Below are positions 1-32,000 of a stretch of DNA of 32,000 bases, in pieces. The stretch is from Halomicronema hongdechloris C2206. GTDB lineage: Bacteria > Cyanobacteriota > Cyanobacteriia > Phormidesmidales > Phormidesmidaceae. Numbering within the stretch: the stretch's first letter is position 1; each line of letters begins with the position of its first letter. The position numbers and the translations under genes are program-made. The stretch lies in the NCBI RefSeq assembly GCF_002075285.3, contig NZ_CP021983.2:2340001-2372000 (forward strand). The letters are read 5' to 3'. The notes beneath the pieces were generated by a model. The model saw only the letters and a list, made by a program, of their open reading frames with translations. It was not told the origin of the DNA and did not search any database.

Positions 1-388
1 GGGGCGACTGCCGCCAGAACAGCACCGTACAGATCACCATGACGACGCCGTAATAGAGCGGCCCCCGCAGAATTTCCTGCGGCTGATTATTGCGGGTCAT
101 GGACTGCACCGCCGCCGCATCGACCAGCCAGCCCAGGCCAATGGCCAGAAACTTAGCCGTAAAAGTCAACGGCACCAAGGCAGCCCAATAGCGCGCCCCC
201 CCCTGATCACTAAAGAGGGGCCAGCAGAGGATGAACAAGGGGCCGGTGCCGATGTGAATCAGCTTGCGGCTCAGGGTCTGCTGGAGCAGGCCCCGATACG
301 CCAAGCCATCCATCAGCTTCAGCCAACTCAGGGCCAGGACAAAGGTCACCAGAGTAGCCAGCCCATCCTGCAGCAGGGGATTGGCCAT
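1..388 (-). CDS. Partial CDS (3' end outside window): polytopic membrane protein of the phytol/dolichol kinase (VTE5-like, CTP-dependent) family
   Basis: Minus-strand frame open from ATG at 386-388 to the window edge. Translation is MANPLLQDGLATLVTFVLALSWLKLMDGLAYRGLLQQTLSRKLIHIGTGPLFILCWPLF..., hydrophobic, with a KLIHIGTGPLF motif I associate with phytol kinase-like proteins. It is absent from the ORF track because no stop lies in the window. Confidence 0.45.
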   Translation of the reverse strand, partial: MANPLLQDGLATLVTFVLALSWLKLMDGLAYRGLLQQTLSRKLIHIGTGPLFILCWPLFSDQGGARYWAALVPLTFTAKFLAIGLGWLVDAAAVQSMTRNNQPQEILRGPLYYGVVMVICTVLFWRQSP

Positions 389-390
389 GG

Positions 391-765
391 TTAGGCAGCG
401 GCTTGCTGCTGGGCCAGGGTGCGCTCGCGCATGAACAGAAACAGACAGAGGCCGACGGCAAAGGAAATGGCAAACATCAGCACGATATAAAGGCCCCAAA
501 CCTTCATCTGCAGCCGCCGGCCCTCCGCCACGATCAGGGTGATGCTGGCCAATAAGCCCATCAACACATCAATGCCGACGAAGCTGGACGCAGCATTGGC
601 AAAGGCCTGCTGGCTGAAGACGGCCATATCAAATTGCCCTAAGTTGGCCAGGGAAAAGTCACCGGTGGTGGCGATGATGAACTGCACCAGGTAATAGTTT
701 GTCCAGACGAAGCCGATGATCGTCAGGGCGGCATAGATGGCTTGCCGCAGGCGACTCCAGAACAT
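391..765 (-). CDS. Small integral membrane protein (about 4 TM segments; DUF2834-like by recollection)
   Basis: 124-aa ORF with hydrophobic segments and GC-rich codon usage like the core genome. Its stop lies 3 nt from the start of the downstream kinase-like gene, an operon-like arrangement. Confidence 0.6.
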   Translation of the reverse strand: MFWSRLRQAIYAALTIIGFVWTNYYLVQFIIATTGDFSLANLGQFDMAVFSQQAFANAASSFVGIDVLMGLLASITLIVAEGRRLQMKVWGLYIVLMFAISFAVGLCLFLFMRERTLAQQQAAA

Positions 766-1025
766 AGTGGTTGCTAGGTATTCGTAATGTTATGGGTTGC
801 TCCTATCATAGGCGAGCATGGGCAGTGATTCATGGGATGGCCCGGTAGGGATCCATGCTAGGCAGTGGCGAGGGCAGTGCTTCAACCTCTGAGCTCGCTT
901 ACCCAATACAAACTCAAGACACGACGATTTCTTTCCGAGAGGGTGATGCCAATGGGAGTGGGGGTGCAACCCTGAGCTCGAGCATAGGGTCATGCAATTC
1001 AGGCATTCTTGGCATGATGCGATCG

Positions 1026-1073
1026 CAAATTACACCGCATACAAATTACACCGCATACAAACTACACCGCAAA
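1026..1073. repeat. 16-bp direct tandem repeat x3 (CAAATTACACCGCATA, third copy CAAACTACACCGCAAA)
   Basis: Read directly: copies at 1026-1041, 1042-1057 and 1058-1073. A HIP1 site (GCGATCGC, 1019-1026) abuts the first copy. The third copy supplies the last codons and stop of the 1062-1619 ORF. Confidence 0.9.
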
Positions 1074-1619
1074 GGTCAAGGGCGCATAGCCCATGATTGC
1101 ATCTAAATCAGGGCACCAGATCATCACCGACAGGTACTGACGAATCTCCACCGACTCAGGGATTGGGTATCGCTGCATCCCCGCTGAGGCATGCAACTCT
1201 CCCAGGACAACAGAGTCATCTAAGGGAGGGTGCTCGCCCCTTGGGACCGCAGCCCTATCTAAAATCAGCATCAGGCTCGGGGTTTGGCTCGGCATGGTAA
1301 AGGGCTGATAGAGCTCTAGAAATAGCTGTCCCTTCTCGGTAACGATGCGAGCCTGGGGATAGGAAGTCGATGCCCTCGACATCACGGTGTAGGCAACCCC
1401 TAAGCGGTCAACCGGGTCCTGAATCAGCCGTTGCCCAGATGTCGCCATCGATCGAAACCGCTGCACCGACATCGACGACATCCTTGCTGGACCCAACAGA
1501 CTATTGACCAAGACCAACACCGGAGTCACACCAGCAATCAAGCCGTAAGCAACCAAATGGGTTCTGGACATAGGGGGGCTCCTGCTGTCAATCATCTGAG
1601 CCCATCTTTGCCAACCCAC
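1062..1619 (-). CDS. DM13-domain-like protein with N-terminal membrane anchor or signal
   Basis: 185-aa ORF. The true start is probably the internal MSRTHLVAYGLIAGVTPVLVLV (about 1571). The C-terminal pattern ...VMIWCPDLDAIMGYAPL resembles the conserved end of DM13 domains, recalled from memory only. Confidence 0.5.
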   Translation of the reverse strand: MGWQRWAQMIDSRSPPMSRTHLVAYGLIAGVTPVLVLVNSLLGPARMSSMSVQRFRSMATSGQRLIQDPVDRLGVAYTVMSRASTSYPQARIVTEKGQLFLELYQPFTMPSQTPSLMLILDRAAVPRGEHPPLDDSVVLGELHASAGMQRYPIPESVEIRQYLSVMIWCPDLDAIMGYAPLTFAV

Positions 1620-2019
1620 CTGATCGGGCCATGATGCCCAGTTGAGAGTTAATTTGCTGAATTCTCAGGAAATGCCAGTGGGTATTCTCAGACAGCTCTC
1701 AGCTGAGAGAGTTGGTGAGGGATTGTGCTAGCTGTATCGGCTCATAAGTCGCCCTCAGTGCAATCCTCAAATAATCAAGCAAACATTAAGCAACTTCATC
1801 TAGCTCAGGAACATGCTGAGCCTCGTAGTTATTAATCTCTCCAATGTTCTGTTGCCCTTGAGAAAATCTCATCTAAAGATTGGTCCTGATAAAGTTGACG
1901 AGAGATTTCGACGTAATCAGTGGGACTTTGATGAATCAGTGCTAGAAAACGCAGAGCTAGAGCCCAGACTATCCAAAGGGTCAGGGAACCTGCCCCCTAC
2001 AGCATCTGAAATCTGGTAA

Positions 2020-2038
2020 GGGCGCGGTTTCCGCGCCC
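2020..2038. terminator. GC-rich hairpin between convergent regions (possible terminator)
   Basis: GGGCGCGG-TTT-CCGCGCCC is a perfect 8-bp stem with a 3-nt loop, 20 nt from the hicB stop. No clean U-tract on either strand, so the function is uncertain. Confidence 0.3.
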
Positions 2039-2058
2039 AATGCAGAATCTTTTGTCAG

Positions 2059-2277
2059 TCAACCAGCCTGAAGGGTATCGGGTTTAGGAATGGGCTGTCC
2101 CTCCTGCTGCCAAGCCTCTAGATACATCTCGATAACGTCTTCCCCCTGGCGAATGGCCTCTGCACGGGTTTCGCCAGGGGTGCAGGGCATGATGCCCCTA
2201 TCAGCAAATTCGGGAATGGTGACCAAGAAAAGCTGATCTTCGTCTGACCATTGAATAACCATGCTGTATTGACTCAT
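2059..2277 (-). CDS. hicB: HicB-family antitoxin
   Basis: 72-aa ORF MSQYSMVIQWSDEDQLFLVTIPEFADRGIMPCTPGETRAEAIRQGEDVIEMYLEAWQQEGQPIP, a typical short HicB (RNase H-like fold) sequence. Its start overlaps the stop of the upstream hicA-like frame (ATGA overlap at 2274-2277). Confidence 0.8.
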   Translation of the reverse strand: MSQYSMVIQWSDEDQLFLVTIPEFADRGIMPCTPGETRAEAIRQGEDVIEMYLEAWQQEGQPIPKPDTLQAG

Positions 2278-2498
2278 GAGTTTTCCTCCTTCTCAAGAGC
2301 TTCTAATTCGGCTAATAGTTGTGCCACCTGCTTTTCTAAATAGCGTGGAACATCATCACCGTCTTTGCCAGGAATTGTGAGTGTTTTGGGTAAGCGCGGA
2401 TGCTTCCACCGCTCATGGCTGCCCTTACCTCTCTTTGGCAAATAGACAAATTCTTCTTACTTGAGTTGAGATTTTAGCTCCCGAATCTTTCTTGGCAT
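2274..2498 (-). pseudogene. hicA: hicA toxin gene with an in-frame nonsense codon at codon 14
   Basis: Own translation of the minus strand: MPRKIRELKSQLK*EEFVYLPKRGKGSHERWKHPRLPKTLTIPGKDGDDVPRYLEKQVAQLLAELEALEKEENS*. The GKGSHERW(K)HP motif is typical of HicA. TAA sits at 2457-2459 (plus-strand tta). Confidence 0.75.
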
Positions 2499-2546
2499 AT
2501 GATTTTCTTGGTTTTTATACTTTTCGACCTTTTTCACTCACCATAG

Positions 2547-2957
2547 TTAACCTTCCATTTTGAATTCTGTAGGGTTGTGCCCTTCCCGCAGGGTATTTTG
2601 CATTTTTAATTTCTCTAGCTGCTCCTGTGCCCATTGTCGTAGTTGTTCATTAGGATCATTGACTGCACGATCACCTAATAAGTTTAGAACCTTCAACCGG
2701 CTTGGATATGCACCTAAAAAATCTAGCAACATTTCCATTGATATACTTCTCACACGCCAGTCTGGATCTTGAAGCACACTTTTCTCTAAGTCGAGTAAAA
2801 CATCTTCGCGATCTTTCCATTCTTTCACCAGGGCTTGAATTGCACCTAAGCGTTCTGGCCAGTCCTTAGATTCTAAAAGAGACCTAATCCATAGATAAAT
2901 CTCTGGGAAATGCTTATGGGCACCTCGAAAAATAGCCAGAGCGATCTCAGTATGAGA
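2547..2957 (-). pseudogene. 3' fragment of a HEAT-repeat region, probably the C-terminal end of the NACHT-HEAT gene cut off by the IS
   Basis: The minus frame is open from the IS junction (stop at 2958-2960) to 2547: ..TEIALAIFRGAHKHFPEIYLWIRSLLESKDWPERLGAIQALVKEWKDREDVLLDLEKSVLQDPDWRVRS... The repeated 'A(I/V)QAL..W(K)D..' units match the repeat style of the 4083-4685 segment. No start codon of its own, and low GC. Confidence 0.65.
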
Positions 2958-4092
2958 TCATAAGGTCGGTTTTGTTGAAGCACGCAGGCCATGGGACAGC
3001 AGGGATTCTGGGATATCGAAGAGCGCCAGCAAAAACTGGAGCAAAAGAAGGCGGTACTGAATCGGTTGAATCAACTGGTGCCGTGGGAGACCTTTCGTCC
3101 GATTCTGATGCAGATTCGAGAGAAACCGCGCAAAAGCCAGGCCGGTCGTAACCCCACCGATGTCCTGTTACTCTTCAAGATGCTGGTGCTGCAAAAGCTA
3201 TACAACATCAGCGATGACGAACTGGAATATCAGGTCAACGACCGACTGTCCTTCATGCAATTTCTCGGTTTGGGGCTTGAGGATAGAGTCCCGGATGCAA
3301 CGACGGTGTGGCTCTTCCGAGAACAGTTGCAGCAGCACGGCTTGGTGGAGGCGTTGTTCGAGCAGTTTGGAGCCTATCTGCAAGGGGCAGGCTATGCCGC
3401 CAAGGATGGGCAAATTGTGGATGCGACCTTGATTCCAGTTCCCAAACAACGCAACACCCGTGAGGAGAACCAAACCCTCAAGCAGGGTGAGGTTCCCGTT
3501 GAGTGGCAAGAGACCCCTCATCAGCTCGCGCAAAAAGATGTTGACGCCCGATGGACGAAGAAAAATGGAACGTCCCACTACGGCTACAAAAACCACATCA
3601 ATAGTGATGCCGGCTTTAAGCTCATTCGCCGTTACAGCGTCACCGATGCGTCGGTCCATGACTCGCAGGTCTTGGGCGAGTTGCTCGATGCGGATAATAG
3701 CGGCGATGGACTTTGGGCCGATAGTGCGTATCTCTCCGTGCTGATTGTCGAGGTGCTGAAATTGATAGGGTTTGAGCCGCATATAAATGAACGGGCCTAT
3801 CGCAATCGCCCCTTAAGCGAGGCCCAGAAAACCGCGAATCGAGAGCGCTCCAAAACCCGTGCCAGAGTGGAGCACATCTTCGGAGATGTCGTCACCAGCA
3901 TGGGTGGCAAGGTGGTGCGCAGCATCGGGTTAGCCCGTGCCCAGACCCAGCTAGGTCTGAAAAATCTGGTGTATAACCTGAAGCGGTTTGTGTGTCTCGA
4001 AACCCAACGTGCTGCATCGGCTGAACTGGCAAGATAATCGGACCTAAAGCCGGGAAATCGACTTAAACGTGGTCTTCCAACCCTATTTTTTT
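2927..4092 (+). mobile_element. IS5-family insertion sequence (termini only approximate)
   Basis: A single DDE transposase ORF sits between two AT-rich fragments of one interrupted gene, and the IS body is clearly more GC-rich than those flanks. Candidate ends are GGTCGG (2964) / CCAACC (4082). An 8-nt inverted match AAAAATAG / CTATTTTT lies at 2928-2935 / 4083-4090. TATGAGATCAT at 2951-2961, 40 nt before the ATG, resembles a subterminal motif I recall from E. coli IS5. No clean target-site duplication found. Confidence 0.75.
2991..4037 (+). CDS. IS5-family (IS5 group) DDE transposase
   Basis: 348-aa ORF. The N-terminal region ...LVPWETFRPIL...AGRNPTDVLLLFKMLVLQKLYNISDDELEYQVNDRLSFMQFLGL...PDATTVWLFREQL and the segments ..DATLI.., ..ADSAY.., ..RARVEHIFG.. 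align by eye with E. coli IS5 InsH-type transposases. Confidence 0.9.
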   Translation: MGQQGFWDIEERQQKLEQKKAVLNRLNQLVPWETFRPILMQIREKPRKSQAGRNPTDVLLLFKMLVLQKLYNISDDELEYQVNDRLSFMQFLGLGLEDRVPDATTVWLFREQLQQHGLVEALFEQFGAYLQGAGYAAKDGQIVDATLIPVPKQRNTREENQTLKQGEVPVEWQETPHQLAQKDVDARWTKKNGTSHYGYKNHINSDAGFKLIRRYSVTDASVHDSQVLGELLDADNSGDGLWADSAYLSVLIVEVLKLIGFEPHINERAYRNRPLSEAQKTANRERSKTRARVEHIFGDVVTSMGGKVVRSIGLARAQTQLGLKNLVYNLKRFVCLETQRAASAELAR

Positions 4093-6613
4093 GTCAAAAT
4101 GGGAAGCTTTTTTCGGTGGAATGTCTCGGACTCTCTTTGAGTCACCTTGACGGTCTCAAATGAGACGCCATTAGCTAAAGAAAACTGATTAATCGAGGTC
4201 CCCTTATATTTGTTTCCAATTTCTGTTATTGAGATGATTCTCGAAACTGGGTTTGAGTTAACGTTGACGGCAATTTCTTTAAGCCAACCTAGAATTTCTG
4301 GGGTATTCGTCCAGTGCTTTGAAAAAACTAAAATTGCACAGTAAGGTATACAAGAATCATTTGAGTGTGACAGTGATTTTAGCCAATTCAATTTCTTCGA
4401 GGTGCTGCCCCATGCTCTAACAACTGCATCAATTAATTTTAGAGCAGAGTCTTCATTTAGATAAAAACCGGATTTGATTTCTGACTCCACTTCATCTTGA
4501 ATTATTTTGAGTAGTATATCGCTAATATTTGTGATAATTTCATGGATTTTAATTGATTCAAAGAGCGCAATTAAAAATAATATATGACCTAATCTTTCTC
4601 TGCCAACAAAACGAGCTTCCTCCGGAAGGAAATCTAAGTCATATTTTTTCATTTGATACTGACCCCAGTCAATTTCCTTATGCATTAGCCATTCAAGTAG
4701 TCGACTTGAATACTTAGGAGCTATCTCTCTGTAAATAAGTTTTAAGACTTCGTGCCAGGTTTCGTCTTGCCAGTGCTGGCCAAAGACCTCATCGCGGAGT
4801 TTTTCGAAGCTGAGGGTGCGTTGTTTTTCGAAGCGGTGGACGATTTCGACGGCGCAGAAGTATTCCAGGAAGGTCGGTGCATGAAGCCGTAGGTGTCAGC
4901 GCCGCGATAGCAGAGGATGAAGTTGCGTTCCCGCAATTGCTGAATCAGCACATTGGCCTTTTCGCGGGGGTCGCTGAAGCCCTGGTCACGCAGGTAATCG
5001 GTCACAATGCGGATGAGGCGCAGCATTTCTTGTTTTTCCCGCCGTGCGATCGCATCCATCGGCAAATTCAACCGCTTGTGATCCACATCCCAGTGATACA
5101 GCAGCACTCGGGATGCCTGGTCATAGAGGTCGGCTCTGTCGCGGGGCAATTCCTGGCGTCGGTTCAGGATGGCCATCATGGTCAGCAGCAGAGGATTGTC
5201 GGCCAGGTTTTGGATGGCTTTGGAATTGGCAACGGCATCCTTCAATCTCTGTTTCAGCCGCCCCTTGTCTGGATCGCTGCCCATTGAGAGGTCATACCAG
5301 CGGTCGATGAACTCGTGGATTTCCGTCTCATCTAGCGCTTGAATCGTGAATTGGCGGAACCCAGCGTGCTGGAAGCGTTCCGGGTTATAGCCGATGATGC
5401 GGGAGGTGACCAAAACCCGCGCTAAGGGATATTGCTGGGCAAAGCGGATGATGTCGTCGATGACGGCGGCTTGGGTAGGGCGATCGAATACTTCGTCCAG
5501 ACCGTCGAACATGACCAGGGCAGGATTCTCCAGCAAGTGCTGATGGAGGTGCTGCTGGTCAAATTGCCAGTCTGCACCGCTGCCGCAGTGGAGAAAGTCT
5601 AAGAAGTTAGTAGCCTGGGCTAGGACATATTCCCGCAGCTCGATCAGCAGCGGTAACACCTCGGTTTTGCCTTCCACCCAGTCCAGAGCCAGAAACTGTA
5701 GCAATGTGGACTTGCCGGAACCCGGATCGCCCAGGATGACCGCATGCTGAGAGTCGGCGACTGCTGCCAATACCTTGCGGGCAGGTTGCTGAAAATACTC
5801 GCGGCGATACAGGTCTAACGCTTCGGCAGATAAGTCGGCTTCAAGGTGGCCGTCTTGTTGCAGTTGACGCTTCAAGTCCAGGGGCAGGTCGTAGCGAATC
5901 GGGGGCAGAGCTGCGCGCACGGTTTGTTCAATGAACAGGCGCCAGAGGTGAATGGTATCGGCCTGATAGGTACTGTCGAGGGTGTAGAGCTTCAAGTAGC
6001 CATAGCTGGTCTGCAAGCTGTGGCGATACTTAGCCACATCAAAGCCCGGTGAGAGTCGGGCCGTATTGTCAGCAATTTCCTGCAGCAGATCAGCCTCTAG
6101 GATGGCCCGCAACTCGGTATCGGCCTTGACGATGCCTTTCACCTGAATCACATATTCCTTAGCGACTCCGCGCCAGTCGAAATCCTCGGCGGGAAACTGC
6201 CAGCCGGTTACCTGGTAGCGCTCTATCCAAATACGCTCCAGTTGGGTGTGATCAATCCTTTTGCGGCCAGTCTCAAAGGCTTGGCCGAGACTGGTACAGA
6301 CCGCCGGGTCCCGCACAAATCGTTTTAGGACCGCCTGGTAATGGTGGCGGATGCTGGTGTCGGGCACCTCGTTGAACTGCAGTTCCTTGATAAATCGCTG
6401 CAGGAAAAAGCCGACAGCCTCGGCCATGGGTCGCTTCAGAGTCTCTGCCTGCAGCCGAGCCACGCCGCTATCTAGGCAGTCTCTAAAAAAGTCCTGCACG
6501 TAGCCTTCCAGGACGGGTTTGGCGAGGTCGAGCACCTGACTCAGCACGACTTTGCTAAGCTCAAGGCCGGTGGGGATGGCTAAGAGTTCCAACATGCCAG
6601 CGGTTGGGAGCAA
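4083..6613 (-). pseudogene. NACHT-family STAND NTPase with C-terminal HEAT-like repeats; frameshifted near 4875 and truncated by the IS
   Basis: Walker A GDPGSGKST, Walker B-like VMFDGLDEV, then ..TSRIIGY.. The ORF track frame ends in nonsense after GFMHR. Shifting by one base gives FMHR(T)FLEYFCAVEIVHRFEKQRTLSFEKLRDEVFGQHWQDETWHEVLKLIYREIAPKYSSRLLEWLMHKEIDW, which runs without a stop into the 4083-4685 ORF. Confidence 0.85.
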
Positions 6614-6904
6614 TGGATGGTTGTGTTCACTATGGCATTCCTGTTACCGGAGCGGCTAATCGCCGTATCGGCATGACGATCAATGGTTACCGAGATTAGG
6701 CGTCGTAGACGAGATCCCCGTGACTGCTGACAGGTGAGCCTGAAACTTGATTGATCTCGCTGTAGCCATCTCTGCTAAGGCGTTACTGAGTCAAGCGTGC
6801 TGGTTGCCCCTCGAGGGCACTCCCCATGCAGCCATGACCACAGTCGCAGCGTAAACAGATAGACCTGAGACTCATAGGATCGCGACGATCGCTTTCTGAT
6901 TTGG

Positions 6905-7262
6905 CGAAAAACGTTTAGATTTATAAGTATACTTAAGTGTTTACGACTAATGCTTAAATGTTACTTATACTTACTCAAGTATTTGGCCAATTGCTTAAGC
7001 ATTTGCCCATTTTGAGTCAGCCGCCAGGGAAACCCCCTAAGGATTTGGCTGATTTTTGACTGATTGATTAGTGGTGCTTAAGTTTCAACACTAACATATA
7101 AGCATTTGTCGAAAATGCTTAAGCGTTAAGAGCAAATGCTTAAGCGTTAAGGGCAAACGCTTAAGTTTTTGGAGCCAACTCTTAAGTTTTTGGAGCCAAC
7201 CCTTAAGTTTTAGGGCTAACGTTTGTTGGTTTGGGCCTGACGCTTCAGTCTCAGGAGCAAAT
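6905..7262. repeat. Degenerate tandem array, about 17 units of 21 bp, each centred on CTTAAG (best units GCTTAAGCGTTAAG and CTTAAGTTTTTGGAGCC)
   Basis: CTTAAG or one-mismatch variants start at 6932, 6953, 6974, 6994, 7036, 7077, 7097, 7118, 7139, 7160, 7181, 7202 and 7243. All spacings are 20-21 bp or multiples of that. Near-identical neighbouring units lie at 7112-7222. No frame has both a start and an open reading frame. Confidence 0.9.
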
Positions 7263-7354
7263 CACCGTAAATTTCGGTAGATGGCTACATCAGACGGCTA
7301 AAAGTTCCGAAAAGAAGTTCACAGCACTTGGTCTAGTGTTTCACGTCATTTGAT

Positions 7355-7507
7355 TCATGGGGCGATCAACCCTATCCTCAGCCGCGCCCCATTGGGGTAG
7401 CGACGAATCCACTGTACGTAGGTTTGCTCCGTCCGGTAAGAATAATGCTTCAGTCGAATTGCTTCGCGCACCTGGTCTAGCAGCTTTTTAGGGCGAGGGG
7501 GTTCCAT
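7355..7507 (-). pseudogene. intI: 5' remnant of an integron-type tyrosine recombinase gene (intI-like, N-terminal SAM-like domain only)
   Basis: Own translation: MEPPRPKKLLDQVREAIRLKHYSYRTEQTYVQWIRRY then PNGARLRIGLIAP*. The first 37 aa or so match the N-terminus I recall for cyanobacterial integron integrases (..LLDQVR.AIRLKHYS.RTEQ.Y..WI.R(F/Y)ILFH..). Similarity is lost after about 7395 and no catalytic domain follows. Confidence 0.65.
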
Positions 7508-7568
7508 GACGACTCAACATGCAAGTATCAAATACAACATTAATATACATATGTACTGACACTCCGAA

Positions 7569-7596
7569 GCGGAAGATATGCGGAAGATATACGGAT
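7569..7596 (+). repeat. 11-bp tandem repeat GCGGAAGATAT x2.5; a further copy ACGGAAGATTAT lies at 7673-7684
   Basis: Read directly in the divergent intergenic region between the intI remnant and the first cassette. Confidence 0.85.
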
Positions 7597-7600
7597 CCTT

Positions 7601-7746
7601 GCTGCCTATCTACCCTGCAGAAGGCTATTATGCAGACTGTTCGCTGCCTATCTACCCTCAGAGGGTGATTAGACGGAAGATTATCTGCCTATTCACCTGG
7701 AAGGGGGTATATAGGCAGATTGGATCGATCCAATAAGTTGTTAGGC
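7601..7746 (+). promoter_or_regulatory. attI-like region: three direct repeats at 42-bp spacing, a 9-bp inverted repeat and a terminal GTTAGGC core site
   Basis: GCTGCCTATCTACCCT occurs at 7601-7616 and 7643-7658, with the variant TCTGCCTATTCACCT at 7684-7698. TCTGCCTAT (7684-7692) is inverted as ATAGGCAGA (7711-7719). GTTAGGC at 7740-7746 fits GTTRRRY exactly and is preceded by CAATAAGTT. Confidence 0.55.
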
Positions 7747-7891
7747 GGCTAAATTTCCCTATTGGGAACGGCAGTCTTTCTCACGGTTCAGGCATTAATC
7801 GGCATCAAGATTTCCAGCCTACAGCTAGGGTTAAACGCGCCGCTGCAAGTGAGTGGAGCTAAGATTGAGAAGCAAGTAACTTGCCAGGACT

Positions 7892-8176
7892 ATGACTCTA
7901 AACTTAGATTTGCCACCCGAACTGGAGCAGTACCTCTTGCAAGAAGCCGAGCAGCAAGGTCTATCGGTTGAAGCAATGACCTTACAGCTTTTGACGAATT
8001 CGCTTCAACTCAGGCAACAACAAGCTGAAGCCGTTTATATGCTTCAGTCCTGGATTGACGATGAGGATGTTGAAGAGCAACAGGAGACAGGTGAGTATTT
8101 GGTTCAGGTGCTGGATGAGGATCGGCTTTCTGACCGCAAGTTATTCCCCCTCGAAATGAAAGGGGTTACATGGTAG
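7892..8176 (+). CDS. Antitoxin-like protein of a PIN-type toxin-antitoxin pair
   Basis: 94-aa acidic ORF (MTLNLDLPPELEQYLLQEAEQQGLSVEAMTLQLL...) whose stop overlaps the PIN gene start by 7 nt (ATGGTAG, 8170-8176). The palindrome CAAGTAACTTG at 7872-7882 just upstream is a possible operator. Confidence 0.7.
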   Translation: MTLNLDLPPELEQYLLQEAEQQGLSVEAMTLQLLTNSLQLRQQQAEAVYMLQSWIDDEDVEEQQETGEYLVQVLDEDRLSDRKLFPLEMKGVTW

Positions 8177-8625
8177 AGCGTTTAATCGTATTGGATACAG
8201 GGCCAATTGGCCTGGTTACCAATCCTAAGCTCTCTTCCCAAGGTGTTGCTTGTAACCAGTGGCTTCAGTCTCATCTCAAGTTGGGTGACCGCATAATCGT
8301 TCCAGAAATTGCTGATTATGAAGTGCGCCGTGAGTTATTGCGAGCCAATAAAAAGAAAGGGCTTACTCGGCTAGATAGCTTGTGTCAACGACTTGAATAT
8401 TTGCCGATTGCGACTGCCTCAATGCGGCAAGCAGCTGCACTATGGGCACAGGCGCGACAGCAGGGACAGCCAACGGCAGGGGATAAAACCATTGACGGTG
8501 ACATGATTCTGATTGCTCAGGCTAAGACTCTAGGAGACTCAGATGTGGTGATTGCCACAACTAATGTGGGGCATCTATCGAGGTTTATTGCAGCTGACTT
8601 GTGGCAGAACATTCTTCCCAATTAA
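8170..8625 (+). CDS. PIN-domain (VapC-like) toxin
   Basis: 151-aa ORF with IVLDTGPIG near the N-terminus, ..DGDMILIAQAK.. and ..VIATTNVGHLSRF.., the acidic-residue pattern typical of PIN nucleases. It is translationally coupled to the upstream small ORF. Confidence 0.75.
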   Translation: MVERLIVLDTGPIGLVTNPKLSSQGVACNQWLQSHLKLGDRIIVPEIADYEVRRELLRANKKKGLTRLDSLCQRLEYLPIATASMRQAAALWAQARQQGQPTAGDKTIDGDMILIAQAKTLGDSDVVIATTNVGHLSRFIAADLWQNILPN

Positions 8626-8630
8626 CCGCC

Positions 8631-8717
8631 ACCTAACAACCCGGCTGGAGCGGACTGCTGGGAGATCTTGGATGTGTTGCCAAGGCTGCTTGCAGCCGCT
8701 CAGCCGGAACGTTATGC
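8631..8717 (+). other. attC-like recombination site 1 (87 bp)
   Basis: R'' is ACCTAAC (8631-8637) and R' is GTTATGC (8711-8717). The left arm CCGGCTGGAGCGG pairs with the right arm CCGCTCAGCCGG, leaving one extra G in the left arm. It starts 5 nt after the PIN gene stop. Confidence 0.7.
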
Positions 8718-8758
8718 AGCAATCTGCGTTAATTTAAGATTTTCGTTTGGACAATAAT

Positions 8759-8944
8759 ATGGCAGATTTTCTGTGGGAAAAACTAGATTGCAAAAACCAG
8801 CCAACAGGGGGATTGGGTGCATGGAGAGCAAAAGTGCCTGGCGGTTGGATAATAGCCGTTCGCTGTGGCGGCGGTGAAGGTGGCGGGGTAACATTCTATC
8901 CAGATCCTAATCACCAATGGAATGGCGGCACTCTATCCTCGTGA
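8759..8944 (+). CDS. Small Gly-rich hypothetical protein (cassette 2)
   Basis: ORF MADFLWEKLDCKNQPTGGLGAWRAKVPGGWIIAVRCGGGEGGGVTFYPDPNHQWNGGTLSS. The track starts it at a TTG at 8747; the ATG at 8759 is more likely. It sits exactly between two attC-like sites. Confidence 0.45.
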   Translation: MADFLWEKLDCKNQPTGGLGAWRAKVPGGWIIAVRCGGGEGGGVTFYPDPNHQWNGGTLSS

Positions 8945-8948
8945 GTTT

Positions 8949-9008
8949 GCATAACTGGGATGCACTCCGTGGGTCTTTATTAAAAAGTTCCAGCTCATTT
9001 AATTAGCC
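8949..9008 (+). other. attC-like site 2 (short, degenerate)
   Basis: GCATAAC (8949-8955) followed by TGGGATGCAC pairs imperfectly (about 10 of 15) with GTTCCAGCTCATTTA (8987-9001). It ends in ATTAGCC (9002-9008), directly before the next ATG. Confidence 0.35.
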
Positions 9009-9377
9009 ATGGAAATCCAACGAACTATCTATGTCTTGGCGGTGCCAGATCTTGAAAAATCTGCTGAATTCTTTCGCAATGTATTAGATTTCACTATTCA
9101 CGAGATTGGCGATCAAGGATGGCGAATGTTCGCAAGAGATAATTGTCGAATAATGGCTGGACATTGTCCTGATGCTATTCGACCTAGTGAGCTTGGTGAT
9201 CATTCCTATTTCGGATACTTTGTTGTCGATGATGTAGATGATTACTATGGCATGGTTACCTCAAAGGGTGCAGAGATAATTAAACCTCTCAAGAGTGAAA
9301 AATGGGGGATGCGAGAATTTGGTGTAAGAACTATTGATGGACATCGAATTATGATTGGTCAAGATCTTGAGGAATAA
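9009..9377 (+). CDS. VOC-superfamily protein (glyoxalase/bleomycin-resistance fold)
   Basis: 122-aa ORF with a C-terminal ..KWGMREFGVRTIDGHRIMIGQ.. motif characteristic of glyoxalase/bleomycin-resistance family proteins. This is a cassette type I recall as frequent in integrons. Confidence 0.75.
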   Translation: MEIQRTIYVLAVPDLEKSAEFFRNVLDFTIHEIGDQGWRMFARDNCRIMAGHCPDAIRPSELGDHSYFGYFVVDDVDDYYGMVTSKGAEIIKPLKSEKWGMREFGVRTIDGHRIMIGQDLEE

Positions 9378-9383
9378 CTTAGT

Positions 9384-9469
9384 GCATAACAACCCTGGTG
9401 CAGCGGATTTACCGAAGCCACTTGTAAGCTTTCAGAGTTCTCGACAGCCGATGACCAGAACCATTAGCC
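9384..9469 (+). other. attC-like site 3 (86 bp)
   Basis: GCATAAC (9384-9390) is followed by AACCCTGGTGCAGCGGAT, nearly the same left arm as site 1. It pairs with AGCCGATGACCAGAACC (9446-9462) with an extra G in the left arm. The right core is degenerate: ATTAGCC (9463-9469). Confidence 0.5.
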
Positions 9470-9535
9470 AGCAAAGAGTTACCGCTGGTTTCATTCACTG
9501 TCGTGGGTAAGCCGTGCCTCTAAAAGCTCGACGTA

Positions 9536-10762
9536 ATGGAGTGTTTTATGTGGACAATTGAGCAGATCACCGTGGAAGGCGCCGTTTCCTCAGACGCATA
9601 TATGAGTGATGGAAAACCGGTGGTGGGAACTCGCCGTGGTCCCGAAGGAGCCAGTTTTCGTTTGTATGTCACCGGACGCGGCATGCTGGACATCACCGAT
9701 ACCGGCCACCAGCCGGGTGGGCCGCACTACTGGCAGTTGGTTATCAACAATCAGGTTTATTGGTATGACGGCGACGGCGGTCCGCTGATCTGGATCGGAA
9801 CTGATGGTTCCGTTAGGGTGACCGGAGACGGAAACGATGTTGGTTGTCAGTTGCTGCCTCTGCCGGAGATATTGGAAAGCGACCTTGCGCTCCTGCAACA
9901 AATGAAGTCGGAAAAGCTGATTCCCTATGGACAACTCCAACCCGGCGAACGGCCGTATTCCAGCGTGGAAGACATCGCCGCACAATACTTTGCATTTTCT
10001 CATGCGTGGTCGGACTTGGGATTGACGGTCTACGACTGGACCAGCGCCGACTTCTTTCGCATGGACATATTTCATTTGTATCGCTACACAGCGGTGGCTG
10101 GCCAGCCGCTGGATGACAATGACATTATCCAAGGGATCTGGACGTCCAATTGGCCCCCGTACACACCTCAGGATCCGACCTTCATGGCATCCTTGATGAT
10201 GTCGCCAGCTACCAGCGAGCAGCAAGTGGCTGAGCAGTATCAAGACGTGAAACGGCAGATGCAGACCTATCTGGACGCCTTGATGCGATTGACCCGCAGT
10301 TCGATGTACGCTATGCCACGAACGAGCACCTTGGCAAAGCCCATGCTCTACAGCGGACAGGTGGCCATCTCGAACCTGGGACAGGATGCCATGGCCGTCT
10401 ACTTCGAACAGTACCCCGGCAACGCGGGACCCGTCGGATCACCGATGGGCATGTCGATCGATGAAGCACTCCAGGGATTTATGAGCCCGGACAGCATGCT
10501 CACGCTTAAGTCCTTTCTGAGCTTCACTGACAGTGCTCAAGATGCCCAACATTATTCCAACGGAATTATCGTCGAAATGTCACCGCCTGTGGGGGCCGTG
10601 GTCTGGCCACAGTGCCCGTACCTCACTTCGCTGTCCAATAGCGCAACAAAGATCGAATACACTTATGCGCCCGGTAGCCAATGGGAAATCACCGGATCGC
10701 GCAAAGAGACCATCGGGAGCAAGACCTACACAGTCCTCTCGATGCGAGATTGCCTACCATGA
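9536..10762 (+). CDS. Hypothetical protein; the C-terminal approximately 150 aa resemble an ADP-ribosyltransferase (R-S-E type) fold with an atypical triad
   Basis: 408-aa ORF with GC-rich coding-like usage. Motif spacing resembles C3/VIP2-type ARTs: LYSG (aa 271-274, where Y-R-G is expected), FLSFTDS (aa 327-333, an STS-like motif) and KIEYTYAPGSQWEI (aa 372-385, where [QE]xE...G-S-x-aromatic-x-I is expected). Confidence 0.8.
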   Translation: MECFMWTIEQITVEGAVSSDAYMSDGKPVVGTRRGPEGASFRLYVTGRGMLDITDTGHQPGGPHYWQLVINNQVYWYDGDGGPLIWIGTDGSVRVTGDGNDVGCQLLPLPEILESDLALLQQMKSEKLIPYGQLQPGERPYSSVEDIAAQYFAFSHAWSDLGLTVYDWTSADFFRMDIFHLYRYTAVAGQPLDDNDIIQGIWTSNWPPYTPQDPTFMASLMMSPATSEQQVAEQYQDVKRQMQTYLDALMRLTRSSMYAMPRTSTLAKPMLYSGQVAISNLGQDAMAVYFEQYPGNAGPVGSPMGMSIDEALQGFMSPDSMLTLKSFLSFTDSAQDAQHYSNGIIVEMSPPVGAVVWPQCPYLTSLSNSATKIEYTYAPGSQWEITGSRKETIGSKTYTVLSMRDCLP

Positions 10763-10802
10763 AGAGATTGTCGCTACTCATGGTGTATCCTCGTCTGGTT
10801 TT

Positions 10803-10955
10803 GCTTAATTCAGCAGGATACGCCCTTTCCTAATTTCTCTCCATACACCAGAAATGAGCATAGCTCGGCTCCGAGAGCGATTGCCCGTTGAAACATCGAA
10901 ACTGTCAGAAAAGAGCTAGCGTGAAGATTCAATCCAACAAGGGCGCTGATTAGGA
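10803..10955 (+). other. Long imperfect inverted repeat, possible degenerate attC (site 4)
   Basis: GCTTAATTCAGC..GCCCTT (10803-10828) is inverted as AAGGGCGCTGATTAGGAGC (10939-10957). The cores TTAAT / ATTAG are off-consensus. Confidence 0.3.
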
Positions 10956-10968
10956 GCAGTACATACAT
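10810..10968 (-). CDS. Possible small hydrophobic peptide (52 aa), antisense to the cassette direction
   Basis: This is the non-overlapping distal part of track ORF 10810-11163: MYVLLLISALVGLNLHASSFLTVSMFQRAIALGAELCSFLVYGEKLGKGVSC. It has two hydrophobic stretches and no convincing RBS. Confidence 0.2.
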   Translation of the reverse strand: MYVLLLISALVGLNLHASSFLTVSMFQRAIALGAELCSFLVYGEKLGKGVSC

Positions 10969-10995
10969 CGCTACTAGTCTCACTGGAGATAAAGG

Positions 10996-11376
10996 ATGCC
11001 ATTTACTGTCACCTACAACACCGAACTCGCAATCGTCGAAACAATCTTCTTCGGACTCGTTAGTGCTGACGAAGCCGCACGTGAAATAGTTGAAAGCCAT
11101 CAACTCGCTGTCGAAAAAGATTGTCGTCTGTTCTTCACCGATCTCTCCAGGGCAGAGCTTCAATTGTCACTTGTCGATGTCTATGGGATGCCCGATACAT
11201 ATGAGAAAATGGGTTGGGAGCGGCGAGTACGGATAGCATTCATCCCGCCGTCAGGTGATGAAGGACGTCACCTTGCAGAATTCTACGAAACTGTTGGGGT
11301 GAATCGGGGCTGGACGGTGAAGATCTTTTCGAATAAGCAACAGGCTGTCCAATGGCTCATCGAGGATGTCGAATGA
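10996..11376 (+). CDS. Hypothetical protein, STAS/SpoIIAA-like by sequence pattern
   Basis: 126-aa ORF with GGAG/AAGGA upstream. Alternating beta/alpha-like pattern and a C-terminal ..FSNKQQAVQWL.. typical of STAS-like domains. This is pattern recollection only. Confidence 0.55.
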   Translation: MPFTVTYNTELAIVETIFFGLVSADEAAREIVESHQLAVEKDCRLFFTDLSRAELQLSLVDVYGMPDTYEKMGWERRVRIAFIPPSGDEGRHLAEFYETVGVNRGWTVKIFSNKQQAVQWLIEDVE

Positions 11377-11416
11377 CTCATCGCCACTGGAGGAGGATCT
11401 CTGATCCCACGGGATG

Positions 11417-11517
11417 GCATAACAAACGCATGCATTGAAGCCGCCGATCCGGTCGGGCTTCAATGGAGCATCACTTGGCGGCGGCCCGGTGATGCTGACC
11501 GTTATGCGTCACAACTT
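11417..11517 (+). other. attC-like recombination site 5 (101 bp)
   Basis: Perfectly complementary cores GCATAAC (11417-11423) and GTTATGC (11511-11517). Inner arms GCAT..GCCGCCG / CGGCGGC..ATGC pair with bulges. There is also an internal hairpin CATTGAAGCC / GGCTTCAATG. Confidence 0.65.
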
Positions 11518-11618
11518 TAGATGAAGACCAGCTAAAATTTGATCTACGTGACCGACCAATCCGAGCTGTATGAAATTTCTTTTGAAGAAGAACTAAAATC
11601 TTTTCTTACAATCGTGTT

Positions 11619-12380
11619 ATGAAGATTGAATTTGTACCATTACTGCAACTTCAGCGTGATCTCTACAGCATTCCAAGAGGTCAGGAGCGCTTTCAAACTT
11701 ATCTCGAAACAATGCTCAATGCTGGTGCTTCGGATGTTGAATTGTTGCCAATGGTGGTAATAAATCCAATGGGCAAAGCTCATATACCAGCAATGCTTGA
11801 TACCTTGCTTGCTATGAATGCCGATGCTGTAGCATCTCTTGCGATTTCAAAAGTCTTAAACCAGTTTGGTGATGTCAATAGGGCATTCAAGCTAGGATTG
11901 GTGGTTGCCGACGATCAAATGGGAGGATGGACAAATCGTTATACAAGTGAATTTAGTATCCGCTTTGAACTGCAAAATTATCTCAAGCGGGGGTGGTTAG
12001 CTGTGGTTTTATGGACAAGTGAAGTTCCATCTGCAGAAAAAGTCCGGGAAGAAACTTTAATTACCATACATCGTGTGGCGTATATCCAACGGTATGGATT
12101 TGCGCTTACATTACAAGAGATGTTGAATCAAGAAGGATATGCAATGGCAATGGCAGATTGTAGACAACCCTCTCTTGATGAAGATGATATTGCTTACACC
12201 TGCAAAGTAATCTCACCGTATCTTTCTACTCAAGATTACCCCACAATCATGGCCTGCTTGTTTGGCGACCAAGCCGCTCATTTGCTGGGATACAGACCAC
12301 ACGGTTTGAGCGAACGTGCTGGTTTAGCGTTGGCGTTACATCAAGCTCAGCATAACACTGCGCAGGAAAAGTATTTTTAA
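11619..12380 (+). CDS. Hypothetical protein (253 aa), no family recognised
   Basis: Long ORF with a coherent frame, visibly more AT-rich than the core genes, and flanked by attC-like sites 5 and 6. Confidence 0.6.
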   Translation: MKIEFVPLLQLQRDLYSIPRGQERFQTYLETMLNAGASDVELLPMVVINPMGKAHIPAMLDTLLAMNADAVASLAISKVLNQFGDVNRAFKLGLVVADDQMGGWTNRYTSEFSIRFELQNYLKRGWLAVVLWTSEVPSAEKVREETLITIHRVAYIQRYGFALTLQEMLNQEGYAMAMADCRQPSLDEDDIAYTCKVISPYLSTQDYPTIMACLFGDQAAHLLGYRPHGLSERAGLALALHQAQHNTAQEKYF

Positions 12381-12470
12381 CTGAGCGTATCGGTTCTTTG
12401 CCAGACCATTTGCAGAAAGACATTGATGACGGTTTGCGAATGGTTTTGTATCTCTAGCCGTCAGCTAATG
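12374..12470 (+). other. attC-like site 6 (degenerate)
   Basis: TTTTAACTGAGCG (12374-12386, containing the stop of the 253-aa ORF) pairs with GCCGTCAGCTAATGC (12456-12470) at about 8 of 11 positions. GTTACAA follows at 12475-12481. Confidence 0.3.
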
Positions 12471-12476
12471 CTGTCG

Positions 12477-15407
12477 TTACAAACCTGTGACAAAAAATAC
12501 AGGCAGTAAAATACCGGCAAGCACGGCAGCCATTAGCTTCTGAAACAGGAAGAATAGGCGAGTGCATCCCTCTGACTCTTCGAAGACGAAATTATGGAGA
12601 TGTTCATCCAAGTTAATGATAGGCAGCAAGATATCCAGGCTGAAGACCATCGATAACCAAGCCACGCGAAATCTCCAACCACTAAGCTTTCTTGTTGCGA
12701 AGTCAACAAAAAATGGGACGAGAATAGCAATTGCTAGAATAAAAATAATGATTGCTGGGATTTTTAGATGCGTATACAACGCAGGCACATATAACTGAAT
12801 AGCAACAAGAAAAGTCGCAAGAAATAAGAGAAGTGGCTTAAAAAATAAATGAATAGTTCTTGCCAATCCCTTTCTAGGTCGATTCAAATATGGATATTGA
12901 TGTTCTCTGATCTGATCTTCCTTGAGATTGATCAGATCTAGGGTGCCGTTACATGAACCTTTTTGATCGAAAAACCATTTTCCCGAATCTGGAAAGATAT
13001 TTTGGCCGCAGCCAAATGTCTCAATCTGCTTCGCGTTTATGATCTCAACAAGATTTTTCAGATTCTGAGTGTCTTGATGATGATTGACATAGATATAGTC
13101 AGCATTTTGCCTGCTCACTTTGTCGAGCTTAGATCCCTCAAGTATTTTTTCGAGCTCAAAGTCAGGTTCGAATTTCACATATAGGTCAAGTCTATCGAGA
13201 CCGTCATATGTCCCGATGCTAGATTTTGATTTTAGCTTAAAGAATAATATCTTTGAAATAGAGTCACTATACTTTAAAGCCTGCCTTAGACATATGTTTG
13301 GCACAGAAACTTTGTTGAATAGTGCATCTTCTAGATCTCTCGATTTGATCACCTTCTTGATTAAGTCGGATTGCTTTCTGAGAATTCGTCTAAAGGCAAG
13401 AAAGCCTCCTATCATCCAAACGATGACAAAAAGCCTGAGTGCCTTGAAACGATAGTAACTAAATCCGTATAGAAAATCACTGATGGTGAGTTGTATAAAT
13501 TTAGCGGTAAATCTGCCATTTTGCTCTTTCTCTATGAGCACTTCTAAGCGGTTACGTTTATAGAGGAGGTCTCGTTCCATATCATACTTACCCAATGATC
13601 TGGCAACCATTGCGGCTTGCTCTAGGGGTTGCAGTAGAGATTCAAGTCGTGGTAAAAGCTCACTGTCTAATGACAGGGATTCATCTAAATCCTGTTGTCT
13701 AGTTGATGCTAACCTTATGCTTGAAAGAGTTCTCACTACTCTCTGCCAGGTGGATGGAGCAGCCTTATTGTATTTAGCATCTAAGCAGCTGGTGAGCAAA
13801 CTAAAACCTGCTGAATTAGCCTTTTGATAGTGAAATCTATTTAAATCTATTAAACACTCACCTGATATTTCCTGATCCATTTCCTCATTGTCTGATTTAA
13901 TAATATTAAAACTATTAACCTGAGCGTCTTCTAGGAGTAGATCTATATTATCTGATTCATTTGTTCTTTCCTTAAAGAACAAATTCTGGAATCCTGGCTG
14001 TCTATTCTTGAAATCGAAAACTACGTTACTAGCGACCATATTATCTAAGTCAAGCCTTATTTGATCAGGTGTTTCTTTATCAAAGATAAGCATGAAATCG
14101 TTGATTTCAGAGTCAGATAAGTTAATACTATGATTTGAGAAATCACCACTTAAAATGATGTCGCGACCTTGAAGGGATTCTAAATTTATCTCGGAACTCT
14201 CATTGTTGCTCGCACGTCCATTACCCTTAAGAATGACATTCCTCAAGAAGAGATCACCTTGAAGAGTAATATTATTGATGAAAATACCTCCCTCAAATTG
14301 AGATCCATCCAGATTCAAGCTTCTTAGGAAATTAGACTTATAAAGTCTAACCGATTTCCTGAATACCGAATCCTTTAGCTGTAGTTCTTGTTCGATATCA
14401 GACGATGACAGATCTAACTCTTCGTTGAAATATGCTCCTCGAGTGATAACTGTTCCAGGTAAAGCACTACGAAAGGGCTCTCGTAATAGAATCGTCTTCA
14501 AGAAATTATTGCCAACGGAGTACTTATTTAAGTATTCCTGAAAGTTAATCCGAGATCCTGATTCGGCTTCTGTTTTTTTCTCTGAAAGGTCGAGGACTGC
14601 ATCCCAGAAGGCTTGGTGCTTTTCCTTCAGCAAGCCAGAAAGTTTATTGTAATCTTCCTTATTACTGTCTACTATATTTCTTAAAGTCCCTTCGTTTTCG
14701 TAAATCAAAGATGCAGTTGAGTATTCTTTGTCTGTTTGGCTAGTCAGGATTTGTACGAGCTCAGATAGCTTAATTAGAAATGATTTTTCCTCCGGGCGTT
14801 TAGAGTTATTCTCTATAAGAAATTTGAGAGACGTTTCTAGCGGTACATCTGAAGCCAGATTAAATAAGGCACTTAGTAATTTATCTGATTTAGGTCTCTC
14901 GATGTCTTCTTGCAATGCAGAATTCAACTGAATTCGATACTCTGCAATCAAGCCAGTGTAGTCAAAATTCTCATGATCAAAGTTTTCATTCAGTAATTGA
15001 CTATTGTTTTCTACTAGGTCTCTAATAATTAGGGCACTTAAAAAGATTTTATGGAAATTGGCTTCCTGACCAGCACAGACATGTCGCCAAATCCAGCGTT
15101 CAGGAAACCCCCACGTATCTCTTGCATGCCTCTCTTGAGGAGTTAACTCTTTCGATTTGGTTTCGTGGCGGTCTAATACAATACACTCGAATTGACCTGG
15201 AATTAACTGCGGTGGATAGGGGAATGTCTTAGTGCGCTCTAGTTCAGCAGCCTGTTGCGGTGTATTAGTCTGTTGAGGTGCAGTTGTCGGAGACTGTTGT
15301 GCGAATATTGGAGACCACAGCGATCCTGCTGCAATCGATAGCCAGCAGGCCGATAGTAAAATTGCAATAAATCTATAGGCGATCTGTCTGGTATGGTGAC
15401 TCAGCAT
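12477..15407 (-). CDS. Large secreted/membrane protein (976 aa): signal peptide, helical region, beta-helix/pentapeptide-like repeats, C-terminal multi-TM region
   Basis: An uninterrupted 2.9-kb ORF in very AT-rich DNA (17/60 GC at 13861-13920). N-terminal signal FIAILLSACWLSIAAGSLWSPIFA. Repeats such as LRSLNLDGSQFEGGIFINNITLQGDLFLRNVILKG. Hydrophobic helices occur near aa 650-680 and in the last approximately 150 aa. Confidence 0.8.
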   Translation of the reverse strand: MLSHHTRQIAYRFIAILLSACWLSIAAGSLWSPIFAQQSPTTAPQQTNTPQQAAELERTKTFPYPPQLIPGQFECIVLDRHETKSKELTPQERHARDTWGFPERWIWRHVCAGQEANFHKIFLSALIIRDLVENNSQLLNENFDHENFDYTGLIAEYRIQLNSALQEDIERPKSDKLLSALFNLASDVPLETSLKFLIENNSKRPEEKSFLIKLSELVQILTSQTDKEYSTASLIYENEGTLRNIVDSNKEDYNKLSGLLKEKHQAFWDAVLDLSEKKTEAESGSRINFQEYLNKYSVGNNFLKTILLREPFRSALPGTVITRGAYFNEELDLSSSDIEQELQLKDSVFRKSVRLYKSNFLRSLNLDGSQFEGGIFINNITLQGDLFLRNVILKGNGRASNNESSEINLESLQGRDIILSGDFSNHSINLSDSEINDFMLIFDKETPDQIRLDLDNMVASNVVFDFKNRQPGFQNLFFKERTNESDNIDLLLEDAQVNSFNIIKSDNEEMDQEISGECLIDLNRFHYQKANSAGFSLLTSCLDAKYNKAAPSTWQRVVRTLSSIRLASTRQQDLDESLSLDSELLPRLESLLQPLEQAAMVARSLGKYDMERDLLYKRNRLEVLIEKEQNGRFTAKFIQLTISDFLYGFSYYRFKALRLFVIVWMIGGFLAFRRILRKQSDLIKKVIKSRDLEDALFNKVSVPNICLRQALKYSDSISKILFFKLKSKSSIGTYDGLDRLDLYVKFEPDFELEKILEGSKLDKVSRQNADYIYVNHHQDTQNLKNLVEIINAKQIETFGCGQNIFPDSGKWFFDQKGSCNGTLDLINLKEDQIREHQYPYLNRPRKGLARTIHLFFKPLLLFLATFLVAIQLYVPALYTHLKIPAIIIFILAIAILVPFFVDFATRKLSGWRFRVAWLSMVFSLDILLPIINLDEHLHNFVFEESEGCTRLFFLFQKLMAAVLAGILLPVFFVTGL

Positions 15408-15615
15408 TGATCGTTAGGATGCGATTTTGCCGGATAGCTGGCTATGTTTCTAGCTTGATTCGCCATGGAATCCTCATGGCCCAGGCTAGTTAAGGGCACT
15501 AGAAAAACCGGCACTCTTATATGCCGTACAGCTATCGTGCCTATAGGTTAATTATTCGAGGACTAAAGGAAATCACCCTCGTGGGTACTGTTTCGCTGCG
15601 GGGCAGACTCGTGCA

Positions 15616-16342
15616 TTGGAATGGGGCCTATTGGGGGTCACCTGGCTAGGCGTCTTGACCCCGATGGCACCTCCCTTGGCCACGCGATTTCTCGTAATCA
15701 CCAGCCTGGGCGTGCTTGGCTTTGGGATCTTGGGGCTTTACCTACCCACCCAAGCTCGATGGGGACGCATCGGCCATGTGCTGGCCCAGTTTCTGTTGAT
15801 TTTTGTGGCTACAGCCATTGGGCAGGCGGAGTTTCGCCTATTTCCCTTGCTTTATCTGATACTGGTCATCCGCAGCTGTTTTATGTTTGCTCTACTGGGG
15901 CGGGTGATGGTGAGTGCCCTGGCCTTTTTGATGTTTCTGGTGGGATTGCACCTACGCCTACAGGCCCTCAGGGGCCAGGTGCCGCCGCAGTTGGTGGGGC
16001 GGCTGCAGCCCTTTCTATTTGGCATGAACCTGAATGTCAGTATTCTGTTTGCCCTGCTGCTAGGCTTCATGCTGTTGCTGGTCAATGCCCTGTTGGCCGA
16101 GCGCCAGGGCCGGGAGCAACTGCACCAGGTGAATCAAGAACTGCGGCGTTCTGCCCGTCAGGGAGATTCTACGGTGGTTGGCCCAGGGAGCTAGTAATCG
16201 AGAAATAGCAAGTGCCCTCTACATCTCAGAGGGCACTGTCAAAAATCATGTGACCAGTGTGCTAAATCGGCTCAACTTGCGAGACCGCACCCAAGCAGCA
16301 CTGTTCGCCGTGTCGGTGCGATCGCATCTAGAAGACCCCTAA
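15616..16342 (+). pseudogene. Deletion remnant of a NarL-type two-component operon: sensor-kinase membrane N-terminus joined out of frame to the LuxR-type HTH of the response regulator
   Basis: Frame 1 gives a 5-6 TM region ending ..LLAERQGREQLHQVNQELRRSA and stops at 16194. Frame 2 from about 16151 gives [63 protein letters not shown] (a GerE/LuxR HTH). No HisKA_3/HATPase or receiver domain lies between them. Confidence 0.7.
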
Positions 16343-16515
16343 CGATAACGCTTCTTGCGCCGAGCCACCGCCTTCCGTTTCCGTTTTTCCTGGGGAGTCT
16401 CAAAGTGGCGGCGGCGCTTCACTTCAGAGAAAATTCCTGCTTTAGATACCTGACGTTTGAAACGTCGCAAAGCCGATTCGATACCTTCGTTTTCTCCAAC
16501 TACAACCTGGGTCAT
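16339..16515 (-). CDS. rpsU: 30S ribosomal protein S21
   Basis: Own translation (58 aa, below the track cutoff): [58 protein letters not shown], a classic bS21 sequence. Confidence 0.9.
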
Positions 16516-16980
16516 AAACGCTTCGAACTTGACAACGACAGCAAAGAAAACAACGACTTAAAGAAGGTTTACTTGTACGGACGCTCAGAGGTATCTAACC
16601 AACCAAAAACACTCTCTCGTTTCCGCACATTCAGACAACAAAATAGTGCAGAGGCATCCCTGCATGCAGTCTACAGGTTAGCACAAAATTTCCACCCCAT
16701 CAGAGAACTTCATCACTAAATCATCGTCAAGTCCAGCCTCAGAGAACTTTCACAGCAACTGTTAGAGACGCGCTGTAGATGTCTCAAGCCCTACCAGCAC
16801 AGTATAGCCACCATTACCGCACAACGCTGCGTGGCCAGCCCATTCCCTAAACTAACGCCACCAACTTTGTTTCCATGCCCCCTAGTCGGCTGCGCCTGCA
16901 TTCAGCAACTAGCCATTGGCGGGGCTGCCAAACGCACCAGAGATCTCCCTATGGGCCCAGCCGGCTGATCAACGACCCTA

Positions 16981-17715
16981 TCAGGGCATCCATTCCAGCA
17001 AGATCCCTACACGGCTATCGTGATCATCGCCAATGGTCTGCCACTGTAGCTCACTACCGACTCGCAGCTGCTGAGTCACGGCGTAGCCCACCGTGATTGT
17101 CGTCAGTCCTGCCGCCTCCCCGCTACCAGGTGCAATCCAACGCTGACTAACGGCGATGTCTGCGGCTCCCGTCCGAGAGAGGGCTAACATCAGTCGTAGT
17201 CCTAGGGTCACCCCGTCAGTGTCTTCGCCAGCAGTCTCCAAGGCACGATAGCCTACCACTGGTGCTAAATTAGCGTAGCTCCCCAATGGCAGTAGGTAGT
17301 AGCGTAGCTCCGCTCCGTATCCCTGGCGCTTACCATGCTGACTATAGTCGGCACCGACCGTAAGTCCAGTATTACCTACAAACAGGTCCTCCACCCCCAC
17401 AACAATTCCTCCCCTATCGTCTAGCCGAGAATAGCCGAGCTGCAGGCGAGTGCGAAAGCTGGGATCATGGCGGATCTCATCGGCAATATCGGGGGTCTGT
17501 TGCAGCCACCGTTGCAGCACCGGACTACTGTCGAGGGTGTCAGGGTCCAAATCTAGTGAGGGTTGCTCGCCACCTACCGAGTCGACAGCGGTCGAGGCGG
17601 ACGAGGCCTGTGCCCTCACCTCGCTACTTGCCAGTACCTCGAGACTGAGCCATGACGCCGCCGACCAAGCTATAGAGAGAAGCAATACTCCCCAGGAACA
17701 TCGAAATCGGATCAT
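16981..17715 (-). CDS. Secreted hypothetical protein, possibly a small beta-barrel outer-membrane protein
   Basis: The track ORF runs to 17748; the internal start MIRFRCSWGVLLLSIAWSAASWL gives a signal peptide. The C-terminal half has alternating beta-strand-like patterns (GAELRYYLLP, TITVGYAV, RVGILLEW). Confidence 0.6.
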   Translation of the reverse strand: MIRFRCSWGVLLLSIAWSAASWLSLEVLASSEVRAQASSASTAVDSVGGEQPSLDLDPDTLDSSPVLQRWLQQTPDIADEIRHDPSFRTRLQLGYSRLDDRGGIVVGVEDLFVGNTGLTVGADYSQHGKRQGYGAELRYYLLPLGSYANLAPVVGYRALETAGEDTDGVTLGLRLMLALSRTGAADIAVSQRWIAPGSGEAAGLTTITVGYAVTQQLRVGSELQWQTIGDDHDSRVGILLEWMP

Positions 17716-17874
17716 GGCCGTCAGTCGCCCAGCCCGCTGATACAACAACCGTCCTAGAGTTGGGTGGGGTTGCGGGCCAGTTAGCCTCCTTAGCTATGGG
17801 TACTTGAAAACTGCAAACAGGCCCTAGGCTGGCTGGCGAACCCCATAAAACGGAGCTGCCCCTTGCCTGCCACC

Positions 17875-17907
17875 GCTAAAGAAAAGCGGCTCTGGAACCA
17901 GAGCCGC
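17875..17907 (-). terminator. Rho-independent terminator of acsF
   Basis: On the minus strand, GCGGCTCTGG-TT-CCAGAGCCGC (10-bp perfect stem, 17886-17907) is followed by TTTTCTTT. It starts about 18 nt after the acsF stop. Confidence 0.8.
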
Positions 17908-17924
17908 TCATCATCGGGGGAAAA

Positions 17925-18995
17925 CTAGTGAATTGTGCTGCGCTCAGCAGGCAGTGGCTTCATTAGGTAGAGCTGAACTATTTGCCAGCCAATACCGATA
18001 ATATGGGGCAGTTTCCGCAGGAATTTTAGAGGTCCCGCAGCCTCCGACTCAGCTACTGCAGCTAGCTTACTATTCGCTTCAGCAGCAATATCCAATCGCC
18101 GGAAGAAGTCAGGATGATCCACATTCAGTAGCACCGGAAACACTCGAGCCGCCGTCTCGTTTGTCTTCCGAATCACATGGATATCGTATTGCCGGGCATC
18201 GAGACCGATAGCGGCATAGAAATCCTGCCGTTGCAGGTCATTGAGATACATGGTGGCGAAGACCGACAGCAGGAAGAATCGACACCACAGCTTAGCCCGC
18301 CAGTCATTGATAATTTGCGGTTGAGCCTTCATCACCGCCGAGAAGAAGTCACCATGGCGGTTTTCATCCTGACACCAGTTCTCGAAGAAGCGGAAGATCG
18401 GATAGATGCGGTTCTCAGGATGGGACTCTAGGTGTCGATAGATAGTGATGTACCGCCAGTAGCCAATTTTCTCTGACAGATAGGTGGCGTAGAAAATAAA
18501 CTTGGGCTTAAAGAAGGTATACTTCTTGCTCTTCGTCAGGAAACCCAAATCTAGCTGTAGATTAAAATCCGACATCGCCTTATTGAGGAACCCGGCGTGA
18601 CGGGCCTCATCTCGGGACATCAAATTGAAGCACTCTGCCAAGACAGGACTTCTACCCTTCAGACGACGCCCCAGTTCCTTATACAGGAGAAAACCAGAAA
18701 ATTCGGCTGTGCAGGAGCGCTCTAGAAATTCGACAAATAACCGCCGGGTATTGCCATCAATGTGATCCCAGGACTGGGTAAATTCCTCATCCCGGACAAA
18801 ATGATGGCGATTATAATCAGCCCGGAACTCTTCCAGGATGGCCTTAAGTTCGTCTTCATTAACTGAGATATCCATCTCAGCCATTTCGTCAAAATCAGTG
18901 GTGTAAAACCGCGGCGTCAGAATGGTTTCTTTTGCCGGCACCTTAACACCAGGCCGCATTTCGGCAGCGTCAGGCTTCTTTAGGGAATCTACCAT
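17925..18995 (-). CDS. acsF: Mg-protoporphyrin IX monomethyl ester (oxidative) cyclase
   Basis: 356-aa ORF with ..[17 protein letters not shown].., ..[12 protein letters not shown].. and ..[11 protein letters not shown].., the di-iron carboxylate motifs of AcsF/CHL27. Confidence 0.92.
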
Positions 18996-19204
18996 GGGTC
19001 CGTTACTACCTGCGTTGAAAAATTGCTATGAAGACAGTAGGCGGTGAATATCACCTGACTGACTAGTCATGCAAGAGGCTGAAAGCCAGGGAAATAAAGC
19101 ATTTCCATGCTCTAACTATGAGTTTCAGTGTACCAACGTTACCGCCTATGTGAACCGTCATTTAACTTTTGCAACATTGTGTCGCTGCCACCTGAGAACG
19201 ATGG

Positions 19205-20908
19205 CTAACGCTGCCGCCGCTGCTGACGTTCTGCCTGTTCTGCCTCATATTCCTCCAGGCGAGTGGCTACCCGTTGCTGGATGGGGCGGTGAGTCAGCAC
19301 TCCCTCGAAGGCATAGCGGTCATAGCCGCCCTGCTGCACCAGCTGCTGCAGATACTGCACCCGCTCATCGGTAGCTGGATGGGAGGCAAACCAGCGGATG
19401 CCAGCACCGCCGCCATTTTCCTGGCGTAGGGTCACCATTAGGTTATAAAGACCATCGGCGGCATAGTCACTAGTGGCCAGAATTTGGGTGCCCAGGATAT
19501 CGGCTTGGCGTTCCATATCGCGAGAATAGTCAGCCACCACTAGATTGGCTGCAATGTTAGCCAATTGAGCACTGGGAATGAAGGCCGCCAAACTGGTGGT
19601 CAAGTTGCCTCGCGTCACCATCTGAAAGCCATGGGAGAGTACTGCGTGGGAAATCTCATGGGCCAACAGGCCAGCCAACTCTGCCTCTGAATTGGTTTTT
19701 AGAATGGCACCAGCGTTGATGAAGATCTTGCCCCCCGGTAGGGCAAAAGCGTTGAGGCTATCGTCTAGCACCACATAGAAGTCGTAGTCAAAATCATCCC
19801 GGCCGGTGCGACGAGCCAGAGTTTGGCCGATGCGGTCCACATACTGAAGCACCTGCGGGTCTTCCATCAGGGGCAATTGCTGCTTGGCTTGTTCAGCCAC
19901 CTGGGCCCCAACACTCTCTTCTCCTTGCAGCATCAAGATGGACGAGTTAACAGCCGTGAATGGCCCCAGTAGACCGCCCGTGAGAAAGTAGCCAGCCGCC
20001 CCCGTAATAATATTAGTAAAGAGATTCTCGCGCAGCTGGGCATTCATGGCCCGTTTGAAGCGCTCTAGATTCTCCTCTGCCAGAGTTTCCATGGCGCCCC
20101 TGTCAGGGTGATCAGGGTTAAGCAGGGCAAATTGCCGAGCCGTAATCGAGGCTGCCAGCCATTGCTCTTGAGCCATCAATAGATCGATCTTGGCCTGGAG
20201 CAAGTCGGGTTGATTGGGGTAGCGCTGTAAAACGCCTTCCAGCAGGTTTAGGGCTTCGTCTACCTGGCCTTGCTGGAGTAAATACTCTGCCTGCAGGCCA
20301 TAGGCTGGGATGAACTCGGGATAGTTCTCGAGCAGCAACTCCAGGGGAATCCGTAGGCGGGTATCTAAGCCCAGTTCTGCCCCGGCCTGGGCCTCACGCC
20401 AATATACAGCCCCCGCTGGAGGGAGATCTGCCGCATCCAGAATCGCTGCTGGAGCTGACTGCGTTGCCTGCGGATGCCATAGGGGATCTTTGACTTGCCG
20501 ATAGAGGGTAGTAGCAGCCTCGATGTCTCCCGCTTGATAGAGACGGTCGGCCTGGATCAGTAGCTTCTCCTCTGGATTAGGTAGCGTCTCCAGGTCATTT
20601 GGCTCAGCAGCAGCATCGGTATCACTGTCCGGGGCGGTTGTATCTGGGGCAGAGGCTGGCTCCTCCTCTTCCTCTGGCAGGGGAACGCCGTCTGGTTCCG
20701 GATAGGGTAAGGGAATGGTGGTCTCAGGCGACGTAGATTCCTCTGTACCCTCCTCTGGGGTGGAGGCAACTGTAGCCGTAGGGGGAACTGACTCCCCAGA
20801 GTTATCTGTTTCACTAGCCCATCCAGAGGGCAGAGGATGAATTCCGCCCAGCATTAGGGCTAAGAGAAGCCCCACCAAGCTTAGGGCCAGTTGCCGCTGA
20901 CATACCAT
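19205..20908 (-). CDS. M48-family zinc metallopeptidase with TPR-like region and acidic/Pro-rich N-terminal linker
   Basis: 567-aa ORF. It has a signal peptide (LSLVGLLLALMLGG), a TPR-like helical region and the HEISHAVLSH (HExxH) motif, followed by ..SRDMERQADILG.. as in M48 peptidases. Confidence 0.85.
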   Translation of the reverse strand: MVCQRQLALSLVGLLLALMLGGIHPLPSGWASETDNSGESVPPTATVASTPEEGTEESTSPETTIPLPYPEPDGVPLPEEEEEPASAPDTTAPDSDTDAAAEPNDLETLPNPEEKLLIQADRLYQAGDIEAATTLYRQVKDPLWHPQATQSAPAAILDAADLPPAGAVYWREAQAGAELGLDTRLRIPLELLLENYPEFIPAYGLQAEYLLQQGQVDEALNLLEGVLQRYPNQPDLLQAKIDLLMAQEQWLAASITARQFALLNPDHPDRGAMETLAEENLERFKRAMNAQLRENLFTNIITGAAGYFLTGGLLGPFTAVNSSILMLQGEESVGAQVAEQAKQQLPLMEDPQVLQYVDRIGQTLARRTGRDDFDYDFYVVLDDSLNAFALPGGKIFINAGAILKTNSEAELAGLLAHEISHAVLSHGFQMVTRGNLTTSLAAFIPSAQLANIAANLVVADYSRDMERQADILGTQILATSDYAADGLYNLMVTLRQENGGGAGIRWFASHPATDERVQYLQQLVQQGGYDRYAFEGVLTHRPIQQRVATRLEEYEAEQAERQQRRQR

Positions 20909-21066
20909 GGCTACCTCCGATGTTGATGGGCTGCATCGATAGTTCCCTTTACCCTTATAGCGTCGAAAATTTGCTAAGCCCAGTGTCAGGATGACGAAGA
21001 TGAACCTTCCTAGGGGATTTGAATCGATCTTATACTTTTTGTAAAGTTATGCGACTGAGAGGAGAC

Positions 21067-21525
21067 ATGCTGGAGTCCATTAAACCCTGGTTAAATTTTA
21101 TTCATCCACTGATCATGTGGAGCCTACTCGCCCTGGCCCTCTATGCCCTCTATCTGGGCATACAGTGGCGGCGAACGCGGTTAGCAGAAGGGGATGTGAA
21201 GAAGGAGTTGGTTAAAGGCAAGTTCAACATCCGCCATCACCAGATCGGGTCTGCCCTGCTGGCGTTTATGGTCATTGGCACCGTCGGTGGCATGGCCGTA
21301 ACCTATATCAACAACGGCAAGTTGTTCGTTGGCCCTCACTTGCTGGTGGGGCTGACTATGACGGCGTTGATTGCGAGTTCTGCCGCCTTGGTGCCCTTTA
21401 TGCAGAAAGGAAATGAAACAGCCCGCTTGACTCACATTTCGTTAAATGTGGTGCTGGTGGGTCTGTTTAGCTGGCAGGCCGTCACTGGGATGCAAATTCT
21501 GTTTCGCATCTTAGAAGACTTCTAA
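21067..21525 (+). CDS. DUF4079-like four-helix membrane protein
   Basis: GAGGAG lies 5 nt upstream of the ATG at 21067 (the track start at 21019 is less likely). MLESIKPWLNFIHPLIMWSLLALALYALYLGIQWRR... has four hydrophobic helices. Confidence 0.7.
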   Translation: MLESIKPWLNFIHPLIMWSLLALALYALYLGIQWRRTRLAEGDVKKELVKGKFNIRHHQIGSALLAFMVIGTVGGMAVTYINNGKLFVGPHLLVGLTMTALIASSAALVPFMQKGNETARLTHISLNVVLVGLFSWQAVTGMQILFRILEDF

Positions 21526-21697
21526 GGCACCGTTTTCCGTGACGTAGTTAAGAGGATATTTGGAAAGTACCCTGCAAACTTGCTCCAGACTGGATTCTGG
21601 CCAACAGAGCCATACGCTCTAAAACGCTTACCCGGCAGGGCTTTCAGCCGAGTTTTCAAATGTCCTCTAAGGTCGGGGCAGCTGAGTCTGCCTCGAC

Positions 21698-22387
21698 CTA
21701 GCGATGCCAGAACCGATGACGCTGATGACTGCTGGGCAGAGGCAGAGCTAAGCGGCGATGGAAATCCTCTTGAACTTTGCGGGTCAGTCGCCGGGAAGCC
21801 TGGCGCACCACCTCCGTCAGTAGGCGATCGCCAGAGGTTTTTACCAGAGTATGGGGTAGGGCCTGAATAAAGCGGGGGAATTGAATGGCTACCGTTAATC
21901 CTAGTTGCCAGCTTACCTGGGTGATCAGGTCTCCCTTAACCGTGGCCTCTTCTTTGAGAACCATCTCAGCCCGAAAGTCTACAGTGTAGTGCTTGGCCTC
22001 CTCCCCTGAGATCGGAATAGTCTCAATGCGATAAATGCCAGCCTGTTGCGGCAGTAAGTGTAGACCGATGCGAGGTTCAATCTCATAGCCTAGGGCACTA
22101 AAATTCCCCACGGTTAGGGCGTAACCATTGTCAACTAAGGGCTCGGCTCGCATCGGATGAGCACAGTGGAGAAACCAAGTGGGATGGTCATCCAAGTAGC
22201 TGGCAACGGTAGATACATCGGCGATCATCTCCATTTCACCGATGTAGGCCCCTGTAAACGTAGCGGGCGCTTTGTCGTTGGAAGCCTCAGCGATGTCTGC
22301 CGGATCAACCACTGGCTTAGTGAGTGGAGATAGGGCCGTTGTCATGGGGGCGGGATTGGAGGGAAGGGAATTGCCGGATGCCTGCAT
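21698..22387 (-). CDS. DUF1997-like protein
   Basis: 229-aa ORF. The segment ..YLDDHPTWFLHCAHPMRAEPLVDNGYALTVGNFSALGYEIEPRIGL.. matches my recollection of the cyanobacterial/plastid DUF1997 family. The start may be internal. Confidence 0.65.
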   Translation of the reverse strand: MQASGNSLPSNPAPMTTALSPLTKPVVDPADIAEASNDKAPATFTGAYIGEMEMIADVSTVASYLDDHPTWFLHCAHPMRAEPLVDNGYALTVGNFSALGYEIEPRIGLHLLPQQAGIYRIETIPISGEEAKHYTVDFRAEMVLKEEATVKGDLITQVSWQLGLTVAIQFPRFIQALPHTLVKTSGDRLLTEVVRQASRRLTRKVQEDFHRRLALPLPSSHQRHRFWHR

Positions 22388-22838
22388 AGGGAAATGTCAT
22401 CTGTGGTAGAAAAACCATAGCAAAGGCGAACTTGACACTAGGATTTAGTCAGTCTGACCTGTCTTGAACAGCTGCGACCCTGCGTCGCTTGGATGACCAT
22501 GACTGATGTCACCATTGGACGGCGGGCCCCATAGAGCCAGGCATTGGGGAAGAACACAGCGTCAATGCCTTGGCCCGTGCCTTTGTCCCAAATCAGATTC
22601 ACCATAGCGTTGCCTGCCTGCAAGTTGCCATCGGTAATCCACGGAAATCGTTGCAACGTGATAGTTGATACGTTCACTCTGGTCACGGCTGTTCGTTACA
22701 TTACTTTAGACTATGTAATGGTGTTCCCAAGCAAGTGTATTCAAAATTACGATTTGTCAGAGCTGGGGCCTGTTCTGTCCCGGTTCTGTCGATACTATCG
22801 ATGTTGATGAAGTCGCTATCGAGGGGTAGAGAGGTCCT

Positions 22839-23501
22839 ATGAAAGCCTTTGTTGCCGGTGCTACGGGGGAAACAGGGCGACGGATTGTGCGGCTCTTGGT
22901 CAGTCGCGGTATCTCAGTCAAAGCCTTTGTCCGGGATGTGGATGTCGCCCGCGCCATTCTTCCCATCGAAGCAGAACTAGTCCGGGGAGATGTCTTGGAT
23001 CGGGATACGATTTCGTTGGCGCTAGCAGACTGTACCTTACTCTTTTGTGCCACGGGAGCCCGTCCTAGCTTTGACCCGACGGGGCCCTACAAGGTTGACT
23101 ATGAAGGCACTAAGCAATTGATTGATGCGGCCAAGGAGCACGGCATAGAGCACTTCGTCATGGTGTCGTCCCTGTGTGTATCTCGCTTTTTCCATCCCCT
23201 CAATCTCTTCTGGCTGGTGCTGTGGTGGAAGCAGCAAGCAGAAAGGCATTTGCTTCAGAGTGGCTTGACTTATACCATCGTGCGGCCTGGGGGCCTGCGC
23301 AATGAGGAGGATGATCGGAGCTTGGTGATGGCGGCAGCGGATACCCTGTTCGAGGGCAGTGTGCCTCGCCAAAAGGTGGCTGAGACCTGTGTCGAGGCAG
23401 TGTTTCAGCCGGATGCCCGTAATCGTATCGTTGAAATTGTGGCGCGGGAGGATGCCCCGCAGCAGTCCTATCAGGAGCTCTTTGCCAGTGTTAAGGCTTA
23501 G
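22839..23501 (+). CDS. NAD(P)-binding atypical SDR (NmrA/Tic62-like)
   Basis: [17 protein letters not shown] is a Rossmann GxxGxxG motif. The 220-aa length and ..YKVDYEGT.. / ..TIVRPGGL.. are typical of this family. Confidence 0.85.
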
Positions 23502-24523
23502 AAGAACCAGCCGTAGCTATGTAGGCCCTTGCCGAGGATATTGACTCCCAGGTAGCAGATCCAGACGATGGCAAAGCCAGACGCGGCTAGAATGGCGGGG
23601 CGACGTCCTTGCCATCCCTTGGTGATGCGAGCGTGCAAGTAGGCGGCGAACACGAGCCAGGTGATTAAGGCCCACGTTTCTTTGGGGTCCCAGCTCCAGT
23701 AGGAGCCCCAAGCTTCGTTGGCCCAGACAGCTCCGGCGATGATGCCGATGGTGAGCAGGGGAAAGCCTAGGCCAATCATGCGATAGCTAATGTTGTCTAG
23801 GGTGTCGGCTAGGGTTAGCCGCTGTGGGGTAAGTGCAGGTGTAGCCGGAGAGGTCTCGGGCTTGCTCAGTAGGGCGGTGTTGCCACTGACAGCCATGGTG
23901 GTGGGGTCTGATTGAGCCGTTGAGGAGGCCGCTTGGGAGACATAGGTCAAGCGTTGTTGGGCATCGCGAAAGCTGCCGGTGCCGATAGAGCTGCCGCGCA
24001 GTTCTACGGCTTGGCCACGGGTAACGATCAAAAATGCGATCGCAAGTAGGGCCCCCACCATCAGCGTGGCATAGCTGAGCAGCATGACACTGACATGCAT
24101 CATCAGCCAATTGGACTTCAGAGCCGGTACCAGGGGCTCTGCCACCTGCATACGATCAGGCAAGGACAAAGCAGCAAACCCAGTAACAGCCATACTCACC
24201 GGGGCCGTGACCGCTCCCACCAGGCGACTGCGGCTCATGCGTTCTGCTATCAAGTGCACCGCGGTAATCCCCCAAGCTAGGAAGAACAGCGATTCGTAGA
24301 GATTACTCAAGGGGAAATAGCCCGCCTCAATCCAGCGAGCCGCCAATAGGGCGGCAATGGATAGATTGGCAATAGCCATTCCCGTGGTGCCTAGGGACGG
24401 CAGCCAACCAACGGCAGGAAAGGCTACCCCAGCCCAATACAGCAGCATCGTCAGCAAAAGCACGCCGAAAGAGACATTATCTAACCAGCCCTGAAGTGTT
24501 ACCAAATCCATCGCCAAATCCAT
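23498..24523 (-). CDS. ccsA: Cytochrome c biogenesis protein CcsA (system II)
   Basis: Polytopic membrane ORF with the tryptophan-rich WWD motif [23 protein letters not shown]. Confidence 0.9.
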
Positions 24524-24654
24524 AGGTGATTAACCTGTATGCTGCGAAGCCCCGCTTAGCGCCAGCTGTCCAGAGGGCTGAAAATACCCTCATTGGCCCT
24601 CATTAGATTAGAGACGAACCTAATGGGTCTAAACGGCAGCAGGGTATTCCTATC

Positions 24655-26463
24655 CTACCGGGTTTGCGAGCTCTCCGGGGTAGAGGCAGTGCCGTCATCG
24701 TCTGACTGAGGAGAGGGGGCAGGCGTTGGTAACGGTCTCGGACGCGGTCCCCGCTTTAGGCCCACATAGAGGTCGTAGCGAATGTGTCGCGGCGAGTCCA
24801 CGGTGGCCGTCACGCCAATGGACTGAATCGCCCCTGAACCAATCAAACTGTCGGCGGGGAGGTCGGGTAACCATAGGCTATCCGTGCTCTGACGCAACCG
24901 CTCGAAGTCCACGAAGAAATGGCCATTATTGACCCGGGGACTCTGGCGAAAGGCTCGCTCAAAGGCCTCTGTTGCCGTCAGGGAAGCCTCTGGGGCAGGC
25001 AGTAGGGTCGCGGCCACCCCCGCCCCTACGGTGAAAAAGGCGGTGGAATCTGCCAACCAACCATGGCTCAGTTGCAGGGATTGATAGGGCGTTGTCCACC
25101 GGGTGACTGGCCGACCGGATAGCTCCAGGCTGTCGACTTGAAAGCGATAGCGATTCACCATCACCTGGTCTAGGCGCTCAAAAGCCTGCTCTGCTGCCTC
25201 CCGATCACTGACCTGCACTAGGGCAACGAGGTTAGTACTGGGCAAGGGAACCGTATCATCCGCCGAGTCGGGAGCATCGCCAGGGGCTGCCGGCTCGGCT
25301 GCGGACTCTAAAACAGCTAGGGCAAATTCCCCCTGCATCCAGGGCAGCAGATCTTCCTCTAGCCGTAATCCTGTACTGGCTTGCAGCCCGGCACTGAGAT
25401 TCTCGGGGTTTAGGGGTAACAGCGCCCCCAGTTGTAGTCCCTGACTGAGGTCTTGCCAGAATTGCTCTAGATTTCCCCCGGATACCATCATCAACGTCTC
25501 CGCCGGTAACTGTCGGGGCAACTGATCAGGACCATTCTGGCTGGCGTAGGTCTGGTCACTGTTAGGCGGCAGCCAACTCAGGCCCTGCATTCGCAGACCC
25601 TGCGATTCTAGGTAGAGGACGGCGGCTAGCCCCCGAGGCGCCTGCAGGGCCTGCCACTGGGAGGGGGGCAGGGGCGGTTGGGCATTGAGGGCAATCTGCT
25701 GGGCGGCTGCCGCCATATTTAAATACAGGCGACCAAAGGCGGGGGCGGCTGCCACCTGCTGGAAGGCACTGCCATAGCCAGGACGTTGAGCCAGGGAGCG
25801 TCCGCCCTGGGTCGTATCGATTGCCTGCTCTAGGGCGACCTCATGGGGGGATAGCACTACCCAGTCAGGAGTCAACACCGCCGCGAACAGAGGCGAGCCT
25901 TGGGGGCGAGGAATGGGGGTAATGGTCACCCCCCGATAGTCGCGGCTGGCAGTGTCATCGGCCAGGTCAGGACGCTCAGCCAGCCAGGCTTGGGCCGCCA
26001 CCGCATCGGCGATGGGAACCACGACCAGGGGCTGAGCTTGCTGAAACGGAGGCAGTTCAGCCTCAGGAGGCGCGGCGGCAGCGGCGGCGGGCAGTAGGGC
26101 CACGGTGATCTCTGGGCCCACCCAGGTCGGTAGGTCACGACTGAAGTCTGGGGGGTGTTGCCCCCATAGGCGCTGCTGGCCCTGGATTAACCACTGATCG
26201 AAGCGCGCCTGGGTCTCGGCAGTGCCAAACTGTCGCAATTGCCGCCAGGGGTTATTCGCCGTCGGCAGGGTAGCGGCCATGAGGGCCGACTCGGGAATGA
26301 CTTGGGAACCTGCGGGTATGGCCTGGGAGCCTGGACCACGCCGGGATAGGGTCCAGTAGGCAATCAGTCCGCCCCCGATCAACAGTACGGCAGTCCCTAG
26401 GGTAAAGAGCAGAGGAGGCTTTTTACGGGACAACTTGGACAGGACCATAGCTGGGTAGGACAT
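24655..26463 (-). CDS. Large membrane-anchored hypothetical protein (DUF3352-like)
   Basis: 602-aa ORF with an N-terminal TM segment (LLFTLGTAVLLIGGGLIAYW), an Ala/Pro-rich body and core-like GC. The family name comes from recollection only. Confidence 0.6.
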   Translation of the reverse strand: MSYPAMVLSKLSRKKPPLLFTLGTAVLLIGGGLIAYWTLSRRGPGSQAIPAGSQVIPESALMAATLPTANNPWRQLRQFGTAETQARFDQWLIQGQQRLWGQHPPDFSRDLPTWVGPEITVALLPAAAAAAPPEAELPPFQQAQPLVVVPIADAVAAQAWLAERPDLADDTASRDYRGVTITPIPRPQGSPLFAAVLTPDWVVLSPHEVALEQAIDTTQGGRSLAQRPGYGSAFQQVAAAPAFGRLYLNMAAAAQQIALNAQPPLPPSQWQALQAPRGLAAVLYLESQGLRMQGLSWLPPNSDQTYASQNGPDQLPRQLPAETLMMVSGGNLEQFWQDLSQGLQLGALLPLNPENLSAGLQASTGLRLEEDLLPWMQGEFALAVLESAAEPAAPGDAPDSADDTVPLPSTNLVALVQVSDREAAEQAFERLDQVMVNRYRFQVDSLELSGRPVTRWTTPYQSLQLSHGWLADSTAFFTVGAGVAATLLPAPEASLTATEAFERAFRQSPRVNNGHFFVDFERLRQSTDSLWLPDLPADSLIGSGAIQSIGVTATVDSPRHIRYDLYVGLKRGPRPRPLPTPAPSPQSDDDGTASTPESSQTR

Positions 26464-26542
26464 CGGTGCCCTGCCAATTTAGCATTAGAGCAGATTCGTC
26501 GACTGCTACTGATGCGATGAGAATCGTCAGTCCCATGCCTTG

Positions 26543-27162
26543 CTAGTCGAGCCCGCCATGGATACTTGGCAAATCGACGGTGAGCACGATGTCTGCCATG
26601 GCTTCAGTGGGGGGGCTAGCGGTCGGGGTTCCAGGTGACTCGTCTAGGGCCATTGGCGTTGACTCAGACCAGTGGGCTAGTACCTGTGCGATCGCATCGT
26701 GCCGTCGCGCTTGATCACGGCTAATGGTCTGCACGGTATTGCCTAGCCCAGGGGCATTCCAACGCTGGGTATCGGGATCGAGAAAGGCTCGGGTTCGGGC
26801 CCAAACAATGGCCTCAGCCTCAGGCATACCTAGATCCTGAGCCTGTTTCAGCCGCTCGACATAGCCCACCGGCCCCAGGGCCGCCGAGGGCGACTGATTA
26901 GCCAGGTCGAGGCCATTCAACTCGGCCATCAGGCTCAGGGACACCTGCTGGGTCTCGGCTCGCCGCCGCAAGGTAGCCGCTTGCTGACGTAGCCGTGCCA
27001 ATTGTTGAGCATCCGCCGCCTCGGGCGTAGCAGCCCATGCTGGTAGGAAAAGCTGCCCAGGTTCCACGCCCCATTGCCCGGATCGCGATGGCCATAGTAG
27101 GCAGCGGTCTGGTCTCCGGTGAGGGAACGGGTGCCTTCGGCATGGCCAATGGCCCGAGCCAC
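26543..27162 (-). pseudogene. Conserved hypothetical gene requiring a 1-nt frame correction near 27035 (may extend upstream to about 27539 through a Pro-rich linker)
   Basis: Frame B reads ..LDPLFAGEADSLVARAIGHAEGTRSLTGDQTAAYYGHRDPGNGAWNLGSFSYQHG. It continues sensibly only in the 26543-27067 frame (..AATPEAADAQQLARLRQQAATL..). The break is at a GGG/CCC run (27034-27036). Confidence 0.55.
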
Positions 27163-27605
27163 TAGGGAATCGGCCTCCCCTGCAAATAGGGGATCCAGGG
27201 AGGCGGGGGAAGCAGGGAAAGGTGACGCAGAAGATGCTGAAGAAGCAGGGGCAACGGCGGCAGCGGGAGAGGGAGGGGGAGGGGGCAGGCAGGTGAGGAT
27301 GAGCGTTTTAGGGCTGTGGTGGAGGTCTCGGGAGGGGCAGGCACCGGCAAGGGCCGAACAGTCGCGGCAGACAGGGAACTAGCTGCGCTGGGCTGAACCA
27401 CAGCTGCGGGAGTAGGAGATGCCACCGGCTTCGCGACTCTATTCTCCAAGGCTACCGGGGTCAGGGCCGTATCATCTGTCTCCGGCGCGGCCGGCAGCTC
27501 AAAGTCTACTGACCAGCGCAGCGCCGCCGTCGGCGTCACCGTGACTAAAACTGCCAGAGAGGGACAGGGCGCCCCATAACCACGCTGAGCTCATCGATCT
27601 CATCC

Positions 27606-28090
27606 CTATTCGACCATCTGTTCTAGGACATCCACGGCAGGTTCCACGATGGCCCAGGTGCCATCGGGTTGCCGCCGTAGGGCAGCAAACTGCACCGTTT
27701 GTCCCCGCCCCAGAGGCTTGGCGGCGGTGATGGGACCCACCTCACTCTGGCTCAACCCACAGATGCGAAAGACATAGGCCGGCACTTCCGGGCTGGAATA
27801 GATCACACAGCCGGGTCGATGGGGCTGTACTAGACCATCGAAGGGAGCTCGGACCGTATCCCCTTGCAAATCAATGGAAATATCCCCTAAGCCACCGTTG
27901 ACGCGCGATAGTCGCCCACACTGACTACCGGGCTGCGCAGCACCCAGTCCTGGTGAATCTGTAGGGAGCGGGTAGGCACGGCGGGGGCTTGCTGACAACC
28001 GACCGCGAGCAATAGGGGCAGGCCTAAGCCCAGGGCCCATCGCCCTTGCCCGCGACCATGGCCAGTCAATCCATAGCGTTGGTCAGCCAT
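27606..28090 (-). pseudogene. Lipoprotein-like hypothetical gene requiring a frame correction near 27901-27907
   Basis: The N-terminal frame is MADQRYGLTG..LGLPLLLAVGCQQ (lipobox-like) ..VSVGDYRAS. The sensible continuation ..VNGGLGDISIDLQGDTVRAPFDGLV.. lies in the 27606-28040 frame. The break is at CGCGCG. Confidence 0.5.
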
Positions 28091-28099
28091 AGCCCCCCC

Positions 28100-28600
28100 T
28101 TAGCGACGAAAACTGAAGTCATAGCCGGCGTATTCCCCCTCTTCGTAGAGCACGACAAACCAGGTCTGCGGGTCAAACTCTAGGGGATAGGCCTCCCGTT
28201 CCGCCTGGGCTCCTTCCCGCACAGTGACAGGAGACAGCACGCAGTAGGGCTCTTGGATGATTTGCCGTACGGTCTCCTTGGAGGAGCGCTCGGCCACCGT
28301 CAGCAACTGGGACAGTTCATCCCTGGACAGGACCGATTGAGACTGCACCCGCTGTTGGCACAAATCAGCTGTCCGTGACTGCTCCGAGCGGTCGAAGGGA
28401 GTCACCACCAAGGCTGCCAGGGCCAGCATAGAGCTGCCGGCTAGCAGCACTCCAGCCTGGCGCCTTGAGCGTCGCCGTGGGGCTGGCTGGGGTTGCGATC
28501 GCGGAGTCGAGGCCCGACGAAGCTGGCCATCAGGATGGCGCTGGGGACGCCGAGTTGGCGTCTGCCGGGGCTGTCGGTAGTGGTTGGAATAGTAACTCAT
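28100..28600 (-). CDS. Hypothetical protein with basic Pro/Arg-rich N-terminus and one TM segment
   Basis: GGGGAGGG lies upstream of the ATG at 28600 (MSYYSNHYRQPR..). The TM segment is VLLAGSSMLALAALVV. The C-terminal domain ends ..WFVVLYEEGEYAGYDFSFRR. Confidence 0.6.
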   Translation of the reverse strand: MSYYSNHYRQPRQTPTRRPQRHPDGQLRRASTPRSQPQPAPRRRSRRQAGVLLAGSSMLALAALVVTPFDRSEQSRTADLCQQRVQSQSVLSRDELSQLLTVAERSSKETVRQIIQEPYCVLSPVTVREGAQAEREAYPLEFDPQTWFVVLYEEGEYAGYDFSFRR

Positions 28601-29010
28601 GGAACACCCTCCCCATCGGCACCGATTTGGGGGTATCGGCTGGATGGCTATCAACTCATTGGCCAAGGACTCCTTGAGAGGGGATTCCTCGGCGCCTTAG
28701 AACACCATGGCACTAGTGTAGTACGTATGTATTAATTCAGGGTAGGGAAGCCAGATATTTTTTTTAAGATTTGCTAAGTTGTCCTCAAGAGTCATCCTAG
28801 TGCCGCCAACGTCATTTCCGTACGGCAGTGTGTGCAGACGGTGCAGCAAGTTCCCACCACCAGCAAGGGCTATCCAGCTCCGATGCTGGACTACCGCCAG
28901 GCTCGCCAAACCCGAGTGCAACAATTGCACCAGCAGATGATGCGGTCCGGCAGTTGAGTTTGTGGTCTTAGCGGCAGAGGATAGAAAGGCCGACAATCGA
29001 GAGAGGGACC

Positions 29011-29343
29011 ATGACAACGGAGCCAACCCCAGCCCAGGTAAGTCTCGATACCTTACCCGAGTATGAGCTGAAACTCTTGAACGCCCTGGCCTATTTCCTG
29101 GGGCGACCAGTGACGGCCCAAGCCCGGGCTTGTCTCTGCATGTATCTGCGCCAATCGGAGCCCCGGATCATGGCCCAGACCCGTTATTACGCTCACCGAG
29201 TTTCTCACCAGAGTGGCCGCTCCCTAAGCGAGTACGACCTACTGGACTGGCTTTGGGAATCGCCAGAAGCAGTCACAGAGCTATTGCAGGGTATAAAGCC
29301 GTTGCACCGAGCCAATGATCCCCCAGATGTGTTCGACCCCTAG
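29011..29343 (+). CDS. Hypothetical protein (110 aa)
   Basis: ORF with core-like codon usage and no family recognised. Its first 16 nt overlap an unlikely antisense ORF (28697-29026). Confidence 0.5.
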   Translation: MTTEPTPAQVSLDTLPEYELKLLNALAYFLGRPVTAQARACLCMYLRQSEPRIMAQTRYYAHRVSHQSGRSLSEYDLLDWLWESPEAVTELLQGIKPLHRANDPPDVFDP

Positions 29344-29670
29344 CGAGCCCGAGTACCATCAGGACAAGGGTAAAGAGTGATTGGGTGTTGGGGAGAGGGA
29401 AAACGGAGGACGGCTTGCCCTGAGCCTAGTCGAAGGGAGAGCGGAGGAGGAAAGAGGGAATGAGGAAACAAGTCCCTCGCTACCCTGTCGATGCGGCGCG
29501 ATCTTTAACGACTAATCGATAGGTTAAAGAGTAGGTCGTCGCTCAATAGTCTTTATTAAGCGCAGCGTTACAAAACATTGGTATTAAATATGTTTGTCGA
29601 GGTTTACGACTCCTTGGTTGGTGCCAGATCAGCTGTTTCAATTGCCAAATAATTTAGTCAACCTTGGGCT

Positions 29671-29872
29671 ATGAGAACCGTCATGACCTTGCCAACCGTG
29701 ACGTTTGACAGCTACCGGCCCGGTGGACTCGCTGAAGTACTGAAGCTACACATGGATTACTATGCCTGAAATTGGGGCTTTGGGCGAGCATTTGAGACCA
29801 AGCTGACCCAGGAGATGGGGAAATTTTTGGCCCGCTTTGATCCGGCACGGGACTTGTTCGTCTTACCTCTGG
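29671..29872 (+). pseudogene. Remnant of a GNAT-type acetyltransferase gene (in-frame TGA, 3' part lost)
   Basis: MRTVMTLPTVTFDSYRPGGLAEVLKLHMDYYA*NWGFGRAFETKLTQEMGKFLARFDPARDLF.. with TGA at 29767-29769. Similarity to the GNAT N-terminal pattern stops where the convergent nitroreductase gene ends. Confidence 0.4.
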
Positions 29873-30547
29873 TTAGTCTGATAGCGACTTCCCGAAGGTT
29901 TCTTCGTAGCACACCTGGTCGATGGCAAAGCGACCGCCATAGGTCTTGAGTGGGGTATCGGCATAGCCCATCGGCAATAGGCAACAGACATCTACCTGGT
30001 CAGGAATCTGAAATGCCTCTTTCACCTGGGCGGTGGCAAACCCCTCCATGGGGCAGGTGTCGACTCCGAACCCTTTGGCGGCAACCATCAAATGGGCGAC
30101 TGCTAGCATCACGTGGCGATTGGTCCAGGCTTCTAGGGTCTCGAAGCTGGGCTGGGCATCAAATAACTGAGGCACAGCTCCCCGCATGACATCAGCATAC
30201 TCATCACTCATACTGCCGGCATCAACGCCAAGCTGAATAATAGACTCGACGTACTCGCGACTATTGACCCGGCGATCGCCACAGCAAATGAGCACAACCG
30301 GCGCTTCTGCCACCTGCCGTTGACCAAAGGCGCATGCTTGCAGCTTCTCCTTATGCTTAGCCTCTCGCAAGACAAGGAAACGCCAGGGCTGTAGATTGTA
30401 GCCAGAGGGCGCTCGTAGCCCCAGGCGCAAAATTTCCATGAGGACAGCTTCAGGGATCGGATCGGGCTTGAAGGAGCGGGCGGCTCGTCGTTGCTCAATG
30501 GCATCGACCAATCCCATGACAGTCGATACAGAGTTGGACACAGTCAT
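29873..30547 (-). CDS. Nitroreductase-family oxidoreductase
   Basis: ..IEQRRAARSFKPDPIPE..LRLGLRAPSGYNLQPWRFLVL.. is the classic nitroreductase N-terminal motif. The start is set at MTVSNS (30547); the track ORF extends to 30610. Confidence 0.85.
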   Translation of the reverse strand: MTVSNSVSTVMGLVDAIEQRRAARSFKPDPIPEAVLMEILRLGLRAPSGYNLQPWRFLVLREAKHKEKLQACAFGQRQVAEAPVVLICCGDRRVNSREYVESIIQLGVDAGSMSDEYADVMRGAVPQLFDAQPSFETLEAWTNRHVMLAVAHLMVAAKGFGVDTCPMEGFATAQVKEAFQIPDQVDVCCLLPMGYADTPLKTYGGRFAIDQVCYEETFGKSLSD

Positions 30548-31105
30548 CTCAGCTATTCCTTTCAGCAGTGGTGGACAGGTTTCCGAAGGTGTCAGCGGAA
30601 ACCCCATCAACGACCCGGTGAGTGTGAGACCATAGAGACCCCACGTAGTTTCTAAACCCGTGAGTCAGTCAAGGCGTCAAGGGTACATTAGCAACCCTGT
30701 CGTTGTGTCACATCTATCCCTGGGGCCAAACATCTGGACAGGGCTGTGACTCCTAAGTTGAACTGAGACCGATGAAAACTTTTGTATACACTGTCAGCAA
30801 GATGCCTGCAAGATTTGATCGAATCGTAGTGGCTCCGTTGGGCTAACCGCTTGATGCGGCTGCGATGGGTGGGGCCCAGCAACTTCGAATCAGACGGGGA
30901 GGCAGCTGTTTCCATGGTGGTAGTTGACTCTAAGGCAATCCATTCAGCATAGTCTCGTCATTGGACTGCCATCAGGGCTAATTTCTAGCGAGTCGACTAG
31001 GCCAATCGAGGCACGGTGTCCCTCTTTCCAGGCTGACCCCACCTCGGCTAAGTTAAGGAGCGGGACGAAAGTCCCGCCTCATCTCTCGCCACAGGGGACA
31101 CTATC

Positions 31106-31400
31106 ATGGGGGCCTATGAAATTCTGGCCTATCTACTCCTAGGAGCCTTGTTGGGAGCCCTAGGCCAGGGCATTCGAGTCATTGTCGGCCTGAAGAAAAA
31201 ATCTGACGAACATCTCACCCAGCCCTTACGCACCTGGTTCGATCCCCAGCGACCTGTTGTTGAGCTTGTTGAGTTGGGGCCGTCGCTGGTTGCCTCAGCG
31301 TCGTGCTGCTGATTGGCAGCACCTAGGACCGCAATAGCCTGTTGACGGTCATCGCAGTGGCTATGCCGGCACTGATTTTATCGAAGGCTTCATTAAGGTA
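31106..31400 (+). pseudogene. Possible decayed small membrane-protein gene
   Basis: MGAYEILAYLLLGALLGALGQGIRVIVGLKKK.. is a TM helix. Plausible continuation pieces (VGAVAGCLSVVLLIGS, LLTVIAV, GYAGTDFIEGFIK) lie in other frames and are separated by stops. This interpretation is tentative. Confidence 0.3.
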
Positions 31401-31416
31401 AGCAAGCGAAGGAGCA

Positions 31417-31690
31417 GGAGTAGGGAGTGGGAGTGGGGAGTGGGGAGTGGGGAGTGGGGAGGAGTGAAGAGTGAAGAGTGGGAGAGTTAAAAGTGAAGAG
31501 TTAAAAGTGAAGAGTTAAAAGTGAAGAGTTAAAAGTGAAGAGTTAAAAGTGAAGAGTGAAGGAATGACTTTATTACTCGTTACTCGTTACTCGGATTACT
31601 CAATCACCCCATCACCCCATCACCCCTAAGCCCTGCGGGCAGGCTCCGCCAACACCCCATCACCTCATCACCCCATCACCCCATCCCCCA
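31417..31690. repeat. Composite microsatellite block: (GGGGAGT)n, (GTGAAGA)2, 14-mer GTTAAAAGTGAAGA x5, (TTACTCG)3, (ATCACCCC)n
   Basis: Read directly. GGGG runs occur at 31435, 31442, 31449 and 31456, separated by AGT. The 14-mer copies span 31486-31555. C4 runs start at 31607 and continue to 31689. These are heptamer-type repeats like the cyanobacterial STRR family. Confidence 0.9.
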
Positions 31691-31691
31691 T

Positions 31692-32000
31692 CTAAGCCAG
31701 ATCTGCCTGCTTCACCAGATGGGCTTCCAGGAACCAGAGGCGCATGTCAATGGTTCGGGAGATCTCGGTGTAGAGGTCGGCGGTGTCGGCATCACCGAGC
31801 TCATCGGTTTGGTCGATGGCCTCTCGCACATGCTTGGCGTAGATGGCGAAGCGCTCTGCCAAGGCGGCCACATGCTCTTGGCCGTCGATGGCCTCCATTG
31901 GATACTCTGGCAAAATCGAGGCGTCTACGGCCATACGGGCGGTGCCGAGGGCAGTGCCCCCGAGGGCGGTGACGCGCTCGGCCACCATATCGACATAACC
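31692..32000 (-). CDS. dps: Dps-family ferritin-like DNA-protection protein (5' end outside window)
   Basis: ..VDMVAERVTALGGTALGTARMAVDASILPEYP...HVAALAERFAIYAKHVREAIDQTDELGDADTADLYTEISRTIDMRLWFLEAHL is a typical Dps C-terminal half. The frame is open to the window edge. Confidence 0.85.
   Translation of the reverse strand, partial: GYVDMVAERVTALGGTALGTARMAVDASILPEYPMEAIDGQEHVAALAERFAIYAKHVREAIDQTDELGDADTADLYTEISRTIDMRLWFLEAHLVKQADLA

Follow-up and report, generated by a model that had tools for sequence, protein, structure and literature searches.

A phased 21-bp tandem repeat array between an integron integrase remnant and a NACHT pseudogene in Halomicronema hongdechloris C2206

Iterons of plasmids P1, F, R6K, RK2 and pPS10 are 17-22 bp long, follow each other at a spacing of ~21-23 bp and are usually asymmetric. 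Among repeat centromeres, sopC of plasmid F is composed of 12 repeats of 43 bp, each including a 16-bp inverted repeat, parC of pSK41 of 20-bp tandem repeats and parC of R1 of 11-bp iterons; both sopC and pSK41 parC are tandem repeats carrying palindromes. Heptamer repeat families designated STRR have also reportedly been encountered in cyanobacteria.

The array considered here lies in a window of 32,000 nucleotides corresponding to positions 2,340,001-2,372,000 of the chromosome of Halomicronema hongdechloris C2206. With iteron arrays it shared unit length and spacing on one helix face (five units of exactly 21 bp and ~12 in phase, at about two helical turns), the coexistence of near-identical and degenerate copies and an AT-rich neighbourhood. 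With repeat centromeres it shared tandem, dyad-symmetric units in helical phase (a 16-mer palindrome in five units, at 21-bp phasing), an arrangement suited to a cooperative filament. Cyanobacterial satellites, which comprise STRR heptamers and 21-bp CTTAAG arrays of Nostocales (e.g. nine copies of TTAAGCCTTAAGGTTAGAGCA at locus L029), resembled it in being chromosomal and intergenic, in occupying more than one locus, in a 21-bp period readable as 3 x 7 with a heptamer sub-period, in the CTTAAG hexamer and in having no consistent neighbour gene. Integron attC and attI sites had only the neighbourhood in common with it, in that the intI remnant and two or more attC-like sites lie directly to its right.

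The genome of H. hongdechloris is a single circular chromosome for which no plasmid was found and whose oriC was placed at ~5.12 Mb (PMC6416890). Tandem repeats number 722 in it, an average of about one every 7.7 kb (PMC6416890), so that a tandem repeat is here ordinary in itself. The published tandem-repeat table (PMC6416890, Supplementary file 1) gives AAATGCTTAAGCGTTAAGAGC at 2347113-2347165 and CTTAAGTTTTTGGAGCCAACC at 2347160-2347211; according to these positions of the array, genome coordinates equal window coordinates plus 2,340,000. The same table holds a second 21-bp tandem locus on this chromosome, at 4,710,967-4,711,015, with two copies of the unit GCTTAAGCATTAGGAGCAAAC (PMC6416890). 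This unit was identical to the window unit 7117-7137 (GCTTAAGCGTTAAGAGCAAAT) at 18 of 21 positions. The second array, known from the published table alone, is located ~2.36 Mb from the first, and a term search of that table for these motifs returned no further loci. Rather than being an integron structure, the array therefore belongs to a small family of dispersed repeats, of which the H. hongdechloris chromosome carries at least two loci; lying next to intI does not define it. Like STRR-like satellites, it displayed head-to-tail units (TRF), was non-coding and belonged to more than one genomic locus, the second one as known from the table. The first-pass annotation of this DNA had named occurrence as a generic dispersed satellite as an outcome that would speak against its own functional reading; the locus at 4,710,967 goes part of the way in that direction.

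Coordinates of the array and of its surroundings are gathered in Table 1.

Table 1. Features of the array and its flanks (window coordinates; U1 to U5 are the units of the strong block)
Feature	Position	Strand	Description
NNH2-NACHT-HEAT pseudogene	2583..6595	-	Frameshift near 4874 and IS5-family insertion in the C-terminal part; 5' end faces the array
IS5-family transposase ORF	2991-4037		Between NACHT segments 4874-4254 and 3017-2583
AT-rich stretch	6896..6990	.	Overlaps the left end of the array; 70.5 % AT vs 47.8 % for the window
Left block	6927..7010	+	Four degenerate in-phase units, hexamers at 6932, 6953, 6974 and 6994
Sparse middle stretch	7011..7112	+	In-phase units at 7036 (CCTAAG), 7077 (CTTAAG) and 7097 (TATAAG); slots 7015 and 7056 empty
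Strong block	7113..7217	+	Five contiguous 21-bp units in two sub-families; TRF and published table
U1/U2 sub-family, strong block			Unit AAATGCTTAAGCGTTAAG(A/G)GC
U3/U4/U5 sub-family, strong block			Unit (A/C)AAC(G/T/C)CTTAAGTTTT(T/A)GG(A/G)GC
Decayed right end	7218..7262	+	Slot 7223 empty; final unit GCTTCAGTCTCAGGAGCAAAT at 7242; repeat family D2
Exact CTTAAG sites in the array	6932, 6994, 7077, 7118, 7139, 7160, 7181, 7202		
intI remnant	7397..7507	-	Codons 1-36 only; tblastn with Kovacikia IntI, 86 % identity over aa 1-36

The exact hexamer CTTAAG was present 12 times in the window, with eight occurrences confined to 6932-7207. Allowing one mismatch, 14 sites were counted in 6880-7290; two of these were internal GTTAAG hexamers (7125 and 7146) situated at +7 from the main hexamers of units 7118 and 7139 (U1 and U2). 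All exact or one-mismatch sites listed in the first-pass annotation were recovered except the one at 7097, which carries two mismatches. The 20-21 bp phasing that it had described was confirmed here: the Rayleigh R of the sites was 0.77 at 21 bp and reached a maximum of 0.81 at 20.7 bp, and 0/5000 composition-preserving shuffles matched the array in either site count or phasing. This phase was kept within 1 bp over ~310 bp, also across slots lacking the motif. An array of ~17 units had been announced; the array is real, but a recognisable unit was displayed by ~12-13 of the 17 slots (see Table 1 for empty ones).

TRF delimited two adjoining 21-bp arrays, 7113-7165 and 7156-7211, with 93-94 % matches. 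Pairwise identity in the strong block amounted to 20/21 between U1 and U2 and to 19/21 between U3 and U4, in agreement with the earlier description of near-identical neighbouring units, and this likeness points to recent local duplication. The 21-bp unit could itself be divided into heptamers, GCTTAAG / CGTTAAG / AGCAAAT (21 = 3 x 7). The left end of the array was AT-rich, as initially noticed.

Alignment of the units in register uncovered a directional 11-mer, CTTAAGYRTTW, as their conserved part. With at most one mismatch it was found 20 times in the window, compared with 2.7 expected, and 14 of the 20 matches fell in 6932-7212. In five units the 11-mer is present on both strands, which produces the 16-bp palindrome AAAYGCTTAAGCRTTT. 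All four units of the left block retained it (two exactly, two with one mismatch in the hexamer) while their flanks had diverged. Since the eight degenerate units were picked by their hexamer, the hexamer columns are biased and only the result for the next five bases on the 3' side, YRTTW, escapes this ascertainment bias. There, 32 of 40 cells matched the strong block vs 18.7 expected (P ~1e-5), and the outer ten columns stayed near chance (24/40 and 22/40 matches vs ~17 expected). Degenerate units thus retained the 11-mer and lost most other bases, which argues for constraint and not for uniform decay, since duplicated units that decay neutrally should be eroded in every column to the same extent.

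The array is a 21-bp tandem repeat that is non-coding, has partly decayed and has been re-amplified locally. Because of its uneven conservation and strict phasing, it is tentatively interpreted here as a docking pad with multiple sites for a probably dimeric protein that recognises a specific sequence and is encoded elsewhere in the genome, with a probability of roughly 0.4. Such a protein, probably of the HTH or RHH type, would contact every unit from the same side of the helix, copies being offered every two helical turns over ~310 bp, and would then extend along the array by cooperative binding to form a nucleoprotein filament, in the way that Rep does on iterons and proteins of the ParR/SopB type do on repeat centromeres. 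New units would be created by slippage or unequal exchange, which would account for the near-identical neighbours. Clustering and phasing beyond chance, palindromic extension, motif-centred conservation, the second locus, the non-coding status and the absence of the array from four NACHT homologue loci (see below) are all in favour of such a docking pad. A landing pad for a dimeric protein, as had been proposed initially, is still plausible and gains support from the YRTTW result; none of the three specific roles suggested for it (replication origin, partition site and recombinase core sites) gained support. No candidate binding protein was encoded in the window. If a protein does coat these units, they would offer a route to an uncharacterised factor that organises or silences DNA in a cyanobacterium containing chlorophyll f, with a ready-made recognition sequence and two genomic targets already known.

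The setting of the array, a pseudogene graveyard including an IS element, is one where selection is least expected and weighs against a docking pad, and near-identical neighbours are equally typical of a neutral minisatellite. The main competing explanation is that the array is a neutral 21-bp minisatellite with heptamer sub-structure, expanded by slippage or unequal exchange with the help of palindromes able to form hairpins, now decaying and devoid of function, which appears possible though somewhat doubtful. Such an array would join the numerous tandem repeats that characterise filamentous cyanobacteria. Tandem repeats are numerous in this genome, and the window also holds STRR-like heptamer arrays at 31417-31692 (TRF). 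Adjacent units are those most alike, a signature of recent duplication, GTTAAG recurs at +7 from CTTAAG in U1 and U2, unrelated 21-bp CTTAAG arrays are common (at least 120 loci in the genome scan described below) and the flanking genes are dead on both sides. Less easily accommodated by neutral expansion are the conservation of degenerate units, which is centred on the 11-mer instead of being even, the phase held within 1 bp across slots without motif, and the retention of 18 of 21 unit positions at a locus 2.36 Mb away. Should the array be functionless, it would be one of 722 repeats, of interest solely because it marks a defence and integron island in decay.

Related arrays were sought in a genome collection with the pattern CTTAAG-N15-CTTAAG-N15-CTTAAG, which was too generic and for which the source genome was not among the matches listed. 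At least 120 loci were detected; most of the matches listed were unrelated 21-bp repeats, several of them probably coding. About ten cyanobacterial arrays were among the matches listed. Those from Nostocales comprised 4.5-10 copies, some beside heptamer repeats, and their neighbours (ferredoxin, photolyase, amylase and toxin-antitoxin genes among the matches listed) were mostly ordinary, none being common to them. As the search pattern itself demanded CTTAAG and a 21-bp period, sharing them proves nothing. Over the 15 unconstrained spacer positions, the best of 158 fetched arrays reached 10-11/15 identity to the Halomicronema units, which is the chance level. The spacers of Nostocales arrays were accordingly non-homologous to those found here (at most 10-11/15). 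Nostocales arrays were also more uniform (77-96 % matches), in contrast to the degenerate Halomicronema units with their motif-specific conservation. An array from an uncultured cyanobacterium (L061), with 10 units beginning with AAACGCTTAAGC at 21-bp phase, was considered as a possible relative and rejected, its spacer being identical at 9/15 positions.

A metagenome scan for two copies of GCTTAAGCRTTT located 21-42 bp apart gave 38 heterogeneous loci with ordinary neighbour genes and no spacer homologue. When the array and a synthetic multi-unit query were compared by blastn with 72,556 plasmids (PLSDB), only chance matches were obtained. The region was similar to nothing in 50,697 phages (blastn), and pattern scans of IMG/VR yielded either no match or perfect repeats unrelated to the array. 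Judged by these comparisons, the array has no demonstrable homologue outside the H. hongdechloris genome, so that evolutionary conservation of the locus lends no support to the docking pad. Arrays of this general kind are routine in bacterial, and especially cyanobacterial, intergenic DNA.

The first-pass annotation had offered replication-origin iterons and a partition site as two of its candidate roles. In this reading the array would be an iteron origin, with the AT-rich stretch as unwinding element, or a partition centromere, belonging to a plasmid-like or integrative element that has become embedded in the chromosome and has degraded. Five direct 21-bp units phased at two helical turns, the adjoining stretch of 70.5 % AT and the mosaic nature of the locus, which combines foreign and decayed DNA with a distinct GC content and an IS5 element, all fit such an origin. 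This explanation is nevertheless unlikely. Searches of the scanned window ORFs against Pfam, NCBIfam and PHROGs revealed no Rep, ParA, ParB, ParR or relaxase-like gene, and a partition operon of the parA, parM, parB or parR type was equally absent from them. The only partition-type signal in the ORFs scanned was a weak match to a PHROG 'partition protein' (E 8e-4) in a 94-aa ORF, which forms a pair with a PIN toxin gene within a cassette. A single DnaA-box-like site with one mismatch corresponds to the background of 0.94 per kb. The genome paper reported no plasmid and placed oriC elsewhere (PMC6416890), and neither the plasmid and phage comparisons nor the IMG/VR scans disclosed a related array.

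Iteron arrays further differ from the present one in that here no rep gene, DnaA-box enrichment, host plasmid or PLSDB match accompanies the repeats, in that the units contain a 16-bp palindrome, such internal symmetry being unusual for iterons, and in that ~12 units over 310 bp exceed a typical origin. Unlike known repeat centromeres, to which it showed no similarity, the array is chromosomal and lies between two pseudogenes, with no partition gene in the ORFs scanned. Neither of the two proposed roles gained support.

A more speculative variant of the docking pad is that the arrays at 2.347 Mb and 4.711 Mb are chromosomal cis-sites for a novel cyanobacterial protein that would polymerise on 21-bp-phased AAAYGCTTAAGCRTTT, forming a centromere-like or iteron-like platform free of linked partition or replication genes. 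In this rather improbable variant, the platform might serve, for example, to segregate or organise a polyploid chromosome or to silence islands of foreign DNA.

The right flank of the array is occupied by the remnant of an intI gene, in which a match to Pfam Phage_int_SAM_4 was detected at aa 9-37. Similarity to intI had been reported to cease at about 7395; it was found to stop at 7397 with tblastn as well as blastn, and no other intI fragment exists in the window. Attachment-site (attI-side) repeats follow to the right of the remnant, then the pair formed by the 94-aa ORF and the PIN gene, then a glyoxalase cassette. Each cassette is followed by an attC-like site starting with TAACAACCC (8631-8717 and from 9384 onwards; at least two sites). 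The integron beside the array is thus real but dead. That the array replaces the integrase body, as had been stated, proved exaggerated: it does lie in the gap beside the truncated intI, where it takes up ~330 bp of an 801-bp non-coding spacer (6596-7396) extending to the NACHT pseudogene.

Integron recombination core sites used by IntI had been the third role envisaged for the array, on the grounds that several units contained GTTAAGC / GCTTAAG and fitted or nearly fitted the integron core and inverse core. Only the nearby intI remnant and genuine cassette array speak for such sites, and the sequence contradicts them. GTTAAGC was absent, and no match to GTTRRRY or RYYYAAC was found on either strand in 6890-7270; the array displayed no bipartite imperfect palindrome of the attC type; the true attC-like sites of the integron differ from it in sequence; and it is located 3' of the intI break, on the side opposite attI. 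A second family copy 2.36 Mb away adds to these discrepancies, and a role in IntI recombination is scarcely credible. The link between array and integron looks coincidental. A new class of element at an integron platform, which had also been put forward, was not borne out, given the second array and the lack of any tie between the repeats and integron biology.

A transposon end was considered as well, with subterminal transposase sites like those of Tn7-like or Mu-like elements and its extremity at the intI break (7397). It was rejected: ~12 units in the same orientation over 310 bp are too many, repeat and motif searches of the window disclosed no second array that could form an inverted counterpart, and transposition genes were limited to the unrelated IS5.

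On the other side, the array faces a NACHT (STAND NTPase) gene that is equally dead. Residues 1-596 of its closest homologue correspond to 6595-4874, residues 597-809 to 4874-4254 after a frameshift, and residues 838-987 to 3017-2583. Like the array, the intI remnant and the NACHT gene are read leftwards. Position and orientation could suggest that the array serves the downstream NACHT gene as a set of operators or silencers, on the same strand and 310-670 bp upstream of its start. This is very unlikely, however, as the array is far from a promoter-proximal position and the gene is a pseudogene. Moreover, four close NACHT homologue loci (~76-79 % identity) had upstream spacers of only ~67-160 bp and no CTTAAG array, and at the closest of them (L161) DNA homology began only inside the coding sequence. 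Judged by these four loci, the array is not a feature of NACHT genes.

Pho boxes have the consensus PyTTAAPyPy(T/A); the array units were rejected as Pho boxes because their position 6 is G.

The array region is non-coding, as had been stated initially. TAA codons had been said to interrupt its plus frames; one of these is in fact open over the strong block, for 61 codons (~7100-7282), and has no usable start. Neither the open frames of the array nor concatenated open-frame pseudo-peptides, which were used to seek ORFs called over similar arrays, had a homologue among 5.8 billion proteins. Transcription of the array as a structured non-coding RNA would agree with predicted folds far more stable than those of shuffled sequences on both strands (z -5.1 and -6.1), yet it is highly improbable: no homologues exist, Rfam models matched nowhere in the window at gathering thresholds, nor in 6500-7900 at E up to 1, and the single promoter-like site of 6400-7900 lies outside the array, at 7627-7654. 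The stability itself follows automatically from the repeated palindrome, very stable folds being expected of any palindrome array.

The NNH2-NACHT-HEAT gene (window 2583-6595, minus strand) is a pseudogene. It displayed a frameshift near position 4874, and its HEAT-repeat end was split by an IS5-family element (transposase ORF at 2991-4037). The C-terminal segment (4254-4874) was low in GC (0.34-0.40) and far more divergent than the N-terminal part, with 37 % against 79 % identity.

Separate repeats were carried by the intergenic region on the attI side of the dead integron (window 7569-7717; see table). Four occurrences of the 12-mer TGCCTATNYACC were encountered, versus 1.1 expected. The attI-side repeats could be accessory binding sites for IntI; alternatively, they could be promoter elements that belonged to the dead integron. 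Both attC-like sites further along started with TAACAACCC(G/T)G..GCGGA, and the second one looks degenerate. The two ORFs situated past the recognisable cassettes displayed no match in Pfam, NCBIfam or PHROG.

Coordinates of features in the Halomicronema window and in loci of other cyanobacteria
Feature	Location	Strand or orientation	Remarks
GCGGAAGATAT repeat	window 7569-7595		x2.5; attI-side intergenic region
12-mer TGCCTATNYACC	window 7603, 7645, 7686; 7706	+; -	attI-side intergenic region
Cassette 1	window 7892-8625		94-aa ORF and PIN pair
attC-like imperfect palindrome 1	window 8631-8717		immediately following PIN cassette
Cassette 2	window 9009-9377		glyoxalase/bleomycin-resistance family protein
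attC-like imperfect palindrome 2	window 9384 to ~9500		immediately following glyoxalase cassette
408-aa ORF	window 9536-10762	+	just past recognisable cassettes
976-aa ORF	window 12477-15407	-	just past recognisable cassettes
GGAGTGG	in window 31417-31692		x6.6
GAGTGAA	in window 31417-31692		x14, alternatively 14-mer x6.7
TTACTCG	in window 31417-31692		x3
ATCACCCC	in window 31417-31692		x3
CCATCACC	in window 31417-31692		x5.6
Two arrays, Scytonema hofmanni UTEX 2349	L029 3645-3832 and 5411-5591	same orientation	each ~9 copies of TTAAGCCTTAAGGTTAGAGCA
Array, uncultured cyanobacterium (590-kb contig)	L061 5735-5929		intergenic; ten units of the GCTTAAGC type, phased at 21 bp
CTTAAG array, Tolypothrix brevis MAG	L082 3743-4117		21-bp, x6.9; between two heptamer arrays
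Second decayed cyanobacterial intI	L159 3845-4108		Nostoc sp. UHCC 0926 plasmid pn1

Among the 21-bp arrays of other cyanobacteria, the one from the uncultured cyanobacterium was organised in 42-bp super-units, AAACGCTTAAGC alternating with TTCTGCTYAAGC. Its units resembled those of Halomicronema in the 5' flank, yet spacer identity reached just 9/15. One side of this array was bordered by a gene for a Uma2-family nuclease; on the opposite side lay two ORFs, one for a membrane protein and one transposase-like. The Tolypothrix array was bordered by GTCAAGG (x17.7) and TCTTGAC (x14.1) heptamers. In Scytonema, the two arrays flanked a toxin-antitoxin-like DUF433/DUF5615 gene pair on both sides, and in two Nostoc loci (L041 and L048) a similar array adjoined a small ORF and PIN_3 pair.

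The second decayed intI, on the Nostoc plasmid, lacked any annotation; it was recognisable for its first ~88 codons only and displayed an in-frame stop. No CTTAAG array lies beside it.

The palindrome (A/C)NYGCTTAAGCRTTT was present in two to three intergenic copies spaced by exactly 22 bp on metagenome contigs (loci L121, L124, L125 and L138/L154). The adjoining genes were unrelated (MBOAT, S13 peptidase, YicC/OEP and an AraC-type hybrid regulator), and the copies look like operator pairs of a regulator in non-cyanobacterial genomes.

Finally, densely packed STRR-like short tandem repeats were observed at window 31417-31692.

Follow-up and report, generated by a model that had tools for sequence, protein, structure and literature searches.

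Whether a group of genes on the chromosome of Halomicronema hongdechloris C2206 is what is left of an integron, and how far this integron extends, is the question raised by the locus described here. All positions refer to the window, i.e. the whole stretch of DNA that was analysed (32,000 nucleotides, NZ_CP021983.2:2340001-2372000). The original prediction placed an integron or CALIN with a destroyed integrase gene, an attI site and attC-bounded cassettes at 7355-15420. This reading has withstood every refutation test that was proposed with it, and we consider it about 90% probable from the sequence comparisons described below that the locus is the remnant of a chromosomal integron belonging to the cyanobacterial/Chloroflexi IntI clade. 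The remnant consists of a truncated intI gene (delta-intI), an attI region and three predicted attC sites, and is real but ordinary, as it is of a kind already known. The predicted interval can be upheld up to 11507; for 11.5-15.4 kb, however, membership of the integron is not demonstrable.

A complete integron would possess an intI gene with the catalytic domain and the IntI-specific insertion, passing the TIGR02249 or intI_Cterm models, and the window has no such gene. It does contain a CALIN, which is defined as at least two attC sites on the same strand with neighbours less than 4 kb apart according to a covariance model: three matches are found on the plus strand. An integron platform is also present, in which attI adjoins and diverges from intI and the cassettes start at the G|TT of attI.

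The integrase gene remnant

A 50-codon ORF on the minus strand (7355-7507) with a specified N-terminus had been predicted to begin as an integrase and then to lose sense. The ORF and its N-terminus are as described, and homology to IntI ends at residue 36. The intI remnant therefore comprises codons 1-36 of an integron integrase (7397-7507, minus strand), while the annotated 50-aa ORF ASC71260.1 reads on to 7355 through unrelated sequence. The breakpoint (7396/7397) was set by alignment to the relative L093, which retains nine more codons. In tblastn searches, four intact cyanobacterial IntI proteins were 91-94% identical to the window over residues 1-36, and the same four full-length proteins detected no further IntI sequence in the 32 kb. 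A second IntI-like product of the same genome, ASC71819.1 (55 aa), is likewise a truncated fragment.

It could be argued that there is no integron at all, that the fragment is a relic of an Xer or phage integrase and that the inverted repeats represent host repeats, terminators or palindromes that arose by chance. Indeed, the fragment spans just the generic SAM-like N-terminal domain (PF13495, E 6.5e-9) and reaches 29.5 bits with TIGR02249, for which the cut-off is 265. However, the only NCBIfam models that match it are those of integron integrases (NF011946, E 2.8e-9; TIGR02249, E 4.6e-7), and no Xer or phage integrase model of NCBIfam does so at E <= 1. Its closest full-length relatives, the proteins that are 91-94% identical to it, are bona fide IntI and pass TIGR02249 at 458-478 bits. 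The fragment can thus be assigned to IntI rather than to XerC/D or phage integrases, as had been predicted.

The attI region and its relatives

The spacer between intI and attI (7508-7585, no strand assigned), the presumed promoter zone, is about 90% identical to L093 over 7508-7560 and contains an 11-bp tandem repeat, GCGGAAGATAT, in 2.5 copies (7569-7595, found with TRF). A promoter scan returned nothing above chance, and a Pc promoter was not detected. The attI region itself (7586-7746, plus strand) is built of four units starting at about 7586, 7627, 7668 and 7709, which are phased at 41 bp, the best offset in the autocorrelation. In every unit, a core-like TTAKRC is combined with a CTGCCTA that resembles the inverse core, and the block contains a 16-nt exact repeat with copies 42 bp apart. 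The recombination core, G|TTAGGC (7740-7746), closes the region at a distance of 233 bp from the intI ATG; both this perfect core, at the predicted distance from the divergent ORF, and the phased repeats ahead of it had been correctly recognised. Relatives, including those with an intact intI, have the same architecture upstream of that gene: the attI motif is 46-fold enriched in the attI zones of related loci, and the autocorrelation peaks at 40-41 bp across 64 loci. The attI1 site carries two accessory direct repeats, unlike the four phased units found here.

L093, a metagenomic relative on a cyanobacterial contig (ENA ERZ926289), has a likewise truncated platform, in which intI is cut at codon 45 instead of codon 36, and an attC site after the first cassette. 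Its sequence is 82.6% identical to positions 7397-7751 over 356 bp, which covers the 5' end of intI and the whole attI region, and this similarity collapses within a few bases past the attI core. The flanks and cassettes of L093 differ from those of the window and encode a GvpU-like protein, a MazEF pair, an amylase and an unrelated glyoxalase. A conserved platform with differing cassettes in a relative, as was to be expected from an integron, has thereby been found.

Three attC sites

The attC sites were searched with two covariance models, R1 and R2, which were built solely from attC sites of other cyanobacterial integrons and contain no sequence of the window; both are specific for the clade and distinct from the general model of IntegronFinder. 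Six attC sites from two other integrons went into R1. When applied to 968 kb of related loci, R1 yielded 54 matches at E <= 0.01, every one of them upstream of intI and on the cassette strand (54/54), and in 200 kb of unrelated S21 loci it yielded one match, which adjoins an IntI remnant. In the structure of the clade attC sites, paired cells account for 89.5%, and compensatory changes are seen in 17 of 22 pairs, as counted in an alignment fitted to the model. In the 32-kb window, which was searched in full and with filters off in the case of R2, R1 and R2 gave three significant matches, all on the plus strand and beginning 6, 7 and 41 nt past an ORF stop, and no other significant match anywhere. 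These are the three sites that the original prediction had named as its best examples, for which it had suggested a check by attC covariance model.

Site 1 (8631-8717, plus strand; R1 79.5 bits, E 8e-21; R2 83.1 bits, E 5e-20) is structurally intact and displays all attC features tested, namely a 7-bp R box, an unpaired spacer of 3x3 nt and an L stem with two extrahelical bases 6 bp apart. All of its 22 pairs are standard according to R2, its bottom strand folds with -24.2 kcal/mol (z = -3.8), and it is 86.6% identical to an attC site upstream of the intI gene of L058. Site 2 (9384-9469, plus strand; R1 30.7 bits, E 1.5e-6; R2 39.4 bits, E 2.8e-8) is decayed: its R' box reads ATTAGCC, without the conserved G that opens the GTT triplet, six of 22 pairs are broken, and with z = +0.4 it folds no better than shuffled sequence, so that it falls short of an attC site in both triplet and folding. 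Four attC sites of L015 have a matching left arm, and site 2 shares 74% identity with the attC site of L093. The left arm AACCC(G/T)G(C/G)TG(G/C)AGCGGA common to sites 1 and 2 and the one extra G in the left arm of each were correctly described. Site 3 (11417-11507, plus strand; R1 18.1 bits, E 0.0075; R2 28.5 bits, E 2.4e-5), whose end had been placed at 11517 and is corrected here, is atypical and scores low. It combines a perfect 7-bp R box (GCATAAC/GTTATGC) with a partial L box containing a bulged G, and its interior forms two hairpins; the fold has a z of -3.8 but is a non-canonical three-way junction. Folding of the bottom strands, another suggested check, hence speaks for site 1, against site 2 and only with this qualification for site 3. 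GTTATGC does not strictly conform to the proposed consensus GTTRRRY, although a T at that core position is common in the clade (18 of 54 attC sites).

The claim that six attC sites exist, one after each ORF, is not upheld: the covariance models support just three. Neither R2 with filters off nor the half-site HMMs identified an attC site after the ORFs encoding 65 aa, the ART-fold protein (404-408 aa), 253 aa or 976 aa. As for the absence of any integron, the marginal E-value of site 3 with R1 (0.0075) might be taken in its favour; however, independent attC models matched with E-values down to 5e-20 and on the expected strand only, and both the attI architecture and the platform homology to L093 speak against it. 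An ordinary Xer or phage relic with chance repeats is effectively refuted by the NCBIfam, attC-model and L093 results, and we regard the integron-free reading as having a negligible probability.

The cassettes and their cargo

Between 7892 and 12380, every sizeable ORF is on the plus strand, in line with the predicted uniform orientation up to 12380, and the predicted jumps in GC content between units are equally apparent (0.49, 0.43, 0.53, 0.42 and 0.39, with about 0.55-0.56 in the right flank). The host octamer HIP1, GCGATCGC, is absent from 5046-16318, an even wider gap than the one reported, which is weak evidence because the window has only eight HIP1 sites in 32 kb.

Cassette 1 (7741-8711, plus strand, 971 bp) extends from the attI core to the G|TT of site 1. 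It encodes an RHH-like antitoxin of 94 aa (7892-8176, plus strand), whose similarity to FitA-like RHH proteins is weak (E 0.013), and a PIN toxin (8170-8625, plus strand) which marginally exceeds the cut-off of PF01850 (23.9 versus 23.6 bits) and stays under the cut-offs of the NCBIfam VapC models. The two ORFs overlap by 7 nt and have the VapBC type II arrangement of a PIN toxin gene following a small, overlapping antitoxin gene, so that the PIN toxin-antitoxin pair named as cargo is indeed present.

Cassette 2 (8712-9463, plus strand, 752 bp) contains two ORFs, one of 65 aa (8747-8944, plus strand) and one for a VOC/glyoxalase-family protein (9009-9377, plus strand; PF00903, E 2e-15), the latter named in the original prediction. 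A GCATAAC motif follows directly after the 65-aa ORF at 8949, where an attC site is unsupported by covariance model or half-site HMM; cassette 2 may consist of two fused cassettes.

Cassette 3 (9464-11501, plus strand, 2038 bp) also carries two ORFs, between which R2 found no attC site, and is probably composite. The first ORF, XM38_022160 (9548-10762, plus strand), encodes a 404-aa protein that had been called ART-like, a designation borne out by a confident AF2 model (pLDDT 92.7): the top 35 Foldseek matches are all ADP-ribosyltransferase toxins (E about 1e-7). The model supports an ART fold, and the protein is a putative toxin. PF03496 matches weakly in eight of 43 family members; E370 is invariant in the family, R258 and S325 are near-invariant, and K368 occupies the position where the E/Q of ExE is expected, with these residues tentatively assigned by eye to the catalytic Arg, Ser-Thr-Ser and Glu-x-Glu motifs of R-S-E ADP-ribosyltransferase toxins. 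Elsewhere, the gene is found in unrelated contexts. The family, with proteins of roughly 400 aa, has no Pfam model above threshold, is patchily distributed across phyla and resides here in a cassette array, and is therefore a reasonable candidate toxin family. The second ORF, XM38_022170 (10996-11376, plus strand), encodes a 126-aa protein without a Pfam, NCBIfam or PDB sequence match; its label STAS-like is supported only by the UniRef name (STAS/SEC14 domain protein), and its single-sequence model has a pLDDT of 50. None of the PADLOC defence models matches any cargo protein, and no homologues of the cargo proteins were found in 90 related loci, which, like the varied surroundings of the ART-like gene elsewhere, speaks for mobility of the cargo.

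The region beyond the third site

The 253-aa ORF (11619-12380, plus strand, in the unit 11502-12476) follows the last attC site and has none of its own, and whether it belongs to the array is uncertain. Its family comprises 834 representatives at E <= 1e-3 and has no Pfam match. Downstream lies the gene of a 976-aa membrane protein. The predicted interval implies that the integron reaches about 15.4 kb and that both genes are cassettes with eroded attC sites. This is suggested by the low GC content, which remains at 0.42 (the unit of the 253-aa ORF) and 0.39 up to 15407 and then rises to 0.55, by the HIP1 gap and by a GCATAAC at 12350, close to where the 253-aa ORF ends. However, with filters off and a threshold as permissive as E <= 10, the covariance model gave no match in 11508-15600, and the half-site HMMs detected nothing at 12350. 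The 976-aa gene spans 2.9 kb on the strand opposite to the cassettes, which is atypical for a cassette, and an unrelated insertion truncating the array would equally explain the low GC content of 11.5-15.4 kb. We thus consider the longer array rather improbable, and the description of the two genes as cassettes was not sustained, as neither has an attC site.

A possible history of the locus

Based on the integron mechanism (PMC4889954, PMC5027507), an intact IntI, transcribed leftwards, would once have bound the repeat-rich attI region and inserted circular cassettes at the G|TT (7740/7741) by recombination with their folded, single-stranded attC sites, thereby stacking promoterless cassettes on the plus strand. 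A deletion has removed intI past codon 36 and left the platform frozen, with three attC sites persisting at different stages of decay: the first intact, the second without the G of the cleavage triplet and the third with a partial L box. The two-ORF units 8712-9463 and 9464-11501 would have formed because intervening attC sites decayed or vanished and adjacent cassettes fused; this loss is an extra assumption, needed for two of the three cassettes.

The array might nevertheless be a working CALIN reservoir, whose cassettes are reshuffled in trans by an intact IntI encoded elsewhere or on a mobile element. Such mobilisation of CALIN cassettes has been proposed (PMC4889954), site 1 is structurally perfect (83 bits), and attI is well preserved relative to L093. 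However, site 2 lacks the conserved G and does not fold, the L box of site 3 is incomplete, the only other IntI-like product seen from the genome is the 55-aa fragment, and intI has decayed independently in several relatives, so that we judge a working reservoir to be unlikely. A frozen remnant, as its sequence suggests, would no longer be able to rearrange by itself, and only site 1 looks competent for an IntI supplied in trans.

Significance and comparison with known integrons

The locus leaves the understanding of integrons unchanged and is one more documented example of how integrons decay in filamentous cyanobacteria. Its annotation, currently 'integrase/recombinase' followed by hypothetical proteins, should read integron remnant. 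In the window and in L004, L093 and L094, intI was destroyed independently in at least four ways, while attI and attC linger. Integrons in cyanobacteria are less sparsely described than had been stated: they are listed in PMC4889954 and PMC2426708, and a Cyanobacteria-specific attC model was built earlier (PMC8352920).

It is tempting, though doubtful, to speculate that integrons of this clade use an undescribed recognition architecture, in which phased attI units are combined with attC sites with a 3-nt spacer and C/T extrahelical bases. If this were true, attI would consist of three to five units of 40-41 bp (four helical turns) with inverted core-like pairs, suggesting a higher-order assembly of IntI on attI, and the extrahelical pair of the attC bottom strand would be C/T instead of G/T. 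The clade would then provide a natural experiment for studying how the two types of site are recognised by IntI.

Intact integrons of the clade are found in L015 (Synechococcales MAG JAAFJU010000028.1), L039 (Leptolyngbya sp. PCC 7375) and L046 (Nodosilinea sp. LEGE 07088), and the N-terminus of IntI in integrons of this type is 78-94% identical to the remnant. Window and clade share an attC consensus (YTAAC-AA-N, an L'' arm ending TG(C/G)AGCGG-A, and CCGCT ... C-GTTAKRC) as well as attI repeats phased at 40-41 bp that end in CTAATAAnnnGTTAGRC. In contrast to the intact integrons, the window has 36 codons of intI, damage in two of three attC sites and no cassette protein in common with them. 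Compared with class 1 attC sites and the Vibrio VCR (Nivina et al. 2016, PMC5027507), the clade sites have the same layout of R box, unpaired central spacer and L box and, like canonical sites, a 6-bp stem between the first and last extrahelical base, the distal one being a T; however, the spacer has 3 nt per arm instead of 5-6, and the extrahelical base by L'', 'usually a G' in PMC5027507, is a C on the bottom strand (top G in 53 of 54 sites). With its cassettes of mostly unknown function, including a toxin-antitoxin pair, the window resembles a CALIN or degraded sedentary chromosomal integron (PMC4889954), but differs from that class in that a recognisable attI and the initial 111 nt of the intI gene have been retained. 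Cury et al. (2016, PMC4889954) reported intI pseudogenes near just 15 of 279 CALIN; their pipeline would miss the remnant described here, because the test sought the C-terminal domain, which is the part of IntI that this locus has lost.

The integrase remnant

The locus is a real, ordinary degenerate integron of an already-known type. Its 50-aa minus-strand ORF at 7355-7507 corresponds exactly to ASC71260.1 of the 5.58-Mb chromosome of H. hongdechloris C2206. The first 36 to 37 residues match PF13495, the SAM-like N-terminal domain of tyrosine recombinases (E 6.5e-9), and a search of NCBIfam at E <= 1 returned two integron-integrase models alone, NF011946 (E 2.8e-9) and TIGR02249 (E 4.6e-7), and no Xer or phage integrase model. 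The original prediction that the fragment derives from the integron integrase IntI, and not from an ordinary XerC/D or phage integrase, is thus confirmed. Four full-length relatives reach 458 to 478 bits with TIGR02249 (cut-off 265), and tblastn of these proteins against the window aligned 7397-7507 with their residues 1-36, the identity being 91 to 94% for three of the four. A second IntI piece was not found in the whole 32 kb by tblastn with the four queries, and three-frame translation of 6500-7520 revealed no additional intI remnant. Since the full-length proteins align to 7397-7507 alone and no extra remnant was seen in the translation, intI ends after codon 36. The gap once held by the remainder of the gene is occupied by two neighbouring 21-bp tandem repeats of 2.5 and 2.7 copies, which are rich in CTTAAG (7113-7211, and 6900-7230).

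The top 120 matches of the first protein search were short IntI fragments only. When GTDB genomes were searched with aligned IntI N-termini, 80 loci were recovered, mainly from filamentous cyanobacteria and Chloroflexi, and about 50 of these contain a full-length intI ORF (~320 aa). The idea that the fragment represents a conserved stand-alone N-terminal module was rejected because of this large share of full-length genes and because the endpoints of the fragments are scattered. A second truncated IntI N-terminal fragment, ASC71819.1 (55 aa, 94% identical), is encoded in H. hongdechloris outside the window and is separated from the first by ~560 protein accessions, i.e. ~560 genes.

The attI region

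Four units, starting at approximately 7586, 7627, 7668 and 7709, lie between the intI start and the GTTAGGC core at 7740-7746, and each consists of a core-like TTAKRC and an inverse-core-like CTGCCTA. Relatives with an intact intI have the same attI layout, which terminates in CTAATAAnnnGTTAGRC, and the unit motif is 46 times as frequent within 350 bp upstream of intI as elsewhere in the loci. The autocorrelation of 64 attI zones had its main maximum at 40-41 bp, a second one at 82-83 bp, and a ~10-bp ripple; the best offset in the attI of the window is 41 bp. Based on their resemblance to core sites, the units may be bound by IntI. Phased repeats of 40-41 bp with inverted core-like pairs are seen across the attI zones of the clade, the cyanobacterial and Chloroflexi IntI group to which the remnant belongs (300 bp upstream of intI in loci L011 to L090; 7586-7746 in the window), and we know of no description of such zones in the literature.

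A promoter and terminator scan of the window gave nothing beyond the shuffled expectation. Strict matches to the cyanobacterial LexA-box consensus, RGTACNNNDGTWCB, are present within 100 bp upstream of intI in 4 of 78 loci (L031, L041, L055 and L058), ~65-fold over background, and the window contains no strict match. The study PMC3108266 did not cover this motif in cyanobacterial integrons.

attC models and sites

The attC model of IntegronFinder was replaced by clade-specific models built from independent material. Locus L015, from a Synechococcales MAG, has an intact IntI and a textbook attC array; six attC sites from L015 and the related locus L058 formed alignment A2 and covariance model R1, in which a 7-bp R box and a 3x3-nt spacer lead into stems of 6, 6 and 3 bp with a bulge between each and the next. 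In 968 kb from the 80 related loci, searched on both strands, R1 produced 54 matches at E <= 0.01, all of which lie upstream of intI on the strand opposite to it, the position expected for cassettes. These 54 sites served to construct the second model, R2, which gave one match in 200 kb of unrelated neighbourhoods of the S21 gene, beside an IntI C-terminal remnant. Covariation across the 54 sites is strong, with 89.5% of cells paired (69% in shuffles) and compensatory changes in 17 of 22 pairs, values that call for caution since the alignment had itself been fitted to the model.

Searches of the entire window with filters off showed that R1 and R2 agree on three plus-strand sites. Site 1 (8631-8717) scored 79.5 bits with R1 and 83.1 bits with R2 (E 5e-20), site 2 (9384-9469) 30.7 and 39.4 bits (E 2.8e-8), and site 3 (11417-11507) 18.1 and 28.5 bits (E 2.4e-5). 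Leaving aside a match on the reverse strand that mirrors the palindromic site 1 (24 bits, E 0.00036), the best remaining match in the window had an E-value of 0.22, and Rfam gave no match in the window at the gathering threshold. A strict regular expression, RYYYAAC...GTTRRRY, recovered site 1 alone and misses the others because the cores of the clade deviate from this consensus. The sites start 6 nt (site 1), 7 nt (site 2) and 41 nt (site 3) after the stop codons of the PIN, VOC and 126-aa ORFs, respectively.

The bottom strand of site 1 folds into a canonical hairpin (-24.2 kcal/mol, z = -3.8), and the site is 86.6% identical to an attC of L058 that carries a different gene. Site 2 has lost the conserved G of R' (ATTAGCC) and contains six broken pairs, and its fold is no better than that of shuffled sequence. 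In site 3 the R box is perfect (GCATAAC/GTTATGC), but the L box, which has the bulged G, is partial and two hairpins form in the interior. The plus strand of the 32 kb contains just four copies of GCATAAC, at 8949, 9384, 11417 and 12350, each lying close to or at the 3' end of a plus-strand ORF in the array region. The copies at 9384 and 11417 form the R'' of the confirmed sites 2 and 3; despite the motif at 8949 and 12350, half-site HMMs gave no support for vestigial or truncated attC sites there. An attC-like repeat had been proposed after each ORF, which holds for the three sites; the covariance models found none after the 65-aa, 408-aa, 253-aa and 976-aa ORFs.

Cassettes and their cargo

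Cassette 1 (7741-8711) encodes an overlapping RHH-like/PIN pair (PIN 23.9 bits, cut-off 23.6). Cassette 2 (8712-9463) contains a 65-aa ORF, for which no matches were obtained, and a VOC/glyoxalase protein (E 2e-15), and cassette 3 (9464-11501) the ORFs of a 404-aa and a 126-aa protein. The two-ORF cassettes would be best explained by the loss of attC sites between the ORFs.

The 404-aa protein belongs to a family of ~95 members that is patchily distributed across distant phyla (Phycisphaerae, several Proteobacteria and three Aspergillus species) and has no Pfam model, with 8 of 43 members weakly matching PF03496. A structure model from a 43-sequence alignment reached a pLDDT of 92.7, and its 35 best fold matches in the PDB are all ADP-ribosyltransferase toxins (E ~1e-7), including Plx2A, VIP2, Tre1, Certhrax, C3 and iota; an ART-like cargo protein had been predicted, and model and matches bear out this fold. 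The assignment of the catalytic motif is tentative. An 84%-identical homologue of 9548-10762 is located between two giant TIR-CHAT-STAND genes in locus L091 (10001-11245), a setting suggestive of a role in conflict or defence for the ART-fold family. The 126-aa protein has one other homologue, its designation as 'STAS' is based solely on a UniRef name, and its single-sequence AlphaFold model (pLDDT 50) is too low in confidence for structure searching. No cargo protein was matched by PADLOC models, and PADLOC, PHROGs and PDB sequence searches provided no informative match for them.

Extent of the integron and its neighbourhood

Site 3 is followed by the 253-aa ORF, for which neither covariance models nor half-site HMMs detected an attC of its own, and by a 976-aa membrane protein on the opposite strand. 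Because the GC content of these genes is 0.42 and 0.39 compared to 0.55-0.56 past 15.4 kb, the block is probably foreign; the same models revealed no link between it and the integron. The interpretation as a chromosomal integron with a destroyed integrase is correct, but the element is shorter than originally claimed, when it was drawn as far as ~15.4 kb.

The surroundings show general instability, with an IS transposase (2991-4037; DDE_Tnp_1 and DUF772), an NNH2-NACHT NTPase whose final ~45 residues look out of frame (4742-6613), and, at 15616-16342, two overlapping frame-shifted ORFs followed by a 54-aa helix-turn-helix LuxR/GerE fragment that adjoins rpsU. Weak IntI tblastn matches at 15600-15866 (E 2.5-4.7) were dismissed as noise; this region has no Pfam match, resembles by eye the remnant of a membrane-protein gene and lies immediately upstream of the LuxR/GerE fragment.

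Decay of intI in related loci

The fragment has its closest homologue in P0002, encoded on a 487-kb metagenomic cyanobacterial contig (L093), which is 82.6% identical to 7397-7751 of the window across 356 bp. The left end of this similarity is exactly the intI breakpoint of the window, beyond which L093 keeps nine further codons; its right end is a few bases past the attI core, where L093 continues with a different first cassette and then a 69.6-bit attC. As L093 and the window have the platform in common and differ in their cassettes from the recombination point on, the pair bears the signature of past integron activity.

In L093, the intI remnant (9799-10171) is truncated after codon 45 and attI is intact. 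The remnant of locus L094 (10010-10284) carries an internal, in-frame-looking deletion of residues 76-301 that joins residue 75 to 302, and no attC was found near this decayed gene. These gene structures show that intI was lost by independent routes in the two relatives. A further decayed integron, in L004 (10360-11116), consists of a minus-strand IntI C-terminal remnant (residues ~177-311) and one plus-strand attC of 53 bits. It lies immediately next to rpsU, in a cyanobacterium that shares an identical S21 protein with the window, and with respect to rpsU it is oriented the opposite way from the integron of the window.

Comparison with known integrons

Cyanobacterial integrons have been reported before (PMC4889954, PMC2426708), and a Cyanobacteria-specific attC covariance model has been published (PMC8352920). 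The locus fits the IntegronFinder class CALIN, attC clusters without an integrase (PMC4889954), and additionally keeps a remnant attI and the 5' end of intI. The bulged top-strand bases in the alignment of the 54 clade sites (A3; L015 to L084) are G in 53 and A in 50 of them, corresponding to C and T on the bottom strand. As in canonical attC sites (PMC5027507), the extrahelical bases face the AAC arm with 6 bp between them, and a T occupies the distal position; however, the proximal base, usually a G in canonical sites, is a C on the bottom strand of the clade, and the unpaired spacer comprises 3 nt per arm instead of 5-6 nt. These attC differences and the phased attI belong to the clade at large and are not peculiar to the window locus.
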